DNA of 64,000 bases, taken from the sequence record OR352956.1; one strand, 5' to 3'. The stretch is from Escherichia phage AV126. Made by a program: the position numbers and the translations under genes. Positions within the stretch are counted from its first letter, which is position 1. Each line of letters starts with the position of its first letter. Shown here in pieces: positions 1 through 64,000 of this stretch. The notes under the pieces were generated by a model. It did not search any database. It saw nothing but the letters and a program-made list of their open reading frames with translations, and had not been told where the DNA came from.

Positions 1-414
1 ACTAAGACCTTTATCAATGTGCGCACACGTTTGACCTCCATACTGACTGGAGGCAACAGCTTGAATGATTTGAGTTAGCACTGTAGTAGCTACCCCAATA
101 GATTTTGGTTTTTCTATCTGTGCGGCTCCGATCTTAAAACCATTCTCTAACATATCTTGATAATTAACAAGACAACAGTTTGTAAGAGGAGAGAGCAGAT
201 AATCCAAGTCGTGAATATGCCCAAAACCTTCTGTATGCCATTCTGACAAGTTTTTTGGCAGTATCTGTGTCATTGCCATATGTTTGCTTAAAATCCCCGC
301 CAAGAGATCCCTATGCGTGTTAACGAGGTGGGAAGGTTTGTTTGCATTCTCTCTAGTGTATGTTTCTGAAGTGCGATCTAAAAAAGAAAAAACATCTTGG
401 TACAAATCTTTCAT
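1..414 (-). CDS. nrdD: anaerobic ribonucleoside-triphosphate reductase NrdD, N-terminal fragment (gene continues beyond window start)
   Basis: Minus-strand translation from ATG at 414 gives MKDLYQD..ENANK..RDLLAGILSKH..GHIHDLDY..LTNCCLVN..MLENGFKIGAAQIEKPKSIGVATT..QYGG, colinear with the T4 NrdD N-terminus; AAGGA SD upstream. The ORF-track ORF 284..511(+) is antisense to it. Confidence 0.85.
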   Translation of the reverse strand, partial: MKDLYQDVFSFLDRTSETYTRENANKPSHLVNTHRDLLAGILSKHMAMTQILPKNLSEWHTEGFGHIHDLDYLLSPLTNCCLVNYQDMLENGFKIGAAQIEKPKSIGVATTVLTQIIQAVASSQYGGQTCAHIDKGLS

Positions 415-514
415 TATTAATCCTTATTTTGTGAGTAGAACTATTATTCTACCTCTTCCAACCGAAAAAAGCTTTGAGGAAAATCAAAAAAGGCGCAAAG
501 TGCGCCTTTAAGTT

Positions 515-1864
515 TTATCGTTTGGAGAGGAATTGTCTTCCCATGATCTTACCGTTCTTTACAGCGGTCCCATCATGTCCATTATAATCCCAAGTTCCAT
601 CGATATTACGCAAGAAGCTATCACGAACAGTGTAGGCTTTACCGTTCTCTACTTTACTTTCTTCCACAATGATCGCCATAACAAGCTTATTTTCAATTTC
701 GGTAGTAACCGATTCTTTGATACCTTCTGTAACTTCACGATCATATTGGATATAAACTCGCTCCTCAGTCACTTGCACGTCTACCACATTTTTAAATGTG
801 TAGGTCTGTTGTGTAGTGTAGAGGACACGAACGACACTCTTCTTACCTACTGGCGGCTTCTGACGACGCTTGCGGTAACGTGGAGACGGGTTAAGTTTAA
901 TATAGCCTACAATATCTGATCCATCCCCAGAGTGGCTCCAATAAAGTGTCTCTGCCAACAAACCTTTTCCTTGGTCCCCATTTCGAAAAAGAACATCAAC
1001 AGGACCATCACAAGGGCGTTTACCTCCAATGTGGGCTTGGTATTTTGCTGTTCTTGGGAGAACAAAATATTCTTCAATCTGCCATTCACTATCGTATTTC
1101 TCCCATTCAAAGTGGTTGGCTTTGCATACTTCTAAAACACCATTTTTGTAACGGACTTGAACAAAGTCCTCACAAGGTTGAATACCTGTATTAGGAATAT
1201 AGGTAGGCTCTGTGTCTTCTGGTTCAAAAGTCTCTTTTTGTTGTTCCACATCTTCCACTTTTCTTACATGTTTAGTATAAAACATATCTTTAAACTCCTG
1301 TGCTTCAACCTCGACTGCAAATTCATGTTCTCTGACAGCCGGAGGCACAAGGCTTCCACACTCAAGATGTAGAGCATCCAGACCTGCCATTTTATCGTAA
1401 AAGATAACTTTTCGATACTTCTTACCGTCTTCTGGAATAGCAGGGTCTACTCGTTTAAGACGGGAAGCATCGCTTTTAGTCCAAAAACTCTTCCCTGTTG
1501 TATTATTGAAAGTAGTAATCATTTCTCCAATTTCTTCTTCAGAAAGGTTACTAGTGTCTGTGTAAACATCTTCAATTTTTAGCATTTTAGTTTTCTTAAA
1601 AATTAAATCTAGCATTGCATCTCCTGTAAAACGTAGTTCATTATCTCCTACTGTCGGCTCTCCAGTAAATTCATCGGTCCCGACTGTGTGACAGACGTAT
1701 GGAAAATTTGTGCAACCGTGTAAAAGAGCATATTGTCCTGTAAGTTTAGGATCTGTCTCTTTAGTCCAACCATATGCAATCTCAATAGCTTTGCAAAGCT
1801 TATCGAACAAGCCCCGATTGTTTGCCGCTGTTACCAAATCTTGCTTATGTGCATATACATTCAT
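515..1864 (-). CDS. hypothetical protein (449 aa)
   Basis: Long ORF, GAGGAGG SD, ATGA start/stop overlap with upstream gene; no motif recognised. Confidence 0.6.
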   Translation of the reverse strand: MNVYAHKQDLVTAANNRGLFDKLCKAIEIAYGWTKETDPKLTGQYALLHGCTNFPYVCHTVGTDEFTGEPTVGDNELRFTGDAMLDLIFKKTKMLKIEDVYTDTSNLSEEEIGEMITTFNNTTGKSFWTKSDASRLKRVDPAIPEDGKKYRKVIFYDKMAGLDALHLECGSLVPPAVREHEFAVEVEAQEFKDMFYTKHVRKVEDVEQQKETFEPEDTEPTYIPNTGIQPCEDFVQVRYKNGVLEVCKANHFEWEKYDSEWQIEEYFVLPRTAKYQAHIGGKRPCDGPVDVLFRNGDQGKGLLAETLYWSHSGDGSDIVGYIKLNPSPRYRKRRQKPPVGKKSVVRVLYTTQQTYTFKNVVDVQVTEERVYIQYDREVTEGIKESVTTEIENKLVMAIIVEESKVENGKAYTVRDSFLRNIDGTWDYNGHDGTAVKNGKIMGRQFLSKR

Positions 1865-2415
1865 AATAACCCTCCTCGTTTTATTGCAATAGATGCCCTA
1901 GGCTCTGCGATACCAGTGGCGTATAAATATGGATGACCTTGTGGAGAAGTTCTCATCCCAAACGAACCTAATTCTAACCCATACATATCCTCCACGTCAA
2001 GACCAATATCTGTCTCTATGATTTGAGTTTGAACTTTGTAATACGTCCAAAAGAAATAGCGCATAGTTTCGGCATATTCTTTGACGGACGCTCCTGGATA
2101 AAACTCAATAATTTCCAACTTTAAGAAAATGTTAAAGTGAGCATCATCCAACTCTTCTTCTGTTCGGTAGCAAGGTGTTAGAGCCATATAAGGATGATCT
2201 GTTGAAAATTCAAACCCATCTTTCTCCATCTGGAGGAAAGACTGCTCTGCACTGGCTACGTAGAACTTACCATTAGGATGCCCCAAGGGGCGATCCTCTT
2301 TACCTTCTGGTAATGTATATGCAAGGATATCCGCATCTACAAGATAAGGGACTTCCAACATCTCCGCAAATCGCCCGTAGTAATCAATAGCTTGAGCAAT
2401 AACAGCTACGTTCAT
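1861..2415 (-). CDS. hypothetical protein (184 aa)
   Basis: ORF with AGGAGG SD, translationally coupled to neighbours. Confidence 0.6.
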   Translation of the reverse strand: MNVAVIAQAIDYYGRFAEMLEVPYLVDADILAYTLPEGKEDRPLGHPNGKFYVASAEQSFLQMEKDGFEFSTDHPYMALTPCYRTEEELDDAHFNIFLKLEIIEFYPGASVKEYAETMRYFFWTYYKVQTQIIETDIGLDVEDMYGLELGSFGMRTSPQGHPYLYATGIAEPRASIAIKRGGLL

Positions 2416-2663
2416 GATCTTCCTCCTGTGCGGAAAGCGCGTTTAGTAATGTTGGACATAATGATTAAATCTTGTAAAGTCATATCTGGGAACTGTTGTT
2501 CTAAAACTCCCTCAACAGCCCCTATAATATCTGATAATTCCACAAGTTGCATTATTTTGCAATCCTGTTCAACAGCATCAAAAAGTTCTTCTACTTCCTC
2601 TTTAATCTTTTCTATGCTGCCATAAGGTTGTTTCTTAATGTCTGTTATGTGATACCCCGCCAT
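2412..2663 (-). CDS. hypothetical protein (83 aa)
   Basis: ORF overlapping neighbours by 4 nt (ATGA coupling). Confidence 0.5.
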   Translation of the reverse strand: MAGYHITDIKKQPYGSIEKIKEEVEELFDAVEQDCKIMQLVELSDIIGAVEGVLEQQFPDMTLQDLIIMSNITKRAFRTGGRS

Positions 2664-4256
2664 TTAACGATCCTCTCTGATTTGATTAATCTTACGAGCA
2701 AGGGCAGCTATAAGCTTATCTTCTTCAGATACAGGAGCCGTGCTCTTACCTAAACGATGCATGTCTAAAATCTCTTGAACAGTCCGGTTCCATTGCAGAC
2801 ATTTAATACAACGTGTATGTGCAACATACAGAAGATTTCGTTCTGATTCTTCAAGACCTACCCACTCACCCTTCTTATCATAATTAGAAGGGAAGTCATT
2901 TGCAACAATAACCTGATCCCATTCCAAACCTTTTGATTTGTGGGCTGTAGTTAAAGTAACTTTAGCCGTTGGAGAGTTACGGTGCATACGTAAAGTGTAT
3001 GCAATATTATTAGCTTTACCAGAAACAACGATGTTTAAAAGTCGTTTTGCATCAGGATCTGATTCTGCACACTCTACAAATTCTTCCCAAGAAGTGTAAG
3101 GGAGAACTGTCTCATGCTTAACTTTGTCCAAATCACCTCTACGTAAAGCATTAACACTATCAACCATAGAAATGAAATCTTTGGTATCTACGTTAATAAT
3201 AATCTCTTCTCCGTTAGCGATTCGGTCCATAGCTTCGAGCAACAAAGTCAAATTCTTACGGAAAATAATAGTGTAAGGTTTACTATAATCTACCACATCA
3301 GAATGAAAACTTCCAGTGACAGTATCATAACCTTTGCCTACCAACGGATGCTTCAGAGGTGAGCGATCAGAAAGGATCGCATTAGCAATGTCCGCAACTT
3401 TAGGACCAAAGCGAAAACAAGCTGTCAGAGGCAACTCAACCCCATATGTAGCTGTTTGCTTCATCATGTTCTGGCTTCCACGGAACTGATAAATACTCTG
3501 AAATTCATCACCCACAACAACAATACGTTTAGCCGATTTAGCATTGCGAAGGATAGACAGGAATGCAGGGTTAACATCCTGGAATTCATCTCCAAAAATA
3601 ATATCGTATCCTAAGTCTTCTTTGCTCAATTCAAAGAGTTTCACATAGGTGTCATGAGTCATAATGGTTTCTGATTTAGGATCAATACGCTCACGCCAAA
3701 GTTGCTTCGCATATTTAACAACTTCATTAATAAGTTTTTGTTCGTTGATGTTTTTACGTTTTAAGTCTGACATGTGCACTTTAGGAAAATGTTTATGTCC
3801 GATATGTTCATCGTCAGAAAACTCATATTTAGCTAAAGTTTGTTTTACCATTAACCCGATCATTGCACGAGTCAGTAGCACTTTACCATTCTTATCGATC
3901 AAGTTCTGAATCTTGAATTTCTTGGCAATCTCACTACCAGTGCCAGCTACGTTAACATATTGACCTTCTGGACGAGATAATTTGTGTCGAAGGTTTTGTG
4001 GAAGACGCTGGTAACAGATAGAATGTAGCGTTCGGCACATAACATTGGGCGGCATTTTACGTCGAGCTTCCTCTGCCATACTTTTGTTAAATGCTAAGTA
4101 TAGAATACTATCATTTGTGCCATTAGCCAACATATACAGCGTTGACGTTTTACCTGATCCAGATTTAGCTTGAATTGTAACGAAACGATTTTCTTGATAC
4201 CCACTTTCAATAGCGTATTGTTCATCGGTAGGTGTAAAACTCAATTGTGTAGACAC
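2664..4256 (-). CDS. UvrD/Rep-like superfamily-1 DNA helicase (530 aa)
   Basis: SF1 motifs in order: AKSGSGKT (Walker A), GDEFQD (motif II), VVGDEFQSIYQFRG (III), TAHKSKGLEWD (V), YVAHTR (VI). Confidence 0.75.
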   Translation of the reverse strand: MSTQLSFTPTDEQYAIESGYQENRFVTIQAKSGSGKTSTLYMLANGTNDSILYLAFNKSMAEEARRKMPPNVMCRTLHSICYQRLPQNLRHKLSRPEGQYVNVAGTGSEIAKKFKIQNLIDKNGKVLLTRAMIGLMVKQTLAKYEFSDDEHIGHKHFPKVHMSDLKRKNINEQKLINEVVKYAKQLWRERIDPKSETIMTHDTYVKLFELSKEDLGYDIIFGDEFQDVNPAFLSILRNAKSAKRIVVVGDEFQSIYQFRGSQNMMKQTATYGVELPLTACFRFGPKVADIANAILSDRSPLKHPLVGKGYDTVTGSFHSDVVDYSKPYTIIFRKNLTLLLEAMDRIANGEEIIINVDTKDFISMVDSVNALRRGDLDKVKHETVLPYTSWEEFVECAESDPDAKRLLNIVVSGKANNIAYTLRMHRNSPTAKVTLTTAHKSKGLEWDQVIVANDFPSNYDKKGEWVGLEESERNLLYVAHTRCIKCLQWNRTVQEILDMHRLGKSTAPVSEEDKLIAALARKINQIREDR

Positions 4257-4270
4257 GTATTTCTCCTCTC

Positions 4271-4786
4271 TTAATAAAAACTCTTGACAATCCTCATCAT
4301 TTCCTTAGCTCTGCTGGCGTAAGGTTCTTTTAGATTAGGTGGCAAATGTGCATTAATGTATCCCATTTGTTTTTCCCATGTCCACTTATCTTTAAATCTT
4401 GGCATGGTGTCTCCTGCTAAACTGTTTTCTTTTCGTGTTTGAATAATCCAATTACATGGAAAATGCACACCACCTTTACGGAAGGGAATATAATGTCCCA
4501 ATGTGAATGCCTTATTGTTCTTTAAACGTCCAGCTAAATTAAGATTAACAATAAGACTACGAAACACGTAGTATTGATAAAGATTGTCAACAGTATATAC
4601 AGAGTAGTATGCTCTAAGTGCATTATCTCTACTAAGATTACCAACATCCAAACTGCACCAGTTTAAATTACTTGGATCGTAGTTGTGATTATCAATCCAT
4701 TCTTCTCTTTCCTCAAATTCTGCATTAACAGCAGACTGCCCTGCTGTAGATACAAAAAGAGAATTTGCATCAAAGAACATACTCAC
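4271..4786 (-). CDS. hypothetical protein (171 aa)
   Basis: ORF co-oriented and tightly packed. Confidence 0.55.
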   Translation of the reverse strand: MSMFFDANSLFVSTAGQSAVNAEFEEREEWIDNHNYDPSNLNWCSLDVGNLSRDNALRAYYSVYTVDNLYQYYVFRSLIVNLNLAGRLKNNKAFTLGHYIPFRKGGVHFPCNWIIQTRKENSLAGDTMPRFKDKWTWEKQMGYINAHLPPNLKEPYASRAKEMMRIVKSFY

Positions 4787-4793
4787 TCCCCCT

Positions 4794-5147
4794 TTAGTTT
4801 ACATCGTTTAGAGCATTACCAATCTTTAAGATAATAACATCGTTAAGAGCTTCTTCTCCATTAAGGCCAGAGAAAGCAGGAGTAACGAAAGTTACCATAT
4901 AATAATGGTCTTCTTGTAGGATTGCGATAACGCCGTCTAGTTTAACATCTCCTGTGAAACGAAAAACTTTCAACTTTTGTTCTAAAGGAAGATCTCCTTC
5001 AACATTTAAAACCATATCTCCGACACCAAACTTTTCTGCCCCGATGTAGATGTAAGCTTGGTCCTCTTTTTTATGATAATACAATGTTGCTTGTTTGTCT
5101 TGTAGTGTTGTGATACCAAACACATCTACATCAATAATATTTTTCAA
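4794..5147 (-). CDS. hypothetical protein (117 aa)
   Basis: ORF co-oriented and tightly packed. Confidence 0.55.
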   Translation of the reverse strand: MKNIIDVDVFGITTLQDKQATLYYHKKEDQAYIYIGAEKFGVGDMVLNVEGDLPLEQKLKVFRFTGDVKLDGVIAILQEDHYYMVTFVTPAFSGLNGEEALNDVIILKIGNALNDVN

Positions 5148-5260
5148 AAAATTCTCCTCTTATTTTGTGTTGACCTTATTTCACATTAACCTGTGGGATA
5201 CAGAGTTGCGAGATCTGTTTAGAACCTTACCAATCCCTGCATGACTACACCCTTCACTAT

Positions 5261-5623
5261 TTAACCTAAACACATACGTGCGATCAGACCCTGGATGAGT
5301 TTATCTGCTTCTTCACGATCATAGTCGGTATCTTCTATACCACCATCTTCGTCACGATAAACTTTACCTTCCAGGTACCCAGCATCGATCAAACCAATAA
5401 TCAAATCAAACTGCCAGCAAGAGTTACCGAAAGGGCGTTTTCCACTGAAACTGTCTTCTTCTTCCCAAAGTGTAGAGAGCAGTCGTCTGAAATATTCACG
5501 CACAGTAACAGTTCCAAGATCATCGTCTTCAAAAACAACATCTAAAGCATCTGGTTCAGCTTTCTCTACAACAGGCACATAACGTTGACCATTAATAACA
5601 ACATCTACAATCGTTTCTCTCAT
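5261..5623 (-). CDS. hypothetical protein (120 aa)
   Basis: ORF; 4-nt overlap with downstream gene. Confidence 0.55.
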   Translation of the reverse strand: MRETIVDVVINGQRYVPVVEKAEPDALDVVFEDDDLGTVTVREYFRRLLSTLWEEEDSFSGKRPFGNSCWQFDLIIGLIDAGYLEGKVYRDEDGGIEDTDYDREEADKLIQGLIARMCLG

Positions 5624-5982
5624 TTTTCCTCCTTCTTGTATTCTAAGAACATGTCAACTTCATAAGCTGTCCGTTCATCAAATTTGCTAGGATCTACTAA
5701 AATAAAAAGTTGTTTATTTATATCTTGAAACTCTTTTACTACAATGTAAAGGTGTTTCTTACAAGAGAAGCCTGTTGCTTGATAAGCATCACCCCAATCA
5801 TCCACACCTTTTAATGTTTCTACATACTTACATTTTATTTTATCTTTACCGTCTTGGTAAAGTGCTTCACCTCCGAACCATGTGAAGAATTTAGTGCGAT
5901 CTGCCCCAACCTTAAAGCCGTCACGAGCAAAAACACCAGCAGAGGCTAATAACAGCAAGGCAAACAGCACTTTTCTCATCAC
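5620..5982 (-). CDS. hypothetical secreted protein (120 aa)
   Basis: N-terminal signal-peptide-like MMRKVLFALLLLASAGVFA. Confidence 0.55.
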   Translation of the reverse strand: MMRKVLFALLLLASAGVFARDGFKVGADRTKFFTWFGGEALYQDGKDKIKCKYVETLKGVDDWGDAYQATGFSCKKHLYIVVKEFQDINKQLFILVDPSKFDERTAYEVDMFLEYKKEEK

Positions 5983-6287
5983 ATCTCCTCGTCGGACTTC
6001 AAGGCTTTAGAGAATACTACATTAAACATTTCACCGCAACCATTATTAACATAATACATGATGTAATTATCATCTTCGTCTACAGGCGCACGATACTCCA
6101 GTTCATAACTATACAAATTAGAATTACTTGTGCAACCTTGTGGATACCAAAAGTAAAGTTCACCACAAGATTCTACCCATTTAAGACCAGTCCGATCTTC
6201 AAATACTAATGTAGATGGATTTTCTGAATCTTTTACAGCTTCTTCGTAATACTGGTGCACCGTAACTGCTAATGATAATGTACTCAT
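5979..6287 (-). CDS. hypothetical protein (about 102 aa)
   Basis: ORF; ATG at 6287 preceded by GGAGG (ORF track starts at in-frame GTG 6290). Confidence 0.5.
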   Translation of the reverse strand: MSTLSLAVTVHQYYEEAVKDSENPSTLVFEDRTGLKWVESCGELYFWYPQGCTSNSNLYSYELEYRAPVDEDDNYIMYYVNNGCGEMFNVVFSKALKSDEEM

Positions 6288-6460
6288 CACGCCTCCAAAT
6301 AGTGTTTACAAATGACAAAACGCCATGTTTGTTTGTAGTAGTCTCTTTTTTCAAGAGCCTCTTTGTAAGAGGGTATACGTTGCGACAGAAGCGTCCATTC
6401 ACAATCTGCACCCATTCTTCCATAAAGCGCGTAACGGATGTTACTTTGTTTATCTCCCAT
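6287..6460 (-). CDS. hypothetical small protein (57 aa)
   Basis: ATG at 6460 with AAGGAGG SD 5 nt upstream; TGA overlaps next start; in a gap the ORF track leaves to an overlapping out-of-frame ORF. Confidence 0.35.
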   Translation of the reverse strand: MGDKQSNIRYALYGRMGADCEWTLLSQRIPSYKEALEKRDYYKQTWRFVICKHYLEA

Positions 6461-6503
6461 AAATGCCTCCTTAATCTTGTTTACAAGTATACCCTCTAAT
6501 TAG

Positions 6504-6701
6504 TTACACTTTTTCCCAAGTACCAAAAGCACAGGAAGGGTAGATTCCAACTTGAGGGTTTCCGTTATCATCTTTGAAAGTAAAACTGTTGTTGTCTTTA
6601 TCAAGAACTGTAGAATAAATCTTACCAACAGTAACGCAGTTGGAAGCTTGACCCAGTTCAGTGAGAGTAAGACATTTCATTTTCTGTTTCTTTGTAGCCA
6701 T
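6504..6701 (-). CDS. hypothetical protein (65 aa)
   Basis: ORF in gene-dense minus block. Confidence 0.45.
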   Translation of the reverse strand: MATKKQKMKCLTLTELGQASNCVTVGKIYSTVLDKDNNSFTFKDDNGNPQVGIYPSCAFGTWEKV

Positions 6702-6783
6702 TTATAAAATCTCCTTAGTAAGTGAATCTTTATTCTACACAAAGAGCTTTGCACATGTCAAGTAACTCTTTGTCAGATTAGTC

Positions 6784-7053
6784 TTAATGATTAGTGATGT
6801 TGATGACAATCTTAGTTTCAACCTTAGCCCAACAGTAGTCTGCTTCATTAAAACGACTAGTCACAATGTATTCTCCTGCACGAGAACCTGTTAAGCACAC
6901 TGCACCTGTATCTGTAGCTAAGTAGTAGTCCCGTTCTTGTTCACTTACTTCTGAATCGTAGTAGTAGAAAACAGACATAGGTTCAATTTCATCTAAACGA
7001 TATAATTTTGGAACAGGGGATTTCTCGATAAACTCGATAGAAGTCTTACTCAT
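6784..7053 (-). CDS. hypothetical protein (89 aa)
   Basis: ORF; 4-nt overlap with upstream gene. Confidence 0.5.
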   Translation of the reverse strand: MSKTSIEFIEKSPVPKLYRLDEIEPMSVFYYYDSEVSEQERDYYLATDTGAVCLTGSRAGEYIVTSRFNEADYCWAKVETKIVINITNH

Positions 7054-7286
7054 TTGTTTTCTCCTAGATCTAAACTAATTAAGAAGTCACGAAGGATGAT
7101 CATTTGTTCTGTAGATAATGATAATACACCTTCTCCATAAATATCACCAGACCATTCAGCAGTTAGATCTAGTGTACCAGTACCAGGAAACCAATCAACA
7201 GTGATCTGATTACCATTAGAGTCAGGTAGTATTTCACTGACTAACATAACACACTCTCCTATTATTGTTCTTGATCTTACGATCAT
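7050..7286 (-). CDS. hypothetical protein (78 aa)
   Basis: ORF preceded (minus sense) by repeat element at 7364-7422. Confidence 0.5.
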   Translation of the reverse strand: MIVRSRTIIGECVMLVSEILPDSNGNQITVDWFPGTGTLDLTAEWSGDIYGEGVLSLSTEQMIILRDFLISLDLGENK

Positions 7287-7363
7287 CTACCGATAAGAAC
7301 AAGTACTTAAATCTCTGTTCTTCGAACATCTAACGATAGAGATTAATCTATTACATAATCTAT

Positions 7364-7422
7364 ACTCGCTATCGCTCGACCCTTCGGGGTTAGGGTAGCA
7401 TATTTTTTGAAAAAAAGTCAAC
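7364..7422. repeat. ~58-bp repeated intergenic element, copy 1
   Basis: ACTCGCTATCGCTCG + UUCG-loop hairpin + TTAGGGTAGCATATTTTTTGAAAAAAAGTCAAC; second copy at 41294-41351 in same orientation; minus sense reads TTGACT-N18-TACCCT. Confidence 0.6.
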
Positions 7423-7741
7423 ACTTATTTTTGGTAAGTAGAGAAATCAATTGTTCACCTGCTTCTGGTGCATATAGTGCTTTAGTATCGAAGTCAAAGA
7501 AGTGAGTGACCCCTGTTACTTTGGATGCCTGAATAGATAATCGTGCAAGCTTAAGCAGATTATCCATTTCCGCAATCTTTGCACGAAATACTGCACGTGT
7601 AGCGTCAAAAGCTGCATGTGGCATGTATTTACGATTTAGACTACTACGTTTAAATTTACGATAATCTGCAATGATCTTGTTACGTTCTTTGTTCAAGTGC
7701 TTTACCAGTGCAGTGTATACATGTGGTTCTTTGTTAGCCAT
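7418..7741 (-). CDS. hypothetical protein (107 aa)
   Basis: ATG at 7741 with GAGGAG SD chosen over ORF-track start at 7774. Confidence 0.5.
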   Translation of the reverse strand: MANKEPHVYTALVKHLNKERNKIIADYRKFKRSSLNRKYMPHAAFDATRAVFRAKIAEMDNLLKLARLSIQASKVTGVTHFFDFDTKALYAPEAGEQLISLLTKNKC

Positions 7742-7946
7742 TGTTAATCTCCTCTTCATATGTTGGTAGTGCATGGTATGCGATCACAGGTGCCAAGTCA
7801 AAATAAAAATGACCATTGATAACAGCTATCGTGCCATTGCGTGTTTTGTTAACTTCACAGAATCCTTTCTTGCCGTTTGCCATGATTACAAGCCACTCTC
7901 CGATAGGAACATCCTCGGTACCAGATACTTTAATCCATCCACTCAC
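7734..7946 (-). CDS. hypothetical protein (70 aa)
   Basis: ORF, coupled to neighbours. Confidence 0.5.
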   Translation of the reverse strand: MSGWIKVSGTEDVPIGEWLVIMANGKKGFCEVNKTRNGTIAVINGHFYFDLAPVIAYHALPTYEEEINNG

Positions 7947-8200
7947 TTTACTTCCCCTTTGTAATCGGACACTATACCAGGTCTTACTTTTGCCTTAAGA
8001 TGTTTCAACTCTGCCATAGGAGTTGCCACTTGTATAGGGTTAACTTCAACCTCGTAGATAGTATACTCATAACCCGCATACTTCCCGATGGAATGCAGGT
8101 ATTTGATAGCATGTTCAGGTGAATCTGCTTCAACATACCCCAAATCTTTTGTAGTGCGGCCTTCACAGTCGCCTTCTGTAGTTACGTGATAAAGTGTCAT
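7943..8200 (-). CDS. hypothetical protein (85 aa)
   Basis: ORF, coupled to neighbours. Confidence 0.5.
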   Translation of the reverse strand: MTLYHVTTEGDCEGRTTKDLGYVEADSPEHAIKYLHSIGKYAGYEYTIYEVEVNPIQVATPMAELKHLKAKVRPGIVSDYKGEVK

Positions 8201-8520
8201 AAAACCTCCTTCTTGTTGGCTGCTTCAATCATAGCGTTAAGAGTCTCCATACCGCTTTCAACTGCTTGAGCAATCTCTTGGAACACAGACTTCTTAAAGA
8301 TGTATAAAGACCCTGCCTGTAAGCGTTGCACACAACATAAGATCGCTTGGTGATCCATCAGGAAGTCGCCGTAGGCTGAATCAATCTTACCTGTAATTGG
8401 GTTGTCTCGTGAGCGAGGATCGTATTCTAATGTGATATGCGTTACACCAGGTAAAGTAACAAACTGACAACGGATGTTGACACGTGGTGTAATTGACACG
8501 CTAAACAGGCTGTTTGACAT
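8197..8520 (-). CDS. hypothetical protein (107 aa)
   Basis: ATG at 8520 with GAGGAGG SD. Confidence 0.55.
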   Translation of the reverse strand: MSNSLFSVSITPRVNIRCQFVTLPGVTHITLEYDPRSRDNPITGKIDSAYGDFLMDHQAILCCVQRLQAGSLYIFKKSVFQEIAQAVESGMETLNAMIEAANKKEVL

Positions 8521-8667
8521 TTAAACCTCCTCGTAGTAAGGTAAAGCTTTAATCAATTGTTCTGAAGCGCCATTCTCTATCCATGTAGCCCCGTTGTCAA
8601 GAGAAACATACCCTTTCTTATCGATAAATTTACGGAGACAACCAGTGAACTTGTTTTTGTAGATCAT
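8521..8667 (-). CDS. hypothetical small protein (48 aa)
   Basis: ATG at 8667 overlaps TGA of upstream gene (ATGA); AAGGA SD; fills gap between annotated ORFs. Confidence 0.35.
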   Translation of the reverse strand: MIYKNKFTGCLRKFIDKKGYVSLDNGATWIENGASEQLIKALPYYEEV

Positions 8668-9107
8668 TTCTTCTTTCCTTTCTTTAATTTGTTGTGACCT
8701 TTACCCTTATAAAGCTTGTGATTACGAGCAGACGGGTTATTTTGGTTATCCAGTCGGCTAATAGGTGTCTTCCAAAGATTCCCTGCTACAAAAGAGGCTG
8801 CCACAAGTTCTTCCAGGTATACAAAATCCAAAGCAGGTATCTTTGTTTCCCTTATCTCGCGTTCTACATTAGACAACACGCCTTCTTCCTTACTGTCTTC
8901 TTTTTCAATTACAGACCAACCCTCTTCCTGCCAAGCTTCCCCTCTGAACCAAGTTTCCATGTTATAACCTTGTTCGTCGAGAATAACACCATCTCGCATC
9001 TCAAACCATTCGCCACCACAAAAATGGCGGTGCTCAACACGTCTACCTTCCTTCATTGCTTCTTTAGCTTCGGGCCAAGTCAGTTTGATGTTTTGGATGT
9101 TTTGCAT
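8664..9107 (-). CDS. hypothetical protein (147 aa), lysine-rich C-terminus
   Basis: First gene of leftward block; N-terminus LTWPEAKEAMKEGRRVEHRHF faintly resembles DUF2829-type proteins (see rejected notes). Confidence 0.5.
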   Translation of the reverse strand: MQNIQNIKLTWPEAKEAMKEGRRVEHRHFCGGEWFEMRDGVILDEQGYNMETWFRGEAWQEEGWSVIEKEDSKEEGVLSNVEREIRETKIPALDFVYLEELVAASFVAGNLWKTPISRLDNQNNPSARNHKLYKGKGHNKLKKGKKK

Positions 9108-9221
9108 TTGTTTTCTCCTTTTGTTTGGTAGGAGTTGATCTTAACAAGATTAAAAAGTATGTCAATACTTGATCTGAAATTATTTTCAGGTATCATGTAT
9201 GAACATTAACAAGAGAGGTAG

Positions 9222-9515
9222 ATGATGAACATTACTTTAGCAACTAAGAATATTTCTGAAACAATTAACGGTTTTGGTGTTATTGTAGCCTTGCACGGTA
9301 ACAACGAGAAATGGTTGGCTTCTTTTGAAGAGGATCGTCAACACAACATCATTTTAGACGCTCCTATAAAAGTTATGCATATACTTGGTGAAAACAAAGT
9401 GCTCACTTCCTCCCGTTCAAAGGAACAAATTACAAACGAATTAGTAAAACTGCTTGACAATGTTCTTAACATGTTTGATAATGCACCCATCGATACAAAA
9501 CGTGTCTTAATGTGA
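9222..9515 (+). CDS. hypothetical protein (97 aa)
   Basis: First gene of rightward block after divergent intergenic region. Confidence 0.5.
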   Translation: MMNITLATKNISETINGFGVIVALHGNNEKWLASFEEDRQHNIILDAPIKVMHILGENKVLTSSRSKEQITNELVKLLDNVLNMFDNAPIDTKRVLM

Positions 9516-9527
9516 GAGGAGAACAAA

Positions 9528-9815
9528 ATGTACTATTCACAAGACGAAGCAGCAAACATTAAACTGGCAGTGGGCGATCTTATTGTGTCACCTAACTACC
9601 ATTGGGATAACACAGACTTGGTTGAAGTAGTAACCCATGTTGGAGTTGAAGGTATTGTGCTCTACACACTAGGTGGAGGTGTTGTTGGGGAAATGGAACG
9701 TTATACAACGACCAAGAAACTGGTAAGCTCTTATCGCATGTTTTTACACCAAGGTTCTGAAGAGTATACAGCTTTCTTGTCGAAATTAGATGCAGATCGG
9801 GAGAATGCACGATGA
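9528..9815 (+). CDS. hypothetical protein (95 aa)
   Basis: ATG preceded by GAGAGGA. Confidence 0.5.
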   Translation: MYYSQDEAANIKLAVGDLIVSPNYHWDNTDLVEVVTHVGVEGIVLYTLGGGVVGEMERYTTTKKLVSSYRMFLHQGSEEYTAFLSKLDADRENAR

Positions 9816-10168
9816 AAATTGTACACGATGAAATTCAAATAGAAGAAAGTGACCTGATGGATTTGGATGCAGCTTTGGGGAAGGTAATCTATGCAGGAAT
9901 TAAAGCCTTCCGTGAGAAGGCAAACAATAGCACGTTTGTCATGATCCCCACTAAACTGATGCGTGTTTTGTATCCAAATAGAAGTGCGCCGTATACAGAT
10001 GAAGAAGAGGAGACAGGTAGAAGAGAGTGGTTAAATATTTTAGAAAAGATGGAGAATGCTTTTATTGATAGTGGTAATCCAGAAATCGTGTATGCTGAAG
10101 ATCAAAGGAAGGCACGGTTAGAGGGCCGTCTTTTATTCGCTAGTTATTTTGATAATCTTTGGAGCTAA
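9812..10168 (+). CDS. hypothetical protein (118 aa)
   Basis: ORF, 4-nt overlap with upstream. Confidence 0.5.
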   Translation: MKIVHDEIQIEESDLMDLDAALGKVIYAGIKAFREKANNSTFVMIPTKLMRVLYPNRSAPYTDEEEETGRREWLNILEKMENAFIDSGNPEIVYAEDQRKARLEGRLLFASYFDNLWS

Positions 10169-10170
10169 AT

Positions 10171-10347
10171 ATGTCTGAATTCTTCACAATGGCTTTCTTA
10201 GGGATCTATCTGATTATTAGTGCTGTTGGCTTAATCATGTCTCTAATAGAGGAAATGGGAATTAAGTGGAATTGTGCATTCGGTATAGCTCTTATGCTCA
10301 CTCCAGTTTGGATTTACATTTGCAAATCGGTTGAACTAATTGGTTAA
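10171..10347 (+). CDS. hypothetical small membrane protein (58 aa)
   Basis: ATG at 10171 after GGAGC; hydrophobic stretch FLGIYLIISAVGLIMSLI. Confidence 0.45.
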   Translation: MSEFFTMAFLGIYLIISAVGLIMSLIEEMGIKWNCAFGIALMLTPVWIYICKSVELIG

Positions 10348-10357
10348 TGGAGGTAAT

Positions 10358-10696
10358 ATGTTTAGTAAAGAAATGAGAGAGGTGATCGCTACTCTGGTAG
10401 TTGATCATGGTGTTGAAGTTGAGCGTCACGTTTGGAAAGATGAGCCTCCTTTCTTTGATTTGGCATCACGGGCTAAAAGTCACATGTATCTCCTTGAAGA
10501 TGATAAGGATTTTATTCTGCGTATGCGTTATGATCGAGAGTTTAGAATTCCTCTTGACACAGATCCTGATGATGTAGTATTGTGGTTGGCAGAGCATTTC
10601 GCATTTAACGCTCTACATGGAAGAAGTTTTGGTAATGAACGTTGGGATACCATTTGTCGTAAACATAATATTGAACCAGAATACGGGAGTATGTAA
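10358..10696 (+). CDS. hypothetical protein (112 aa)
   Basis: First ATG at 10358 after GGAGGT (ORF track starts at TTG 10340). Confidence 0.5.
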   Translation: MFSKEMREVIATLVVDHGVEVERHVWKDEPPFFDLASRAKSHMYLLEDDKDFILRMRYDREFRIPLDTDPDDVVLWLAEHFAFNALHGRSFGNERWDTICRKHNIEPEYGSM

Positions 10697-10947
10697 TGTT
10701 AAGCGTTAAGCCTAAGATGATCAGTGAAGACCAGAAAGATTTCATTTACAAGTGTGGACGAATCTGGAGAGAGTATACCAAGGGTAACGAGGTCGTGGTG
10801 GTTACTGAACACCAGATTGAAATCTCTGATCTTTTCGGTGATTATTTGCAAGTGATCAAATTAGGCATTGACAGAGGTTTGGTGCAGGTGTTAACATTAT
10901 CCCAAGTTGAAGCAGAACACTTAGACAAAATCATTGTCGAGTTCTAA
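10696..10947 (+). CDS. hypothetical protein (83 aa)
   Basis: ATG overlaps previous stop. Confidence 0.5.
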   Translation: MLSVKPKMISEDQKDFIYKCGRIWREYTKGNEVVVVTEHQIEISDLFGDYLQVIKLGIDRGLVQVLTLSQVEAEHLDKIIVEF

Positions 10948-10960
10948 GAGGAGAAAGAAT

Positions 10961-11125
10961 ATGATCTCTTTAGAATCAATAGCTTTTAAGAAGGGGTATA
11001 CCGCAGGGTTCAAGTTTGGTATGTTTAATAAAGTAAATCCATATTGTCCAATGACACACAAAAAGGAATTCGAAGAATGGGAAGATGGATTTTCTAAAGG
11101 CTATCAGGCAAAAGGTTGGTTGTAA
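10961..11125 (+). CDS. hypothetical protein (54 aa)
   Basis: ATG at 10961 after GAGGAGAAAG. Confidence 0.45.
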   Translation: MISLESIAFKKGYTAGFKFGMFNKVNPYCPMTHKKEFEEWEDGFSKGYQAKGWL

Positions 11126-11134
11126 GGAGAGAAT

Positions 11135-11299
11135 ATGATTTTAAACTTCATCATCAACTTGTGTTTGACATTGGGATTACTCTGTGCAATAGTATCCCCT
11201 CTGGTTGGTGAATATTGTTCTGAACTGGCGATGTTTATAGTTCTTGGTGCGGCTATTGCTAATATGTTTGTCGCTGCGATTTGTATGTTGTGGGAATAG
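11135..11299 (+). CDS. hypothetical small membrane protein (54 aa)
   Basis: ATG at 11135 after AAGGAGAG; hydrophobic throughout; below ORF-track length cut-off. Confidence 0.4.
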   Translation: MILNFIINLCLTLGLLCAIVSPLVGEYCSELAMFIVLGAAIANMFVAAICMLWE

Positions 11300-11310
11300 G
11301 AGGGAAGTTT

Positions 11311-11667
11311 ATGAAAAAATTAATCTTAGCCACATTGCTGGCTACCGTAAGCTTCACCACTTACGCTCAAAAATTTGTAGCAGTTAAAACGGATATTGGT
11401 AAAGATGTTGTGATCACAGGCAACAAGTTTTACTATACACCTGGGAATGGTGTTCTAGAAGAGTGCAAAGATGTTGAGGCATATACAGGAAAAGAAGATA
11501 ACACGGAACGTCCTTTTTATTCGATTATAGCTACTTGCAAAAATGAAATAGTAGCTATTAAACAATACAAAGATGCCCCTGGAGGAGAATACTTATTAGT
11601 CAAGAATATTAAGAGTGAAAAAACTGCAAAGTTTACAGTAATTATTTTAAAAGGAGAAACGTTCTAA
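11311..11667 (+). CDS. hypothetical secreted protein (118 aa)
   Basis: ATG at 11311 after GGAGGGAAG; signal-peptide-like MKKLILATLLATVSFTTYA. Confidence 0.55.
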   Translation: MKKLILATLLATVSFTTYAQKFVAVKTDIGKDVVITGNKFYYTPGNGVLEECKDVEAYTGKEDNTERPFYSIIATCKNEIVAIKQYKDAPGGEYLLVKNIKSEKTAKFTVIILKGETF

Positions 11668-12806
11668 TGAAATACACTATTTTTGGAGATGTAGCGGTTG
11701 TAAATAAGGAATATGGCGTTGAAGCTAATAAACTTCCTGCTGGAGTTTGGGTTGTCAACTGCGATCCGCACGGTAACTACTCTTTAGTGCGTGGCGAAAG
11801 TTTCTCTCTTCCGAACACTCTTTATGGGGAAACTAAAGACCGCGCCGCACATGTTATTAAAACATTTGCTCGTCGTAGTAAAGAAGGTAAAAATACTGGG
11901 GTGTTACTGACAGGGACAAAAGGCAGTGGTAAGACGATGTTAGCTAAACTGATTAGCATGTCTCTAATGTCCACAGAAGGTTTAGGTATTCCAACCATTT
12001 TGGTTACACAGCCTTACACAGATGCTGGCTTCTTAGAATTTATGAGTAAAATTACAGATCGTGCTGTTGTTTTATTTGACGAATTTGATAAAGTGTACGC
12101 TAAGAAAGAAGATCAGGAAGCACTGTTGACCTTGTTGGATGGAACAGGAAGTGGGAATAAACTTTACATCCTCACTAAAAATAGTGGTTATATCTCGGAA
12201 TATTTTGTAAACCGTCCTAGTCGTATCTACTACAGTTTCAATTACGATAAACTGTCTAGTGAAACTATGTTAGATTACTTGGATAAGAACTTGGTAAATA
12301 AAAAGCACGTAGATAACTTCCAACGTTTATGGGATGTTAGCACAGAGTTGTCTTTCGATGTTATTCAAGGCATTGTAGAAGAATTGAATTTCTATCCAAA
12401 AATGACTTTTAAAGAATGTCTTGAAATGATGGGTATTTCTTTAGGGAACGATGCTAAATGGAATGTGGCTTCTATCGTAGCTAATGGCAAAACCTTGAAG
12501 GTGAATTGGATCAATAACTGGCACGACTTCACCCCTACTAAGTTTTTGTCGGGTGCTTGTTCCCTGAACATCTATCTACAAAGTTTGAAAGATGATGAAG
12601 TGGAAGCAATGGAAACCAACAGTTATGTTATCCTGGATGAAGATGGTGATCCACATATTGATCTATGTGCAACGGCTGATGGTCTAACTTGTGATCTGAT
12701 TGAAGGTGGTAAGATTCTGGTTATGAGCACTACACCAGGAAACACTTTGCGAGTGGTGCTGGAGCCTGTAACACAACGTTCCACTACACTTGGTAGCGTG
12801 TTCTAA
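11667..12806 (+). CDS. P-loop NTPase (AAA-like ATPase, 379 aa)
   Basis: Walker A GTKGSGKTMLAK and Walker B-like VVLFDEFDK. Confidence 0.6.
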   Translation: MKYTIFGDVAVVNKEYGVEANKLPAGVWVVNCDPHGNYSLVRGESFSLPNTLYGETKDRAAHVIKTFARRSKEGKNTGVLLTGTKGSGKTMLAKLISMSLMSTEGLGIPTILVTQPYTDAGFLEFMSKITDRAVVLFDEFDKVYAKKEDQEALLTLLDGTGSGNKLYILTKNSGYISEYFVNRPSRIYYSFNYDKLSSETMLDYLDKNLVNKKHVDNFQRLWDVSTELSFDVIQGIVEELNFYPKMTFKECLEMMGISLGNDAKWNVASIVANGKTLKVNWINNWHDFTPTKFLSGACSLNIYLQSLKDDEVEAMETNSYVILDEDGDPHIDLCATADGLTCDLIEGGKILVMSTTPGNTLRVVLEPVTQRSTTLGSVF

Positions 12807-12812
12807 TAAAGA

Positions 12813-12835
12813 TGCCCCGCAAGGGGCATTTGTTA
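12813..12835 (+). terminator. terminator-like hairpin
   Basis: GATGCCCCGCAAGGGGCATTTGTT after stop of ATPase gene; weak T-tract. Confidence 0.45.
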
Positions 12836-12894
12836 TGGAGGGATTTTAGTTATTCTTTTGTTGTAGGCTCGCACTAATAGCTAAAGGGGGAGGT

Positions 12895-14355
12895 GTGCCA
12901 AAAATAGTCACTTGGGAACAATATAAAACAGATATAAAACAAGCTTATCAAGGTAAGTCTTGGACTGTTGTAGATTATATTGAGCCGTGGAACGGCAATA
13001 AAACTAAACTTAGATGCATCTGTGCTCTGCATGGAGAATGGAAAACAACAAGCATAAATACCGCTAAACTAGGGAGGGGTTGTCCAGAATGCGGTAGGGA
13101 GATTATAAGTAAAGCAGTATCTATAAACAAATCAAAAACCTGGGAGCAATATAAAGAAGAAGTGCAAACCGCTTACAATCAGGCAGGTAAGTTTTGGACT
13201 GTTACAGGATGGCACGGAGAATGGAAAGGATGGAATACTAAACTGGTTTGTTGTTGTGCTTTACATGGGGAGTGGAGGTCTACTTCTATATCTTCTGCGA
13301 AAAACGGGAGTGGATGCAGGAAGTGTATGGGAGAAGCAAACAGAGAAAGAACATCGATTGCATGGGAGAAACATAAAGAAGAAGTAGAAGAAGCTTATAA
13401 AGAAAAACCCTGGATTGTTAGAGGCTATGTGGAACCGTGGAACGGTTCCCGCACTAAGTTGATTTGTGAGTGTAAGGTTCATGGTCAATGGTGCACTACC
13501 ACTGTAAACAGTGCTAAACAAGGGACTGGATGCTACAGTTGTCAAAGAGAAATGACGAAACAAAGGAATACAATGGAGGATAAACAACATGTTGAAGATT
13601 TTATAAAAGCTTGTCCTGATAATGTAGAGCGTAAATATTATCGTAGCGATAGAGTAGATAGATTAGGTCGTCAGGTTTACTGGATTGTAGAATGTCCTAT
13701 ATGTGCAGAGGATGATTATTGTAAAGAAGGCTTATGCGATAATAAATTTGAGATGAAGATGAGTCATTTGAAAAGGGGTGGCCTTCCTTGCCGTTGTTCT
13801 AAATATTATCATTACACTCCTGAACAATGGGCCTACCGTATGACCAAAGCTTGCCAGGAACGAGGGGATCAATTTATAGGATTCATTGATAAGGTAAGCA
13901 ATAACAGCAAGTTTAAATATCTATGTAGGGAGCATGGAGAGCAAACGATCACACCTACCGATTATCTCAATGGGAAAGGTTGTCCAGGCTGTAAGAACAG
14001 AAATATGCAAGAATTTTACATCAATATTATTCTTGATGAGTACGGAGAAGACACGGGAGCTTACAAGTTGGGGATTGCAAAGGACAGTGATATCAGGATC
14101 AAAGGGCAGAATGCAAACAACAATTACTTTATGCGCCGTATAGCATTGTTCGATCTGCCGTCCTACCAAGCTTGCAGGGCGTTAGAGAGTAAGCTAAAGT
14201 CTAAGACTGATCAGATTCTACCGTCTATTGGCTGTGTAGAACGCTTGCACATGAAAGATGGTCATAGTGAAACCTTCCTGCGCGAGGATTTGGCTATCGT
14301 CTTAAGTGCTATCAACCAAGCAGGTGGAATAATGAGAGAGGAGGAAACATGTTAG
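12895..14355 (+). CDS. protein with tandem Cys/His zinc-ribbon-like repeats (486 aa)
   Basis: GTG start after AAAGGGGGAGG; three or more repeats of a ~70-aa module W..YK..AY....W.V..Y.EPWNG..TKL.C.C..HGEW.TTS.N.AK.G.GC..C. Confidence 0.55.
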   Translation: MPKIVTWEQYKTDIKQAYQGKSWTVVDYIEPWNGNKTKLRCICALHGEWKTTSINTAKLGRGCPECGREIISKAVSINKSKTWEQYKEEVQTAYNQAGKFWTVTGWHGEWKGWNTKLVCCCALHGEWRSTSISSAKNGSGCRKCMGEANRERTSIAWEKHKEEVEEAYKEKPWIVRGYVEPWNGSRTKLICECKVHGQWCTTTVNSAKQGTGCYSCQREMTKQRNTMEDKQHVEDFIKACPDNVERKYYRSDRVDRLGRQVYWIVECPICAEDDYCKEGLCDNKFEMKMSHLKRGGLPCRCSKYYHYTPEQWAYRMTKACQERGDQFIGFIDKVSNNSKFKYLCREHGEQTITPTDYLNGKGCPGCKNRNMQEFYINIILDEYGEDTGAYKLGIAKDSDIRIKGQNANNNYFMRRIALFDLPSYQACRALESKLKSKTDQILPSIGCVERLHMKDGHSETFLREDLAIVLSAINQAGGIMREEETC

Positions 14356-14714
14356 TTGACGTTCAAATTATGCGCAACGAAAGAATGGACTTCTTTGAAG
14401 CAGTAGAGAAACATCTGATCCGATGGGACTATGAATTTGTTCCTGCTGGATGTGGACCAGTAGAGCATTTAGCGGAAGACGACGATGTATACATGATCAT
14501 TCGTCAAGTGTACCAGACAGACCAGTGTGAAGAAACTCCCGAACTGATTTTGTTTGAGTGTAAAGATCTTGCAAAATATTTTGACTATGGCGGAAAAGAG
14601 GGTCATAATCTCTCCAGATACAATAAACGTCTACTTATCTTAGACTACATGCGGAACAACAAACACAAACTCATCGACGCAGACGCAGTTTATGGCTACT
14701 GGTGGATGGACTAA
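14349..14714 (+). CDS. hypothetical protein (121 aa)
   Basis: ORF with GAGGAGG SD. Confidence 0.5.
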   Translation: MLVDVQIMRNERMDFFEAVEKHLIRWDYEFVPAGCGPVEHLAEDDDVYMIIRQVYQTDQCEETPELILFECKDLAKYFDYGGKEGHNLSRYNKRLLILDYMRNNKHKLIDADAVYGYWWMD

Positions 14715-14727
14715 CAAAGGAGAAACT

Positions 14728-14907
14728 ATGGCACGTTTAGCAGATCATGAAATCTTTAAACCTATTCTGAACCACTATGATGAACTTAAAGCAGTGTTGG
14801 ATTGTTATAGAGAGGATGAAGAACGTTTGGAAGTCAATCTTAAGATAGTTCTGATGAAAGCTTTTCAAGACGGGCAAGCTAAAGTTTTAGAAGGCATGAA
14901 AAAATGA
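14728..14907 (+). CDS. hypothetical protein (59 aa)
   Basis: ATG at 14728 after AAGGAGAAA. Confidence 0.45.
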   Translation: MARLADHEIFKPILNHYDELKAVLDCYREDEERLEVNLKIVLMKAFQDGQAKVLEGMKK

Positions 14908-15446
14908 GAATAACTGATGAATATGTATTCTTCTTTTCACATAAAGATGTGTTTAGTAATTGGTATATTGCACCCTTTACAGAAACTGAACTAGGTTACA
15001 ATGAGACTTTCTGTTGTGTTGAGCAATATATGATGTGGCGTAAGGCTTTGCTGTTCAAGGATCATGCGATTGCAGCAGCTATCCTTGATCACTCAACTAT
15101 ACGTGACAACGAGAGGAAACAAGCATACTACAAACGTATGGGTCGAGCGGTATCTGGTTTTAATAATGATATGTGGGAAGAGAACCGTGAGCGTATTGTT
15201 ATGCGAGGCTTATGCTTGAAATATGTACAGAATCCAGATTTGTATGCAGACTTACACCTTTACCAATACAAAACGTTTGTTGAAGCAAGCCCCTACGATA
15301 AGGTTTACGGAATTGGAATGGGGATGTATGAACCAGGGGTGCTAAACCCTGCTACCTGGAAAGGGCAGAATCTTTTAGGCAAATATCATAATAAACTGAT
15401 CGAAATACTTTTCCCAGACAAAATACCGCAAAGACGATATTTGTGA
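14904..15446 (+). CDS. NADAR-domain protein (YbiA/DUF1768-like, 180 aa)
   Basis: FFFSHKDVFSNWY..., CVEQYMMWRKALLF, RMGRAV and C-terminal EASPYDKVYGIGMG match the NADAR pattern. Confidence 0.7.
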   Translation: MRITDEYVFFFSHKDVFSNWYIAPFTETELGYNETFCCVEQYMMWRKALLFKDHAIAAAILDHSTIRDNERKQAYYKRMGRAVSGFNNDMWEENRERIVMRGLCLKYVQNPDLYADLHLYQYKTFVEASPYDKVYGIGMGMYEPGVLNPATWKGQNLLGKYHNKLIEILFPDKIPQRRYL

Positions 15447-15501
15447 TATTTTAACTTTTTTCATTTTTAGAACAAAGGTGTCACTTTGTAGCACAGAAAT
15501 A

Positions 15502-15537
15502 AGGCTCCTACAGCACCGTAGAGAGCCTGTTATTTTG
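15502..15537 (+). terminator. rho-independent terminator candidate
   Basis: AGGCTCCTACAGCACCGTAGAGAGCCT hairpin followed by GTTATTTTG, downstream of NADAR gene. Confidence 0.55.
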
Positions 15538-15670
15538 TCCTATACAAACCCTTGTCTTTTTCAGTTTGCATCACTAGGATTCGATCTGAGTGGGTTCCTG
15601 AAGGTCTGCCAATAAGATTAAAGGTTATCTCAAATTCCCACTACCTATTATCTCAAAAATCCCTCAAATT

Positions 15671-15737
15671 ATTTAAACTTTTTAAGAATTTACAAAAGTG
15701 AAAGTTGAAAACCAAAATTTAAAGTTTAGGAAAAATT
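15671..15737. repeat. ~67-bp AT-rich direct repeat, copy 1
   Basis: ATTTAAACTTTTTAAGAATTTACAAAAGTGAAAGTTGAAAACCAAAATTTAAAGTTTAGGAAAAATT; about 80% identical to copy at 15809-15875. Confidence 0.7.
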
Positions 15738-15808
15738 ATCTTAGAATGTTAGATACAAACAAAACTCAAAAGTCAAGGAAAATTTTAAAAATTTTGCGCG
15801 CCCACAGT

Positions 15809-15875
15809 ATTTAAAGTTTTTTTGCTTTTACAAAAATGAAAGTACAAAAGCAAAATTTAAAGTTTACAAAAATTT
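15809..15875. repeat. ~67-bp AT-rich direct repeat, copy 2
   Basis: ATTTAAAGTTTTTTTGCTTTTACAAAAATGAAAGTACAAAAGCAAAATTTAAAGTTTACAAAAATTT. Confidence 0.7.
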
Positions 15876-15908
15876 ATGCAGGTGGGAATGAGAAGAGTTC
15901 TCATGTGG

Positions 15909-15935
15909 AAATGCAAATGATAATGATTCGCATTT
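15909..15935. promoter_or_regulatory. Fur-box-like palindromic operator
   Basis: AAATGCAAATGATAATGATTCGCATTT; core TGATAATgATTcgCA matches the 7-1-7 Fur consensus TGATAATnATTATCA at 12/14. Confidence 0.45.
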
Positions 15936-15951
15936 AAGTTTATAAACGAGA

Positions 15952-15993
15952 TTGATTCTTATTCAATAAGGTAAATGATAATCATTCTCATTT
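15952..15993 (+). promoter_or_regulatory. sigma70-like promoter overlapped by Fur-box-like operator
   Basis: TTGATT -35, 17-nt spacer, ATGATA/GATAAT -10 region; operator AAATGATAATCATTCTCATTT (13/14 to 7-1-7 Fur consensus) overlaps the -10. Confidence 0.5.
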
Positions 15994-16221
15994 AGAGAAT
16001 GACGCGCAGGGGCGGTGTTTGTCTCGCGCTCCCGTGTCCCCTCGCCATGTAATAAGAATAACAGATCCAACCAGGAAAGCAAGCGATTATTTTATCTTTA
16101 CATTTCTTTACAAATATATAGCGCCCAGCCTACCGGCGATCAACCTTCCAACCAGCGCCCCTGGTATGTTAGCCCCGCCTTTACGCCGTGGGGTGGCGCT
16201 TCCTCTTCTGTATGTAAAACA

Positions 16222-16262
16222 GTATAAGCCCGATCCCTGGGCTTGTCAAGATTATTTTTTGT
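16222..16262. terminator. hairpin plus T-run (possible bidirectional terminator)
   Basis: AAGCCCGATCCCTGGGCTT then GTCAAGATTATTTTTTGTTTTC; just beyond stop of minus ORF 16252..16518; minus sense also reads TTGACA-17-TATACT. Confidence 0.4.
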
Positions 16263-16518
16263 TTTCTTGCCAGGATAGGACACCTAACCAAAAATGCATA
16301 TCGCCCCGCGCCGCTGGCGGGATCTTGCTTTCCCCGCCGCCACTGCAAGCCCATAAATAACCATCAGCAAACGGATCAAAATGTTCTATCTCTTCCACTT
16401 TATGATCGCCCAGGTTGAGAACGGTTTCAACCTTTAAGCCCGTTGCGCTTGCTACCTGGTGCACCGTGCCGCCTTGCCAGCCCAATGAGTGCATAAGGTG
16501 TAATGTAGTATTTGTCAT
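16252..16518 (-). CDS. hypothetical protein (88 aa) in GC-rich island
   Basis: Only minus-strand ORF in the plus-oriented region; GC-rich codon usage unlike flanks; GGCGATACC upstream of ATG. Confidence 0.45.
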   Translation of the reverse strand: MTNTTLHLMHSLGWQGGTVHQVASATGLKVETVLNLGDHKVEEIEHFDPFADGYLWACSGGGESKIPPAARGDMHFWLGVLSWQENKK

Positions 16519-16626
16519 GGTATCGCCCTTTCTTTGATGTGCGCCCTGGTTGGCGCGGTAGAAAGATAATAGCCCTTTTCTTTATATATAGCAAGCAAAA
16601 AGAAAATAAAAAAGATTGAAAAATGG

Positions 16627-16686
16627 TTGACGTTAACCAGGCGGCGGCGTAGTATTCATCTTATAGGGCGGCAATGGTGCCGCTCA
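16627..16686 (+). promoter_or_regulatory. PeSL-like cassette 1
   Basis: TTGACG / TAGTAT / hairpin GGGCGGCAATGGTGCCGCTC; ORF at 16705. Confidence 0.55.
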
Positions 16687-16704
16687 CTATTTGGAGTTAA
16701 GATC

Positions 16705-16902
16705 ATGGCAACATTGCACATTGTGGCGAAAGCTGGACAAATCAACGTAGTGGTAAACGGTTTTACTGAGTTCAGTCACCCCCAGGATGATCATGAAACG
16801 GTTTTATCTTTCATTGATTCCCTGTTAGAAATGGGAGTCATTACAGAAGACCAGCACGCTACAAAATGCAAGCGCGTTAATCAAATTGCAGGAATAGAAT
16901 AA
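16705..16902 (+). CDS. hypothetical small protein (65 aa)
   Basis: ATG at 16705 after GGAG, directly downstream of PeSL-like cassette. Confidence 0.5.
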   Translation: MATLHIVAKAGQINVVVNGFTEFSHPQDDHETVLSFIDSLLEMGVITEDQHATKCKRVNQIAGIE

Positions 16903-16908
16903 AAACTA

Positions 16909-16968
16909 TTGACAACAAACAACAACCTGATAAGATGTATCACATAGGGCGGGAAGTGGTTTCCCGCT
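16909..16968 (+). promoter_or_regulatory. PeSL-like cassette 2
   Basis: TTGACA / TGaTAAGAT / hairpin GGGCGGGAAGTGGTTTCCCGC; ORF at 16993. Confidence 0.65.
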
Positions 16969-16992
16969 CGTAACAGAAGAGAGATTATCATC

Positions 16993-17265
16993 ATGGCATC
17001 ATATAGCGCAACAATGATCGTAGCTGGCACAACTGGTAAACCTATGAGCGGTGGCGGATCTTTCGCTAATATCAATATTGACGGGCGTTTATCCCTGGAC
17101 GCAGCGATCGCTATTGCACGGGAAACATTTAAGAAAGAATGTAATTTCAACAAGCAAGATTATCTCGGTTTCGCTATTGAAAAAACCGCGCGCTTTGTTG
17201 ATTATAAAAGCCCGAAAATGGTTGATACTACACTAAAAGCGCAAGATGTAGCGTTTTTGCTTTAA
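16993..17265 (+). CDS. hypothetical protein (90 aa)
   Basis: Downstream of PeSL-like cassette. Confidence 0.55.
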   Translation: MASYSATMIVAGTTGKPMSGGGSFANINIDGRLSLDAAIAIARETFKKECNFNKQDYLGFAIEKTARFVDYKSPKMVDTTLKAQDVAFLL

Positions 17266-17268
17266 GGC

Positions 17269-17325
17269 TTGACATTAACGAATAATTTGTTAATATGTTA
17301 CATAAAGCGGGAATAGTTCCCGCTA
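17269..17325 (+). promoter_or_regulatory. PeSL-like cassette 3
   Basis: TTGACA / TAATAT / hairpin AGCGGGAATAGTTCCCGCT; ORF at 17342. Confidence 0.65.
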
Positions 17326-17341
17326 TTTGTAAGGTGGTAGA

Positions 17342-17599
17342 ATGTTTTACATCAAATTAAAAGGTCACGTGATCGCGTTCAAAGATAACGCTTTTTACAG
17401 ATTAGCAAAATATGCGTTAATACATCCCCACTATGTTTATATAAGGGGGCGTGATGAAATAAATATCTTTGATCAAACAACATGCGAGAACATCGAGATC
17501 CGCAAGGTTGGCGTACGTGATTATCGTACATCTTTCTACCCTTGCAAGGATTCAGCAAGTCTTTTTAAAGTATGCCAATTGTTGAAAAAAGGTGGTTAA
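17342..17599 (+). CDS. hypothetical protein (85 aa)
   Basis: Downstream of PeSL-like cassette. Confidence 0.55.
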   Translation: MFYIKLKGHVIAFKDNAFYRLAKYALIHPHYVYIRGRDEINIFDQTTCENIEIRKVGVRDYRTSFYPCKDSASLFKVCQLLKKGG

Positions 17600-17600
17600 T

Positions 17601-18158
17601 ATGGGCCGCGAATATGTGATCCAGTCTTGGGTAAAACATGAAGCAGATGATCCGCGCATCATTCCCGATCATCTTATCGATGAATCCACGGGATATAGCG
17701 GTGAGCAAATAGGTAACAGATTAGCACGTAGTAACGGCAACGTAAAAGCGCGTTATGTGCGCCCTGGCTGGCTGGCAAATGGTAACGCTGATTTATCCAG
17801 TGCGGAAGATGCAAGCGACGGCGCGAAAGATAATCCTTTGTACAAAATTGATCCGGCTTTTCGTGTCCTGGATGAATACCCCAGCAAGATAGCGGCGCTT
17901 GATGAAGCATTGGAAAGTAAGCGCATCACCTGGACCGCTTACAACATGGCAAAAAACGTACTTGATGGTAAATTGATTCAAGCTGAAAGAAAATTAGCCA
18001 AAATTGCAGCCATAGCCCAGGAGGAAGACGAGGAGACAACGGAAGAGGAAGAGTACGAAGAGATCCCGCCGTTGTTGTGTATTGATGCTTTTCCTGATTA
18101 TCAGCCGACAGAGGAAGAAAAAAGGATCGCACTAGAAAACTTTGAAAATAGTCTTTGA
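17601..18158 (+). CDS. hypothetical acidic protein (185 aa)
   Basis: ATG at 17601 after AAGGTGG; its TGA stop lies inside the next TTGACA -35. Confidence 0.55.
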   Translation: MGREYVIQSWVKHEADDPRIIPDHLIDESTGYSGEQIGNRLARSNGNVKARYVRPGWLANGNADLSSAEDASDGAKDNPLYKIDPAFRVLDEYPSKIAALDEALESKRITWTAYNMAKNVLDGKLIQAERKLAKIAAIAQEEDEETTEEEEYEEIPPLLCIDAFPDYQPTEEEKRIALENFENSL

Positions 18159-18212
18159 CATATCGCCGCCACTGGCATAATATTTACCACGTAGGGCGGC
18201 AATGGTGCCGCT
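18155..18212 (+). promoter_or_regulatory. PeSL-like cassette 4
   Basis: TTGACA (contains TGA stop of upstream ORF) / TAATAT / GGGCGGCAATGGTGCCGCTC; peptide ORF at 18241. Confidence 0.65.
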
Positions 18213-18240
18213 CATAGTGAAATTATACAGGAGGTTTACA

Positions 18241-18336
18241 ATGATTAATAAAGAAAATAGCTTGACGGTTGGAACGATTAACGCTATCATTTTCGCCGTT
18301 CCATTTTGGGTTGTAGTAGCGGCTATTATTTTCTAA
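18241..18336 (+). CDS. hypothetical hydrophobic peptide (31 aa)
   Basis: ATG after AGGAGG, downstream of PeSL-like cassette; predicted single transmembrane segment. Confidence 0.35.
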   Translation: MINKENSLTVGTINAIIFAVPFWVVVAAIIF

Positions 18337-18344
18337 AAAATATT

Positions 18345-18406
18345 CTTGACAACGTTTTTTAATCTGATAAGATGTATCACATAGGGCGGCGGAATACTTC
18401 CCCGCC
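18345..18406 (+). promoter_or_regulatory. PeSL-like cassette 5
   Basis: TTGACA / TGaTAAGAT / hairpin; ORF at 18428. Confidence 0.65.
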
Positions 18407-18427
18407 AAAACAAAAAAGGGTAACACA

Positions 18428-18790
18428 ATGAGCAAGCAAATCAATACTATCATGTTTAATCTGGTATCTTTCCGCGATGATATGAAAAATTTACCACGTG
18501 AAACGGTTGATATTCATGTTTCAGCTTATCGCGCCCTTATTGATATGTTACCGCTAAAACGTGATCAACATGCCGCTAATATGATGCTTAATGCTATGCT
18601 TAAAAAGATGATTCAAACGGATCTTACTCTGGCATATGAGTATCAAGGGCGCTTATATGCTACTTACAACAAAGCGGTACCTGGTCTGGGAAGTACCGAA
18701 GAGTTGCACGGCTTAAACCTGGATCAGAACACTTGGGATAGTATGCGCCGCGTTATGGTATGGGCCGAAAGCGGTAAAATTTACGAATAA
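18428..18790 (+). CDS. hypothetical protein (120 aa)
   Basis: Downstream of PeSL-like cassette. Confidence 0.55.
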   Translation: MSKQINTIMFNLVSFRDDMKNLPRETVDIHVSAYRALIDMLPLKRDQHAANMMLNAMLKKMIQTDLTLAYEYQGRLYATYNKAVPGLGSTEELHGLNLDQNTWDSMRRVMVWAESGKIYE

Positions 18791-18796
18791 AAACGG

Positions 18797-18856
18797 TTGA
18801 CACTGTTTAAAATGCTGGTATAGTTTATCACATAGGGCGGGAAGTGGTTTCCCGCC
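18797..18856 (+). promoter_or_regulatory. PeSL-like cassette 6
   Basis: TTGACA / TATAGT / GGGCGGGAAGTGGTTTCCCGCC; ORF at 18879. Confidence 0.65.
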
Positions 18857-18878
18857 AACAATGAAAAAGGTTATCATC

Positions 18879-19244
18879 ATGGCTATTAATATTAATGTTT
18901 CCGCTTATGCTACCCTGGCTAACACGGCTAAAATTGAATTATCCAGCATTGAGGCGGTGCATATTAGCGCCCGTCGCTGGTTTCAACAGTCCTACGGTAA
19001 CACGTATTTTTCTTTAATGGTTGACGTTGAGATCGGCGGTAAACTGATCGAGGTGGTTAACGTTCCGTTTCAATATGGCTATGGTGATCATTTTGATACC
19101 GTCGCCCTGGAAGAATTTAGCAAGGTTATCAACCTTGAGGGCAAGGAATTTTCACGCGGCGCGTATCTTTCCCGTTTTTGCCGTGACAATGGGATCACTG
19201 TATACAGTCATGCAAGCGATGTTAAACGTAAAAAAGATCTATAA
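18879..19244 (+). CDS. hypothetical protein (about 121 aa)
   Basis: Downstream of PeSL-like cassette; ATG 18879 preferred over 18861. Confidence 0.5.
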   Translation: MAININVSAYATLANTAKIELSSIEAVHISARRWFQQSYGNTYFSLMVDVEIGGKLIEVVNVPFQYGYGDHFDTVALEEFSKVINLEGKEFSRGAYLSRFCRDNGITVYSHASDVKRKKDL

Positions 19245-19250
19245 AAAGCA

Positions 19251-19310
19251 TTGACAGCACGAATAAAAAGAGTAAACTGTATTACATAGAGAGCGGGAAC
19301 ACTTCCCGCC
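19251..19310 (+). promoter_or_regulatory. PeSL-like cassette 7
   Basis: TTGACA / TAAACT / GAGCGGGAACACTTCCCGCC; ORF at 19334. Confidence 0.65.
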
Positions 19311-19333
19311 TCACTGAAAAAGAGAGAAAAATC

Positions 19334-19573
19334 ATGGCTAAATCTAAAATGTACAACGGTCACAAAAACAAAACTCATTGGAATGTAAGCCTGTGGATTA
19401 ATAACGATGAGGGATTGTATCGGTTTGCATTGGGATTGATCAATGAGTGCGGTAATAAAGATCAGGCGGCTGATTTAATGTGCTACCGTTTGAAACAGGA
19501 TGGAATCACTACAACGCCAGACGGCTTTAAGTATAGTAAAACTGCAATCCGCGCCGCTATGGTTGGAATGTAA
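19334..19573 (+). CDS. hypothetical protein (79 aa)
   Basis: Downstream of PeSL-like cassette. Confidence 0.55.
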   Translation: MAKSKMYNGHKNKTHWNVSLWINNDEGLYRFALGLINECGNKDQAADLMCYRLKQDGITTTPDGFKYSKTAIRAAMVGM

Positions 19574-19582
19574 TAAAAACAG

Positions 19583-19642
19583 TTGACAACGTTTAAAATT
19601 AGTGTAAGATGTATCACATAGGGCGGGAAGTGGTTTCCCGCC
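19583..19642 (+). promoter_or_regulatory. PeSL-like cassette 8
   Basis: TTGACA / TGTAAGAT / GGGCGGGAAGTGGTTTCCCGCC; ORF at 19665. Confidence 0.65.
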
Positions 19643-19664
19643 AACAACAGAGAGATTAAAGATT

Positions 19665-19892
19665 ATGGCTATCAATATTGTTCGTGTATCCGGCACCGTT
19701 GGCAGTTCCCAGGTTGTAGCAGTTGTAACAAACAAAAAGATTAATGATGTATGTGAGATCTTGAATAAGTGGGCTATTGCTAATTTTGGGGAATATGCAA
19801 GCGTTGAGTACATCGAATCCTACCAGGTGCCGACCATCAGCCTAACCGATCTCAACGTTGATCGCCTGTTATGCCTGGATGAATTAATCTGA
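19665..19892 (+). CDS. hypothetical protein (75 aa)
   Basis: Downstream of PeSL-like cassette. Confidence 0.55.
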   Translation: MAINIVRVSGTVGSSQVVAVVTNKKINDVCEILNKWAIANFGEYASVEYIESYQVPTISLTDLNVDRLLCLDELI

Positions 19893-19901
19893 AAAAGATT
19901 G

Positions 19902-19959
19902 TTGACACGGGAAAGAAAAAGAGTAAACTGTATTACGTAGGGCGGCAATAGTGCCGCTC
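19902..19959 (+). promoter_or_regulatory. PeSL-like cassette 9
   Basis: TTGACA / TAAACT / GGGCGGCAATAGTGCCGCTC; ORF at 19983. Confidence 0.65.
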
Positions 19960-19982
19960 ACAACAGAAGAGAGATTATCACG

Positions 19983-20198
19983 ATGGCTAATATCCGTACA
20001 CTGTTAAAAAATGCAAGTCAAGTTTTATTTTCAGATGACGAGTATTTCAACAAAGACATTACAGGCGTGAAAAATTTAAAAGACGTGAAGGATGTTATCG
20101 GTATCCGTGGATCTTTACGTAAAGGTGATATATACGGTAACAAGGTGCAATATAAACTGTCAAAAGATTATGATTTTACTTTGACAATTATTTCATAA
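19983..20198 (+). CDS. hypothetical protein (71 aa)
   Basis: Downstream of PeSL-like cassette. Confidence 0.55.
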   Translation: MANIRTLLKNASQVLFSDDEYFNKDITGVKNLKDVKDVIGIRGSLRKGDIYGNKVQYKLSKDYDFTLTIIS

Positions 20199-20204
20199 AA
20201 CCGC

Positions 20205-20266
20205 TTGCAATCTTAATAAAATAAAGTAAACTGTATTACATCAAGGCGGCGGAATGGTCCACCGCC
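20205..20266 (+). promoter_or_regulatory. PeSL-like cassette 10
   Basis: TTGCAA / TAAACT / AGGCGGCGGAATGGTCCACCGCCT; ORF at 20291. Confidence 0.55.
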
Positions 20267-20290
20267 TAACAAAGAGAAGAGGAAAATATT

Positions 20291-20458
20291 ATGATCACTT
20301 TCGCTACCCGTGAAGCCGCTCGCAACGTTGCCCGTAAAGTTAACGCCGCCAACCTGGGCGCTACACTTAAAGCCCCGGTAAAAGATGCATCAGGCGCGTG
20401 GATCTTCCCTGGTCTGCGTCACGCTGATAAGCTAGGCACTTTAAGCCTTAAAAAATAA
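20291..20458 (+). CDS. hypothetical small basic protein (55 aa)
   Basis: ATG after GAGGAAAA downstream of PeSL-like cassette; shares MITFA start with next ORF. Confidence 0.4.
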   Translation: MITFATREAARNVARKVNAANLGATLKAPVKDASGAWIFPGLRHADKLGTLSLKK

Positions 20459-20461
20459 TCG

Positions 20462-20500
20462 TTGACTTTTCGTTATAGCGCCTTATAATGGGCGCTATAG
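20462..20500 (+). promoter_or_regulatory. promoter cassette 11 (variant; hairpin overlaps -10)
   Basis: TTGACT / TATAAT flanked by inverted repeat ATAGCGCC...GGCGCTAT; ORF at 20533. Confidence 0.55.
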
Positions 20501-20532
20501 AGAAGAGAAACCACTACTAACAAGGAAACATC

Positions 20533-20754
20533 ATGATCACTTTCGCTATTGTCGCCGTTGTCGCTGGTCAGGTTTACGTAAACGAGACATTTACTACAGA
20601 AGACAAGGCCGCAGGAGATATAACCGCCGTTTACAACGAGTGCAAGGCAGTAGAAAGGATGTTAGCGCCTTGTATGCTAATGAGTGAACGCCAGGACGGG
20701 ATAACAGTATTTACTAACATTGAAACAGGGTACCAAATGGTAGTAACAAAATAA
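20533..20754 (+). CDS. hypothetical protein (73 aa)
   Basis: Downstream of variant promoter cassette. Confidence 0.5.
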   Translation: MITFAIVAVVAGQVYVNETFTTEDKAAGDITAVYNECKAVERMLAPCMLMSERQDGITVFTNIETGYQMVVTK

Positions 20755-20757
20755 AGC

Positions 20758-20814
20758 TTGACACGGATTTAATTTTCAGTAAACTGTTACACGTAGGGCG
20801 GGAATAGTTCCCGC
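20758..20814 (+). promoter_or_regulatory. PeSL-like cassette 12
   Basis: TTGACA / TAAACT / GGGCGGGAATAGTTCCCGCTC; ORF at 20834. Confidence 0.65.
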
Positions 20815-20833
20815 TCAAAAAGAGAGAAAGACT

Positions 20834-21187
20834 ATGAAAGCACAAAATGCAATTAAAGAGTACATCCTTGCCGCTATCGATTTTAATGATTACGGTATTA
20901 CAACCGAAAAAGAGAAGATCGCGGAATTGATGCGCCGTTTTAATTCCGAGTACTGGTACCCTGATAACCAATCACGTTTTAATTATAGTATTGTTAAAGC
21001 ACTTGCATCATGGTTACAAGGTTTGCCATCAGATATCAATATCGCTTTCGAATATTGGGAAATTGATCGCCTGTTAACATCCTGGGGATACATTAAAGAG
21101 AATAGCCGCGATGATAAAATCCAACGAGAAAGGGAAAATTATTGGCTTTATATTGCAGGCGTGATCCTTGCTTGCTCTTATGAATGA
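20834..21187 (+). CDS. hypothetical protein (117 aa)
   Basis: Downstream of PeSL-like cassette. Confidence 0.55.
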   Translation: MKAQNAIKEYILAAIDFNDYGITTEKEKIAELMRRFNSEYWYPDNQSRFNYSIVKALASWLQGLPSDINIAFEYWEIDRLLTSWGYIKENSRDDKIQRERENYWLYIAGVILACSYE

Positions 21188-21193
21188 TAAACC

Positions 21194-21249
21194 TTGACAA
21201 TTTTACAAAACAGTTTAAATTAACAATATAGCGGCAATGGTGCCGCTCA
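21194..21249 (+). promoter_or_regulatory. PeSL-like cassette 13
   Basis: TTGACA / TTTAAAT / AGCGGCAATGGTGCCGCTC; ORF at 21267. Confidence 0.55.
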
Positions 21250-21266
21250 TATGAAGAGGAAACAAA

Positions 21267-21413
21267 ATGAATACATCTAATCGCGCAGAAAAAATTCAAT
21301 CTTCCAAGATCCGCAAGGCCTGGAACGAGGAAGTGATCCGCAAAGGCGACAAGCGTAATAAAACAAAGCGCGGGAAGAGTGACAAATATAATTGGATGGA
21401 TTTAGAGGATTAA
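21267..21413 (+). CDS. hypothetical small basic protein (48 aa)
   Basis: ATG after GAGGAAAC downstream of PeSL-like cassette; followed by terminator at 21421. Confidence 0.4.
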   Translation: MNTSNRAEKIQSSKIRKAWNEEVIRKGDKRNKTKRGKSDKYNWMDLED

Positions 21414-21420
21414 CATAACA

Positions 21421-21448
21421 AGGGCGCACCAAGCGCCCTTTCTTTTTA
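21421..21448 (+). terminator. rho-independent terminator
   Basis: AGGGCGCACCAAGCGCCCT + TTCTTTTT. Confidence 0.8.
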
Positions 21449-21468
21449 CATGTAGAGGATAAACAAAA

Positions 21469-21654
21469 ATGACTTTAAACGAGCTTAAAACAGCGTACAG
21501 CGCAACATTAAAAATAGCCGTGCGTTACCGTGACGAATACGGTTTTATTGCGCAGGGCGTGATCCTGGGCTTTTCTGACGATGGTTTGATCTATGTTGAT
21601 GCACATTATAACAAGGTTAAACCGGAAAACGTTATTAGCATAAAATATCTTTAA
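21469..21654 (+). CDS. hypothetical protein (61 aa)
   Basis: ORF after terminator; GAGGATAAACA upstream. Confidence 0.45.
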   Translation: MTLNELKTAYSATLKIAVRYRDEYGFIAQGVILGFSDDGLIYVDAHYNKVKPENVISIKYL

Positions 21655-21660
21655 AAACGG

Positions 21661-21720
21661 TTGACACCATAACCGGACCTGTTAAACTGTATTACATCAG
21701 GCGGGGAATAGTTCCCCACC
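21661..21720 (+). promoter_or_regulatory. PeSL-like cassette 14
   Basis: TTGACA / TAAACT / GGCGGGGAATAGTTCCCCACC; ORF at 21740. Confidence 0.65.
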
Positions 21721-21739
21721 ATACAAAAAGGTAAATATT

Positions 21740-21946
21740 ATGATCACCGCAAAACAAGAAAAAATCATTATCGACGTTGCAGCCGTTGCCGCTATCGCTA
21801 TTATTGGATCTTATTATGATACCCGTTTCCCGTCGGCTATGCATGAGGTCGCCGCCGTTGCATCAGTTGGCGTACTGTTTTACGTTGGTAAACGCTATTT
21901 ATCACCAATGATTAACAAGCTGACACCGTGGAAAAATAAAGGTTGA
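21740..21946 (+). CDS. hypothetical membrane protein (68 aa)
   Basis: Downstream of PeSL-like cassette; hydrophobic AAVAAIAIIGSYY. Confidence 0.5.
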   Translation: MITAKQEKIIIDVAAVAAIAIIGSYYDTRFPSAMHEVAAVASVGVLFYVGKRYLSPMINKLTPWKNKG

Positions 21947-21998
21947 TCCTGTTTTACATTGTGTTATAGTTATCGTGTAGGGCGGCAATGGTGCCGCG
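21943..21998 (+). promoter_or_regulatory. PeSL-like cassette 15
   Basis: TTGATC / TGtTATAGT / GGGCGGCAATGGTGCCGC; ORF at 22018. Confidence 0.55.
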
Positions 21999-22017
21999 CC
22001 CCTTTGAGGATGCAATC

Positions 22018-22302
22018 ATGAGTAAAGCTAACACCGTGCTAATGTTTTCCCTGATTAATGATCTCGCTTACTTGTCCAACATGACGCAGGAGGGTAACAC
22101 ATTAACGGCAACATTCACCAATAAGCTTGACCGAGTGATCATCGTCTCACTGAAAACAGTTAGTAAAGGCTTTTACTCGTTAGCTTATCATTGTATCACT
22201 GACACCGACGAGACAAGCCAGGACTATAGCGCCCCTTTCCCTGAATCAATGGCACGGGAGATCATCGCCGCCGTTGTAAATGATGGTTTGTTTACTGCAT
22301 AA
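22018..22302 (+). CDS. hypothetical protein (94 aa)
   Basis: ATG at 22018 after GAGGATG; ORF-track start at 21988 lies inside the cassette hairpin. Confidence 0.5.
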   Translation: MSKANTVLMFSLINDLAYLSNMTQEGNTLTATFTNKLDRVIIVSLKTVSKGFYSLAYHCITDTDETSQDYSAPFPESMAREIIAAVVNDGLFTA

Positions 22303-22319
22303 ATAATTTAGAAAAAGGC

Positions 22320-22376
22320 TTGCAATCATTTTGAGATAGTGTATATTTAATTCATAGGGCGGCGGGAATAGTTCCC
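22320..22376 (+). promoter_or_regulatory. PeSL-like cassette 16
   Basis: TTGCAA / TATATT / GGGCGGCGGGAATAGTTCCC; peptide ORF at 22400. Confidence 0.5.
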
Positions 22377-22399
22377 AAAGCAAACGAGAGGATTACACG

Positions 22400-22519
22400 A
22401 TGAGCAAGTACACAGTAGAATACACGGTAGAGAATCCGGCAGTATCCGAAGGTAAAAAGATGACATTTGCCATCAGTATAATCGCTTTCGTTGTCACTAT
22501 CTTATCAATCATCTTATAA
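22400..22519 (+). CDS. hypothetical hydrophobic peptide (39 aa)
   Basis: Downstream of PeSL-like cassette; C-terminal TM-like segment. Confidence 0.35.
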   Translation: MSKYTVEYTVENPAVSEGKKMTFAISIIAFVVTILSIIL

Positions 22520-22529
22520 GGTACACACC

Positions 22530-22691
22530 ATGAAAATAGCAGACATTATCAAAGAGATCGCCCTTGCCACTGGTATCGAGATCGAGGAAGTGATCGCGCT
22601 CAATCTTACAGAAAACGATTTGCGCAACTATGAAGCGGAAAGCGTGAAAGCAAGTGGCGCGGTCCTGGCATATAATCCGGCTAACAAATAG
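22530..22691 (+). CDS. hypothetical small protein (53 aa)
   Basis: First ATG of ORF-track ORF 22491..22691. Confidence 0.4.
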   Translation: MKIADIIKEIALATGIEIEEVIALNLTENDLRNYEAESVKASGAVLAYNPANK

Positions 22692-22692
22692 T

Positions 22693-22750
22693 TTGACAAG
22701 CTGAATCAACCTGATAAGATGTATGACATAGGGGCGACAAGCGCCCCGCC
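22693..22750 (+). promoter_or_regulatory. PeSL-like cassette 17
   Basis: TTGACA / TGaTAAGAT / GGGGCGACAAGCGCCCCGCC; ORF at 22772. Confidence 0.65.
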
Positions 22751-22771
22751 TAACAGAAGAGAGAAAAAATC

Positions 22772-23050
22772 ATGACCATCACCAAATTATCTACCGAAGA
22801 GATCACCAACATTCTGACTACTAATCTGCAAGATTGGAAGCGTGAAGCCGATTTGCAAGCGGTTTGCAAGCTGAATGTAGAGTTAACAGAAAGCGACATT
22901 GACGCCATTATTAACCCTGATTTCTATGATGCTATTCATGATGATTCTATTATCCTTGAAACACTATTAGATAATACTTGGATCAATCCCGATTTGGCAG
23001 CTTATGACCGTAGCGCCTTTATCACTATCCACAATATCTATAACCGTTAA
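22772..23050 (+). CDS. hypothetical protein (92 aa)
   Basis: Downstream of PeSL-like cassette. Confidence 0.55.
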   Translation: MTITKLSTEEITNILTTNLQDWKREADLQAVCKLNVELTESDIDAIINPDFYDAIHDDSIILETLLDNTWINPDLAAYDRSAFITIHNIYNR

Positions 23051-23172
23051 GGGGCGTAGCATGAATCCGAGAGATATGCAATCATGGAAAGGGTGCGACG
23101 ATCTAAGCGCCTTGCGCAATAAGTCAAGCCGTAACCTTAGACGGTTGGAAGCAAAGAAAAAGAAAAAATAGT

Positions 23173-23230
23173 TTGACAAGTCGGCTTAGTCTGGTAATAT
23201 GTATCTTGTAGGGCGGCAATGGTGCCGCTC
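23173..23230 (+). promoter_or_regulatory. PeSL-like cassette 18
   Basis: TTGACA / TGgTAATAT / GGGCGGCAATGGTGCCGCTC; ORF at 23250. Confidence 0.65.
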
Positions 23231-23249
23231 ACAAGAAGAGAGAAAAATC

Positions 23250-23534
23250 ATGGAAATCACAAAAAGCCTAACTAATTATGCAGCACGTCGCGGATTATGT
23301 TTAACCGTTGAAAACTTAGGGAAAGAAGACTTTTTGTGTTTTTGGGAGCTTGAAAATGATTGCGAGTGGATGTTTTCCTATTCTATCTGCGAAGATCAAA
23401 ACGGTTGTTTGTTAACCTGGCGCGGTAATATCTATTTACCGGAAGAAATTAAAGAAGAGTTACCAGGTACAATCATGACAGAGAGACAGCTTAAGGAAGT
23501 GATCAATTTTGTAGGGCAAAACATTAAAAAATAA
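23250..23534 (+). CDS. hypothetical protein (94 aa)
   Basis: ATG at 23250 after GAGAGAAAAA downstream of cassette. Confidence 0.5.
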   Translation: MEITKSLTNYAARRGLCLTVENLGKEDFLCFWELENDCEWMFSYSICEDQNGCLLTWRGNIYLPEEIKEELPGTIMTERQLKEVINFVGQNIKK

Positions 23535-23535
23535 T

Positions 23536-23597
23536 TTGACAGCACGCAAACAACGTAGTAAAGTTTACCACATAGGGCGGCGGAATGGTCCACCGCT
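23536..23597 (+). promoter_or_regulatory. PeSL-like cassette 19
   Basis: TTGACA / TAAAGT / GGGCGGCGGAATGGTCCACCGCTC; ORF at 23620. Confidence 0.65.
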
Positions 23598-23619
23598 CAC
23601 AACAGAAGAGAAACAAATC

Positions 23620-23790
23620 ATGATCCCGACTATGTTTTATGTATCGCGCAAAGGTCACAATATTTTTTGGTCTGAAGATTTAAATGAAGCCATGACGTTT
23701 GCCCGTGATCGTGTTGCTATCGGTGGCGTTAACATCACCGTAACCGATGAAAATGGCATTGAATACTATAACGGCGACGATGAAGAGTAA
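23620..23790 (+). CDS. hypothetical small protein (56 aa)
   Basis: ATG at 23620 downstream of cassette. Confidence 0.45.
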   Translation: MIPTMFYVSRKGHNIFWSEDLNEAMTFARDRVAIGGVNITVTDENGIEYYNGDDEE

Positions 23791-23856
23791 TTAATAAGGC
23801 GGGGAATACTTCCCGCCACGCAGTGAATTTTCCGTTTGGGAAGTAAAAAATAAATC

Positions 23857-23917
23857 TTGACGATAATTTGTTATCTGATAGAATGTATTTCGTAGGGCGG
23901 GGCAATAAGGCAACGCC
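23857..23917 (+). promoter_or_regulatory. PeSL-like cassette 20
   Basis: TTGACG / TGaTAGAAT / GGGCGGGGCAATAAGGCAACGCCC; peptide ORF at 23937. Confidence 0.55.
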
Positions 23918-23936
23918 CATTAATGAGGGTAGAATC

Positions 23937-24041
23937 ATGTTAGAGAAAATTTTCACGGTTGCAGTAGTTGGCCTGGCGTTATCGGTTGGAGTGGTTGCAA
24001 CTATGGCTAATATGATCCTATCTTCCCACGGTATCGGCTAA
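23937..24041 (+). CDS. hypothetical hydrophobic peptide (34 aa)
   Basis: Downstream of PeSL-like cassette; TM-like AVVGLALSVGVVATMANMIL. Confidence 0.35.
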   Translation: MLEKIFTVAVVGLALSVGVVATMANMILSSHGIG

Positions 24042-24051
24042 GGTGAAACAA

Positions 24052-24267
24052 ATGATCACGAATAAGACAGGTAAAACGGAATTTTTACGCGGCTTGCAAG
24101 TTGGTAAACCTGAGATCTGGCATTGTACTAAATCCGCGCATAATGAAATGAAAGATTTTACCGCTACTTTACAACGTGTTAAAATATCTATCACACAGAA
24201 AAAAGCCTTGTTAGTAGTAGAAAACGAGATCCCGCAAACTATTATTATTGTCGAGCGTACAGCATGA
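24052..24267 (+). CDS. hypothetical protein (71 aa)
   Basis: ATG 24052 after AAGGTG (ORF track starts at GTG 24043). Confidence 0.5.
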   Translation: MITNKTGKTEFLRGLQVGKPEIWHCTKSAHNEMKDFTATLQRVKISITQKKALLVVENEIPQTIIIVERTA

Positions 24268-24650
24268 AAACAGAAATCATTATTGAAATCATCAACGGTT
24301 ATAAAGAAGCCTTTATTTTTGCTGAATCAGCAAGGGATCATGAAGGTAATTTTATTGAAAACTTAGACGATTATGATTTTTCTCCTAGCGCGGACGAACG
24401 GATCGCCCAGGATGTAACAGCCTTTATTAATGCTAATCTTGCCGCTATCTCTGAGGCAATGAGCGACGGCGCAACAGCCAACCAGATCGGGAATGATTTA
24501 CATTTTACCCGTAACGGTCACGGCGTAGGCTTTTGGGATCGCCCTGAAATATACACCACTAACACGGCGAACCGCCTAACCAATGCAGCTAAGTTTATGC
24601 CGAACGTGTCGGCTTACATTGGTGAAGATAATTTGATTTATATTGAATAA
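24264..24650 (+). CDS. hypothetical protein (128 aa)
   Basis: ORF overlapping previous stop by 4 nt. Confidence 0.55.
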   Translation: MKTEIIIEIINGYKEAFIFAESARDHEGNFIENLDDYDFSPSADERIAQDVTAFINANLAAISEAMSDGATANQIGNDLHFTRNGHGVGFWDRPEIYTTNTANRLTNAAKFMPNVSAYIGEDNLIYIE

Positions 24651-24656
24651 AAAGTA

Positions 24657-24712
24657 TTGACACAGATCGCCAGTGTGCTAATATTTACCACGTAGGGCGG
24701 CAATGGTGCCGC
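24657..24712 (+). promoter_or_regulatory. PeSL-like cassette 21
   Basis: TTGACA / TGcTAATAT / GGGCGGCAATGGTGCCGCC; ORF at 24732. Confidence 0.65.
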
Positions 24713-24731
24713 CGATAATGAGGAAAGTAAA

Positions 24732-25031
24732 ATGGAAACTATCGCTATTGTTACCGTAGAAAAACTGGTTGTTGGTGATGTATTCGCGTTAATGGTGCCT
24801 AACAGCAGCAAGCTGGGCGCTTATGAAGTAATGGATCATAAAAATGAATCATTTGGCGACGGTTGCACAATGGCGGTAAAATCTTTAAAGGATGGAATCA
24901 TCCGCCAGGCTAACTGGCACAAAGGGAATCAAGTCGGTTTAATATCAGCTAATTTCTTGCCAGAAGAGCAAACGTTAGACCAACTATCAGGCGGTAAGAC
25001 GTTAGCCGAACTACTGGAAACAGCGATCTAA
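24732..25031 (+). CDS. hypothetical protein (99 aa)
   Basis: Downstream of PeSL-like cassette. Confidence 0.55.
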   Translation: METIAIVTVEKLVVGDVFALMVPNSSKLGAYEVMDHKNESFGDGCTMAVKSLKDGIIRQANWHKGNQVGLISANFLPEEQTLDQLSGGKTLAELLETAI

Positions 25032-25075
25032 TCAACAAAGGGGCGGCAACGCCCCACATCAGAAAGGAAAAGATT

Positions 25076-25312
25076 ATGAGTATTGCAACAGTATTAAACG
25101 CCGTTAAAACCGCTGAATCATCCGGCTTGCATGTTGAGCTTATAGATCAACCAGGTGGCGATCTCCTTGTCCAGGTTTACCCGCCGAAAGTAGGGGATGA
25201 TTATTATTGGGCTTATTCTGATACGTTCGAACAAGTAGACACGAAAGCGATCACGGCTTTTATTTTAAAAGCTATTGAAGAAAATAACTTTCATCATAAC
25301 ATCAATCAATAA
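25076..25312 (+). CDS. hypothetical protein (78 aa)
   Basis: ORF preceded by GC hairpin and AGGAAAAG. Confidence 0.5.
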   Translation: MSIATVLNAVKTAESSGLHVELIDQPGGDLLVQVYPPKVGDDYYWAYSDTFEQVDTKAITAFILKAIEENNFHHNINQ

Positions 25313-25366
25313 ACCATAAGCGGGGCGGTAACGCCCCATTAAACGCAATAGGAAGAGGATAGACGC

Positions 25367-25657
25367 ATGAAAAAGATGATCGCAGTAGTTGCCCTGGTTG
25401 TTGGTATTAACGCGCCTGTACTGGCTAATGAGTTGCCAGAATCCATCACGCTAACCGATATCAACGCAATAAACCGGATCGGCGTTAATTATCGCCTATG
25501 CCTTGCCGCTAAAACTTTCCAGGACGGCACGACAGAATACCACGGATTCGAGGGTATCCGCTGCGGTGAGCTTGCACGCGACCTTAAGGAAGATCCAGAC
25601 CTTGAGGCCATACCGATGACCGTAAACGGTAAAGCTTACGTAAACCGCCAACAATGA
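25367..25657 (+). CDS. hypothetical secreted protein (96 aa)
   Basis: Signal-peptide-like MKKMIAVVALVVGINAPVLA. Confidence 0.5.
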   Translation: MKKMIAVVALVVGINAPVLANELPESITLTDINAINRIGVNYRLCLAAKTFQDGTTEYHGFEGIRCGELARDLKEDPDLEAIPMTVNGKAYVNRQQ

Positions 25658-25788
25658 GAAAGATAATCATCACAATGGGGATCGTAGTAGCAACGCTGGC
25701 GCTTATCCCCTTCATGGTTGAACATGTGCTGATCAGTGTTGTCCTTGTAGTCAGTGACCTATTGGAAACGGTTGGCAACTGGTTTTAA
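25654..25788 (+). CDS. hypothetical hydrophobic peptide (44 aa)
   Basis: ATG overlapping previous stop; two TM-like segments. Confidence 0.35.
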   Translation: MRKIIITMGIVVATLALIPFMVEHVLISVVLVVSDLLETVGNWF

Positions 25789-25963
25789 GATAAATAAACA
25801 GGGCTTGTTTTTGTCCTGTTTTTTGTTATACTTATTGAACGGGCGGCACTTGGGAGCAGGTGAAGATAATCACCGGAAGATCCCGCTATATATCGATAGC
25901 TAATACCTATCAAACAACAAAACATCAAAGAGATAAACTATCAAATCTTTACAATCCTACCTA

Positions 25964-26020
25964 TTGACACCGGATCACGCTTACATTATTATTTATCACG
26001 TAGGGCGAGCAATACAGCAA
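25964..26020 (+). promoter_or_regulatory. promoter cassette 22 (degenerate hairpin)
   Basis: TTGACA / TACATT-TATTAT / GGGCGAGCAATACAGCAAGCCC; ORF at 26042. Confidence 0.5.
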
Positions 26021-26041
26021 GCCCACAAAGAGGAAAAGAAG

Positions 26042-26410
26042 ATGAGCAAATCAGCAATTAAAGCAGTTGAAAAAGCGCAAGAAGTGATCGCAACGTCAAC
26101 CACTGGCGCAAAGGTTAATCTCGTTGGTTATCTGACAGATGAAGCTATCCGTAAAAATTGGCGTAATGCTGATTTACTGGCTTGCTTATTGATTAATAGT
26201 GTCGCTAATGCTTTCCAGTGTGAAACAGCCGAGAGCCTGGAGGAAAACTTGTTTGATAATATGGATCAAGCCATTGAAACCTATATACAATCAAACCTGG
26301 ATAGCTGGAACAGTAAGACATGGCCTGACAGCTTACGCGATACAACTGATCAACTGATCCGCCTTGCCCTGATGGTTGAACGCGATAACGTTCACAACCG
26401 CACAAAGTAA
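26042..26410 (+). CDS. hypothetical protein (about 123 aa)
   Basis: First ATG after AGAGGAAAAGAAG; ORF-track TTG start at 25964 is the -35 hexamer. Confidence 0.5.
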   Translation: MSKSAIKAVEKAQEVIATSTTGAKVNLVGYLTDEAIRKNWRNADLLACLLINSVANAFQCETAESLEENLFDNMDQAIETYIQSNLDSWNSKTWPDSLRDTTDQLIRLALMVERDNVHNRTK

Positions 26411-26476
26411 GATTATACAAGGGGCGCACTAAGCGCCCTTTAACGTAAAGAAATGTAAATAATGCGCTATCCCCTA

Positions 26477-26510
26477 TTGACAGGGGATCGGCGTTATATT
26501 ATATTTAACT
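26477..26510 (+). promoter_or_regulatory. sigma70-like promoter
   Basis: TTGACA (inside palindrome CCCCTATTGACAGGGG) / TATATT; ORF at 26551. Confidence 0.5.
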
Positions 26511-26550
26511 CACTGGCAGCAAACAACGAAACGAAACAAAGGACAACACC

Positions 26551-26970
26551 ATGAACATTAAATCAAATAATCCAGCTTACTCCTTCGATAACGCTTTTTG
26601 TCACGGTAGCGCCGCCAAAGGCTTCGAAATCGATGGTAAATTGGTTATCGTGAACGTTGACGGGGAAGAGGTTGCAGTGTATCCGGTAAACGATGTTAAA
26701 AGCCGTTTACAATGCCGCATGGATGTTACCGCATATCAGCTTGATCCGGTCCGTGTAGTTGCCCTGGTATTAGAGGAAGAGATCAAAGCAATGCATCACA
26801 GTAATAAGTTTATTGGTGACGCGCAGGATAATATGAACGTTTGCCGCCATAAAGTTAATGAAGCATTGAAAGAATATGGTTTTAAGGATCTGATGATCAA
26901 ACGTGATGAAAAATTCCGCTTTCGTAATGACCTGGCAAACCGGATCTACTCAATCTATGAAGCGTTATAA
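26551..26970 (+). CDS. hypothetical protein (139 aa)
   Basis: ORF with own TTGACA promoter, followed by strong terminator. Confidence 0.55.
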   Translation: MNIKSNNPAYSFDNAFCHGSAAKGFEIDGKLVIVNVDGEEVAVYPVNDVKSRLQCRMDVTAYQLDPVRVVALVLEEEIKAMHHSNKFIGDAQDNMNVCRHKVNEALKEYGFKDLMIKRDEKFRFRNDLANRIYSIYEAL

Positions 26971-26983
26971 TCGACAACAAAAC

Positions 26984-27012
26984 AAGGGGCGCACCAAGCG
27001 CCCTTTCTTTTT
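26984..27012 (+). terminator. rho-independent terminator
   Basis: AAGGGGCGCACCAAGCGCCCTTT + CTTTTTG; ends the PeSL island. Confidence 0.8.
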
Positions 27013-27218
27013 GCCTGAACAATGTTGATAGCTTTCGCCTATGAAAAACCGACACAGAACAAAACTGAATAAATCGCGGTATCGAGCTAATCAACCATCA
27101 AACGAATAACCATACATCCCAGGGCAACAGGCTGTTAGAGAGCTATTTAGAGCGGTTAAAATCGATCTACAACCAACAACAAACCATCAAAAACACCCTT
27201 TTACCTCCTTTCTAGTGC

Positions 27219-27237
27219 AATGATAACCATTATCATC
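27219..27237. promoter_or_regulatory. Fur-box-like palindrome
   Basis: AATGATAACCATTATCATC; 13/14 match to TGATAATnATTATCA. Confidence 0.5.
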
Positions 27238-27580
27238 TACCCATGATTATCTATGCAATATAAGCGCATAATTATAATGTTGATAATAGTTCGCAACAAC
27301 TAACCAACAAACAACATAAAACAATAAGCAAACTAATCATAATCAAAGGAATAATAGCAAGATGATTGATAACGACAAACAATCAAACCATGATGAATAC
27401 TAAGCAAGATAACGATAACACGACAAAACAACCAACTAACGAACAATAACAAACGAAACCATTAAAAGATCAACTATTAGCAAAATAGTGTCTATTGCCA
27501 TAATAGTGACTGAATGAAATCATTACAAAACGAATCATTCCAAGGATCATCATTAGCACGCTACGCCGGACACGTAGCGA

Positions 27581-27708
27581 GCTAATAATAAGCCAACTAC
27601 ACCCCAACAATCATAACCATCGGTGACGGTTATTTCTTGTTACTGCGTAGCTTGCAATAATTGCAAGCGTAATGACGCTTACACTTATTGCGCTGGCTTA
27701 TTATTAGC
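27581..27708. repeat. 14-bp perfect inverted repeat pair flanking ~100 bp rich in palindromes
   Basis: GCTAATAATAAGCC at 27581-27594 and its reverse complement GGCTTATTATTAGC at 27695-27708; internal palindrome CTTGCAATAATTGCAAG (27651-27668); adjacent hairpin GCTACGCCGGACACGTAGC. Confidence 0.55.
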
Positions 27709-27990
27709 ATTATATGTAATTACCAAGATCATAACATTAGCGCAATAACAATAATCATTACAATAATTACATAAGGAAACAATTAGCATAGCAATAATTA
27801 TGGGGGCAATGGGAGGATGATTATCATCATTCCGATACATTGCACACTATGCACATAATAAGATAAAAAGCAATAATCTTGGGGGCGAAATGTTACCGCC
27901 ACAGGCGGGAATGTTGAGCATCTTCTCTTAAACGTAAATAAAATCAGAAAATTCTTGATTTATTTTAGTTTTTATGTTAATAAACGTTTA

Positions 27991-28008
27991 AATAATAATC
28001 ATTCTCAT
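27991..28008. promoter_or_regulatory. Fur-box-like site
   Basis: AATAATAATCATTCTCAT; shares the 14-mer ATAATCATTCTCAT with the site at 15973-15993. Confidence 0.45.
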
Positions 28009-28148
28009 ATAAATAATAGTCTGCTTGTCATGAGCGGGATTAGTTGACATTGTTCCGTCATATGATGAAGTTGCCAAGCCATTGATAAATAAGTGTTTGT
28101 GTGATTTATAATCAAGTGGCCCACCTTGTCGCTACGTTGGCATGAGCC

Positions 28149-28190
28149 TTGCATAAGTCATTGAATACGAATGATAATTATTCTCATTCG
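28149..28190 (+). promoter_or_regulatory. sigma70-like promoter overlapped by Fur-box-like palindrome
   Basis: TTGCAT -35, ~18-nt spacer, GATAAT -10; 21-bp near-palindrome GAATGATAATTATTCTCATTC (13/14 to 7-1-7 Fur consensus) over the -10. Confidence 0.5.
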
Positions 28191-28529
28191 CATGATATTT
28201 GGGAATTGTCGCTGCGTGGACCTGACGGCCCGAAAATTCGCGTTAAGCACTTCTTACGTATGCGCCATGATTTTTGCCATATCATATTGATTCTATTAGA
28301 TATTCTTGCCATGATTGCCATGAAACAGGGTGTCCCGAAATAATCTCTCCCCGTAGATATTTTGGGTTACTTTTTATACAAGAGTGGGGTGTCAAAAATA
28401 ATCGGTATATATGGGATAATTGATAGGAATCCCCTATGATAATTCGATTGTAATTCCCTAAGATTGATCGTATGATGTTGGTGATTGATGATTGCCATGA
28501 AAGATGGCTAACGATGAGAGGAGATTATC

Positions 28530-28898
28530 ATGCAAGAGAGTAAAAATATTCCGTTGAGCAGTGCAGCATTGATTCAATTCTACAAAGCATGGATGGCTGA
28601 TCACTACAGCATGGATCGCACGGAGAATGGACTGTGTTTATGTATTCATCATTTTGTGCGATCTCATCTTATGAAAGATGTGGAGAATCCCCGATGGTAT
28701 GCCGACATAATAGATAGCTTGTTGTTTGAGATGCGTGCTCAGTTCAAAGACGCTGGCATTGATACGTGCGCACCCTTCAACACTGGATATGCGGATTACT
28801 TGATTGAAGTGGAAGATAAAATGTGTCACCTGAATCCACTTCGCATTCAGTGGGTGAAAGATCGCATTGAAGATGCAAATAATGCTTGCATTGAATAA
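28530..28898 (+). CDS. paralogous family A protein, copy 1 (122 aa)
   Basis: GAGAGGAG SD; shares FY..W..GLC..PF..H.N..R..WVKDR pattern with ORFs at 31968, 35294, 38592, 39897. Confidence 0.6.
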   Translation: MQESKNIPLSSAALIQFYKAWMADHYSMDRTENGLCLCIHHFVRSHLMKDVENPRWYADIIDSLLFEMRAQFKDAGIDTCAPFNTGYADYLIEVEDKMCHLNPLRIQWVKDRIEDANNACIE

Positions 28899-28968
28899 AA
28901 ATGTCTGTATGATGTTTGTATAAGATATGCAATACCGCGCATAACAAACAGCTAATGAGGAGATTGGA

Positions 28969-29199
28969 ATGCATAGCATGAAACGCATGAAAATTCGTAT
29001 TGAGAATGATGGTGGTTATAAAGGATTGGCACATGCAAAATTTCCACTTGTGCTGGAAGCTACGGTGGAATACAGTGGGCTTGCTCATGTGCGATTCTCG
29101 AAGATGATGGAAGTGCAGGAATGGTTTTGGGACGAGATAGATGCACGAGAAGGAGAAGATTATGTTTTCTTTCCTCACGAATATGAAATTATCTATTAA
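28969..29199 (+). CDS. paralogous family B protein, copy 1 (76 aa)
   Basis: Shares E.W.W.E....EG.DYVFF motif with ORF 32678..32899. Confidence 0.5.
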   Translation: MHSMKRMKIRIENDGGYKGLAHAKFPLVLEATVEYSGLAHVRFSKMMEVQEWFWDEIDAREGEDYVFFPHEYEIIY

Positions 29200-29211
29200 G
29201 GGTTGTGTGCA

Positions 29212-29451
29212 ATGATCACACCACAACAGAATGAAGCAGCAATGGATCTTCTTGATAGTTTGTATTTCGATAATTGGTACTCTGAATGTGAATGGATGAA
29301 TGTGCAAACTCTGAAAGAGAAGACAAAAGCGTTGATTACAGTAGATCAATTTCTTGCAGAGACGGAAAGAATGAATTATGATATGGCATCTCGCGCACGA
29401 CGCGTTTCCATTTTCAATAAAATGTTAGCATTATGGGGAGGTAGAAAATGA
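29212..29451 (+). CDS. hypothetical protein (79 aa)
   Basis: First ATG of ORF-track ORF 29203 (TTG). Confidence 0.45.
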   Translation: MITPQQNEAAMDLLDSLYFDNWYSECEWMNVQTLKEKTKALITVDQFLAETERMNYDMASRARRVSIFNKMLALWGGRK

Positions 29452-29909
29452 GACAACCATCTATACTGGAAGCGCATGTGCAGTGTGTTGTAGATTATGT
29501 CAAAGAACACTCAAGTTTATTAAATGTAACCTGTGCAGTGCAAAATGATGTAGGTATTGTCTGTGTGCAACATATCTTATCTGAAACTCGTTATGAAGTG
29601 TTTCGTGCCACGTTGTTTGGATGTGATCGGGTGCATGTAAACTTCCTGGACTCCAATTATCGTTATGCTTTAGAAAATATTGATGACTATCTTCCTTGCT
29701 CTCCGACAGGATATGTAATGGTAACAGCAAACGAAGTAACACCGAGCAACAGTGAACGGGAAGCTTTGTTACGGAAGAAAATACGCCAACTGCAAGTGTT
29801 GAATGAAATGCAAGAAGAGATTGAAAAAGAACTAAAAGAAGATTTTGGTATACTTCCAAAAGACGCTTTGAAATGGTATGATGAACTAGGAGGAGAAAGT
29901 TATGAATAA
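29448..29909 (+). CDS. hypothetical protein (153 aa)
   Basis: GGGAGG SD. Confidence 0.55.
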   Translation: MRQPSILEAHVQCVVDYVKEHSSLLNVTCAVQNDVGIVCVQHILSETRYEVFRATLFGCDRVHVNFLDSNYRYALENIDDYLPCSPTGYVMVTANEVTPSNSEREALLRKKIRQLQVLNEMQEEIEKELKEDFGILPKDALKWYDELGGESYE

Positions 29910-30096
29910 AGGAACCACTGTATATTTAGTGACTAAGAACACCCCATGTTGGAATCAGTGCACAACGACTCCATATAAAATCTGTGCAACACTGGAACTA
30001 GCACAACGTGCAGAAGCAGAAGTTGACGCTATGCATTACAGTTATGGGGAGATCATTCCTTTCACTCTGGAACAAGAAGGAGCATACAATGTTTAA
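29902..30096 (+). CDS. hypothetical protein (64 aa)
   Basis: AGGAGGAGAAAG SD. Confidence 0.5.
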   Translation: MNKGTTVYLVTKNTPCWNQCTTTPYKICATLELAQRAEAEVDAMHYSYGEIIPFTLEQEGAYNV

Positions 30097-30547
30097 AGAA
30101 GGCCATGTCTACCGTTTCCAGGATGAGGATTATATGCGACTGTATTCTACCTTTGATAAAGGTATTGCGACTATCATTGGAGAGAATTTTTTCGAGGTGT
30201 TGAGCACTGATACGAATGGTAATATCTTGTCAATGGTTGTAATAGGTATGAGAGATGGTATTATCACTGCTGGTGATGGGGATCGTTACATAATCAATTC
30301 TGCTCATATAGATTATTTTGTTGACGGTGGTGTTCGTGGTGGTCGTGGAAAACCCCAAGAAGAACCTGTTGATACAACAAAAGAAGAGTGGTATGTTGTA
30401 ATGACTGATGACACATGTATTTCTGGATTTGAAAGTTATGAAGAAGCTTTGAAAGAAGCAGCAGAGCATAAAATGGCTAATCCTACAGAAGAGGTTGAAG
30501 TTTATAAACGTTTGGTTGTTGCTACCATCGGCGTATCTTTTGTTTAA
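30089..30547 (+). CDS. hypothetical protein (152 aa)
   Basis: ATG 30089 after GAAGGAG, overlapping previous stop. Confidence 0.5.
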   Translation: MFKEGHVYRFQDEDYMRLYSTFDKGIATIIGENFFEVLSTDTNGNILSMVVIGMRDGIITAGDGDRYIINSAHIDYFVDGGVRGGRGKPQEEPVDTTKEEWYVVMTDDTCISGFESYEEALKEAAEHKMANPTEEVEVYKRLVVATIGVSFV

Positions 30548-30559
30548 AAGGAGAATGTT

Positions 30560-30997
30560 ATGTTTAAAGTTAATGCTGTTTACTGTTTCAAAAGTAAAGC
30601 TGCATGTGAAGCTTTCTCTATGATCTCTGATGAAAATTTCAAAATGGCAGCTTTGATTGAAGGGTCTTGTTTCCGCGTCGAAGATGTTAGTGAATCAGGG
30701 TCTGTTTGCTCATTGACTTTATTGGACAGCGGGGATATTATTGAAGCTGGACAGTATCCGTTCAGAAGTTGGGAGATATTGTTAGCTCGCGGAGAGCGTA
30801 ACTTTTTTATGTGCGTGTCTGCGGGGGAAGTTGTGAAAGAAACTAAGGATGTTTCTGTTTACAATTCTGAATTTATAAGTTATAGTGAGTATCAACATCT
30901 GGAAGGCATTGTTGGTCACTTGTTATCTCTGATTGACATTGAATGTGACTTGCCTGAATCATTGAAAGAAGAGTTGAAAGCATTAGATCTGTTATAA
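30560..30997 (+). CDS. hypothetical protein (145 aa)
   Basis: AAAGGAGAA SD. Confidence 0.55.
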   Translation: MFKVNAVYCFKSKAACEAFSMISDENFKMAALIEGSCFRVEDVSESGSVCSLTLLDSGDIIEAGQYPFRSWEILLARGERNFFMCVSAGEVVKETKDVSVYNSEFISYSEYQHLEGIVGHLLSLIDIECDLPESLKEELKALDLL

Positions 30998-31024
30998 TGT
31001 TTCGCACAACGAAAGGAGAATAAG

Positions 31025-31324
31025 ATGAATCTGACCGAACAGTTACGCCGTATTGCAAAAGAAGCTTCCTTCAACTTCCCTGTTGAAGAAGTGATCGAGA
31101 CATGTTTTGCTGAAGCACGAGCGGGAAACTCTTCAAGAAATTTCACGCCATCTGATTTTGGTCTGGATAACTCCCCTACCCACCCAGGGGAGATCTACAA
31201 TCAGGTGAAGTGGATGGATGAAGCAGTAGCAATTCTTCGTGAGCGTGGGCTTATTGTTTATAAAGAAATGGATCTGAACGGGGCATACGAGTGGATCACT
31301 ATTGATTGGTCGGAGGTGAAATAA
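31025..31324 (+). CDS. hypothetical protein (99 aa)
   Basis: AAAGGAGAA SD. Confidence 0.55.
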   Translation: MNLTEQLRRIAKEASFNFPVEEVIETCFAEARAGNSSRNFTPSDFGLDNSPTHPGEIYNQVKWMDEAVAILRERGLIVYKEMDLNGAYEWITIDWSEVK

Positions 31325-31533
31325 TGGTTACTATCACATTGACAGTTACACAAGAGCAAGCAGAAGAATTACGTGATGCACTGGCATATATGGGACGCGC
31401 TTATTATATGCCTCATAAATCTCAAGATGTTTTTGCTACAGCCGTTGAGAAAGCTTTAAACAAATACCGAGAAACTCATGCCGTTCCTAAAGTATCAGCA
31501 GAAGAGTTTGGCACTTGGCACGAAGTTCACTGA
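31324..31533 (+). CDS. hypothetical protein (69 aa)
   Basis: ATG 31324 after GGAGGTG. Confidence 0.45.
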   Translation: MVTITLTVTQEQAEELRDALAYMGRAYYMPHKSQDVFATAVEKALNKYRETHAVPKVSAEEFGTWHEVH

Positions 31534-31543
31534 GGAGGTTTCG

Positions 31544-31777
31544 ATGAAAGGTAACAAGATGAAAGTTAGTCAAGTGCCGAGCGCATACACTTTGTGGCTT
31601 GCGCGAGCGTTACACCAGACGATCAAAAACCCTAAGAAGCCAATGAAGAGCGGGAAGAAGTTTATGTCTAAGGGCAAAACAACCTTTGGCTTCACTCGTA
31701 TGTCTGTTAAGATGAAAAGACTGGGATACAAGCCAAACTACGCTCGTTACCCTTCCGAATACAACTGGTTTGACTAA
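31544..31777 (+). CDS. hypothetical basic protein (77 aa)
   Basis: ATG 31544 after GAGGAGG; Lys/Arg-rich. Confidence 0.45.
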   Translation: MKGNKMKVSQVPSAYTLWLARALHQTIKNPKKPMKSGKKFMSKGKTTFGFTRMSVKMKRLGYKPNYARYPSEYNWFD

Positions 31778-31790
31778 AAGGAGAAAGATT

Positions 31791-31967
31791 ATGGCTACTT
31801 TTCAACAATTGAAAGATGTTTCACGTTTAGTAAGAAAAATCCGAGAAGCAGACGCTGCTGTGCGGAATGCACTAACACCAGCAGAGCGTGAAGATCTTGA
31901 AGAGGAGGTGAAAACAGCCGAGAATGCTTTTGCTGCGTATCTTTCAACACTGTACACAGGAGGTTAA
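31791..31967 (+). CDS. hypothetical protein (58 aa)
   Basis: ATG after AAAGGAGAAAG. Confidence 0.45.
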   Translation: MATFQQLKDVSRLVRKIREADAAVRNALTPAEREDLEEEVKTAENAFAAYLSTLYTGG

Positions 31968-32282
31968 ATGTCAGAAGAACTTAAAGAATTTTATCAGGCA
32001 TATCATAACTGGCTGTTAGCTGGTGCTCCAGATAATAATCCTTTCTGGCATGATAAAGGGTTATGTAGTTGCCTCTATCTTTGGTCTGGTGGTTATGATG
32101 ACCTAAATTATGAAATGCAAATGCAATTCCGCGAAGCAGGTTTGTCTGAAGAATACCCGTTTGATGATGGGGATTGGTTTAAATATGATTTTGCACAAAG
32201 AAACGGGCTGCTACATTTAAATGCTGCCCGTATAAAATGGGTAAAAGATCATGCTACACAGGAGGATGTGCAATGCCTATAG
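31968..32282 (+). CDS. paralogous family A protein, copy 2 (104 aa)
   Basis: AGGAGG SD; family A motif. Confidence 0.6.
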   Translation: MSEELKEFYQAYHNWLLAGAPDNNPFWHDKGLCSCLYLWSGGYDDLNYEMQMQFREAGLSEEYPFDDGDWFKYDFAQRNGLLHLNAARIKWVKDHATQEDVQCL

Positions 32283-32473
32283 TGTTTGTTTTCTTGGCAA
32301 TTGTTATGGTTGTTCTTTTCGCCGCATGGCTTTGGGATTTTGACCCAGGAGCCGCGCAGCAAAGAGCTACAGACTTGAAAGAACAATGTATTGTGCTCAA
32401 ACATGAACGAAATGCGGAGAAATTTCTTGACCTGGAGTGTGATCGCCTTGTAAGATACAAGCAAGATAAATAA
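32273..32473 (+). CDS. hypothetical membrane-anchored protein (66 aa)
   Basis: ATG 32273 after AGGAGG; N-terminal TM-like IVFVFLAIVMVVLFAAWLW. Confidence 0.45.
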   Translation: MPIVFVFLAIVMVVLFAAWLWDFDPGAAQQRATDLKEQCIVLKHERNAEKFLDLECDRLVRYKQDK

Positions 32474-32487
32474 CTTTTAGGTGCAAA

Positions 32488-32676
32488 ATGGTAATTGAGA
32501 TTAAACTTGAATATGCTGGGGCTGTTGCCTTGATCGCACAAATGCTTGGAGCAAAGATTGAAGAAGTGTATATCAACGCCTGGAGCGTAGAGATTGATGT
32601 TCCTATGGACAACATTGCTAATCGCTTGCTGGTGGCAGAGTGTGAACGCACCAACATAATCTACAAAGGAGCATAA
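32488..32676 (+). CDS. hypothetical protein (62 aa)
   Basis: ORF in co-oriented block. Confidence 0.45.
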   Translation: MVIEIKLEYAGAVALIAQMLGAKIEEVYINAWSVEIDVPMDNIANRLLVAECERTNIIYKGA

Positions 32677-32677
32677 T

Positions 32678-32899
32678 ATGAAAATTAGAGTTTGTGATGT
32701 ATTGGGTTATGTTGGTTTTGAGAATGTTCAGATTCCTTTTGTTGTTGAAGCACATCTTGTTAGTGAGGATATGACAACATTCTTTGTTACGATAGAAGAA
32801 ATGTCCAAAGTTGAGGGATGGGAGTGGTTTGAAGAAGATGTTTGGGAAGGTTGTGATTACGTATTCTTCTCTGACGAAGTGAATGTTCTTGCGGAGTAG
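32678..32899 (+). CDS. paralogous family B protein, copy 2 (73 aa)
   Basis: Family B motif. Confidence 0.5.
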   Translation: MKIRVCDVLGYVGFENVQIPFVVEAHLVSEDMTTFFVTIEEMSKVEGWEWFEEDVWEGCDYVFFSDEVNVLAE

Positions 32900-32901
32900 G
32901 T

Positions 32902-33108
32902 ATGTCTTGTTTTACAAAAGCAGTGTCCATATGTAAGAAACAGTATGAAAGTGATTACGGAATATTTAATATTCCAGTAGATCATACAGTGTATTGTTCA
33001 TGTGGTGGCAGAATGAAGAAAACAGTGATTTATGCGGATAATGGAGATGAACTTGTTCCAGTTATGGTTTGCAAAGCTTGTCATTCTGTTAAAACATTAA
33101 AAGCGTAA
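32902..33108 (+). CDS. hypothetical Cys-rich protein (68 aa)
   Basis: CxC...CxxC arrangement (CSCGG...CKAC). Confidence 0.45.
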   Translation: MSCFTKAVSICKKQYESDYGIFNIPVDHTVYCSCGGRMKKTVIYADNGDELVPVMVCKACHSVKTLKA

Positions 33109-33204
33109 GGAGTCGGGACACCCGACGATTGGAGCTAAAAATTTTGCGTACAACCCTTTCCGCCCAACAGGGGGCGCATCGGGTAAACAAAGAGGAGAGT
33201 TTAT

Positions 33205-33603
33205 ATGAAAAAGATTATCGTAGGTTTATTGTTACTCATTGCATCTCTTGGAACAGCAAATGCATCTCAAGTTTATGAGTGTGTATCAGACGTAGTTGTT
33301 AAAAATCTGAAAGGTGAAGTGATTTCTGGCCCTAAGAAAATGGCTTCTGTTGTCATTAATAAAGACAACTCCTTTATCCTTAAAAATTCGGGTGGTGCTT
33401 TGATGAGCGGTATTCTTCAAAACACAGGAGGAAAGAGTAAAGATGGAAGTTCTATGTACGGTTCACAGCAGTTTATTGGCACTACCGAAGTTGTGATGAT
33501 GCGCACAGAGTATCGAGATACTTTAGCTTGGTTTGCATTTCTAAAAAATGATAAAACAATAACGAATGTTCTTACTCTAGAAGCTGATTGTACGCAACGA
33601 TAA
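33205..33603 (+). CDS. hypothetical secreted protein (132 aa)
   Basis: Signal-peptide-like MKKIIVGLLLLIASLGTANA; GAGGAGAG SD. Confidence 0.55.
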   Translation: MKKIIVGLLLLIASLGTANASQVYECVSDVVVKNLKGEVISGPKKMASVVINKDNSFILKNSGGALMSGILQNTGGKSKDGSSMYGSQQFIGTTEVVMMRTEYRDTLAWFAFLKNDKTITNVLTLEADCTQR

Positions 33604-33612
33604 GGGGGATTT

Positions 33613-34059
33613 ATGACTAAAGTGAGGCATTACGCTGTAAACTGCAACGATGCTTGGCGTTTGTGTCCTGATGATCCTACAGAAGGGACATTTGTAAGAT
33701 ATGAGGATTATAAAGAGTTATCGGATGCTGTGATCGCATTGTTAACTGATATCCGTTCACGTTATCCAGGACAAGATTTCACTTGCCCTCACATCAAACT
33801 TCTTGCTTGTCTGGTAGAAGGTGAGAAAGAAGTGGAAGATGGCTTCAAGCGTGTAGAGTATCAAGGTGAAACTTTAGATGTTCCTGAGTTTGTTAATTAT
33901 ATTGCAACAGATTCGAGTGGCGAGCGTTATGGCTACAGCCATAAGCCAGAGATTCCTGATTGGATTCCCGCTTGGAGATATTCCGTTAGTACCGGAGACT
34001 ATATCTTCCTTGGTGTAGGTAGTAGTAAGGATTGGCGTTTCTCTTTGACAGAGGTTTAA
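33613..34059 (+). CDS. hypothetical protein (148 aa)
   Basis: AAGGGGG SD. Confidence 0.55.
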   Translation: MTKVRHYAVNCNDAWRLCPDDPTEGTFVRYEDYKELSDAVIALLTDIRSRYPGQDFTCPHIKLLACLVEGEKEVEDGFKRVEYQGETLDVPEFVNYIATDSSGERYGYSHKPEIPDWIPAWRYSVSTGDYIFLGVGSSKDWRFSLTEV

Positions 34060-34063
34060 TAAT

Positions 34064-34327
34064 ATGGAAGAAACATTACCAGCAGCATATCGTTTGAATG
34101 ATGAGCGTATTTGGGAGTGGACCGACGTTTCTTGTTTTTACCCTGAAATAGTTCAGTATTGGCGAGCGAAAGGGTGTATTGTGGTTATCAACCCTTGTGG
34201 ACCAGTGGATGAAGATTGCTTGTATCTCGATGGAAAGTGGCACAGTTATTGTCGCTGGCCTTTTGAGTGGATGTGTAAAGAAGATCTCCCAGAGGGTTGG
34301 GAGTATCCAAAAGCAAATAGGAGATAA
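34064..34327 (+). CDS. hypothetical protein (87 aa)
   Basis: ORF in co-oriented block. Confidence 0.5.
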   Translation: MEETLPAAYRLNDERIWEWTDVSCFYPEIVQYWRAKGCIVVINPCGPVDEDCLYLDGKWHSYCRWPFEWMCKEDLPEGWEYPKANRR

Positions 34328-34328
34328 T

Positions 34329-34691
34329 ATGTCTAAAGATTTTGTTGAAGTGTTTGTCAAAGATGAAGAAACTGGTTTAGGCACGGGTTTCATTTGTGAA
34401 GAAACTTTTAAACGTGAACAAGAAAAAGCTATCCTTATGCGAAACTATGATCATGCATTAGAACAATGGAAAAATGCAGAACAAAAATGCAAAAACCTTT
34501 ATGCAGAAAATAGAAAACTACAAGATCAAATGGAGTTGTTAGCTATCAGTTTACGATCTCTCATTTTGGCTGTAGAAGACGGTTTTAAAAATCCAGATGG
34601 TTTTCCTGTGAGCGATATTGAACATGATTTGTATCTTGCTCGTGGTGCTTACTTTTATGTTAAACAGAAGTCTGTAGAAGGAGAGAAGTGA
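34329..34691 (+). CDS. hypothetical protein (120 aa), coiled-coil-like
   Basis: ATG 34329 after AGGAGA (ORF-track start 34179 overlaps previous gene). Confidence 0.5.
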   Translation: MSKDFVEVFVKDEETGLGTGFICEETFKREQEKAILMRNYDHALEQWKNAEQKCKNLYAENRKLQDQMELLAISLRSLILAVEDGFKNPDGFPVSDIEHDLYLARGAYFYVKQKSVEGEK

Positions 34692-34888
34692 TGGAAGAAA
34701 AACTGGAACGTATTATCGAGTTAGCCATGTCTATTGGCTACGACGATTGTTTTCTCCAAACTATTGGAGAAACACAGAACGATTACGACTCTTGGGTGAA
34801 AGAGTTGGAAGAACTCAAAACTTCCTTGATTGCTGACTTTGCTGAAGCAGAGGATAGAGCGGATCGTTACAACTATCTGTGTCGATAA
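34691..34888 (+). CDS. hypothetical protein (65 aa)
   Basis: ATG 34691 after GGAGAGAAG. Confidence 0.45.
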   Translation: MEEKLERIIELAMSIGYDDCFLQTIGETQNDYDSWVKELEELKTSLIADFAEAEDRADRYNYLCR

Positions 34889-34949
34889 ACCTTGACATTT
34901 CTTTTATGTATGGTATACATACATTATCAACACAGATAAGGAGAGAAAA

Positions 34950-35294
34950 ATGATTAAACTTTTATGTGCAGAGTCTTCTGTCGAGTTCCTTAAAGAGGGT
35001 AAGCAGTATCTAGCTTCCCAAGTTATAGATAATCCAGGTTTGTTTTATATTACAGACGAAGAAGGGGATACCCTGTGTATCTCTTTGATTATGGATTGTG
35101 GTCGGTTTCATGTAATTGAGGATGACACTATTCGTCTCTTTGAGGTTTCCTACACAAAAGACAATGGTCCTGTCCGTAAATATCAAATTCCCGCAAAATC
35201 CGCCTTTAACGCATGTGTACGATTAGGTCAAATCTACGGGGACGATAAAGATTGTCGTGAAGACGTGTTTATCAATGTGATCGAGGTAAAATAA
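34950..35294 (+). CDS. hypothetical protein (114 aa)
   Basis: AAGGAGAGAAAA SD. Confidence 0.55.
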   Translation: MIKLLCAESSVEFLKEGKQYLASQVIDNPGLFYITDEEGDTLCISLIMDCGRFHVIEDDTIRLFEVSYTKDNGPVRKYQIPAKSAFNACVRLGQIYGDDKDCREDVFINVIEVK

Positions 35295-35620
35295 TGAAAA
35301 CAAGTAAAGATTTGATGGAGTTTTATAAAATTTATCTAGCATGGATTGATGTTGGTGCTCCTGATGGTAAACCTTTTCGGCGGGATTGTGGTTTGTGTGC
35401 CAACTTGTTCGATTATGTGCACAGAGGTAATTACAACCCCATTATAACAACCTTATCAGATGAAATGCACGCACAGTTTTACCATAAAAGGTTGAATCAA
35501 GGACTCCCTTTCAATGAGAACTACGATGCATATGTCTTAGAGTCAGATGCAGATGCCTGTCACCTGAACGTGGACAGAATTAATTGGGTAAGAGATCGTA
35601 TTGCAGAGGAGGATGAATAA
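35294..35620 (+). CDS. paralogous family A protein, copy 3 (108 aa)
   Basis: Family A motif. Confidence 0.6.
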   Translation: MKTSKDLMEFYKIYLAWIDVGAPDGKPFRRDCGLCANLFDYVHRGNYNPIITTLSDEMHAQFYHKRLNQGLPFNENYDAYVLESDADACHLNVDRINWVRDRIAEEDE

Positions 35621-35847
35621 TGTCGGATTATAACTGGTATGAACTTGAAGCTGTTTGTCAGTTTTATGATTCAATAGTTCTGCGTGATCCAATCTGTCAA
35701 GAATTGAGTCGCCGTGCAAGTGCATTGGCAATCCGTGTTAAAATAAATGGTTGGAACCCAGACTTGGAAAAAGAGTTGGAATTTCTCTTAGAAACAACAC
35801 GTGTCTTCCACAAAGTGTTCCCTGAATGGTTCGAGATGGAAGAATGA
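35620..35847 (+). CDS. hypothetical protein (75 aa)
   Basis: GAGGAGG SD. Confidence 0.5.
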   Translation: MSDYNWYELEAVCQFYDSIVLRDPICQELSRRASALAIRVKINGWNPDLEKELEFLLETTRVFHKVFPEWFEMEE

Positions 35848-36065
35848 TCATGTGGATTGTACGTCTTAAATATGATGGCCCTGATCCTTGGGTGCATAAC
35901 GTTTGCGGTTGTGATTCCGAACAAGCAGCACATAAAGCAGGAAGAGCAGTAAGTGCCTTCTATAATGACAAACCTCTTTGTTTAGAAATGGCAGGTGTGG
36001 TTTGTATGAGTATGTTCGAATACTACTCTTATGAAATCAAAGAACACCAAGGGGAATGGAAATAA
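35844..36065 (+). CDS. hypothetical protein (about 73 aa)
   Basis: ORF; start 35826/35844/35850 ambiguous. Confidence 0.45.
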   Translation: MIMWIVRLKYDGPDPWVHNVCGCDSEQAAHKAGRAVSAFYNDKPLCLEMAGVVCMSMFEYYSYEIKEHQGEWK

Positions 36066-36127
36066 ATCGTTGACAGAAGGATCTGTCTTTGTCATAATCA
36101 TCTCATCGAAACAAAGAGGAGAAAATC

Positions 36128-36541
36128 ATGAAAAAGTTTATTTGCACCCGTTCCACTAACAGTGATATCCTTGTAGGTAAGGTTATCAAAGGAGAACTCT
36201 TCCATGCAAATGGTAAGAAATATATCCTGCTGAAAGATTCTTTCAACGGGGAATATCCGCGCTGCACTTTCTTCAATTACAACACTCCATTTGCTTTAGA
36301 AGGAGATGCTTGGGAATGGGCTGAACTCAATCCTTGTTGTGAGGAAGAAGAATCTATGTTCTTAGGTTTAAACGTTTACCGTGTAGATTACACCATGTGC
36401 GGAGCGGAACATTCTGTTCGCGTAGAAGCCGAATCCAAACTACAAGCACCTTTCAAGGCGGGGTTGACTTTGGGTCATTGTTTGGCAAACATTGAAGATG
36501 TTGTGATCCAAAGAGTTGTTTTAGAGAAAGAGGCTATTTGA
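36128..36541 (+). CDS. hypothetical protein (137 aa)
   Basis: AGAGGAGAAAA SD. Confidence 0.55.
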   Translation: MKKFICTRSTNSDILVGKVIKGELFHANGKKYILLKDSFNGEYPRCTFFNYNTPFALEGDAWEWAELNPCCEEEESMFLGLNVYRVDYTMCGAEHSVRVEAESKLQAPFKAGLTLGHCLANIEDVVIQRVVLEKEAI

Positions 36542-36594
36542 TAGAAGACGGTGCAATATTTAAAATATAAAAATTAACCACAAAGGAGATAGAT

Positions 36595-36894
36595 ATGCAA
36601 GTTGAAGACCTGATCAACATTCTGAATAAAGCCAAAGAGAAAGGGGCTATTAAGGACTGGAAACGTGAAACAAGTGAAGACCTATCTCACTGTTGCCGAG
36701 AATTTTACATCGAAGGTATTGCTGACGATCATTATATTATCGAATGGTATATCAACTTAATGACTCTTAAGCACGGTTCGTTTGAGGTTTGGTTTGATGA
36801 CATTGATGTAAATGGTTTTCATCCTGGCTATAAAATTGCTATGCAGTTATCTTATCGTAGAGAAGTTGTAGCACATTTGGGTTTACATAACTAA
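36595..36894 (+). CDS. hypothetical protein (99 aa)
   Basis: AAAGGAGATAG SD. Confidence 0.55.
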   Translation: MQVEDLINILNKAKEKGAIKDWKRETSEDLSHCCREFYIEGIADDHYIIEWYINLMTLKHGSFEVWFDDIDVNGFHPGYKIAMQLSYRREVVAHLGLHN

Positions 36895-36904
36895 GGAGAA
36901 AAGA

Positions 36905-37228
36905 ATGCAAGCAGTTGTTAACGAAGCTATTATGAACTTATCCTTCTTGTTAGCTGGTTTAGGAGGTGTTCTCATAGGTTTGGCTCTTATCTGGTGTATT
37001 CGTCGATTAATCGGGTACCGACAAAAAGGTGTTTCATGTTTTGTATCTTACAATTTTACAACTGCTTACAGCAATGAGGTTGGATCTGGTAATGCTCAAG
37101 CATTTTTACCAACATATCCTCCTACAGTAGAAGATATTCGAAACTTGGAAGTAGAACTTATGGGACTAGGTGATAACTATACATCTCTAGTTATTCAAAA
37201 TATTTTTCGACTAAAACAGGAGGCGTGA
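36905..37228 (+). CDS. hypothetical membrane protein (107 aa)
   Basis: TM-like LSFLLAGLGGVLIGLALIWCI. Confidence 0.5.
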   Translation: MQAVVNEAIMNLSFLLAGLGGVLIGLALIWCIRRLIGYRQKGVSCFVSYNFTTAYSNEVGSGNAQAFLPTYPPTVEDIRNLEVELMGLGDNYTSLVIQNIFRLKQEA

Positions 37229-37441
37229 ATGAAGGTACATTACCCTCATCCCTTTGATCCTAAAAACAAAGCCGTAATTCTTCGTCAGTGGCAACGGGTT
37301 TGCCGTACTAAATGTCCAATCAATAGCCCACACAATGTAGACAAGGACTATCTTGGGACATTTATTGAATACACTTACATAGACAAAAACAAGCGTAAAC
37401 AACATGTCGAGGAATACTGCTTAAGAGTAGAATGGCTGTAA
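37229..37441 (+). CDS. hypothetical protein (70 aa)
   Basis: AGGAGG SD. Confidence 0.5.
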   Translation: MKVHYPHPFDPKNKAVILRQWQRVCRTKCPINSPHNVDKDYLGTFIEYTYIDKNKRKQHVEEYCLRVEWL

Positions 37442-37454
37442 ATAATAAATACCT

Positions 37455-37482
37455 TGACAAGTGTTTATTCGTTTTGTAAAGT
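37455..37482 (+). promoter_or_regulatory. sigma70-like promoter for serine recombinase
   Basis: TTGACA - 16 nt - TAAAGT, ~30 nt upstream of ATG 37512. Confidence 0.55.
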
Positions 37483-37511
37483 GAGAATACAGCAATGGTT
37501 TAGGAGTGGTT

Positions 37512-38183
37512 ATGAAAAAGTTTGTTGTTTACAGTCGTCTTTCTAAACAGAAAAAAGGTGAGGCACAATATGGTATGGAGAGCCAAGAGAATGATATCCG
37601 TTACTTCTTAGACTCTGTGCCTGATGCGGAAGTTATTGGTCAATTTTCTGAATACTATTCGGGTAAGGGTGATTGGAAGCAACGTAAGGAACTGGTTAAA
37701 GCGGTTGAAATGTGTAAAGCTACCGGAGCAACTTTATTGGTAGCTAAAGTTGACCGCTTGGGTCGTAACAACGCCTCCGTAGCAACTCTTCTAGAAATGA
37801 TCGATGTTAAGATAGCCATCATGCCAGACGCAGATAAAATGGTTATACAGCTTCTGTCTGTTCTGGCTGAACAAGAAGTTAGAGGTATTGCTGATCGTAT
37901 TAAAAAGGGTCTTGCTGTAGCAAAAAGCAAAGGTGTTTTATTAGGCAGTGCTAATCCTAAAACTGCCGCTGCACGTAGAAAAGGAAAAATGGAATACAAC
38001 TCTGTTAAAGCAGACGCTTTTGCAGAGACATTCCGTGAACGCTTGGAGATCCTTAGAGATTTAAATACACCTTACAAAACTATTGCTGAAAAATTCAATA
38101 GTAAGAAAATAGCAACAGCACGTGGTGGTAAATGGGATGCTAAAACTGTTTCTCGTTTGTGTGCCAGACTGAACATTAAATAG
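37512..38183 (+). CDS. serine recombinase (resolvase/invertase family, 223 aa)
   Basis: N-terminal VYSRLSKQ (YxRVS catalytic-Ser motif), VAKVDRLGRN (DRLGR motif), C-terminal HTH-like; own promoter at 37455-37482. Confidence 0.7.
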   Translation: MKKFVVYSRLSKQKKGEAQYGMESQENDIRYFLDSVPDAEVIGQFSEYYSGKGDWKQRKELVKAVEMCKATGATLLVAKVDRLGRNNASVATLLEMIDVKIAIMPDADKMVIQLLSVLAEQEVRGIADRIKKGLAVAKSKGVLLGSANPKTAAARRKGKMEYNSVKADAFAETFRERLEILRDLNTPYKTIAEKFNSKKIATARGGKWDAKTVSRLCARLNIK

Positions 38184-38191
38184 GAGAGGAT

Positions 38192-38614
38192 ATGAAACAA
38201 GAAAATGAATCTGTAGATCACTTAATCATGCTGTCAGCCCTTTTTGCCGGATGGAACGTATTTTTTGAAAATTTGTTCAATTCTGCTACAGATGGTTCCG
38301 ATTTTATGCGCCAGTTTAAACGACGAACTGTTGAGGACTATGCTTTCTATTCAGGTCGGATTGAAAAAGGTTACGAAGATACAAATACAACACTCACCAT
38401 TAAAGTTTTAGATGTGATGTTTAGTGTTATAGATGCTATCGACGAAAGTCTTCCGATCCTAGACAATTGTAATACGAAAGCCTATGTTTACAAAATAGCT
38501 CGTGCTTATGTGTCTGCAAACAGTTGTCTTCTTTCCGCCCAGATTGCCGTGAACAATCTTGCCAACTTGTTCGATGAAGGAGAAACTTTTTATGACAATC
38601 GATTTGAAGTGTAA
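38192..38614 (+). CDS. hypothetical protein (140 aa)
   Basis: AGGAGAGGA SD. Confidence 0.5.
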   Translation: MKQENESVDHLIMLSALFAGWNVFFENLFNSATDGSDFMRQFKRRTVEDYAFYSGRIEKGYEDTNTTLTIKVLDVMFSVIDAIDESLPILDNCNTKAYVYKIARAYVSANSCLLSAQIAVNNLANLFDEGETFYDNRFEV

Positions 38615-38957
38615 GAGGATTCTTTTAGATTTCTATAATAATTGGTTAGAACACCTCCGTCTCTTTCCAAGAGAAAGTGGTTACGCTGATGTTGGCTTAT
38701 GCCGAGGTCTACGTATGTATATAAGTGATGAATTTCGGGCCGAGCATTCTTTAGCATATTCTGTTTATGGTATGCAATTAGCCAGTTTTGAAAACGCTGG
38801 CTTAGATACAACTTTCCCATTTAACACAGCAAAATCTTTTGAGCAAGAGTGTAAGGAAAAACGTTGCATGTTTAATGAAAAACGTGTACAGTGGGTTAAG
38901 GATCGAGTTAAACAACTGGAACAAGAGTTGGATTTCTTCTATGATGAGGCAGAATAA
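38592..38957 (+). CDS. paralogous family A protein, copy 4 (121 aa)
   Basis: ATG 38592 after GAAGGAG; family A motif. Confidence 0.55.
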   Translation: MTIDLKCKRILLDFYNNWLEHLRLFPRESGYADVGLCRGLRMYISDEFRAEHSLAYSVYGMQLASFENAGLDTTFPFNTAKSFEQECKEKRCMFNEKRVQWVKDRVKQLEQELDFFYDEAE

Positions 38958-39229
38958 TGGATAGACAAACCTTAAAAACAATGGCAGATGCCACTAATTC
39001 CCCGTACTTTGAAAAAGTAAGTAAATTGGTAGCTCAAGCCGCAGAGGAAGGATATTATAACATAAACATCCACAACCCAAGTCTTATACTAGAAATGCCA
39101 AGTGATAAGAAGATACAAGAGAGTATCTGTGAAGGTATTGTTAGTTACTGGCGCGAGCGTGGGTGTGGTGCAAACATGGCTTTAGACAGTGCAAACATTG
39201 TAAGATATATAAATATTTCTTGGGGGTGA
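38957..39229 (+). CDS. hypothetical protein (90 aa)
   Basis: ORF, overlapping start/stop. Confidence 0.5.
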   Translation: MDRQTLKTMADATNSPYFEKVSKLVAQAAEEGYYNINIHNPSLILEMPSDKKIQESICEGIVSYWRERGCGANMALDSANIVRYINISWG

Positions 39230-39233
39230 TTTT

Positions 39234-39845
39234 ATGATTCAATGCACTCATATCCAAATTACTTGGAGAGATGAACTTTACCATTTGGGACAATTTACTG
39301 TAGGGGAAACATACCCTATCATTAAACATAATCCTAACATCGCAAACTTTGACAGGATGGTTCTTGTTGAGGACGATCTAGGTCAAACTTATTCTTTAGA
39401 TCTAAAATATCCGTTTTCTTACGGCTACGATTGGATCGTTACTTTTGAAGACGTGGAGGAAAATAAAACAATGAACGAAAAAAATTCTTGGTATTATCGT
39501 TGTGAACTGCCACCAGTAGGTGAAAAGGTTATCTTTGTCCCTGATTTGGAAAGATATTCTTGGGACAGTTCTTATTCTGTTCCTAAAGAAGGCACCGAAG
39601 TTGAAGTTATTGCACATCGCACAACTTCGCATGGTAACGATGTAGCAGTTGTTTTCTGGGATGATGAAGGCGCTGCTTGTGCAGGTGGCTTTGTTGCAGG
39701 TAATTTTGAACCCCTGCCAGATCCTTTGAAGGAGGCAATTTTAGGCGTAGCTTCTTTTGGACTCTCTTACACATCTGCACAAGAGATCGTAGAAGGTATT
39801 TTAAACGGTACCGTTCCAAACGAAATTTTTAAACAGATTAAATAA
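39234..39845 (+). CDS. hypothetical protein (203 aa)
   Basis: ORF followed by terminator-like hairpin at 39851. Confidence 0.55.
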   Translation: MIQCTHIQITWRDELYHLGQFTVGETYPIIKHNPNIANFDRMVLVEDDLGQTYSLDLKYPFSYGYDWIVTFEDVEENKTMNEKNSWYYRCELPPVGEKVIFVPDLERYSWDSSYSVPKEGTEVEVIAHRTTSHGNDVAVVFWDDEGAACAGGFVAGNFEPLPDPLKEAILGVASFGLSYTSAQEIVEGILNGTVPNEIFKQIK

Positions 39846-39850
39846 TAGTT

Positions 39851-39880
39851 GCACCCCGTTCTGCGGGGTGTTATTGTATA
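39851..39880 (+). terminator. terminator-like hairpin
   Basis: CACCCCGTTCTGCGGGGTG + TTATTGTAT. Confidence 0.55.
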
Positions 39881-39896
39881 TGTAAAGGAGGCGCTA

Positions 39897-40235
39897 ATGT
39901 ATTACACTGAAGACTACATATTGTATAACTTTTTTAAAGGTTGGTTGAAATGGGCGGAACAAGCTCCTGTCGGAGATTGTGTTTTTCCTTGGGATTCTCG
40001 TCAAGGCTTGTGTCGTTGTTTGGAAGATTGGCTTATAACCACAAACTACAATTCAGAAACTAAGAAATCTACATCAAACAGATTAAAAATGTTATTTGAA
40101 GAAGATGGTTTAGATCCAATTTATCCTTTCGGTGCTGAAAGCTTCCACAATGGTCTTTTTCTTGGCACTCAACATTATGACAAAGATCGCGTAGATTGGG
40201 TAAAAGAAAAGGTAGCACAGTATGAATGGGGCTAA
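39897..40235 (+). CDS. paralogous family A protein, copy 5 (112 aa)
   Basis: ATG 39897 after AAGGAGG; family A motif. Confidence 0.55.
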   Translation: MYYTEDYILYNFFKGWLKWAEQAPVGDCVFPWDSRQGLCRCLEDWLITTNYNSETKKSTSNRLKMLFEEDGLDPIYPFGAESFHNGLFLGTQHYDKDRVDWVKEKVAQYEWG

Positions 40236-40425
40236 GACTTATCATCGTTGGTTAGAAAGTTATATTAAGAAATGTGAACTTGGTGTTCCAGGTTATACTT
40301 ACGACACGGACGAGATTCTTGATGAGATGGAAGTTTGGTTTAAAGAGCCTCGTGAACTATTGTCAAATATTCTAATGGCTTGGGATGGTACAGCACAAAG
40401 CATCGGAGGAGGTAGAAATGAGTAA
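40222..40425 (+). CDS. hypothetical protein (67 aa)
   Basis: ORF in co-oriented block. Confidence 0.45.
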   Translation: MNGAKTYHRWLESYIKKCELGVPGYTYDTDEILDEMEVWFKEPRELLSNILMAWDGTAQSIGGGRNE

Positions 40426-40569
40426 GAAATTGTTTAATATTCGTGAGAACCGTGATGGATCGTTCTCTGTAGTTAATGAGTTTAACGTTTCGGTTGGGAC
40501 TTTTATTACTAAACGTCAAGCAGAACAAGTAAGAGATACTTTAAACAAGTAAGTTTTTAAGGGGGACTT

Positions 40570-40989
40570 ATGTTAGGTAAGATCAAAGCTTTTTTCAAAC
40601 GTATTATTGAAGGAAGTCCAACAGAAGGTGCATTAGGAAGATCTCTAACAGGAGAACCACTTTCCATAATTTCTATCAGTCGGTATGGTGGATATTCAAT
40701 TCGACAAACACCTTTAGGTATAGAAGGTAGTATGCTTTCTTGGACAATATCTCAAGTTGGTGATAACAGACTTGCAGCTATAGCGTTACTTCGTGGGGAG
40801 TATGACCACTGTTTATCAGCATCTTGTAAAAAGCACCTCATAGAGCACATTAGAGACAGAGTAGAAAGAGAAGGCGGATACTTCTTCGAAACTAAGAGAA
40901 ACGAACAAGGAACTCTTGACTTCACTAAGGTTTACTGGGACAATCATACTCGTCAAACTGTTGAACAACTTCTGGAGGAAAGATGTTAA
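40570..40989 (+). CDS. hypothetical protein (139 aa)
   Basis: AAGGGGGA SD. Confidence 0.5.
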   Translation: MLGKIKAFFKRIIEGSPTEGALGRSLTGEPLSIISISRYGGYSIRQTPLGIEGSMLSWTISQVGDNRLAAIALLRGEYDHCLSASCKKHLIEHIRDRVEREGGYFFETKRNEQGTLDFTKVYWDNHTRQTVEQLLEERC

Positions 40990-41192
40990 AAGCTTTTGCT
41001 ATATACTCTACTGTAGGATTCTTTTATTGGATTATAGTTATTGTCGGATGTTGGTTAGGTTCTTGTGTTGTGATGGGAGAATGGTTAACATACAATGTAT
41101 TCGAATGGGATGTAGTTTGTAGATCATTACTTGTTATATGGACTGCTATTGTTTGTTGGATAACTGTTAGTCTAACATTAGATCTATATTGA
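40983..41192 (+). CDS. hypothetical membrane protein (69 aa)
   Basis: Two TM-like segments. Confidence 0.45.
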   Translation: MLKAFAIYSTVGFFYWIIVIVGCWLGSCVVMGEWLTYNVFEWDVVCRSLLVIWTAIVCWITVSLTLDLY

Positions 41193-41293
41193 TTAATAGA
41201 TGGTAGATAGATGATCATAGTTTATCTACCTTCACTTACGTTTCATACCTCACTATCGTGAGTAACATGAAACATTATTATATAGAAATCTAC

Positions 41294-41351
41294 TACTCGC
41301 TATCGCTCGTAAACATATGTTTAGGGTACCATACTTTTTTGAAAAAGTCAA
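41294..41351. repeat. ~58-bp repeated intergenic element, copy 2
   Basis: ACTCGCTATCGCTCG + palindrome TAAACATATGTTTA + TTAGGGTACCATACTTTTTTGAAAAAGTCAA. Confidence 0.6.
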
Positions 41352-41485
41352 TGGTGACTCACCTATCAATTATCTGTTTAAGATAAGTCTTACCTATCAA
41401 TCTAACTCTTAACTAGTATTGCACCTATAGTAAGACTATTCCTATAGTTATTAACCCTCTTCTTCTGTAGAATGTAATTAGATCC

Positions 41486-41514
41486 TTGACAAACTCACAA
41501 AACTTGTGTTACAT
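41486..41514 (+). promoter_or_regulatory. sigma70-like promoter
   Basis: TTGACA - 17 nt - TTACAT, upstream of ORF 41553. Confidence 0.55.
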
Positions 41515-41552
41515 TGTGTCTCACAGGTGAATAATACCGAACAGGAGGAAGA

Positions 41553-41768
41553 ATGAGTTCCAATTTTCTATACAAAGCAAAAGATTCACGAGATGGAGAG
41601 AACCATTGGTGGTTGATCACAGAAGATGGTGTTATCATCCTACCGTGGGACGGAGAGACGAAAGTTCAAATATTAGAGAAAGTAAAAGGTGTTAGTTTTA
41701 ATGTTAGTCATGATATAACAACTTTCAAAGCTTTTGCTATGAATCCTAATCTTGTTGCTGAATGGTAA
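41553..41768 (+). CDS. hypothetical protein (71 aa)
   Basis: AGGAGGAAG SD; promoter at 41486-41514. Confidence 0.55.
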   Translation: MSSNFLYKAKDSRDGENHWWLITEDGVIILPWDGETKVQILEKVKGVSFNVSHDITTFKAFAMNPNLVAEW

Positions 41769-41781
41769 TCCAGGAGAAAAT

Positions 41782-42000
41782 ATGACTAAAATGTATGCAG
41801 CCGTTGATAAGCTGGATGGGTCTGATTCTGTTTTTATTTTGAATAAAATGGGTGTCTTAGTTTATGCCCGAACTTCTCAAAACATAGAACACCAAGTGGA
41901 AGCAGCACAAATTTTAGAGCAAATAACCCCTCCATACCTATACTCAAATGTTGAGCGTTTTAACGATGCACTTGGTTTGACGTTAATAGCGGAATGGTAG
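41782..42000 (+). CDS. hypothetical protein (72 aa)
   Basis: ATG 41782 after AGGAGAAAA. Confidence 0.5.
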   Translation: MTKMYAAVDKLDGSDSVFILNKMGVLVYARTSQNIEHQVEAAQILEQITPPYLYSNVERFNDALGLTLIAEW

Positions 42001-42002
42001 TA

Positions 42003-42200
42003 ATGGCGAAAATGTTGGAAATTGATAATGTCGTAACAATCACTACGTCCATACCTTGTCCTCCTATGCCTTGCCCCTATTGTGGTGGTGCAGGATATGT
42101 TATGGCGGACGTAGGTCAAATTTACGAGTGCAACCCGTGCAAAACCACAGGTTATATCCAAATAGAATCAGAGGAGAAACACTATGAGCCAAAACGCTAA
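42003..42200 (+). CDS. hypothetical Cys-rich protein (about 65 aa)
   Basis: CPPMPCPYCGG...CNPC zinc-ribbon-like. Confidence 0.45.
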   Translation: MAKMLEIDNVVTITTSIPCPPMPCPYCGGAGYVMADVGQIYECNPCKTTGYIQIESEEKHYEPKR

Positions 42201-42633
42201 AGAAAAAGAAGTAATCACGGTAATCCGTCAGATGGAAGGTGCCGAAAACAATGCTTTTGTTACTAAGATTCTTCTTAATATCTTTGAAGATGTTATTTTA
42301 AACAACCCTGGTCATAAAGATTATCAGTATGATGTTATGATGGGTGCTTTGCTTGAGATTAACAAAAACACTTTTGCTGAATATGAGCAACACATGCTTT
42401 TACCAGAGGAAGATCAGGATTATTTGTTATCTGGTGCTTTAAGTGCACAAGAAAATTTCTACCACGTTCTTAATATGGCTTATGCAGATGAACTTGCTGT
42501 TTCCCTTGAAGAGCGTATTCAAATGGTTCGTGATGTGATGAATGAACAAATCCAAGAAGTTGAAGACTTGGTAGCAGAACCTTTAGCAGAAATTCGTGCA
42601 GCTATTGAAAAACAAAAAGGAACTCAATCATGA
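42184..42633 (+). CDS. hypothetical protein (149 aa)
   Basis: ORF in co-oriented block. Confidence 0.5.
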   Translation: MSQNAKEKEVITVIRQMEGAENNAFVTKILLNIFEDVILNNPGHKDYQYDVMMGALLEINKNTFAEYEQHMLLPEEDQDYLLSGALSAQENFYHVLNMAYADELAVSLEERIQMVRDVMNEQIQEVEDLVAEPLAEIRAAIEKQKGTQS

Positions 42634-42797
42634 TGCAAGTAGGTGATGTGGTTTGCCTTAAAGGTGCAAACAAACAAATGACAGTAATAGAAAGTTATGG
42701 TGAATCTTGTAAAGTAACTTGGTTCGATGAAAACGGGGAATTGCAACACGCCATATTCGATCAAAAAGCTTTGAGGAAGGTTGAAGAAAAAGAATGA
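42630..42797 (+). CDS. hypothetical small protein (55 aa)
   Basis: ATGA overlap with both neighbours; below ORF-track cut-off. Confidence 0.4.
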   Translation: MMQVGDVVCLKGANKQMTVIESYGESCKVTWFDENGELQHAIFDQKALRKVEEKE

Positions 42798-43057
42798 GCC
42801 ATCCGTCAATATTTTTCTGTTTTGTAGATCTTGAAAACGAGTCTTTAATCGTTGATAGTGAGGGTTACTTCACTTATTGGGAATCCGAGCACGAAACTAT
42901 AAGTGTAGTGAAAGAAATTATGCAAACCAATCCAAGCCTACCAGCGCATAAGTACGGTATTGCAAAAGTGTTTGTTACTAAAACAGAGTACACAAAAGAG
43001 CGAAGCACTTTGTACCATAATATTGAAGTGATTCACTATTTCAAAGATGTTATTTAG
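42794..43057 (+). CDS. hypothetical protein (87 aa)
   Basis: ORF in co-oriented block. Confidence 0.5.
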   Translation: MSHPSIFFCFVDLENESLIVDSEGYFTYWESEHETISVVKEIMQTNPSLPAHKYGIAKVFVTKTEYTKERSTLYHNIEVIHYFKDVI

Positions 43058-43065
43058 GAGGTTAT

Positions 43066-43674
43066 ATGGAAGAGAAGATTTGGGATGGTAAAGATCCTTT
43101 AGAAGTTGGACACGTAGCGCGTGTCAAAAAATCTACTACAGGTCCTGGTTTTTCTGGTTTGTATCATATACCAGAAGAAGGTCAGCACGTTACAATTTTG
43201 GCTCGTGACAAACAAAACGGAGCAACGCCTGTGTGGATTGTTCGTTGGTATGACAAAGATCTTAACATTTGCTTGTCACCTATTATGGCTCATTTGCTGG
43301 AAGCCCCTTGCTCTGAAGAAGCTCTAATTTTTGTTTCGGCTTTTCAGAAAGCCACAGGTTTAACATTAGATGCAAAAGATGTGCAAAAAGCATTTGACAT
43401 TATTCAGGAAGACAACGATACTACATCTAACGACGAACTGGTTGAAGTTACAATCTTATCTTCAGCAGATATCCGAGAGATTGATAATTGTGATTTTCCA
43501 ATCACATTTAAAATGTCGCAGAAAGACATGCAGTCATCTGGAAGTTGTTTTGGTATACCTCGTTGGTTTTTTGATTCTATCAAAAATTCTACTACAGAGG
43601 GATCAGACTATGATCAAGATGACGTGCTTTGGTTCTTAAAAAACCGAGAGATTGTTCTCTCACCACTTAAATAA
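43066..43674 (+). CDS. hypothetical protein (202 aa)
   Basis: AGGAGG SD. Confidence 0.55.
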   Translation: MEEKIWDGKDPLEVGHVARVKKSTTGPGFSGLYHIPEEGQHVTILARDKQNGATPVWIVRWYDKDLNICLSPIMAHLLEAPCSEEALIFVSAFQKATGLTLDAKDVQKAFDIIQEDNDTTSNDELVEVTILSSADIREIDNCDFPITFKMSQKDMQSSGSCFGIPRWFFDSIKNSTTEGSDYDQDDVLWFLKNREIVLSPLK

Positions 43675-43837
43675 GGAGAAATAATGGTTTCATTTATCGT
43701 AGGTGTAGTTGTAGGCTATCTTATTAACAAATATCAAGACGTTATCACGGCAAAAGTAAAAGACATTTTAGACTCATCTAAATAATCTATCAAAGCTGCA
43801 TCTTCAATAGGTGCAGCCTTTTAAAAGGAGATATGGC

Positions 43838-44011
43838 ATGACTAAACGCACTGATTTTAAATGTATGCATTGTGGGAAATCTTTTGGGGATCATCAAGCT
43901 CGCACATTCAACTGTCCACGTAAAGGTCGCGGAAATTTTAAAGGTTTTAATCCCGCACATGTTTATTCTCCAGATTACGATAAGCCAGAAGAAGAAAAAT
44001 TTGTTATTTAA
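43838..44011 (+). CDS. hypothetical basic Cys-containing protein (57 aa)
   Basis: ATG 43838 after AAAGGAG; CMHCG....CPRKG. Confidence 0.4.
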   Translation: MTKRTDFKCMHCGKSFGDHQARTFNCPRKGRGNFKGFNPAHVYSPDYDKPEEEKFVI

Positions 44012-44023
44012 TAAGGAGGTCAT

Positions 44024-44305
44024 ATGGAACTCGTTCAAGAATTGTATAATGCTTTAGGAGCAAAAGGAAAGGATTGGCCCGAACATGCGCTTATCGCTAT
44101 AAGAGACTCCGATGGTGAGATTAAGTTCTCTAGTGTAAGTAAAGAACACATCGTAGAAAATGAGTTTGGTATTTACATGCGTGGAACTTATTGCTTATTC
44201 AACACCAGAATGGTAGAAGCCCCTGTTATTGAGTGTGGAACAAAAGATTGCCCCACAATCGTAACAAAATCTGAATATGAGAAGTTTTTCTACGCTAAAG
44301 CTTGA
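44024..44305 (+). CDS. hypothetical protein (93 aa)
   Basis: AAGGAGG SD; followed by terminator at 44350. Confidence 0.55.
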   Translation: MELVQELYNALGAKGKDWPEHALIAIRDSDGEIKFSSVSKEHIVENEFGIYMRGTYCLFNTRMVEAPVIECGTKDCPTIVTKSEYEKFFYAKA

Positions 44306-44349
44306 CACAGAAACAATACTATAGGATAGTGATTCTATCGTAGCAATAG

Positions 44350-44372
44350 AACCCGCTTCGGCGGGTTTTTTC
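44350..44372 (+). terminator. rho-independent terminator
   Basis: AACCCGCTTCGGCGGGTT + TTTTT. Confidence 0.85.
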
Positions 44373-44396
44373 ATATCTGTAGCAATAGGAGGTCGT

Positions 44397-44627
44397 GTGT
44401 TAAATAAAATCGAAGAAGGTTGTATGGCATTTTTGGTAGATAACCCGTTTCCGTTTATGGTTAAGATCCATGTAGGAGAGTATTTAGGTAATGACGAATG
44501 GGATTGTAGTATCAATAGCGAAATGCACTACTACCAACCAACAATACTTAAGACGGATCAAATGGCGCGTATCACAGTAGAGGATGAATTGATCATTGAG
44601 TTATACGAGAGAGCACTGCACAAGTAA
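44397..44627 (+). CDS. hypothetical protein (76 aa)
   Basis: GTG start after AGGAGG (or ATG 44424); last plus-strand gene before convergent terminator. Confidence 0.45.
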   Translation: MLNKIEEGCMAFLVDNPFPFMVKIHVGEYLGNDEWDCSINSEMHYYQPTILKTDQMARITVEDELIIELYERALHK

Positions 44628-44670
44628 GCTAGAACCCACCTAAATCGAACAGAGACGCTCTAAAATAGAA

Positions 44671-44698
44671 AAGGCACCCACTTGGGTGCCTTTGTTTT
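44671..44698. terminator. bidirectional rho-independent terminator at convergence point
   Basis: AAGGCACCCACTTGGGTGCCTT flanked by A-run upstream and T-run downstream; between last plus gene and last minus gene. Confidence 0.75.
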
Positions 44699-44969
44699 AT
44701 TCTTCGTTAGATTGCGTTTCAGATGCGTTAAATTCGGTTTCAGTACAACTTGCTAGGTAACTTATATTTTGCATCACTACAACTACAGGTGTTTGAAGTT
44801 TATCTTCTAGCCCCGCAGCCACTTGAGCCAAGGCATTATCAATATTTGATTTCCTAACACCTGTTCCATGTCCTGTTGCCAAGTAAAGATTACCTTCCCC
44901 TTTTTGTGTAGCATTAGCAAAGTAGTAAACGTAATGTGCAAGGTAGTAATCACGGATTTCTTCAGTCAT
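44697..44969 (-). CDS. hypothetical protein (90 aa)
   Basis: Last gene of leftward block; AGGAGAA SD. Confidence 0.5.
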   Translation of the reverse strand: MTEEIRDYYLAHYVYYFANATQKGEGNLYLATGHGTGVRKSNIDNALAQVAAGLEDKLQTPVVVVMQNISYLASCTETEFNASETQSNEE

Positions 44970-44986
44970 TTTATTCTCCTGATAAG

Positions 44987-45006
44987 AAAGGGGCCGAAGC
45001 CCCTTG
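44987..45006 (-). terminator. intercistronic GC hairpin with UUCG loop (minus strand)
   Basis: Minus sense AAGGGGCUUCGGCCCCUUU after Sir2 stop, then SD and ATG of next gene. Confidence 0.45.
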
Positions 45007-45012
45007 AGTGGT

Positions 45013-45813
45013 TTATTTGTTTAAATGGTCTTCAACCATTTTGATAAAGCCTTCATCACTGAAGACTGTTCCTGCTTTCTCTCGGTAGACAAGCACTCCA
45101 CGTTCTTCGTAGAGAGTTTGTTCTACAAAATTCAAACCTGGGTTAACTACTACCATCTTAACCCCAATATTCAGGGCAGGGAAGAGTTCCCAGTTGAAGT
45201 TGATTACTTGGTTAGAGCAGCCTACAACGATAACCATATCTTGTGATGTTAGTTGATCCAGTTTGTGATACATGTCTGTGTAGAGTGGTGCATTCTCACC
45301 AAAAAACACCACATTAGGCTTCACATATTTGTAATCGTCTACATCAATAGCTGCGTAACCCACATCTTTGATAATTTTGTTATCAACAACAACTTCTGGC
45401 AAGAAGCCATGAACGTGCAATATTTCTTCTCTATCGATTCCAGCGCGTTCTAATAGATCGTCAACGTTAGTAGTAATGTTAATAATCCTTTCTGCACCGT
45501 ATTTTTCGAACCATTCTCCAATCTGAAGATGTGCTGGATTCGGGTCAACTTTCTCTAATTCCACGCGACGTTTATTGTAGAAGTCGTGAGTTTTACGGTA
45601 GAGGTTATATCCTTCCACATCTAAGCCACCCATAGCATCAGGAATACCCTGTTCTTGCTGATAACCGTCACGGAAGTTGAAAATGTCACAGACTTCTGTT
45701 AAATCGTATTCATCCCATAATGCCTTTCCAGAATCTGTTTCTGTGCGAAATGTTTGGATTCCGCTGTCAGCACTTAGTCCCGCACCACTAATAAAATATA
45801 CACGTCTTGGCAT
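45013..45813 (-). CDS. Sir2-family NAD-dependent protein (sirtuin-like, 266 aa)
   Basis: GAGLSADSGIQTFR (Rossmann NAD motif), TTNVDDLLERAG...HVHG (catalytic His), PNVVFFGE, IVVGCSNQV; no CxxC zinc-ribbon pairs. Confidence 0.75.
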   Translation of the reverse strand: MPRRVYFISGAGLSADSGIQTFRTETDSGKALWDEYDLTEVCDIFNFRDGYQQEQGIPDAMGGLDVEGYNLYRKTHDFYNKRRVELEKVDPNPAHLQIGEWFEKYGAERIINITTNVDDLLERAGIDREEILHVHGFLPEVVVDNKIIKDVGYAAIDVDDYKYVKPNVVFFGENAPLYTDMYHKLDQLTSQDMVIVVGCSNQVINFNWELFPALNIGVKMVVVNPGLNFVEQTLYEERGVLVYREKAGTVFSDEGFIKMVEDHLNK

Positions 45814-46286
45814 TATTCGTCCTCCTCAAATGGATCATAAGAATCATATTCGTAAGTATCATCTTCTGAAAATTCTACTTCGAAATAAATATCAAACTCT
45901 GCAAACAGACGTAGGATGTTAGACATGCTATAATAATTATCGTAGGCAGATTCAGCTTCATAGTAAACATAAAGCAAATGGTTAGCCTTATCATCTTCCA
46001 AATATTTCCCGTCTGCATACGCATAGTCTGCATATGCTTTACCTGCATCTTCTACAAGAGAACGATCAAGCAGAGTAGGAAATGGTTTCTCTTTTTCTTT
46101 TAGTTTGCTCACCAACCAATGTGCAATATCATTCCATTCTGCATCCATACCACTAAAGCAACTTGCTTCTTCTCCAAAAGAAGCTTCTCCTAAATCGCCA
46201 CTAATACGAACAACATTAGATGAATTATAGCCACACGTTTCACAATCAGAGTAACTATTATGCACATTGACATTTACTTGAAACAT
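45813..46286 (-). CDS. hypothetical acidic protein (157 aa)
   Basis: ORF; start overlaps Sir2 stop. Confidence 0.5.
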   Translation of the reverse strand: MFQVNVNVHNSYSDCETCGYNSSNVVRISGDLGEASFGEEASCFSGMDAEWNDIAHWLVSKLKEKEKPFPTLLDRSLVEDAGKAYADYAYADGKYLEDDKANHLLYVYYEAESAYDNYYSMSNILRLFAEFDIYFEVEFSEDDTYEYDSYDPFEEDE

Positions 46287-46344
46287 ATTCCCTCCTATAA
46301 AAGAAAAGCCCCCTGAAACAGGAGGCTTTGTTCAGATGTTGGCA

Positions 46345-46998
46345 CTATACCAGACTTTGTAGGTATTTGTCAAGGGCTTCTTGATCACCTTGGCAAACAT
46401 AGCAACGGAAGTCTTGAGCCGAAGGTTGTTTATTTTCATCCCAATCCCAATAAACGTTACCTTTATAACGTGAACCAGGGAACTCAAAAGAGGCTGTATG
46501 TGTAATGTACCCTGGGCCACCAGTGAAATCACAGAATGAAAATTGAGGGTATGCCGCCTTTACTGCCTCAATAAACCAAGCTTTACGATCTAAGGCTTCA
46601 TTGATGCTATATGCATGTCTCTCCATTTCTTCCCAAGTTTTCCAGACGCTTCTCTCATCAGGAGAGAAGACAAGCCATTCTGGAAGGTAGAGAGTGTCAT
46701 AGTAATCATCATATTCGATCTCGGATGCGCACGAAGCTGACTCCTCCAACTTTGAGTAGTCAAAAGCGGAATATACCCACCAACCATCTTCCAGCAAGGC
46801 TTTGATAGGGACAAAACCTTTATCTGCATATTGATCAAATTGTTTGACACGGTGGCTTGTGCAGTCTTCAAACTCACATTCTAAACGATATGCACCTTTT
46901 CGACGAGCCTCAAGACCGTGTGTACTGAAAATAACAACACTTCCTTCACCATCATTACGATCTACTTGATAAGCAACTACTGGTTTTGAATTTGACAT
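46345..46998 (-). CDS. hypothetical protein (217 aa)
   Basis: ORF in co-oriented block. Confidence 0.5.
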   Translation of the reverse strand: MSNSKPVVAYQVDRNDGEGSVVIFSTHGLEARRKGAYRLECEFEDCTSHRVKQFDQYADKGFVPIKALLEDGWWVYSAFDYSKLEESASCASEIEYDDYYDTLYLPEWLVFSPDERSVWKTWEEMERHAYSINEALDRKAWFIEAVKAAYPQFSFCDFTGGPGYITHTASFEFPGSRYKGNVYWDWDENKQPSAQDFRCYVCQGDQEALDKYLQSLV

Positions 46999-47681
46999 TA
47001 TTTCTCCTTATCTAGAAGATTGTTAGACAAAAACACTGCACGAGCAAAACCACGTGCGGTTAGTGATCTAAGTTGTTTTGTTTTTGCACTGGCTCCGCCT
47101 AAGCTTTTCCAACCCCAGAAGCAGCCTATATGATCTACTGGTTTCTTCACTGGTTGAACAAAACCATTGCCGTGCCAAATACAAGTTTTCTTTGTATACC
47201 CATCACGGGTAGGCATTTTAGGATGAAAGCTTCCTTCCTCTTCAAACAAATACCCACCATACTCATAAGGATCAAAGTAAAAATCGGGTTTACGCCATAA
47301 GGTTGAAAGTTTACCTACTGGGTTTTCAATCATCCAAGGAACATTATATTTGTTACCCAAAGCTTCCACTACACGAATATTAGCTAAAGCTTCGTCTAAT
47401 TCCTCTGTGCTGCGTTCGTGTTTGCTACCACTACCTGCTAACATAGTGCAAGGTGGAAATCCAAAAATAATATCGGGTTTAGGTATTCCATGATCTTCAG
47501 GGTTGAATGTAGAATCTATCCAAGCATTCACATAGGTTATGTTTGGGTGTTCCATCCTAACCTCGTATTTACCGTGGTCCCCTTCATCAGCGTTTACACA
47601 AAAACACTTGTGACCTGCTTCGGCATAACGTAACACCATGATCCCAGATCCGTCAAACATAGACAAAACTGTTTTACTCAT
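46998..47681 (-). CDS. C5-methyltransferase-fold protein (about 227 aa)
   Basis: ATG 47681 after GGAGGGG; FDGSG (motif I-like), GFPPCT (motif IV-like Pro-Cys), ENPVGK (ENV-like); no obvious target-recognition domain. Confidence 0.45.
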   Translation of the reverse strand: MSKTVLSMFDGSGIMVLRYAEAGHKCFCVNADEGDHGKYEVRMEHPNITYVNAWIDSTFNPEDHGIPKPDIIFGFPPCTMLAGSGSKHERSTEELDEALANIRVVEALGNKYNVPWMIENPVGKLSTLWRKPDFYFDPYEYGGYLFEEEGSFHPKMPTRDGYTKKTCIWHGNGFVQPVKKPVDHIGCFWGWKSLGGASAKTKQLRSLTARGFARAVFLSNNLLDKEK

Positions 47682-48087
47682 TACCCCTCCATTCAAGACA
47701 AGCCATAACTTTACGCCAATCACTTTCTGTAAGAAAAATCTCGTTTGCTTTCTTCCACAAATCTAGATCGTGAAGGGTTGGAATACGATATGTTAGTTCA
47801 CAGAATCTATGTTCTTCTTCTGTAATATAACCAAAATGCAAAGCCACATCGTGAAACCAACACCAACCATGCATCTCTCGAACAACATGATCATGTTGAG
47901 ACATTGTTTTATGACGTAAACCTAACCAACAAGGAACAGATACTTTAGTAGTCTTTAATCTGTGATCAACAGTATTAGAGTATTCAATAATAGCTATCAA
48001 TTTCAATCGTGCTTTTTCTAAATCCTCATGCGGCACTTTGAAATAACTTTCTGAAAGATATCCACACATATTAATAACCTCCTTCAA
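47674..48087 (-). CDS. hypothetical protein (137 aa)
   Basis: ORF overlapping neighbours. Confidence 0.5.
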   Translation of the reverse strand: MKEVINMCGYLSESYFKVPHEDLEKARLKLIAIIEYSNTVDHRLKTTKVSVPCWLGLRHKTMSQHDHVVREMHGWCWFHDVALHFGYITEEEHRFCELTYRIPTLHDLDLWKKANEIFLTESDWRKVMACLEWRGNE

Positions 48088-49012
48088 AAGGCTTAACTAC
48101 ATGTTGATTAGCTTTAAAACGTTCAACATAGTCGTTTTCACCCATGTTTTCATATAGCTTAGTAACAACATAAAAGTTCTCCCAAGCATATTCCCTAAAC
48201 CAACCACTAGTGATAGATGTGCAAACTTTAGATAAAGCCATCATAAAACTTTGCTTAGGGGTTGGACCTCCGATCTCTTCACCGAAAGGAATTTGTGAAC
48301 GTTCCAAAGCCAAAACACACGCTTCTTCATAAACACCTAACAGGCGCACATGTTTTGGTTGAGCAAAAAACTTTTCTTTGCTGGTCATAACTTCACTTCC
48401 ATCTTTCATATAAGATTTATATGCTGGAGCATCCATTACTGCGATTGCTTCATGAATAGAGTCATGATCATAAACATACGGAACCTCATCACCTTTAAAG
48501 AAGTCTTTACTTCTCACGTTTAAGTTTGGATGAGAGTAAGTATATGTTTCTTTCTCACGCAACTCATAAATACTCTTAAGATTTTCTGGGATCTTTGCGC
48601 CTAGTGATCGCATGAAATGAATATCTTTCATAGTTTTAAAGAAGTAAGGACTATCCTTTTTAAAACGATGACTCATTTTAAGAAGGTAGAGCACATCTAA
48701 AGGAGCAACAACGTGTCCAGCGTAAGTTCGACGAATATCATCACAGTCTTCACAATAACTAATCAAAGCTTCTGTGCTATTTCCTTGAGAAGCAATATCG
48801 TATTCCAAATGTGCACCCGCTATCATTTTGACATGGCCCTTGTTCCCTTTACGCTCTACAAGTTCAACAAACTCATCTTGAGAGAACATTTTTGATAATT
48901 CTTCCCACTCTTGTTCTGTACAGAGATAATCTAAATCTACACAAGGGCGATACAAGTCTTTTCCCATGTCCATAGCATGAATTTGTAATGCACGGCTACC
49001 AATTAACACCAT
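48071..49012 (-). CDS. hypothetical protein (313 aa)
   Basis: ORF with upstream promoter (TTGACA-17-TAAACT) at 49043-49071; weak nucleotidyltransferase-like GS...DLD pattern. Confidence 0.5.
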   Translation of the reverse strand: MVLIGSRALQIHAMDMGKDLYRPCVDLDYLCTEQEWEELSKMFSQDEFVELVERKGNKGHVKMIAGAHLEYDIASQGNSTEALISYCEDCDDIRRTYAGHVVAPLDVLYLLKMSHRFKKDSPYFFKTMKDIHFMRSLGAKIPENLKSIYELREKETYTYSHPNLNVRSKDFFKGDEVPYVYDHDSIHEAIAVMDAPAYKSYMKDGSEVMTSKEKFFAQPKHVRLLGVYEEACVLALERSQIPFGEEIGGPTPKQSFMMALSKVCTSITSGWFREYAWENFYVVTKLYENMGENDYVERFKANQHVVKPFEGGY

Positions 49013-49042
49013 AATATTTCTCCTCTATTGGTTGATAGGTTA

Positions 49043-49071
49043 AGTTTATCAAGCTTCCAGATTTCTGTCAA
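49043..49071 (-). promoter_or_regulatory. sigma70-like promoter (minus strand)
   Basis: Minus sense TTGACA - 17 nt - TAAACT, directly after terminator 49072-49095 and upstream of ORF 48071..49012. Confidence 0.55.
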
Positions 49072-49095
49072 TAAAAAACCCGCCGAAGCGGGTTA
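49072..49095 (-). terminator. rho-independent terminator (minus strand)
   Basis: Minus sense AACCCGCTTCGGCGGGTT + TTTTTT immediately after stop of ORF 49103..49375. Confidence 0.85.
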
Positions 49096-49102
49096 TTATT
49101 TA

Positions 49103-49375
49103 CTAACACATTGAGGAAGAAGAGATCCAAACACCTCTTGTGGTTAAACCATTTTCATCCAACTCTACACCATAATCTTCACAAATGAAATCAATATAGT
49201 GATCTGCGGCTGGCGTTCCTGTAGGGTAATAAGTTTCTCCGTTGCCGTAGTCACCTATCCAAGCTTGTTCCTGAAACTGTTCACAAAGTTCTTCGATTTC
49301 CTTACGAAACTTTCTTTGTGCTTGTTCCATCTCTTTAACTTTCTTTTTTATCAGCAGTTCGCCTTCAGACTCCAC
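49103..49375 (-). CDS. small acidic protein, W-x-SSS-C family copy 1 (90 aa)
   Basis: C-terminal ...GVWISSSSMC; followed by strong terminator. Confidence 0.5.
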   Translation of the reverse strand: MESEGELLIKKKVKEMEQAQRKFRKEIEELCEQFQEQAWIGDYGNGETYYPTGTPAADHYIDFICEDYGVELDENGLTTRGVWISSSSMC

Positions 49376-49384
49376 AATCTCTCC

Positions 49385-49603
49385 TTAACAGCTACTACTG
49401 TGCCAAACGCCTTGAGAATTAACGACGAAACCATCATCACCTTCACCATAACAAGAAGAGGATTGCCAATCTTCAAAACAGATTGCGTTATCTTCTAAAC
49501 TAAGACCAAAACCAGCATCTTCAGCTTCTTTTGTAAGTTCGTCCACTAAAGCCATAATAGCTTGGGCTTTTTCAGTTAATTCTTCAACATTACGATCACT
49601 CAT
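49385..49603 (-). CDS. small acidic protein, W-x-SSS-C family copy 2 (about 72 aa)
   Basis: ATG 49603 after GGAGG; internal EDWQSSSC and C-terminal GVWHSSSC. Confidence 0.5.
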   Translation of the reverse strand: MSDRNVEELTEKAQAIMALVDELTKEAEDAGFGLSLEDNAICFEDWQSSSCYGEGDDGFVVNSQGVWHSSSC

Positions 49604-49917
49604 TAGTATTTCTCCTCCGGTTGGAAAACTGAACGACAAGCCCACATACTAGCTTCTTTTAAATGTTTAATAGCACAACGGATTTGATCAATACGCTCGT
49701 ATGCAACATCTAATTCTTTTTCTGTGCCGTCAAAAGACCCATGATATGCTTCACAATACTCTTCCTCTAAAGCTTTGAAGATTAAACCTAAACGCTCTTC
49801 TGCATCTTTAATAGCGTTAACCTTGCCAATCTTATCGTCGGTATGCGCCTTATAACCTTTGATATCTTCGATTCCCACTTTACCTCCTATTAACAACTTA
49901 AAGAAGATGGATGCCAA
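49603..49917 (-). CDS. hypothetical protein (104 aa)
   Basis: ORF; TAATG overlap with downstream. Confidence 0.5.
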   Translation of the reverse strand: MASIFFKLLIGGKVGIEDIKGYKAHTDDKIGKVNAIKDAEERLGLIFKALEEEYCEAYHGSFDGTEKELDVAYERIDQIRCAIKHLKEASMWACRSVFQPEEKY

Positions 49918-50087
49918 TTTGTCCCAGTATTCTCATTTTCATCTTCTGGATCATAATAACCACCCATCCCATATTCAGGGGAGAAATGGAAACCTTCTCC
50001 AGTCTCGTCTGCTAACTGCTCTGCTTCCGCTAAAGCATCATAAGCTGCTTTTACGGCTTCTTCTACTGTTTTAAACTTGGTCGTCAT
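49890..50087 (-). CDS. small acidic protein, W-x-SS-C family copy 3 (65 aa)
   Basis: C-terminal ...TNWHPSSLSC. Confidence 0.45.
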   Translation of the reverse strand: MTTKFKTVEEAVKAAYDALAEAEQLADETGEGFHFSPEYGMGGYYDPEDENENTGTNWHPSSLSC

Positions 50088-50361
50088 AAAATTTCTCCTC
50101 TCCTAAAGACATGGTGACATGAAATGCACGATATGTAAATTCGTTGTCCGTTGTATTTGAATAAAACTCAAATTGAACAACACCGTCTTGAGAAGACAAA
50201 TACATGCCAATTTGAACTGTACCTTCTGGTACTAGGTAAGCATACTCTGGGCGTAGTGTTACATTGTAAAAATAAAGTTCACCAACACCCATTTCATCCC
50301 AAGCTTCCCAAGCGGTAACGAAGTTACTTTCAAAACTTGTTACTGATCCGAACTCTGCCAT
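50071..50361 (-). CDS. hypothetical protein (96 aa)
   Basis: ORF in co-oriented block. Confidence 0.5.
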   Translation of the reverse strand: MAEFGSVTSFESNFVTAWEAWDEMGVGELYFYNVTLRPEYAYLVPEGTVQIGMYLSSQDGVVQFEFYSNTTDNEFTYRAFHVTMSLGEEKFYDDQV

Positions 50362-50852
50362 AAAACCTCCTCAATTTTGTAGTTTGACTCCATCTCCAAC
50401 ACATTTCCACGAACGTCTCTCCGAAGAAAGGCATAAGCTTTATTAGGTATTGTAGACTCATATTTAACCATATCTGGCACAGCAAAAGATACTACTACTC
50501 CTTCTGGGCTTCTGTCAAGAGCCTTATTAATATTTCTAAGGATATCGTTAGCCAAGATTTCTGCCAATTCTCCAAGAACAGTTTCGGTTATATCTTTATA
50601 CCCCATTAAATATTTGTTAATATCTTTCATCTCTGCATTGTTCAGAGTATAGTCTAAAGGATAGAAATTCAAAGCGGAGTCACTTTTATGTGTCCACATG
50701 AAATGTACCCGATCCGAGCAGAATCGTAACCCTCTACGAAGAATGTCTTCTACAACAGGGAGAATTTCTTTTGTCACATCATTAACCATGTTGTAATCTA
50801 AGATTTCTGCCAAGTTTGTTCTTTGTTCACCACGTTTACGTTTAGGAATCAC
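50340..50852 (-). CDS. hypothetical protein (170 aa)
   Basis: ORF in co-oriented block. Confidence 0.5.
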   Translation of the reverse strand: MIPKRKRGEQRTNLAEILDYNMVNDVTKEILPVVEDILRRGLRFCSDRVHFMWTHKSDSALNFYPLDYTLNNAEMKDINKYLMGYKDITETVLGELAEILANDILRNINKALDRSPEGVVVSFAVPDMVKYESTIPNKAYAFLRRDVRGNVLEMESNYKIEEVLWQSSDQ

Positions 50853-51423
50853 TTGTTATTGCCCTCATTACCAAAGGTCGTAGAAAATCATAAATCTCTT
50901 GTTTTGTTTTCCCACGAATGTTTAAACAAGGAACATTATTTGCTTTAGCTATCTTCCAAGCCGTAGCTGTTCCGCCTTTTGCATCTCCGTGTTTATCAGT
51001 ATCGGCACAAGCCAACAAGAAACATGATGGAGCAGGATTCTCCAAATCTTTACCTAACACCTGATGCACATTACGTTGGTGCAATTTTCTAGCGCCCTGC
51101 TTAAGCTTTTCATAAGCTGGGTGAACATCTTTGATCCATTGCACAGAGATAGCATAGTTCATTGTATCTGGTTTTGCAAGAACAATAACATCACCTGGAA
51201 TCTGATTACCTTTGAAATTTTCCCAAGGTACATAAATCTCCTTGTTAGTAGGATTTTCAGACTCTTGGACACCTGTTTCAAAAGCAGAATCACTACCCTC
51301 TGCCTTCCCAGACCTTAATTTAAACCCAAGGTTTGAAAGCCATTTCCCTATGCCTACCATCAAAGCCCACTCTTCTTCAGATATGTCTCTACTTCCAACT
51401 CCCGTATAGAACAGTTCTGCCAT
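50842..51423 (-). CDS. SLOG/DprA-like Rossmann-fold protein (about 193 aa)
   Basis: ATG 51423 after GAGGTGAT; TGVGSRDIS...RSGKAEGSDSAFETG resembles GxGSR / SGGAxGxD motifs of DprA/LOG-like folds. Confidence 0.45.
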   Translation of the reverse strand: MAELFYTGVGSRDISEEEWALMVGIGKWLSNLGFKLRSGKAEGSDSAFETGVQESENPTNKEIYVPWENFKGNQIPGDVIVLAKPDTMNYAISVQWIKDVHPAYEKLKQGARKLHQRNVHQVLGKDLENPAPSCFLLACADTDKHGDAKGGTATAWKIAKANNVPCLNIRGKTKQEIYDFLRPLVMRAITSDS

Positions 51424-51430
51424 AATCACC

Positions 51431-51739
51431 TCAACAAGTAATTTCAAAAGGTGTATAGGGTTCCGTATTTCTCATGATCCAAGGACTGCTAGGATTGCTC
51501 GGATCATAAGGACCAAAAGGTTTTATGGTAGGTTGTGTCTCTTTCTTCTGAATCTCTTCAAAAATACGACGAAGTTCAGAATATTCTTGATCCACCATAA
51601 GATTCGGTGCATCTGATTCTACAGCTTGCAGGTTATCTTCCTTAAAAATAATCTCTCGAACAAGATTAACATCTTCTGTTTCTAAGATAACTTCTTTACG
51701 GATATTACCTACACTTTGAATAATTGTAATCTTATACAT
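51431..51739 (-). CDS. hypothetical protein (102 aa)
   Basis: ORF; ATGA-type coupling. Confidence 0.5.
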   Translation of the reverse strand: MYKITIIQSVGNIRKEVILETEDVNLVREIIFKEDNLQAVESDAPNLMVDQEYSELRRIFEEIQKKETQPTIKPFGPYDPSNPSSPWIMRNTEPYTPFEITC

Positions 51740-52482
51740 TAATCCTCCTCAAGAGTTGAATAAAATTGAAGACCACCGTCCATATCGAAATAAGCAAATG
51801 TTAAGTTATTATTGAACACAGATCCAGTATCCATATAAACACGATTCGCATTGATAATAGGTGTTTTTACATAAGAGTGTCCATGAAACACATAGTCCAC
51901 ACCCATCACAACAGGAAGTTTCATTCCCTCTTTAGCACAGTCCACCATATCTCTGTCCCACATAAGTGCTTCAGCAAAACGGTTTTCCTGTGTTTTTGTC
52001 ATCTTCAAAGTGTATTCTGGAATATCTGTTACAGGGAGATATTCCAAAGAAGATGGATACCCACCATGAATAAACGCAAGTTTCATGCCTCTGTAGTTAA
52101 CAATGAGAACAACAGGTAAATCTTCTGTCATCATTGCTAAGGCTGTAGCTCCTTCTTCACCACATTCTTCAAGGACTGTATATCCTCCATTTTGATACCA
52201 ACACTCGAAGTAGCTACGATCTCCTTCCAGCATACCTTTAATCATCATGTCTTCATGATTTCCACGAATAGCATAGCGGTTGTGTTTACGAGTAAATTCT
52301 AAAACACAACGAAAGTTTTGCTTTCCACGGTCAGTAAGATCTCCTAAAGATACAACTACATCTGTATCTCGGATACCTAACTTTGCCTTTCCTTTTTCAT
52401 ACAAATTATAACAACCGTGTAGATCTCCAATTATAAAAAGATCTTGATCGCTTTTAACAGTAATTTCTCTATGTATGATCAC
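51739..52482 (-). CDS. Ser/Thr protein phosphatase (calcineurin-like metallophosphoesterase, 247 aa)
   Basis: IIGDLHGC, GDLTDRG, RGNHE metallophosphatase motifs. Confidence 0.8.
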   Translation of the reverse strand: MIIHREITVKSDQDLFIIGDLHGCYNLYEKGKAKLGIRDTDVVVSLGDLTDRGKQNFRCVLEFTRKHNRYAIRGNHEDMMIKGMLEGDRSYFECWYQNGGYTVLEECGEEGATALAMMTEDLPVVLIVNYRGMKLAFIHGGYPSSLEYLPVTDIPEYTLKMTKTQENRFAEALMWDRDMVDCAKEGMKLPVVMGVDYVFHGHSYVKTPIINANRVYMDTGSVFNNNLTFAYFDMDGGLQFYSTLEED

Positions 52483-52808
52483 TTATCCTCCTCAAAATCT
52501 AAGAAAATAAAAATATTCACCTTTCCTTCAATCTCTTGTTCTAAAACAAGATCGGCAAATTCTGCATAAGCTTTCTCTTCAACTTTTTCAATATGCTCTG
52601 CGGCATCTTTAAAAGGTGTATCCCCATCCACCTTTACTAATAAGAAAAGAGATCGCATTTCGACGCTTTTACTGTTACGAGGAAGGAAATCTACAGCTTC
52701 AACAATTCTCCAACCCAAATAGCCAGGAGTTTTATGAATCTCCCCTAAATGCTTTTCTAAGATTTTACGACCCTCGTCGATAAGGGCTTGTTCTGTAGTA
52801 ATTTCCAT
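52479..52808 (-). CDS. hypothetical protein (109 aa)
   Basis: ORF; GAGGAGG SD. Confidence 0.5.
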   Translation of the reverse strand: MEITTEQALIDEGRKILEKHLGEIHKTPGYLGWRIVEAVDFLPRNSKSVEMRSLFLLVKVDGDTPFKDAAEHIEKVEEKAYAEFADLVLEQEIEGKVNIFIFLDFEEDK

Positions 52809-52818
52809 TCCTTCCTCC

Positions 52819-53409
52819 TCAAATTATTAACGAAACCGCATGACTAAATTTTGGTTCAGATATAACCTCTGCTACAGTCACATATGTATCGTGCAGCCAA
52901 AAAGATTCTACTCTACAAACACAAATACCGTTGATAATGAAATCTACACAGGCTTTATTATTTTCGCACACTTGTTGACTATAAACAACCCCTAAAGAGT
53001 CATAAAGTGATCTAACTGTTGCTACCATTTCATCTGTTTCATCTTCGTGCGAAACAAAGAAAACGAATACAGACAAGTTGTTAGCGAAAGTACTGCTATT
53101 CTCTACTTCAACCGACTTACAAGGTAAAAAGGAGTAATATTTACCGTTAGGTATCAATTTCGCCTCAACCTGGTTAAGTATGCTTTGAGATGGTTTTGTT
53201 ACATAAAAAAGATTTTCTGTTGGGTTTTCAACATTACTCCTTACTATGCAACGAGTGGGGTTCGAAGGATCAAAAACATGATCAAAATCGACACACACAG
53301 GTAGGTTAACAACTTTAAACTTTTTGCTAAGAATGCTTACTGCTGTAAAAATCAAACCAGCATTTATTTTGCCAGTGAAAGTTGAACGCATAACTACTCC
53401 TCGGATCAT
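52819..53409 (-). CDS. hypothetical protein (196 aa)
   Basis: ORF in co-oriented block. Confidence 0.5.
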   Translation of the reverse strand: MIRGVVMRSTFTGKINAGLIFTAVSILSKKFKVVNLPVCVDFDHVFDPSNPTRCIVRSNVENPTENLFYVTKPSQSILNQVEAKLIPNGKYYSFLPCKSVEVENSSTFANNLSVFVFFVSHEDETDEMVATVRSLYDSLGVVYSQQVCENNKACVDFIINGICVCRVESFWLHDTYVTVAEVISEPKFSHAVSLII

Positions 53410-53600
53410 TCTACCAAAGAGAATTCCGCCTCTTCCAGGTAGATTACAGACCTTGTTGCATGATATTTAACGCTCCAGAAATTACCTTCGCGCCGTAAAA
53501 GTATCTCATTCACATCAAGATTGCTTAGAAAAACCATATAACTTAAAGCTTGTTGACGCGTTGAGAATTGTTTCTCTAAAAGTTCTTCTCCGCTCTGCAT
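53406..53600 (-). CDS. hypothetical protein (64 aa)
   Basis: ORF; AGGAGGGA SD. Confidence 0.45.
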   Translation of the reverse strand: MQSGEELLEKQFSTRQQALSYMVFLSNLDVNEILLRREGNFWSVKYHATRSVIYLEEAEFSLVE

Positions 53601-53646
53601 AATCCCTCCTTAAAAATACTCCCTCCGAGAAGGGAGTATAAGTATA

Positions 53647-53850
53647 TCACGTAGTTGTTATGTTGCCTTCTTGGATACTAGAATCCACTTCTGCAAACAT
53701 ATCTTCTGCACTGTAATTATTTCCAGTCCAGCGTGATAAAAGGATAGCACCAATCTCTTTTGCATGAGATTCAGACTCCGCATAAACGTTAGTCCCAGTG
53801 TCACCTTTCTTCTTTTCATGTGCATAAATGCAGTAATAATTGTAAGCCAT
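53647..53850 (-). CDS. hypothetical protein (67 aa)
   Basis: ORF in co-oriented block. Confidence 0.45.
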   Translation of the reverse strand: MAYNYYCIYAHEKKKGDTGTNVYAESESHAKEIGAILLSRWTGNNYSAEDMFAEVDSSIQEGNITTT

Positions 53851-54086
53851 TAGTCTTCCCAGTCATTGTCCTCGGTAGAGTGAACCAAAGCTCGCACGAT
53901 ACCACCGTAATCTACTGCCTGATTTGCAGCATGTTCGGCATAAACTTCAATGGCTTTTTTGAAGAAAAGAGCAGTAGCTGCTTCAATATTATCCATTTCG
54001 CCGTCTACATCAGTAGAAAGTGAAAGGTTGAGGCTTTCATCTACTTCATCAAAATCAATAGCCACTGTCATAATTAGTTTACCCAT
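53850..54086 (-). CDS. hypothetical acidic protein (78 aa)
   Basis: ORF; AAGGAGTG SD. Confidence 0.5.
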   Translation of the reverse strand: MGKLIMTVAIDFDEVDESLNLSLSTDVDGEMDNIEAATALFFKKAIEVYAEHAANQAVDYGGIVRALVHSTEDNDWED

Positions 54087-54098
54087 AGTTCACACTCC

Positions 54099-54608
54099 TT
54101 AAACAAAATAAAATGGTTGAGAGAGGCCCAAACGATTCTTTGGGTCGTATACATACCAAGCGTATGCTGTCTTATCTGTTCCACCTGCAACAAACGAAGG
54201 CCGTTCTGAAAGAACTATAAGGTTTGTCGGTGGATTCTTTTGATGGAACTCTCGTCGTTTCTTTGACTCCAAGAAGCCCAACCGAAGAAGATAAATACAA
54301 ACATCCGCCTCTTTTAAGCTCTTTTCCAAGAACTCCATTGCTAACTTAAATGGAGGGTTTGTGATTATAATGTCGGGACGATTTTCCCACTCGTGACTAA
54401 AATAATCCTTACCTTCTTCAAGTTCACAATATTCTGAACCTTCAGGAAAATGGCGATAAATCGCTTCAGCTTCACCTCTGCAAGGTTCTGCAAAAACCCA
54501 ACCTTCTTCCTTTAGATTTTTGAAATCTATAACACTAAACAAACTGTTGATTGCTTTTTGCGGTGTCGGATAATAATCGCTCGTTGGGCGATCATAATCT
54601 AATGCCAT
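54099..54608 (-). CDS. small methyltransferase-like protein with NPPF motif (169 aa)
   Basis: DIIITNPPF matches motif IV (N/D-PP-F/Y) of amino-methyltransferases; short. Confidence 0.45.
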   Translation of the reverse strand: MALDYDRPTSDYYPTPQKAINSLFSVIDFKNLKEEGWVFAEPCRGEAEAIYRHFPEGSEYCELEEGKDYFSHEWENRPDIIITNPPFKLAMEFLEKSLKEADVCIYLLRLGFLESKKRREFHQKNPPTNLIVLSERPSFVAGGTDKTAYAWYVYDPKNRLGLSQPFYFV

Positions 54609-55026
54609 CTAAAATCTCCTCTTTTGTAATATTATCCAACTCTTTAAAGGATGAAATCTCGTTTAATAATCCTATTTGATCAGCCTCTAGAGGATAAGTG
54701 TTTTTATCTGTTTTTCTAGACAGAATATCTTCAACAAACTTATCAATAGCCAAAGAAGAATCATAAAATTTTAAAAGTTGGTAATCCATAGGAGATATTT
54801 TGTCATCTCTTAGAAATATTTCTAACATGTTTTCAGGAGTATCGTGGTTTAGTTTATGTTCACCAAAAATATTAACTTCGTAAACATCTTTGCCAAACCA
54901 ACGTTTTTTCTTTTCAACAGTATAGGTTTTTGCCACCAGACCATCTAAACAGTTTCTTGCCCTCTTACATGTTTGACGGTAAGAGTGGATAGCGCCTTCA
55001 ACAAACTTAGCAGGAACTTGTAACAT
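54592..55026 (-). CDS. hypothetical protein (144 aa)
   Basis: ORF preceded by hairpin and AGGAGA SD. Confidence 0.5.
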   Translation of the reverse strand: MLQVPAKFVEGAIHSYRQTCKRARNCLDGLVAKTYTVEKKKRWFGKDVYEVNIFGEHKLNHDTPENMLEIFLRDDKISPMDYQLLKFYDSSLAIDKFVEDILSRKTDKNTYPLEADQIGLLNEISSFKELDNITKEEILDGIRL

Positions 55027-55046
55027 TATTAATCTCCTATGTTTAA

Positions 55047-55068
55047 GAAATGCCCCCGAAGGGGCAGT
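55047..55068 (-). terminator. intercistronic GC hairpin with UUCG loop (minus strand)
   Basis: Minus sense CUGCCCCUUCGGGGGCAUUUCUU between HslV-like gene and next ORF. Confidence 0.4.
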
Positions 55069-55071
55069 TTG

Positions 55072-55764
55072 TTAAATAGCGGTTCCTTCGAAATCCGCCA
55101 CATTTACGAGATTAATATTTTCAGATTTAGAAGTCAAGTTGTTTTCTGCAACAGATTTTTCTTCAGTATCCGCCTCGTTACCTGCCACGTTACGAGGTTC
55201 TTCTTCACCGTAGGGATTACCGAATTTCAAAAGATTGATCAATTCTTCTTTGGAGAAGTTTTCTAAATCATCGTCTGTTAATTCAATAATCTCATCTTGT
55301 TCTTCAACAAATGTTTCACCACCAGAAAAAGCATCTCGCTTTTTAGCTACTTCCATAGCCTGTTCTGGTGTTGCCCCTGCATCAAGAGCAGCTAAAGCAA
55401 AGTCTGACCCGCTTCCTACCGCATAATATTCTTCATCAATCGGATATGCACGTGTTGGGTTGTTACCTTCGTGCAGGAAAATACGTCCGTCAGGATGAAC
55501 AACAAGTGCAATAAACTCTTCATCTTCTTTATCTGGATCAGAGTGAATCATCAAACCAGGGACAGCATCACGTGCTGCTTCGCACTGTAGGTTTTGTTCA
55601 AACCATTGAAAGAAAGAAAGCACGGAGGTCAGACGACCAGCACCACCTACAAGGTAATCTCCAATTTTTCGGACCTTTTTGAAATTAATAGAATCTACAC
55701 GTCCGCCAAAAGTTACCTTACCATCACTCAAAATCTTATTCTTGGTTGCAATAATTGTCGTCAC
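55072..55764 (-). CDS. HslV-like Ntn-hydrolase peptidase with acidic C-terminal extension (230 aa)
   Basis: MTTIIATKN (Thr after Met as in HslV TTIVSV), KKVRKIGDYLVGGAG, YYAVGSGSDFALAAL align with E. coli HslV blocks; ~60-aa Glu/Asp-rich tail. Confidence 0.65.
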   Translation of the reverse strand: MTTIIATKNKILSDGKVTFGGRVDSINFKKVRKIGDYLVGGAGRLTSVLSFFQWFEQNLQCEAARDAVPGLMIHSDPDKEDEEFIALVVHPDGRIFLHEGNNPTRAYPIDEEYYAVGSGSDFALAALDAGATPEQAMEVAKKRDAFSGGETFVEEQDEIIELTDDDLENFSKEELINLLKFGNPYGEEEPRNVAGNEADTEEKSVAENNLTSKSENINLVNVADFEGTAI

Positions 55765-56267
55765 TATTCTTCCTCCTCTGTTAATGTTTTAAGAACCGCT
55801 TTCCCGCCATTCACATATTTGCAGATGTATTCTATCGCACGTAGTGTCTCTTTGTCAACAAAAATTTGATCAGACGTTGCGAGCGGGTTATTAAGAAGAT
55901 CACTGCAATCACGAACAAGCAGTGCTTTCTTATTAAACAAATTACTTAAGAACAGTAACTTCGCCTCTTCTTCTGTTATGTGCAGAAGGCTAGGATCGGA
56001 GCCAGCTATTCCTATTATACAATCAAACAAGCTTTCTTTACTATCAGAAAGTTCTTGAAAATGGTTTAAAAGCCAATCTTCTCCTAGACACCAACATTTA
56101 AACATTTCCAGTTTATCTCGGAGGGTCATATTCTCTAAAGTAAGAGCAATCTCTTTTTCAATATGGTTTACACAAATTTGACGAAATTCGTTAGGTTTTA
56201 CGAGTCCCGTTTGATAGCACTCATCTATACCGCTTCTTCCGATAGCTATTGTTGCTACACCCATCAA
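55764..56267 (-). CDS. hypothetical protein (167 aa)
   Basis: ORF; AGGAGGATTG SD. Confidence 0.5.
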   Translation of the reverse strand: MMGVATIAIGRSGIDECYQTGLVKPNEFRQICVNHIEKEIALTLENMTLRDKLEMFKCWCLGEDWLLNHFQELSDSKESLFDCIIGIAGSDPSLLHITEEEAKLLFLSNLFNKKALLVRDCSDLLNNPLATSDQIFVDKETLRAIEYICKYVNGGKAVLKTLTEEEE

Positions 56268-56299
56268 TCCTCCTTATAAATGGCTTCCCTGCCACGTTA

Positions 56300-57058
56300 T
56301 TAAATAAACACTTCAGTAATCAGTTTAGACAAACGTCCACGTTTATTATCGTCCGTTGTCAGTTCAACATATCCAATAAAATCTACAATTGGCTCACGAA
56401 CACCTTCTTCATTTTCTGGATATAAAAGTTCCAAAATTTGATGCAGACCATTGCTACGTTTTTTAATTGCATATGTCTGGCGAACATCACCTAATACAAT
56501 AACATGCGTATTAATACCTGCACGTTCAATAAGAAGTTTAAGTGTTTCTGTTGACATAAGTTGTGCTTCGTCAATAATGACAATTGTATTATCCAGGGTA
56601 GCTCCCAACAAATAGTTAGGAATATTCAATTCGATCTTACCTGATCCAATATCGTTTTCCAATTTGTTGGCTGTCATGAATTGCTGGAAAATACGTTTTG
56701 TAGATTCATAGTGTGCTGCTAGTTTATCTGTTTTATCCCCAGACAAGAAACCAATCTGGTCATCTCCGACTTCAGTAGGGTTTTTGATAAAAAGTAGTTT
56801 ACGGAAGTCTCCTGAACGAAGCATCTGCAAAGCTTTCCATAAAGCAACAGAGGTTTTACCAGTCCCTGCCGGAGCATTTACAACAGTCAGATCATTCCAA
56901 ATCATGCTTTGAACAATCTTATTTTGGTCCCCTTCAGGCATAAATTCATCTAAACGGTAATCGTCATTACCTACCGCTTTTGCTGCATAACGGCTTTCAA
57001 TCTTTGCTGAATTAGCCAGTTTCTGCCGTTGTGTTTTAGCTGCGGTTTTATTTCCCAT
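56300..57058 (-). CDS. phoH: PhoH-like ATPase (about 252 aa)
   Basis: ATG 57058 after AAGGAG; VNAPAGTGKTSVAL (Walker A), VIIDEAQLMS (Walker B). Confidence 0.8.
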   Translation of the reverse strand: MGNKTAAKTQRQKLANSAKIESRYAAKAVGNDDYRLDEFMPEGDQNKIVQSMIWNDLTVVNAPAGTGKTSVALWKALQMLRSGDFRKLLFIKNPTEVGDDQIGFLSGDKTDKLAAHYESTKRIFQQFMTANKLENDIGSGKIELNIPNYLLGATLDNTIVIIDEAQLMSTETLKLLIERAGINTHVIVLGDVRQTYAIKKRSNGLHQILELLYPENEEGVREPIVDFIGYVELTTDDNKRGRLSKLITEVFI

Positions 57059-57065
57059 AGTAGCA

Positions 57066-57090
57066 CTCCTTTTAGAAGGGGCCGAAGCCC
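57066..57090 (-). terminator. intercistronic GC hairpin with UUCG loop (minus strand)
   Basis: Minus sense AAAGGGGCUUCGGCCCCUUCU between lysozyme stop and phoH SD. Confidence 0.4.
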
Positions 57091-57095
57091 CTTTA

Positions 57096-57596
57096 TTAGT
57101 TGTAAGCATCTAAAGTTCCAGAAGTCAGAACTTTAATTACTCGTTCAGCACGGTTTGGCGTCTGGCTATACCATCGGCTTTTACGCATGTTTTTACCTGC
57201 TTGAGTATAATATGCATTGCTGATTAAAGTCAAGCTATTTTGAAACCCTTCAGCACCTTTTAACCCCAACTGGAAAACCATGTTGATTATTCCCAATTTA
57301 CGAGTATCACTCACCTTATCATAGATTGGTGATAAGATAGCACTGTTTTTTATGTCTCTCTTCACTTTTGCAACATCGTCAGCAAAGATTTGACGGGCTT
57401 CTTTTTCTGTGATAACTCCATTGGTCTTACGACCAAGGAGATTATCTAAGATTTGAATAGCCTTTGCTTTATCTTTTATTTTAGTCAGAAGGTGTCCTAT
57501 GCCGACTGTCCAATAACCAAGATGGTCTTGATAAACAGTAAGCTTCAGTCCTTCATCGACTCGTAGCATATCAAACTCATCTACTACTTTAGCCAT
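57096..57596 (-). CDS. e: T4-type lysozyme (endolysin, 166 aa)
   Basis: Colinear with T4 lysozyme: ...RVDEGLKLTVYQDHLGYWTVGIGHLLTK...GVITEKEA...INMVFQLG...SRWYSQTPNRAERVIKVL..GTLDAYN. Confidence 0.9.
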   Translation of the reverse strand: MAKVVDEFDMLRVDEGLKLTVYQDHLGYWTVGIGHLLTKIKDKAKAIQILDNLLGRKTNGVITEKEARQIFADDVAKVKRDIKNSAILSPIYDKVSDTRKLGIINMVFQLGLKGAEGFQNSLTLISNAYYTQAGKNMRKSRWYSQTPNRAERVIKVLTSGTLDAYN

Positions 57597-57603
57597 TTAC
57601 TTC

Positions 57604-57753
57604 CTATTCGTCGTCTCCTACTCCGTGATCCAACTCGTTAAACAATAGATGTTCTGGAGAAGTTTCACGTTTTGGTTTCGTTTTCTTTATGTTGGACTTC
57701 AGCTCATTTGCCAAAGCACGAGAAAAGATCTTACGTTTCTGTTTACTTTTCAT
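57604..57753 (-). CDS. hypothetical small basic protein (49 aa)
   Basis: ATG 57753 after GGAG; fills gap between glutaredoxin and lysozyme; below ORF-track cut-off. Confidence 0.35.
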   Translation of the reverse strand: MKSKQKRKIFSRALANELKSNIKKTKPKRETSPEHLLFNELDHGVGDDE

Positions 57754-57758
57754 AATTG

Positions 57759-58019
57759 TTACTCCGCAATTTGAGCCATGAGATCACGCAGTTCGGTAAA
57801 ACCGCCTACGTATGTTACCTCCCCGTTCACTTCAGACAGAATTTGTGGAAATGTGCGTGGAGGAACTCCGGTAAGATCAACAACTGTTTTAGTCATTGAT
57901 TCTAAATCGTAGTCTTGGTCAAGACTTAAATATTCAAACTGTTTATTGCGCATGGTTAATAGTTGTTTTGACATTTCACAAAATTGACAGTTAGGTTTAC
58001 CAAAAATTACAAATTCCAT
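57759..58019 (-). CDS. glutaredoxin-like thioredoxin (NrdC/NrdH-like, 86 aa)
   Basis: N-terminal active site GKPNCQFC (CxxC) in glutaredoxin-fold-sized protein; GGAG SD. Confidence 0.7.
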   Translation of the reverse strand: MEFVIFGKPNCQFCEMSKQLLTMRNKQFEYLSLDQDYDLESMTKTVVDLTGVPPRTFPQILSEVNGEVTYVGGFTELRDLMAQIAE

Positions 58020-58861
58020 TACCTCTCCTTATTAAGTAATACTGCTAAAGACTGTTCAATACCTTTATTTAAATCTGATTTTGTAAGATAGTGACTGGTT
58101 ACTAGTTGTGACTTCACCGGACGTGCTGCTGGAGCATTATAGGTTGAAGCTGATACCGCCGATATCTTAACAGGTTCTGGCATCTGTGTCAAGATCTTTT
58201 CCGCAAACTCCGCCCAAGAAATAAGATGGCTTCCTGCAAAATGGTAAGTCTTAACAGATCTTGACCAACCTGTTTTTAATACTTCAAAAATAGCTTCTGC
58301 TAAATCTGGGGCATATGTTGGACAAGAGAACTGATCAGCAACAATAATAAAATCACGTTGTCCATCATTATAGCGAGACAACATGGTTTTTAGAAAGTTA
58401 TTTCCAAATTCGCTATATACCGAGGCTGTTCGAATAATATATGCATTTGGGTTAACTCCTCGCACCATTTTTTCACCAAGTTCTTTCGTATACCCATAAT
58501 TGTTTATTGGGTTAGGTGTAGTATCTTCAAAAATAGGATGAGAATAATTAAAAATATAGTCTGTAGAAATATGCACAAAATCAATTTTAAGTTTGCTGCA
58601 CACTGCCGCAATATTTGCAGGTCCATACGCATTAACAGCCAAAGCAGTAGCAAATTCATGTTCTGCTTTATCTACCGCCGTATAAGCGGCGCAATTAATA
58701 ACACCATCTACATAATCTTCAACAATAGCGTTTCGCACAGCTTCAAAATTTGTAATATCTACACGTTCTTTAGGATAAATTAAAGATACATTTGCAGGGG
58801 CAACTTTACGTAAAGCTTGTCCCAGTTGTCCATTACCACCCAATACCAAATATGTTAGCAT
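58019..58861 (-). CDS. rmlD: dTDP-4-dehydrorhamnose reductase (RmlD, 280 aa)
   Basis: N-terminal Rossmann LVLGGNGQLGQAL; size and operon position after rmlC. Confidence 0.75.
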   Translation of the reverse strand: MLTYLVLGGNGQLGQALRKVAPANVSLIYPKERVDITNFEAVRNAIVEDYVDGVINCAAYTAVDKAEHEFATALAVNAYGPANIAAVCSKLKIDFVHISTDYIFNYSHPIFEDTTPNPINNYGYTKELGEKMVRGVNPNAYIIRTASVYSEFGNNFLKTMLSRYNDGQRDFIIVADQFSCPTYAPDLAEAIFEVLKTGWSRSVKTYHFAGSHLISWAEFAEKILTQMPEPVKISAVSASTYNAPAARPVKSQLVTSHYLTKSDLNKGIEQSLAVLLNKER

Positions 58862-59421
58862 ACACCCTCGCTACGTAACTGTTGAAAAGATTTAGCCATT
58901 GCATCTTTTGTTGATAGGATAGGTTTAAAACCTTCATCAAAAATCATATCGAAGCCCCAATCGATCCCTATATCAGGATCATCCCAACGTAAACTTTGTT
59001 CACTAGAAGAGTCGTATGGAGTTGTGCATTTGTATTCAAAGATAGCATCCATACTCAAAACTATAAAACCATGTGCCAAACCAGGTGGAAGCCAAAACTG
59101 CGTATGGTGTCGTGCACGAAGAACAACACCGTCCCAAGCACCGTAAGTAGGACTATCTTTACGTAAGTCTACAGCGAAATCCAATACTTCACCACTTACA
59201 CAACGAACAAGCTTACCTTGCGGATTATTTGTTTGAAAGTGCATTCCTCGCAAAACACCGAAGTTTGATTTAGACATGTTATCTTGAACGAAAGTTTGTC
59301 TACCAATAATATCTTCGTATTTTTGTTCATTATATGTTTCTAAAAAGAAACCACGGTCATCTTTATAAACGTCTGGTTTGATAATTACCGCACCTTCAAT
59401 TTTTGTCTTTTCTACTTTCAT
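58855..59421 (-). CDS. rmlC: dTDP-4-dehydrorhamnose 3,5-epimerase (RmlC, about 188 aa)
   Basis: ATG 59421 after GGAGAGAAA; cupin-type RmlC sequence (GVLRGMHFQ...); ORF-track 5' extension overlaps rmlA. Confidence 0.75.
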
Positions 59422-60296
59422 TTTCTCTCCGCTAATTTGAGTAGGTATTGCCCGTACTCTGTTTTCTTCAGTGAGTTTCCATGATATACCAAAGTCTCTA
59501 AAGAAATCCACCCTTTTTTGAAAGCAATTTCTTCCAGGCACGCAATCTTCAACCCTTGACGGTTCTCAATAGTCTGCACGAATTGACCAGCTTCCATCAG
59601 ACTGGCGTGTGTTCCTGTGTCAAGCCAAGTAAATCCTCGTCCGAGAACTTCCACTTGTAACTTCCTGTCTTCGAGGTAGCTGCGATTGATATCTGTGATC
59701 TCCAGTTCTCCCCGCGCGGAAGGGGTTACTTCTAATGCACGTTCAACAACAGAGTTATCATAGAAATACAAACCTGTGACAGCATAATCTGATTTAGGAT
59801 TTTCAGGTTTCTCTTCAATAGAAATAGCTTGACGATTACTCCCAAATTCAACCACACCGAATCGTTCAGGATCTTTCACCAAATACCCGAAGATACAAGC
59901 TCCGCCACAAACATCTACCATCTCACTGGCGTTAATCAGTAGTTTACCAAAGCTTTGTCCGAAGAATAGGTTGTCACCTAAAATAAGAGCAACAGAGTCT
60001 TCTCCGATAAAATCTTTACCGATGATGAAAGCGTCCGCAAGACCTCGTGGCTCGGATTGGATTGCGTAAGTGAGTTTTATCCCAAACATAGACCCATCTC
60101 CGAGAAGATACTCAAAGTCTTCCTGATCGCCTGGTGTGGTGATGATTAAGATATCCTTAATGTCAGCCAACATCAATACCGATAAAGGGTAGTAGATCAT
60201 GGGTTTGTCATACACAGGGAGCAATTGCTTGCTCACACTGCGTGTTACCGGATGAAGGCGGGTTCCACTTCCTCCCGCCAAAATAATACCTTTCAT
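59418..60296 (-). CDS. rmlA: glucose-1-phosphate thymidylyltransferase (RmlA, about 292 aa)
   Basis: ATG 60296 after GGAG; [18 protein letters not shown]...VEFGSN...VTGLYFYD typical of RmlA. Confidence 0.85.
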
Positions 60297-60304
60297 AGCC
60301 CTCC

Positions 60305-61297
60305 TTAAATCTTCCCACTCCACCATTGAGGGTTGTTTAAGTACCATTCAATCGTTGAGTAGAGATCTTGTTCAAATGTAGAGTTTGCACTCCAACCCAG
60401 TTCAGACTCTATTTTAGAAGGATTGATTTCATAACGCAAGTCATGTCCTTTACGATCTTCAACAAAAGTTATCAAGTTGGAAGAAGGGTAGGTTCCTGCT
60501 TCTGGATGTACAGCATCCATGTAGTCACAAACCATATAGATGATCTCCATATTGGTTTTGGGATTACGTGTTCCAACATTATACGTTTGACCTGGTTCTC
60601 CACCTGTTGCCACTTGAAGAATAGCTCGCGCATGATCCTCAACAAAAAGCCAGTCTCGCACCTGATCGCCTTTACCATACACCGGAATCTCTTTATTCGT
60701 CAAGATACTTGTGATGATTTTTGGGATCAGCTTTTCTGGATGTTGATAAGGTCCAAAGTTATTGGAGCAGTTGGTTATCACAACAGGTAAACCGTAGGTA
60801 CGGTACCAAGCTTTCACAAGATGGTCAGATGCTGCCTTAGACGCACTGTACGGGCTTGAAGGGGCATAAGCTGTCTCTTCGGTAAAGGGAACGCCAGAGT
60901 CTGCCATATCGCCGTACACTTCGTCTGTGGAGACGTGTACGAACATCTTCAGTTTATTTTTTGGGAGGAGCCTTGCAGCTTCCAATAAATTGTATGTGCC
61001 AATAATATTGGAGTCGATGAAAACTCGTGGATTCTTGATAGAATTATCCACATGACTCTCTGCCGCTAAGTGAATGATGAAATCGGGATTGCACTCTACT
61101 ACTAAACTTTTGACCTGGGTTTCGTTTGCCAAATCTGTTATGCTTAGTTTAACGTGAGTGATATCGCCTACATTCTCAATATCTGCTGCATAGCCCATCT
61201 TATCAACGACAAAAACTTCGTTATTGGGATCTTGACAAAGAGAGCGCACCACGGCACTCCCAATAAAACCAAGACCACCTGTTACCAGATAGCGCAT
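60305..61297 (-). CDS. rmlB: dTDP-glucose 4,6-dehydratase (RmlB, 330 aa)
   Basis: [16 protein letters not shown], ...HLAAESHVD..., YSASKAA (YxxxK) SDR motifs. Confidence 0.85.
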
Positions 61298-61306
61298 CAG
61301 TTCTCC

Positions 61307-61633
61307 TTACCAGACATGTTGAGAAATAATAGTTTCCGTTTTAATGTTATATTTTTCAAGTAGCTTTGCATAGGCTTCTTTTGCATTCTCATTCAATTGC
61401 TCAAGATCTACAGCTATGCTTCCTTCTCCGCCTTCTAAATCAAGGCCATATATGCAATAAGACTCATCCGCATCGTAGAAAGGAGAGATGCGGCTTAAGT
61501 CAAGACCTTCTTGTAAGAACCAGTTAAAATCTCCGTCAAATTCTTCTTCAATTCTAGGATCTTCTCCTACAGCCTCTTCCCACTTATTAAAAGGTGCACC
61601 CTGTAACATACGCCATTCGATATCAATACCCAT
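61307..61633 (-). CDS. hypothetical acidic protein (108 aa)
   Basis: ORF in co-oriented block. Confidence 0.5.
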   Translation of the reverse strand: MGIDIEWRMLQGAPFNKWEEAVGEDPRIEEEFDGDFNWFLQEGLDLSRISPFYDADESYCIYGLDLEGGEGSIAVDLEQLNENAKEAYAKLLEKYNIKTETIISQHVW

Positions 61634-61928
61634 TTTTCATCTCCTCCTCTTCTTGAGCAGCTTTAATAATTGCTTCATAAATATCGTAAGCAATGCCTCC
61701 ACAACATCTAGCTTCGAAAGCTATTGCTTCTGCAATGTGATCTGTTAATTCTCGTGGAATGCGAACATACTCTTTTTCACTCTCCATCTTCTACCTCCAA
61801 CCCTTCTTTTTCAAAGACTACTACTCGTCCCTCACCATGACAATTCAGGCAAGGAAATGTTACCATAATTTCCACTTCCATCTGTCCCGTCCCACCGCAC
61901 ACAGGACAAAAAATAAGTTTTTCAGCCA

Positions 61929-62138
61929 CTATTCCTCCTTAATTATTTCAAATTTGGCAACACCATTTACAATAATATGACCACAAGACATAACTCCTAG
62001 CCAAGGATCGCCGTTTTTCTTCAGGCGTTTACCGAATACATCACAAAAACCATTCTTCATTTCAGAGGCTTCATAAGAAGCCCCTTTATCAAAAACGTCT
62101 TTGAATGTGTCGATTATACCAACACATTTCAAAATCAT
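61929..62138 (-). CDS. hypothetical protein (69 aa)
   Basis: ORF; start overlaps nrdB stop. Confidence 0.45.
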   Translation of the reverse strand: MILKCVGIIDTFKDVFDKGASYEASEMKNGFCDVFGKRLKKNGDPWLGVMSCGHIIVNGVAKFEIIKEE

Positions 62139-63223
62139 TCGAAGTCAAGCTCCTCATCATCAGAGAGATCTTTGTTAGCTGAATTCAATTTGTAATTAGT
62201 TAACTGAATCTCTTGGGCTGCTGACTGAATCAAATCAGGATTCAACCATTTTTCCATCCAAGCTAAAGGACTGTGTTTAGGTGCTTTAAACTTGGCTTTC
62301 ATTTTCAATCGACGATAAATAGGAGCAGCATTGAAATAAACCCACTGTTTAGACAATTCGGCGTTAAGACCTACAATAAAACGACCTTCACTAAACAGGT
62401 AGTCACACCACTGTTCCTCTTGTTCAACAACAGTGTCGAGGATCAAAGTCAACTCTTCAATATTGTCTTCGTAAATTTTACGCCAAATTGGGTCATGCAT
62501 CAATGCATCAATTACAGCATAATCCATCTTAACATGCAAGATTTCATCTAGCATAATTTTCTGGATCAGTTTACAAGCTCCAACAAACAGTTGTTGTTCT
62601 GCCATAGCAAAAGTAGCAGAGAAGGAAGATATAAACTGGATACCTTCTAACCCAATCAGGGCTACCATCCCTTTAAGAATCAGCAATCGAAGTTCATCGT
62701 TAGCTTCAATCAATCCTAGAGCATACTTATGACCAGCTTCTTCCAACTGACCCATGATATCAGCAATGATACCCATACGATTGAAAATTTTATCATTAAC
62801 CATAATCTGATTGATGACTTCAATTGGATCTGGAGTACATTGACGGATTATTTCAGAATACGTTAACGCATGGAGAACTTCCATTTCACTCTGCTTCATC
62901 ATCATAGCACAGGCTTCATTGTTACTCAAGAATGGAGAGAACAAAGTGATGATTGATTTTGCAAGAGAATCATTTTCCCATTGGAACGATAAGTTTTTAA
63001 TCATAACATCATAGTTGTTTTTAGAACAAGCTACGAAATCTTTACGTGTCTGATCTAGATTAACTTCGTTTTCATCCCAATCTTGTGCTTTTTGAAGTTT
63101 GTAGAGTTTGTGCATTTCTGGATAAGTTACGTTAACAGAATCAAAGATCCCTAATTGCTCCCCCAAAAATACTGGATATTTTCCTGTTTTGTAAACTTCA
63201 TTGTGTAAATTAATTGCTGCCAT
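62135..63223 (-). CDS. nrdB: ribonucleotide reductase small subunit (NrdB, 362 aa)
   Basis: Ferritin-like diiron protein; C-terminal ...WMEKWLNPDLIQSAAQEIQLTNY resembles T4 NrdB C-terminus; adjacent to nrdA. Confidence 0.85.
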   Translation of the reverse strand: MAAINLHNEVYKTGKYPVFLGEQLGIFDSVNVTYPEMHKLYKLQKAQDWDENEVNLDQTRKDFVACSKNNYDVMIKNLSFQWENDSLAKSIITLFSPFLSNNEACAMMMKQSEMEVLHALTYSEIIRQCTPDPIEVINQIMVNDKIFNRMGIIADIMGQLEEAGHKYALGLIEANDELRLLILKGMVALIGLEGIQFISSFSATFAMAEQQLFVGACKLIQKIMLDEILHVKMDYAVIDALMHDPIWRKIYEDNIEELTLILDTVVEQEEQWCDYLFSEGRFIVGLNAELSKQWVYFNAAPIYRRLKMKAKFKAPKHSPLAWMEKWLNPDLIQSAAQEIQLTNYKLNSANKDLSDDEELDFE

Positions 63224-63240
63224 TTAAAATTCTCCTCAAT

Positions 63241-63262
63241 AAAAGGGGGCCGAAGCCCCTTT
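63241..63262 (-). terminator. intercistronic GC hairpin with UUCG loop (minus strand)
   Basis: Minus sense AAAGGGGCUUCGGCCCCCUUUUAUU between homing-endonuclease-like ORF and nrdB SD. Confidence 0.45.
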
Positions 63263-63266
63263 ATAT

Positions 63267-63923
63267 TTAGCCTCGAAATACTGTTTTTGTTTCCGCCAGG
63301 TGCCAATAGAAATCAGCTTTGTTTACAAGAGTGTTGTACACCTCTGGATAAAAATGTTCTTCCTCTTTGTAACGATCTGCTGTTTCCCTGATTGACTTAG
63401 CTTTATCCTTTAGCCAAGCGAAGTGTGCCTCTTCCTCTGTAGAGAAGTAGCCTAAATGCTTTCCTTTACTCCCAGAAGCTTTGGCATAAATCTTACCATC
63501 TTTCCTAACATGTGCTCCTAGTAAGTATTTTCTTTCATACCTCTTAGCATAACTTAAGAGTGTATTTATATAAGGAGGAACAAACCTACAATATTCAGGA
63601 CAATAAACAGTATTTCCTTCAAGAACAAGATCTTTATCTAAAACAAAGCCTTCCACATTGTGTTCTTGATACTAGTTATCAAAGTTTGAAAAGGTGAACC
63701 AAGCATCACACACAGTAACATCTTTATAACCTGGTCTAATGTTTTCCATACGATATGCACGATTAAACATGCCTTTCCAAGCTGCATAGGAAGGGTCTAT
63801 GAATGTATTAACCCTTTTCCCATTGATAACACCACCTTCCCACAATCTACGTTCAACATCCACAATCAAGGGGATTTCTCCCCTCTCTGTGAGAACGGTA
63901 ACTTTACGTTTACCCTTCTTCAT
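63267..63923 (-). mobile_element. homing-endonuclease-like ORF (AP2-domain family) interrupted by an in-frame TAG at 63672-63674; possible pseudogene
   Basis: ORF-track ORFs 63672..63923 and 63267..63656 are in the same frame 5 codons apart; upstream part W.GMFNRAY...YKDVTVCDAWFTFSNF and downstream GKIYAKASGSKGKHLGYFSTEEEAHFAW (AP2-like); sits between nrdA and nrdB as T4 mobE does. Confidence 0.5.
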
Positions 63924-63934
63924 CTGTTCTCCTA

Positions 63935-64000
63935 CTACATTTTACAGGCACTACACCCTTCGTCTTCAGAATCTTCTTGTGCTAAAGAATCTGCTGATTT
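63935..64000 (-). CDS. nrdA: ribonucleotide reductase large subunit NrdA, C-terminal fragment (gene starts beyond window end)
   Basis: Minus-strand translation of the last ~65 nt ends ...EDSEDEGCSACKM-stop, the conserved Cys-pair tail of class Ia NrdA; coordinates uncertain by 1 nt. Confidence 0.7.
   Translation of the reverse strand, partial: KSADSLAQEDSEDEGCSACKM

Follow-up and report, generated by a model that had tools for sequence, protein, structure and literature searches.

Four conserved genes for putative membrane peptides in the promoter and stem-loop array of Escherichia phage AV126

Introduction

Are the very short, hydrophobic open reading frames scattered through the promoter array of Escherichia phage AV126 genuine genes and, if so, how might their products act? 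The window analysed here, a stretch of 64,000 nucleotides (record OR352956.1), derives from a Phapecoctavirus-type myophage and is 94–97% identical at the DNA level to Mt1B1_P17, tuntematon and ESCO13. A first-pass annotation had pointed to at least four such frames, and the four that it placed are all present at the positions given, on the plus strand and with ATG starts:

18241-18336, plus strand, O1, 31 aa, ATG start, MINKENSLTVGTINAIIFAVPFWVVVAAIIF
22400-22519, plus strand, O2, 39 aa, ATG start, MSKYTVEYTVENPAVSEGKKMTFAISIIAFVVTILSIIL
23937-24041, plus strand, O3, 34 aa, ATG start, MLEKIFTVAVVGLALSVGVVATMANMILSSHGIG
25654-25788, plus strand, O4, 44 aa, ATG start, MRKIIITMGIVVATLALIPFMVEHVLISVVLVVSDLLETVGNWF

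The four genes are not new, the genomes of relatives already listing them as hypothetical or membrane proteins. RefSeq Mt1B1_P17 carries annotated CDSs for O1, O2 and O4 (gp031, as JR327_gp031, gp016 and gp004), and for O3 there are annotations in CarlMeissner, FV3 and UPEC06; amino acid identity to the annotated CDSs is 80–100%. Full-length matches to PHROG families were obtained for O2, O3 and O4 (10979, 14631 and 16005; E about 1e-22 to 1e-30), and no PHROG family was matched by O1. The 2013 gene table of rV5 contains 44-aa and 46-aa entries described as 'membrane protein, 1 TMD' beside 94-aa and 71-aa genes, an order that agrees with the one found here, and these single-TMD proteins match the positions of O3 and O4. 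What is new is the motif and anchor shared by the O2 family across phage groups, and the observation that O3 is kept more widely than the other genes of the array.

Results and Discussion

Coding evidence and membrane character

The sense frame is open in every homologue compared (10/10 for O1, 9/9 for O2, 12/12 for O3 and 8/8 for O4), and start codons and Shine-Dalgarno sequences are kept in all homologues examined. No alternative frame is open across all homologues of any of the four, stops interrupting some or all of them. Pooled pN/pS is 0.32 for O1, 0.49 for O2, 0.23 for O3 and 0.40 for O4, in each case the minimum among the six frames; the antisense frame with shared wobble positions also gives low values. 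In selection tests on 8–18 distinct but mutually related sequences, synonymous changes are in excess, with omega of 0.25–0.34 (about 0.30 for O1 and 0.25 for O3) and binomial p values of 1.5e-5 to 2e-16 (minimum-event counts). Purifying selection thus acts on all four frames in Phapecoctavirus, Justusliebigvirus and Vequintavirus alike.

On the Kyte-Doolittle scale the most hydrophobic 19-residue stretches of O1–O4 score 2.34–2.69, whereas a hydropathy of at least 2.3 is reached by just 5 (1.9%) of the 258 other six-frame ORFs of 30–49 aa in the window. Six sub-50-aa ORFs were picked out by hand in the array, on its coding strand and between longer genes; they are O1–O4 and two basic peptides. 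Since the frames are intact, synonymous changes are in excess and such hydrophobicity is rare at this ORF size, O1–O4 are genuine genes, belonging to four unrelated families, rather than chance ORFs.

Each peptide has a single hydrophobic segment; of the 'one or two' transmembrane helices originally suggested, the single helix holds and the second does not. From hydropathy and the positive-inside rule, and from an AlphaFold2 model of O4 built on its single sequence (one helix over residues 2–43, pLDDT 94.5), we infer that all four insert in the inner membrane as single helices.

Promoters and stem-loops

The following elements surround the four genes:

18155..18183, plus strand, sigma-70-type promoter of the O1 cassette, TTGACA-17-TAATAT, 10/12 consensus positions, member of the repeated promoter family
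18188..18219, plus strand, GC-rich stem-loop, O1 transcript, predicted 5' end, -17.3 kcal/mol, z = -2.99
22320..22347, plus strand, weaker promoter-like site before O2, TTGCAA-16-TATATT, 9/12 positions
23857..23884, plus strand, promoter of the O3 cassette, TTGACG-16-TAGAAT with extended -10 TG, 10/12 positions
23895..23918, plus strand, stem-loop, O3 transcript, predicted 5' end, -16.8 kcal/mol, z = -3.6
24657..24684, plus strand, promoter of the four-gene unit ending in O4
25796..25829, plus strand, intrinsic terminator closing the O4 unit, 9-bp stem and T-run, -14.9 kcal/mol, z = -4.7

The terminator behind O4 was also delimited as 25796-25821. According to folding predictions the 5' stem-loops leave the Shine-Dalgarno sequence unpaired, and that of O1 leaves the ATG unpaired as well; the stem-loop following the promoter-like site of O2 is degenerate (hairpin of merely -7.8 kcal/mol, z = -0.38). 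O1–O3 each have a sigma-70-type promoter of their own, as had been proposed for all four; O4 does not, being the last gene of the unit that starts at the 24657 promoter, and no other strong promoter was found between that promoter and O4. Promoter sequence, from which timing is judged here, suggests that O1–O4 are expressed early by the host RNA polymerase; a literature search on Phapecoctavirus transcriptomics returned no study.

O1, O2 and O3

O1 is preceded by the Shine-Dalgarno sequence AGGAGG (18229-18234, 7 nt upstream) and combines a conserved N-terminal motif, K-E-N-x4-G-x-I-N-A, with one transmembrane segment. It was found by tblastn in 113 phage records and, like O3, is restricted to the rV5-like lineage.

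O2 (Shine-Dalgarno GAGAGGA, 22386-22392) has a tail-anchor-type layout, in which basic residues separate the conserved N-terminal motif V[EQ]Y[ST][TV]xNP[AV]Y from a transmembrane segment at the C-terminus. It matches phrog_10979, 'membrane protein' (E = 5.9e-23), which is also its RefSeq annotation. The family spans at least five unrelated phage groups, with members in Phapecoctavirus, Justusliebigvirus, Seunavirus, Rosemountvirus, PMBT28 and the jumbo phage GAP32, where flanking genes differ. Among 185,579 bacterial species genomes it is all but missing, the one match being a MAG contig whose peptide resembles Rosemountvirus-type members. Since basic residues precede the anchor, the N-terminal motif would face the cytoplasm, and since the family occurs in phages with unrelated virions, the target of O2 would be a conserved enterobacterial host factor.

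O3 (Shine-Dalgarno GAGGGT) is predicted to be single-pass and has 23 of its 34 positions invariant in an eight-sequence alignment (A3), including ATMANMILS and a C-terminal GIG. It matches phrog_14631, occurs in 156 records (148 of them at 90% amino acid identity or more) and is kept in 8/8 comparison loci at 74–100% identity, more widely than any other gene of the array. For O1 and O3 the target may be either a membrane protein of the host or some part of the machinery by which the phage itself enters.

O2 and O3 each lie 10 nt upstream of another small gene:

22530..22691, plus strand, 53-aa gene of the O2 transcription unit, phrog_35944
24052..24267, plus strand, 71-aa soluble protein, phrog_5988

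This spacing, together with the fact that O1–O4 are unannotated in many genome records, would suit the view that the peptide products are irrelevant, the frames arising by chance or serving as ribosome-loading leader cistrons (in the case of O2 and O3, for the genes at 22530 and 24052, respectively). However, all four peptides are constrained at the amino acid level and comparable hydrophobicity is rare in random ORFs. Distant relatives of O2 (33–50% identity) retain motif and anchor although the downstream genes vary, and the 53-aa gene is not coupled to O2 in other phage groups. The pair formed by O3 and the 71-aa gene is retained in CarlMeissner, FV3, alia, ZCKP1, PsgM04F and the metagenomic contig L003; in phi92 and UPEC06 the 71-aa gene is absent beside O3. 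It is a frequent but not an obligate neighbour. O1 and O4 are each the last cistron of their unit: a fresh promoter (18346) follows O1 and the terminator follows O4. We regard irrelevance of the peptides as very improbable.

O4 and its partner

O4 lacks a Shine-Dalgarno sequence; its ATG overlaps the stop codon of the upstream gene as ATGA and is positioned for translational coupling. The peptide starts with MRK, continues into a hydrophobic helix in which residue 23 is charged, and ends in a conserved acidic tail, SDLLETVG; it occurs in 135 records and matches phrog_16005. The gene upstream is:

25367..25657, plus strand, 96-aa protein, partner of O4, phrog_9845, found in 172 phage records

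The partner has a cleavable-type signal peptide (…APVLA/NE), no lipobox, and about 75 mature residues with two conserved cysteines. The two genes are adjacent or overlapping, with O4 directly downstream, in all five comparison loci that contain either, and both are missing from the other three; their positions correspond in further records as well. O4 would have its N-terminal MRK inside and its acidic tail outside. Together with the co-translated, putatively periplasmic 96-aa protein, which it may tether or regulate at the inner membrane, it most likely makes up an envelope module of two genes.

One or more of the peptides, O3 and the O4 pair being the strongest candidates, could be superinfection-exclusion factors, made early and placed in the inner membrane or periplasm, where they would stop a second phage of their own lineage from penetrating the cell wall or getting its DNA in, in the manner of Imm and Spackle of T4. 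Imm acts on the tape measure protein, to which it binds (bioRxiv 10.64898/2026.03.06.709160), and Spackle is described as a small, periplasmic, early protein (PMC7677548). Consistent with this possibility, the O4 partner is near Spackle in size and has the signal peptide and cysteines noted above, and O3 is the gene kept at every comparison locus. O1, O3 and O4 are restricted to Stephanstirmvirinae and Vequintavirinae, which have related virions. However, there is no sequence relation to Imm or Spackle, Pfam giving no matches and a profile search of the partner against PDB sequences nothing credible. The low-confidence model of the partner (pLDDT 57) is a beta-hairpin plus helix, whereas Spackle is largely helical, so fold offers no support. 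An entry block specific to one lineage is less plausible for O2, which is found in phages whose virions are unrelated. On balance we consider exclusion unlikely, although worth keeping in mind for O3 and the O4 pair.

Specific binding or membrane damage

The peptides could instead be general membrane-active agents, working through hydrophobicity and oligomerisation as holin- or antiholin-like lysis timers or as depolarising toxins of the Hok/TisB/Ldr type. In size and in having one hydrophobic helix they are similar to type I toxins, a 'putative holin' is annotated elsewhere in the array of relatives (bas48_0115), and the rV5 table contains a 78-aa putative holin with 2 TMD. However, searches of Pfam, NCBIfam and PADLOC returned no family match for O1–O4, the holin and toxin families of the first two included. 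According to the rV5 paper, holins usually have 2–3 TMD and a charged C-terminus, and O1–O3 lack a charged C-terminal tail. The genes lie in a small-gene array rather than a lysis cassette, with no lysin gene close by in the array. Strong ribosome-binding sites and consensus host-type promoters also fit poorly, as the high early expression they imply would be at odds with depolarising the cell before replication. Finally, the residues that never vary are polar ones or parts of a motif, whether they lie in the helix or beyond it: KEN..G.INA in O1, VEY..NP.Y in O2, ATMANMILS..GIG in O3, and P19-F20 with S34-D35-L36 in O4 (alignments A1–A4). Oligomeric pores may be compatible with conservation of specific residues, and yet we judge membrane damage a doubtful explanation, somewhat less probable than exclusion.

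Because the invariant positions are motif or polar residues, O1–O4 would act through specific partner binding rather than general membrane damage, and binding to membrane targets is favoured over holin or toxin action. Of the generic roles floated in the first-pass annotation, the holin-like and toxin-like ones are disfavoured by the lack of family matches and of holin-type charged C-terminal tails, by gene setting and by invariant residues, and superinfection exclusion and modulation of a membrane target stay candidates. Its core, phage membrane micro-proteins produced from a promoter array, is supported by conservation, purifying selection, conserved ribosome-binding sites or coupling, and consensus promoters. 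That O1–O4 are genuine single-helix inner-membrane peptides from the promoter and stem-loop array of rV5/phi92-like phages, acting by specific partner binding, is to us a little better than an even prospect.

Comparison with known systems

The genes for rV5 gp170/gp173, FV3 ORF157/ORF160 and Mt1B1_P17 gp031/gp016/gp004 are the same as those described here and differ only by strain-level substitutions. [quoted passage not shown] The phage lineage is different, however, and in AV126 the -10 box is closely followed by the stem-loop, which would therefore form the 5' end of the transcript.

AcrZ, MgrB, MgtS, KdpF and CydX are bacterial single-helix peptides of 30–50 aa that tune larger membrane complexes by binding to them; unlike O1–O4 they are chromosomal, not phage-borne, and no sequence match to them was found in NCBIfam. 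Imm and Spackle are likewise small and early and bind a specific component of the incoming phage, and their locations in the inner membrane and periplasm parallel those predicted for O4 and its 96-aa partner. They show no sequence similarity to the peptides described here, and imm and sp are not known to be adjacent or coupled in T4. Imm is also larger (9.3 kDa, described with four helices; bioRxiv 10.64898/2026.03.06.709160).

A further parallel is Gp11 of the Staphylococcus aureus phage PhiNM1, an early small membrane protein that binds MurG and DivIC (PMC11237401). Host and phage lineage differ, there is no homology, and for Gp11 the target is known; nevertheless, an early, small membrane protein that binds specific host proteins is the very mode of action proposed here for O2.

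Genomic context of the small-gene array

Across 18000-26000 the DNA is 93–97% identical to Escherichia phages Mt1B1_P17, tuntematon, ESCO37 and TSP7_1, members of the genus Phapecoctavirus (subfamily Stephanstirmvirinae) that are related to phi92 and rV5; 231 records match this region in total. About 19 records named 'Campylobacter phage' (MG0656xx; e.g. B15 and A110a) share ∼95% DNA identity with the region and probably represent mislabelled or co-isolated coliphages.

From ∼16.6 to 26 kb the + strand is densely packed with small genes, most of which are preceded by a repeated unit consisting of TTGACA, a spacer of 16–17 nt and TAnnnT, followed by a GGGCGG...CCGCC stem-loop and a Shine-Dalgarno sequence (repeat families D1–D7). 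Promoter-like sites number 51, compared with 27 expected. The equivalent region of rV5 was described as containing "88 mainly small ORFs", and 33 host-type promoters and 15 transmembrane-domain proteins were reported for that phage (PMC3606486). Neighbours of the four micro-ORFs considered here (O1–O4) belong to PHROGs of unknown function and have no Pfam match. With a 128-aa neighbour gene as the anchor, viral contigs yielded just three close relatives. The homologue of one array gene, 19983-20198 (71 aa), is named 'phosphoribosylpyrophosphate synthetase' in the GenBank records of tuntematon, alia and UPEC06; the label is implausible for a product of 71 aa and looks like a propagated annotation error.

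Two ORF-poor stretches lie outside the array. The first contains three tandem palindromes of ∼21 nt (15887-15994, spaced by 29 nt) resembling the E. coli Fur box, one of which (15971-15989, GTAAATGATAATCATTCTC) has 3 mismatches to GATAATGATAATCATTATC, with 0.02 such matches expected by chance, as well as a pair of AT-rich 75-nt direct repeats (15665-15739 and 15803-15877) that are 81% identical. Similar palindromes occur at 27989-28017 and 28168-28196 in the second stretch (∼27.1–28.6 kb). In these non-coding regions of the phage, the palindromes may serve as sites for an iron-responsive or other repressor.

Four hydrophobic micro-ORFs are protein-coding

The first-pass annotation had proposed at least four cassette-driven ORFs, four of them with coordinates, encoding membrane peptides of one or two transmembrane helices. 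All four were found exactly where it had placed them, and the elements relevant to their expression are as follows.

Micro-ORFs and associated signals
18155-18183, + strand: promoter of O1, followed by a stable 5' hairpin and AGGAGG
18241-18336, + strand: O1, 31 aa
22400-22519, + strand: O2, 39 aa
23857-23884, + strand: promoter of O3
23895-23918, + strand: 5' stem-loop of O3
23937-24041, + strand: O3, 34 aa
25367-25657, + strand: 96-aa gene, partner of O4
25654-25788, + strand: O4, 44 aa
25796-25821, + strand: textbook intrinsic terminator after O4

Strong hydrophobicity is limited to one stretch per peptide, where the highest Kyte-Doolittle mean over 19 residues is 2.34–2.69, a level equalled by just 5 of the 258 other six-frame ORFs of 30–49 aa in the whole window. 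We also selected six ORFs of the array that are shorter than 50 aa and fall between longer genes on the coding strand; four of these are O1–O4 and the remaining two are strongly basic, a pattern that is far from chance. The two basic ORFs, 21267-21413 (48 aa) and 23061-23171 (36 aa, ending KKKKK), possess Shine-Dalgarno sequences, are annotated in relatives as hypothetical proteins and could be nucleic-acid or ribosome binders. The proposed architecture thus holds for one hydrophobic segment per peptide, but not for two. Other predicted membrane proteins, including some with two segments, are encoded elsewhere, and by our tally the window as a whole has at least nine membrane proteins of ≤70 aa.

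Further predicted membrane proteins
10171-10347: 58 aa, two hydrophobic segments
11135-11299: 54 aa, two hydrophobic segments
21740-21946: 69 aa, two hydrophobic segments
36905-37228: 107 aa, one hydrophobic segment
40983-41192: 68 aa, phrog_30003

In the Vequintavirus CarlMeissner (L042), positions 2838-2957 and 6647-6766 encode unrelated 39-aa single-helix peptides (MSTTRQHTKVTIIVCIIGYILAQ... and MTPKDKPRTDKARRVMVWLEIIALEILLG...), indicating that micro-membrane proteins are recurrent and diverse in such arrays.

Searches with tblastn against 50,697 phage records retrieved 113, 165, 156 and 135 records for O1, O2, O3 and O4, respectively. Every homologous locus fetched, whether from Phapecoctavirus, Justusliebigvirus, Vequintavirus or another phage, kept the ATG and an uninterrupted frame (10/10, 9/9, 12/12 and 8/8), as well as the upstream Shine-Dalgarno sequence of O1–O3 or, for O4, the position right after the upstream stop. 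No frame other than the sense frame was open in all homologues of any of the four; the best alternative, the antisense frame sharing wobble positions, was open in 5/10, 4/9, 3/12 and 0/8. The antisense ORF opposite O2 (22393-22512), open in 4 of 9 homologues, was rejected, no convincing promoter or Shine-Dalgarno sequence being seen for it. Pooled pairwise pN/pS of the sense frame was 0.32, 0.49, 0.23 and 0.40 for O1–O4, in each case lower than in the other five frames, and a minimum-event count over 11–18 distinct DNA versions gave omega of 0.25–0.34 with a synonymous excess at p = 1.5e-5 to 2e-16; the sequences behind these tests are few and related to one another, and all tests agree in direction. 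From these sequence comparisons we conclude that O1–O4 are protein-coding and under purifying selection. Real genes can thereby be told from chance ORFs, and the architecture first assigned to them is corrected.

Expression of the four genes

The proposal that the micro-ORFs are cassette-driven fits O1–O3 but not O4. The hairpins of the O1 and O3 cassettes are stable (z = -3.0 and -3.6, respectively), and the predicted 5' UTR folds leave both Shine-Dalgarno sequences unpaired. O1 is followed directly after its stop codon by a fresh promoter, while O3 is the first gene of a three-gene unit. Upstream in-frame starts for O1 (ATG at 18202) and O3 (TTG at 23868) were rejected, being located within the hairpin or promoter and lacking conservation among homologues. 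Compared with these intact cassettes, the one ahead of O2 (22352-22399) is degenerate, with a weaker promoter match (9/12 positions) and a truncated stem-loop (-7.8 kcal/mol, z = -0.38); it may stem from an older insertion, or O2 may be expressed by read-through from upstream. A 53-aa gene begins 10 nt downstream of O2. O4 instead comes fourth in a unit whose promoter lies at 24657, and its ATG overlaps the stop codon of the 96-aa gene (ATGA).

The strong ribosome-binding sites behind host-type consensus promoters suggest that O1–O4 would be synthesised early in infection. The literature search turned up no transcriptomic or ribosome-profiling datasets from Phapecoctavirus or from rV5-like phages, and no published study of these peptides. 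It is unlikely that the four ORFs serve only as leader cistrons for the genes behind them, because selection acts on their amino acids, the neighbours of O2 vary, and nothing follows O1 or O4 within their units.

O2 belongs to a widely distributed motif family

Only Stephanstirmvirinae and Vequintavirinae carry O1, O3 and O4; O2 has the widest distribution of the four. Members of its family were identified in Phapecoctavirus, Justusliebigvirus, Seunavirus, Rosemountvirus and Salmonella phage PMBT28, as well as in the 358,663-bp Cronobacter jumbo phage GAP32 and one 371-kb contig. The family proteins are 31–41 aa long and share a layout, into which O2 fits, of an N-terminal V[EQ]Y[ST][TV]xNP[AV]Y motif, one or more basic residues and a hydrophobic anchor that ends the protein. 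This layout is repeated in 14 further viral-contig loci (GAP32 included), and V6, Y8, N12 and P13 are invariant in the family alignment. Since the flanking genes differ between phage groups, the O2-family gene appears, on sequence grounds, to move on its own.

Among 185,579 bacterial species, each represented by one genome, a single match to the family was obtained, on a MAG contig with a Rosemountvirus-type peptide. A query consisting of O2 with one extra upstream codon matched four proteins in a large protein database, and an exhaustive search of cluster representatives gave three matches, among which a 1558-aa protein was discounted for want of an aligned stretch. The scarcity of O2 in protein collections says little, because micro-ORFs seem rarely to be called there.

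The family is carried by phages with unrelated virions and essentially not by bacterial genomes, for which reason we favour a conserved host target that the N-terminal motif of O2 would touch on the cytoplasmic face.

O3 and the coupled O4 pair

O3 is the most conserved of the four, with at least 90% protein identity in 148 of 156 records. It was kept in all eight loci fetched for comparison, most array genes being missing from the Vequintavirus loci among them, and an eight-sequence alignment shows 23 invariant positions out of 34, among them a polar Asn within the helix.

O4 and its 96-aa partner occur together in five of the comparison loci, with O4 always directly after the partner, and are both absent from the other three; coordinates match in further records. 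O4 begins with MRK, continues for ∼20 residues beyond its first hydrophobic stretch and carries an invariant S-D-L in an acidic C-terminal tail. AlphaFold2 models it as a single continuous helix (residues 2–43, pLDDT 94.5), for which reason a helical hairpin was rejected. According to the positive-inside rule the tail would lie in the periplasm, alongside the partner. The latter carries a signal peptide of the cleavable type that lacks a lipobox, and two of its cysteines are nearly invariant; its AlphaFold2 model is poor (pLDDT 57), and a profile search against PDB sequences returned noise alone (best E = 0.067, unrelated evasins).

We favour a two-gene envelope module in which O4 would tether or regulate the periplasmic protein. 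Superinfection exclusion, above all by O3 and the O4 pair, is a live alternative. No relation to T4 Imm or Spackle emerged from the Pfam search of the peptides or from the PDB-sequence profile search with the partner, whose model is too poor for a fold search.

Possible targets and comparison with known systems

The genes themselves are already catalogued, and small phage membrane proteins are a well-known kind. O2 corresponds to phrog_10979 ("membrane protein"; E = 5.9e-23, 1–39 of 39), O3 to phrog_14631 (E = 8.5e-22, 1–34 of 34) and O4 to phrog_16005 (E = 2.1e-30, 1–44 of 44), while O1 has no PHROG match and none of the four matches Pfam, NCBIfam or PADLOC families. Three of the four are annotated in RefSeq Mt1B1_P17 (O1, O4 and, as "membrane protein", O2); O3 is missing from that record but annotated in CarlMeissner, FV3 and UPEC06. 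In the rV5 gene table, gp170 (44 aa, 1 TMD) stands beside gp171 (94 aa) and gp173 (46 aa, 1 TMD) beside gp172 (71 aa) (PMC3606486), matching the gene order seen here for O4 and its partner and for O3 and its neighbour, respectively. The value of the present analysis therefore lies in prioritising experiments rather than in discovery. Small membrane proteins make up a large uncharacterised share of phage early gene sets, and two leads stand out, a motif family common to unrelated enterobacterial phages (O2) and a coupled gene pair (O4 and the 96-aa gene); both are reasonable targets for experiments.

Because the conserved positions of O1–O4 are motif and polar residues and not merely hydrophobic ones, specific binding would fit better than general membrane damage. 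The few small phage membrane proteins that have been studied gave specific host or phage targets: PhiNM1 Gp11 targets MurG and DivIC (PMC11237401), and the target of T4 Imm is the tape measure protein (bioRxiv 10.64898/2026.03.06.709160). O1 and O3 could have as their target either a membrane protein of the host or the entry apparatus of their own lineage. It is conceivable, albeit rather improbable, that the O2-type peptide, with its motif and C-terminal anchor, acts as an effector which is mobile, is shared broadly among phages and docks on one conserved enterobacterial inner-membrane or membrane-proximal protein and that, separately, O4 and its co-translated periplasmic partner form an undescribed two-component envelope system, for instance one by which rV5-like phages achieve superinfection exclusion in a new way.

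Of the interpretation offered in the first-pass annotation, phage-encoded membrane micro-proteins stand, whereas holin-like or toxin-like action is disfavoured. Holins usually have two or three transmembrane domains and a charged hydrophilic C-terminus (PMC3606486). O1–O4 have a single helix each; the C-termini of O1 and O2 fall inside the hydrophobic anchor, O3 ends in the uncharged SSHGIG, so that O1–O3 are devoid of a charged C-terminal tail, and the tail of O4 is acidic. Holins also lie beside an endolysin in lysis cassettes that are expressed late, whereas the setting of O1–O4 is a small-gene array behind host-type promoters. Holin families gave no Pfam match at E ≤ 1 and no NCBIfam match, and type I toxin families (Hok, Ldr, TisB, Ibs, Zor and similar) were not matched in Pfam, NCBIfam or PADLOC. 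Toxins of this type depolarise the membrane when expressed, and their translation is held down by an antisense RNA or a structured leader. Promoter-like sites also occur on the strand opposite to that of the array genes. Two-component spanins combine an outer-membrane lipoprotein bearing a lipobox cysteine with an inner-membrane protein that has a long periplasmic domain. O4 and the 96-aa protein do not conform to this scheme, and the spanin reading was rejected since the signal peptide of the latter terminates in ...APVLA/NE and its cleavage site lacks a cysteine. A likeness to a known system is seen in the array itself, which shows the same arrangement as the PeSL cassettes of T4-type phages (PMC2839356), namely a repeated sigma-70-type promoter and a stable GC-rich stem-loop between small genes.

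Follow-up and report, generated by a model that had tools for sequence, protein, structure and literature searches.

The gap between positions 26971 and 28529 of the DNA stretch analyzed here (64 kb of Escherichia phage AV126; hereafter, the window) is, as judged by comparison with related genomes, the genome-end (concatemer-junction) region of a linear, non-permuted genome with short direct terminal repeats. By the same comparison, the window as a whole belongs to a phAPEC8-like myovirus of the genus Phapecoctavirus, with 92-96% identity to approximately 60 phAPEC8-like phages. The main identity of the region, that of a terminal repeat region, is already known in this phage group; newly noted here are a structured element, Fur-like operators within the repeat and a cut-site motif common to the two repeat boundaries, the functions of which we infer only. 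The folded element, the iron-regulator-like sites and an adjacent G-poor tract appear not to have been described before. Taken together, the identification of the genome ends and the end-processing mechanism proposed below constitute, in our view, the best explanation of the region and a probable one. Among the functions that a previous sequence-only reading of this DNA had considered, a replication or recombination site came closest, in the form of a concatemer-junction and packaging region, although the terminal repeat and the physical genome ends were not recognized in that reading. The order in the concatemer, and in the assembled contig, would be the last right-arm gene, a terminator, approximately 900 bp of non-coding right end, the direct terminal repeat (DTR), a 284-bp leader and the first left-end gene, such that the DNA to the left of the DTR is the non-coding right end of the genome and the DNA to the right is the leader followed by the first left-end gene. 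The flanking genes have no Pfam matches and match only PHROGs of unknown function, and neither known RNA families nor tRNAs were detected in the region.

The genome ends are defined by the records of related phages. The genome of Schickermooser carries at both ends an exact 329-bp repeat that maps to positions 27917-28245 of the window. At least 10 independent GenBank records of relatives begin or end on the DTR, with 96-99% identity; they start or end at the same nucleotide, and the position is homologous in three genera, as expected of fixed, non-permuted termini. Both copies of the repeat are present at the ends of the records of Mt1B1_P17, BI-EHEC and WPEC1/2/4/6. The record of phi92 contains annotated DTR-L and DTR-R of 343 bp, which is also the length in phi1_175008, and the published terminal repeats are 328 bp long in Schickermooser and 342 bp in BME3 (determined with PhageTerm), with DTRs reported in all Stephanstirmvirinae. 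For AV126 itself, the ends can be inferred by homology to lie at 27917 and 28245; the assembled window holds a single copy of the DTR, as a collapsed assembly would. The two boundaries have in common the motif GTTR^AGCAC, which has two matches in the 64 kb, namely, the boundaries themselves. The hairpin next to the left boundary is retained as a structure, with a changed sequence, in four lineages, and is replaced with CTATTTGTTG iterons in Justusliebigvirus; at the right boundary, no hairpin beyond those in shuffled sequences was detected. Because the right boundary and the Justusliebigvirus left boundary both lack a hairpin, recognition of the boundaries is not uniform. The coordinates of these and the other features of the region are collected in the Table.

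Table. Features of the genome-end region, in window coordinates; strand is given where a feature has one
Feature	Position	Strand	Remarks
GC-rich stem-loop with T-run, predicted intrinsic terminator closing the right-arm early operon	26984..27006		Prediction; annotated in phAPEC8 and Schickermooser
Two cross-genus islands	27026..27095		ATAG..CTAT inverted repeat, 27026-27048; GAATAAATCGCGGTATCGAGCTAATCAA, 27064-27095; cross-genus alignment
A+C-rich, G-depleted tract	27100..27480	+	Core 27161-27460; composition, not sequence, conserved in all genera
Operator-like module	27216..27292		Fur-box-like site 1 (27216-27237), TATGCA..GCATA palindrome (27253-27270), decayed second site (27272-27292)
Fur-box-like site 1, TGATAACCATTATCA	27221-27235		13/14 to the 7-1-7 consensus
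Five-helix structured element, ~160 nt	27548..27708	-	RNAalifold, covariation, covariance model
Variable spacer	27709..27916		168-283 bp in relatives; hypervariable at 27750-27900
GC hairpin CCGCC-ACA-GGCGG	27896..27908		Stops 8 nt short of the left DTR cut
Left boundary motif GTTG^AGCATCTTCT	27913..27926	+	Putative cut or nick site; position homologous across three genera
Direct terminal repeat, 329 bp	27917..28245		27917, first position of the left genome end; 28245, last position of the right genome end
Fur-box-like site 2, TAATAATCATTCTCA	27993-28007, within 27988..28008		12/14; ~75 bp inside the left DTR boundary
Palindrome of site 3, CGAATGATAATTATTCTCATTCG	28168..28191		~55-75 bp inside the right DTR boundary
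Fur-box-like site 3, TGATAATTATTCTCA	28172-28186		13/14 to the 7-1-7 consensus
Right boundary motif GTTA^AGCACTTCTT	28242..28255	+	Repeats the left boundary motif in direct orientation
Left-end leader of the first gene	28246..28529	+	Conserved block 28385-28432; 24-bp tandem 28415-28464; RBS ~28517-28523
Promoter-like TTGTAA-N17-TATGAT of the first gene	28448-28476	+	Promoter prediction

The absence of credible open reading frames (ORFs) between 26971 and 28529, noted in the sequence-only reading, was borne out by comparison with relatives. The longest ORFs do not exceed 65 aa, and phAPEC8, phiWec179/190, alia, ECGD1 and others have no annotation in the matching gap. The small ORFs of the gap (at least 30 aa) are broken in the 78%-identical phiWec179/190, the exception being a 39-aa TTG ORF that sits in DNA that is 97-100% identical anyway; the 64-aa ORF pointed out previously is present at 28149-28343 and is disrupted in the same two phages. 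There is no 3-nt periodicity in the tract (0.59 vs 0.65 in shuffles, compared with 5.1 vs 0.73 in the neighboring gene). With the ORFs broken in relatives and no period-3 signal, a protein-coding gene, a recent pseudogene and a decayed gene were all rejected, as was a minus-strand micro-ORF of 9 codons (~27211-27170) that follows a perfect AAGGAGG and is lost in the alignment with phiWec190. It is extremely improbable that the region is a neutral spacer, or the remains of decayed genes, with motifs that arose by chance. The hypervariable part of the spacer (27750-27900) and the genus-specific repeats indeed behave in this manner, but a gap of 1.5-2 kb with an unchanged order of modules is kept in every genus compared, the structured element covaries, the boundary motif and the Fur-like sites are conserved, and the lack of periodicity speaks against an origin from decayed genes. 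The window also contains a second candidate non-coding region, at 15.4-16.6 kb.

The composition of the right-end DNA is unusual as well. Nucleotide-skew analysis confirmed the A+C-rich, G-poor bias of the plus strand: across 27000-27600, the GC skew is -0.22 to -0.31 and the AT skew +0.19 to +0.51, and the segment 27161-27460 is the most extreme of the 64 kb, with 9.3% G and 70% A+C (99th percentile, 60%). A special constraint on this tract was considered and rejected; its 94-100% identity to the phiWec phages reflects a mosaic block that includes gp17. Between ~27160 and 27500, where there is no ORF, the content of C is approximately 20% and that of G approximately 9-10%, which is the composition characteristic of a plus-strand rut site, and so the G-poor tract may block plus-strand read-through into the junction in a rut-like manner; it may also, or instead, record frequent single-strandedness of the minus strand, via a C-to-T bias. 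The terminator upstream of the tract is predicted on the minus strand too (27003-26987), and conservation of the surrounding block of approximately 110 bp extends as far as Av-05 (Vequintavirinae) and FBKp34. The spacer next to the DTR contains the repeats AGCAATAATnnTGGGGGC at 27790-27807 and 27869-27886, and the 'PHIRE promoter' motif of the phage itself is absent from the gap.

Between the G-poor tract and the spacer lies a conserved secondary structure that is present on the minus strand only and is backed by compensatory changes and strand-specific G.U pairing. The inverted repeat pair recognized previously is real and 100% complementary, with a length of 15 bp rather than 14 (27581-27595 / 27694-27708), and the palindrome CTTGCAATAATTGCAAG is present at 27651-27667; however, these are not inverted repeats that bracket a DNA palindrome but helices of a single minus-strand element. 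The closing stem P1, of 14-15 bp (27708-27694 / 27595-27581), encloses a hairpin with a variable tip (P2) and the helices P3-P4, and is followed by a 3' hairpin, P5 (27580-27558). RNAalifold yields -66.8 kcal/mol for the minus strand vs -49.3 for the plus strand. The structure comprises 53 pairs, with 99.5-99.9% of the alignment cells paired and 15-16 compensatory (double-change) pairs; the covariation score is 0.26-0.27, compared with 0.105 in shuffles (0/500) and at most 0.058 in slid controls, and the plus-strand mirror of the element pairs only 90%. On the minus strand, G.U pairs are found in 123 cells, spread over 13 pair positions; the plus strand has none. The fold z-scores are -8.6 as RNA and -10.3 as DNA.

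A covariance model of the element (179.6 bits) identified a single copy in the window and no further ones. In 15 genomes, the distance between the element and the left DTR boundary is 168-283 bp, and here the element is located approximately 210 bp inside the right end. In Av-05, there is only a 15-bit match to the model, and an analogous but unalignable multi-hairpin is found; FBKp34 has no match to the model. Three metagenome contigs that contain the core palindrome were dismissed as chance matches in unrelated GC-rich DNA. A search of Rfam 15 produced no match at E<=1 over 25-30 kb and none at the gathering score across the whole window, and we found no description of the five-helix element.

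How might such an element function at a genome end? We propose that a packaging nuclease would recognize GTTR^AGCAC at both boundaries and introduce strand-specific nicks that are staggered by 329 bp. DNA synthesis starting at the right-boundary nick would peel off the minus strand in the leftward direction, across the DTR and the spacer, and this displaced strand could then fold into the five-helix element. The folded element might serve as a single-strand priming or fold-back signal, whereby the repeat would be copied and each packaged genome would receive a full DTR; in such a scheme, the duplication of the repeat would be T7-style. We put forward this role of the element in repeat duplication tentatively, as somewhat short of an even chance. 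The G.T pairs, four of which are invariant, count against it: RNA accommodates such pairs better than DNA does, which favors the rival RNA interpretation.

Under the latter, the element would be a minus-strand gene for a structured non-coding RNA of approximately 160-180 nt that acts in trans or in cis, for example, in regulation, in anti-defense or in packaging like the pRNA of phi29; in a variant, a longer, G+U-rich RNA, of which the element may form the 5' portion, would extend to the bidirectional terminator at ~26987. Our estimates place this possibility slightly below the DNA signal. It is supported by the covariation and by the G.U pairs, four of them invariant, that are found solely on the minus strand, by the advantage of 20 kcal/mol of the RNA fold on that strand and by the variable length of the P2 tip, which is typical of RNA helices. 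Furthermore, in three clades the top-scoring sigma70-like site is found 10-45 nt upstream of the element, the local GC skew has the sign expected of a minus-strand transcription unit, and a minus-strand terminator is predicted at 27003-26987. Nevertheless, in the window and in phAPEC8 there is no promoter-like site above the shuffle background, there is no terminator directly after P5, and no Rfam family matches. We found no transcriptomes of these phages in the literature.

A replication origin within the region, with an AT-rich unwinding tract and hairpins, seems unlikely. The region is AT-rich (approximately 30-36% GC) and strongly asymmetric between the strands, the cumulative skew reaches a local minimum at ~27.6-27.7 kb, and the structured single-strand element could serve as a priming site. 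However, DnaA-box-like matches are at background (4 with at most one mismatch in 1.56 kb, compared with 1.27 per kb across the window), with no DnaA-box enrichment in the G-poor tract, and there is one IHF match only, the background frequency. The skew inversion is local, given that the genes on either side keep to the plus strand, and the non-coding DNA at 15.4-16.6 kb is an alternative candidate. An origin of the DnaA/iteron type was rejected given the background frequency of DnaA boxes and direct repeats that are short and mostly genus-specific. The short iterons proposed previously illustrate this point: the repeat TTGCCATGA is real, forming a perfect tandem at 28306-28323 and recurring within 28488-28507, yet is genus-specific rather than deeply conserved.

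The Fur-box-like palindromes that the sequence-only reading had proposed are all present (sites 1-3 in the Table), and a scan with shuffled controls showed that such sites are commoner than base composition predicts. Scored against the 19-bp Fur box GATAATGATAATCATTATC, with a threshold of at least 14/19, the gap contains six sites vs nine in the other 62.4 kb, an approximately 27-fold enrichment; shuffles predict 0.13-0.24 sites, and 0/1000 reach six. The sites of AV126 score 14-15/19 and, against the 7-1-7 consensus TGATAATnATTATCA, 12-13/14, and those of relatives reach 17/19 and 14/14; under the 19-bp metric, the real operators of fhuA and fepA-fes score 14/19 and 13/19, respectively. Site 2 has a 15-nt core, ATAATAATCATTCTC, in common with the E. 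coli fhuA operator region, and the Justusliebigvirus counterpart of the decayed second site (27272-27292) scores 16/19 and lies 58 bp from the first. Although the flanks have diverged, the sites keep their positions in all genera. Thus, at the sequence level, the Fur-box reading is supported. The most likely ligand of these palindromes would be the host Fur, which would make the promoters at the genome ends iron-responsive; we consider this just short of an even chance, and a phage-encoded protein other than Fur could bind the sites. We found nothing relevant in the literature on Fur boxes in phage repeats.

What Fur might regulate at these sites is a separate matter. The previously suggested iron-regulated plus-strand leader or small RNA upstream of the gene at 28530, with Fur acting at the promoter TTGCAT-N18-GATAAT, fares poorly. 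What speaks for it is that the Fur-like sites exist, are both enriched and conserved and have scores that equal or exceed those of the two E. coli operators, and that site 3 overlaps the GATAAT hexamer. The promoter sequence itself is present, at 28149-28178, but its -35 element, TTGCAT, is not conserved outside the genus, in contrast to the Fur-like site; more generally, the GATAAT hexamers lie inside Fur-like sites with no conserved -35, and there is no consistently conserved promoter overlapping these sites. Moreover, the gene at 28530 has a promoter-like site of its own (28448-28476), no plus-strand structure or terminator that would delimit a small RNA was found, and site 3 is within the DTR and hence present at both genome ends. 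We consider such a leader improbable. To a Fur sink (decoy) on replicating phage DNA, or to Fur or a phage protein as an architectural mark of the DTR for the terminase, in the manner of IHF at lambda cos, we likewise give little credence. Each genome carries several sites (three strong ones of the 7-1-7 type, and six scoring at least 14/19, in the gap, along with two more at 15.9 kb), which in all genera are placed roughly symmetrically, approximately 75 bp inward from either DTR boundary, and pairs recur at a 58-bp spacing; titration, however, would require many genome copies relative to the Fur pool.

The most far-reaching possibility is that the element is a new structured nucleic-acid signal, either a non-coding RNA or a single-stranded DNA priming or fold-back signal, that is needed for repeat regeneration or packaging across a subfamily of large phages of E. 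coli, Klebsiella and Citrobacter, and that the terminal repeat additionally carries genuine host Fur operators that render the functions of the genome ends iron-responsive. We regard this conjunction as rather doubtful. If the sites do bind Fur, the iron status of the host would be linked to the ends of a virulent phage genome, which would matter for the behavior of the phage in iron-limited infection sites. For annotators, the present analysis indicates where the genomes of this phage group ought to start and that the tiny ORFs annotated in this gap in some records are spurious. Short DTRs are routinely reported, usually as a mere length; for phAPEC8, phi92 and their relatives, a large group of therapeutic candidates, there is now a testable anatomy that consists of a cut-site motif, a lineage-variable hairpin beside one of the cuts and a strand-specific, covarying structure.

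The closest known counterparts are the DTRs of other Stephanstirmvirinae (phi92, Schickermooser, BME3), which are homologous, with 96-99% identity within the genus and the same boundaries, and occupy the same place, between the gp17-like gene and the first left-end gene; the repeat itself is no different. The published work and the records examined give its length only, and none of the related records examined carries an annotation for the boundary motif, the Fur-like sites, the structured element or the G-poor tract. To our knowledge, only in T7-like podoviruses have the recognition, cutting and duplication of a DTR been worked out in any depth; a precise location for the T7 hairpin was reportedly given by Chung, Nardone and Hinkle in 1990. 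The junctions of T7 and T3 resemble the one described here in that a short DTR lies in a non-coding junction, with adjacent short repeats and a hairpin or inverted repeat that is set back from the right end by a few hundred bp. In T7/T3, with a 160-bp repeat, flanking short-repeat arrays, a hairpin intermediate and pac signals, the repeat is duplicated by nicking followed by displacement or primed synthesis (PMC4281155; PMC3276506), and hairpin, strand-displacement and primed-synthesis models have been discussed for T7 (PMC4281155). There is, however, no sequence homology, the phage here is a 150-kb myovirus that uses the host RNA polymerase, and its element is five-helix, strand-specific and covarying rather than a simple inverted repeat.

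The single-strand initiation signals of single-stranded DNA (ssDNA) phages and plasmids, that is, the complementary-strand origins of G4 and M13 and the plasmid ssi sites, are similar to the element in that they consist of several hairpins within approximately 140-170 nt and are active on one strand only, when single-stranded. These signals belong to ssDNA replicons; we know of no sequence similarity between them and the element, and of none described at the end of a DTR myovirus. The pRNA of phi29 is a packaging RNA of approximately 170 nt that is encoded beside the terminus of a linear phage genome; the putative RNA of the element would likewise be structured, of similar length and encoded close to a genome end, although the element has no Rfam match and occurs in a different phage family with a different packaging system. 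Finally, the Fur-like sites score as well as, or better than, the E. coli Fur operators of fhuA and fepA-fes, but differ from these in that they are located in the terminal repeat of a phage and in the non-coding DNA at its genome end, and in that their flanking arms (GCGAA...TTCGC) prolong the palindrome past the Fur box.

By homology with related phages, the ORF-free region 26971-28529 of AV126 is the concatemer junction, that is, the genome ends with a short direct terminal repeat (DTR). This identification follows from record ends, the Schickermooser repeat and published DTRs. Several GenBank records start or stop within the region, and in at least 10 independent records, the 329-bp repeat that is exactly duplicated in the Schickermooser record matches positions 1-329 or the final 329 bases, often both; it is 96-99% identical genus-wide, with less conserved flanks. 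The terminal repeat has been reported as 328 bp in Schickermooser (Korf et al., PMC6563267) and, using PhageTerm, as 342 bp in BME3 (PMC12210895), direct terminal repeats are described at the ends of Stephanstirmvirinae genomes (2025; PMC12695924), and 343-bp DTR-L and DTR-R are annotated in the phi92 RefSeq record. Genome ends of this kind are thus already established for this group. Four features appear to be undescribed and are open to direct test: the cut-site motif shared by both boundaries, the minus-strand element with its covariation, the predicted, conserved Fur-like operators within the repeat, and the G-poor tract, which is also conserved. The sequence-only reading, which proposed an iron-regulated leader or small RNA locus, a Fur-titrating decoy, or a replication or recombination site, is partly supported, the identity of the region being that of genome termini.

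Features of the terminal region and related sequences (window positions)
Feature	Position	Strand	Remark
Non-coding right end	26971-27916		
Intrinsic terminator	26984-27006		
Most G-poor (9.3%) and A+C-rich (70%) 300 nt within 64 kb	27161-27460	+	
Structured element	27548-27708	-	conserved in all genera
Inverted repeat pair	27581-27595 / 27694-27708		15 bp
Palindrome	27651-27667		
Hairpin ahead of left cut			arms CCGCC/GGCGG, ATCGC/GCGAT, TAGCGC/GCGCTA, GCCCAC/GTGGGC, TATACCGC/GCGGTATA
DTR (by homology)	27917-28245		329-bp repeat at both Schickermooser record ends maps here
Left-end leader	28246-28529		
Promoter-like TTGTAA-N17-TATGAT	28448-28476		in leader
First left-end gene	28530-28898		
Second ORF-free stretch	15447-16626		~1.2 kb
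AT-rich 'aaatttaaagttt' repeats	~15715-15870		
Fur-box-like palindrome	15913-15931		14/19
Fur-box-like palindrome GTAAATGATAATCATTCTC	15971-15989		16/19
GTAGGGCGGCAATGGTGCCG	16663, 18191, 19937, 20793, 21226, 21977, 23208, 24692	+	20 nt

In a sequence search, the 1.7 kb around the region showed 92-96% identity to approximately 60 phAPEC8-like E. coli myoviruses, and the group is, by sequence, Phapecoctavirus (Stephanstirmvirinae; ~150-kb genomes). As anticipated, no ORF exceeds 65 aa, and the small ones are interrupted in phiWec179/190 (78% identical). In phAPEC8, the equivalent stretch, between gp17 and gp18, has no annotation apart from a predicted terminator, and records with genes annotated across it, such as ETEC-TG, contain merely tiny hypothetical ORFs. 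The 30-80-aa 'hypothetical proteins' of ETEC-TG, Tr1, FKP3 and phi1_175008, many on the minus strand and some over the structured element, look like gene-caller artefacts because the equivalent ORFs of AV126 are not conserved in relatives. The region also matches 'Campylobacter phage' records (host C. jejuni; MG065650, MG065645, MG065689 and others), of which B15 is 93-99% identical and the others show Justusliebigvirus-like identity, as well as one 'Pseudomonas' and one 'Acinetobacter' phage record; since the region is that of an E. coli phage, these host labels seem questionable.

Independently determined ends lie at homologous positions in Phapecoctavirus, Justusliebigvirus (phi92) and Klebsiella phage phi1_175008. 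In all three genera, the left end begins with AGCAC, after ...TGTTG, and the right end finishes at ...CGCGTT(A), with AGCAC next, so that one direct motif, GTTR^AGCAY.TYCT, is common to both boundaries, with no other match in 64 kb. Taken alone, the motif count lacks significance (0.88 matches are expected by chance); the coincidence of the motif with both mapped ends is significant. A GC hairpin of 5-9 bp, 6-9 nt ahead of the left cut, is kept in four lineages with unrelated sequences, its place being taken in Justusliebigvirus by CTATTTGTTG iterons; no hairpin was found at the right DTR boundary. The spacer 27750-27900, just left of the DTR, is 43-50% identical to phAPEC8 and 90-98% to ETEC-TG, with flanks over 95% identical in both, as if a cassette had been replaced next to the cut site.

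The comparison with the intergenic regions of related phages, which the sequence-only reading had recommended, revealed conservation across genera of the DTR positions, the structured element, the Fur-like sites and the G depletion. The predicted Fur-like sites, like the inverted repeat, the palindrome and the TTGCCATGA copies, lie within a base or two of the positions originally noted. There are six sites of at least 14/19 in the region (3.8 per kb, vs 0.14 per kb elsewhere in the window), a number reached in 0 of 1000 shuffles. In all genera, the DTR contains two, one ~75-100 bp in from its left boundary and the other ~55-75 bp in from its right, and one or two more are 640-880 bp upstream, often paired at 58 bp; Justusliebigvirus has TGATAATCATTATCA (14/14) and one 17/19 site. 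By the same metric, the real operators of fhuA and fepA-fes score 14/19 and 13/19, and site 2 (27988-28008) has 15 identical bases in common with the fhuA operator region. Given this enrichment, conservation and comparable scoring, the sites are, at the sequence level, candidate Fur boxes. They contain GATAAT hexamers, for which no -35 is conserved. In the second ORF-free stretch, which may be another regulatory region or a replication origin, two Fur-box-like palindromes are exactly 58 bp apart, a spacing also seen between such sites close to the genome end of other genera.

The strand bias, too, was borne out: between 27.0 and 27.6 kb, the plus strand reaches a GC skew of -0.31 and an AT skew of +0.51. 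The tract (27100-27480) has no codon periodicity, and its G depletion, not its sequence, is kept in every genus. Taken together, the A excess and G deficit amount to a C-to-T bias of the minus strand, the pattern to be expected of a strand that is frequently unpaired; they would suit equally well a rut-like insulator, unstructured and with C>G, against plus-strand read-through past the terminator.

Blocks of the leader, which includes the ribosome-binding site of the first left-end gene, are conserved across genera; the TTGCCATGA tandem is genus-specific. That gene is not homologous to gp18, its positional counterpart in phAPEC8 (~50% nucleotide identity), and 28354-28597, including its 5' end, is ~90% identical to Justusliebigvirus muut, a sign that the first gene at the injected end has been exchanged between genera in mosaic fashion. 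Elsewhere in the window, GTAGGGCGGCAATGGTGCCG, annotated as 'PHIRE promoter' in phAPEC8, occurs 8 times. In phAPEC8, it follows closely on sigma70-like -10 hexamers, and it could fold as a small stem-loop (CGGCA-ATGG-TGCCG). It thus resembles a hairpin in the 5' UTR of early transcripts rather than the promoter itself, and recalls the promoter-early stem-loop cassettes found in T4-type phages.

The inverted repeats, noted originally as 14 bp, are predicted to be parts of one structured, strand-specific element. For 16 distinct homologs, RNAalifold gave -66.8 kcal/mol and 53 pairs on the minus strand, vs -49.3 and 45 on the plus strand. On the minus strand, 99.9% of cells pair, 15 pairs show compensatory double changes, and covariation is 0.261, compared to 0.105 in shuffles (0/500) and at most 0.055 with slid partners; in the plus-strand mirror, only 90.0% pair. 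With IMG/VR and metagenome copies (24 distinct sequences), the values are 99.5%, 16 compensatory pairs and 0.267, in an alignment fitted by the model, which favours structure. The single-sequence fold recovers the consensus (RNA, -77.8 kcal/mol, z = -8.6; DNA, z = -10.3; plus strand, -57.9 kcal/mol). Scanned with the covariance model, the window yields a single copy (179.6 bits; plus strand at most 30) and no further ones, and there is no Rfam match. Av-05 (Vequintavirinae) has a ~110-bp terminator block in common, followed by a ~1.9-kb gene-free gap (3972-5888) in which, at the same relative position, 4460-4640 on the minus strand folds into a multi-hairpin of another design, with GTCGCTACGCGAC-type hairpins and a closing inverted repeat of 17 bp (15 bits; z = -4.8). 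It may be an analogue, rather than a proven homolog, of the element in the AV126 end region.

That the element is a structured minus-strand RNA is a tentative reading, only slightly less likely than a single-stranded DNA signal. All wobble pairs suit the minus strand (123 G.U cells, spread over 13 pair positions, vs zero on the plus strand), with invariant G.U pairs, the minus fold is better by 20 kcal/mol, the helix tip is variable, and good sigma70-like sites lie 10-45 nt upstream in three clades; however, in Phapecoctavirus nothing upstream exceeds the shuffle background, no terminator follows the 3' hairpin, P5, and a literature search yielded no transcriptome for these phages. A tenable, if still tentative, reading is that the element serves as a single-stranded minus-strand DNA signal for regenerating the terminal repeat. 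The distance between the element and the left DTR boundary stays within 168-283 bp throughout, and the intervening spacer is hypervariable, even among members of Phapecoctavirus. Conceivably, if the minus strand were nicked at the right boundary and the nick extended leftwards, the strand displaced would be precisely the minus strand covering the DTR, spacer and element; priming at the displaced element, followed by synthesis up to the 5' end, would then yield a right end at 28245. The precedent for such a DNA signal is T7, in which the repeat is duplicated by nicking and displacement or by primed synthesis, and a hairpin intermediate has been seen (PMC4281155).
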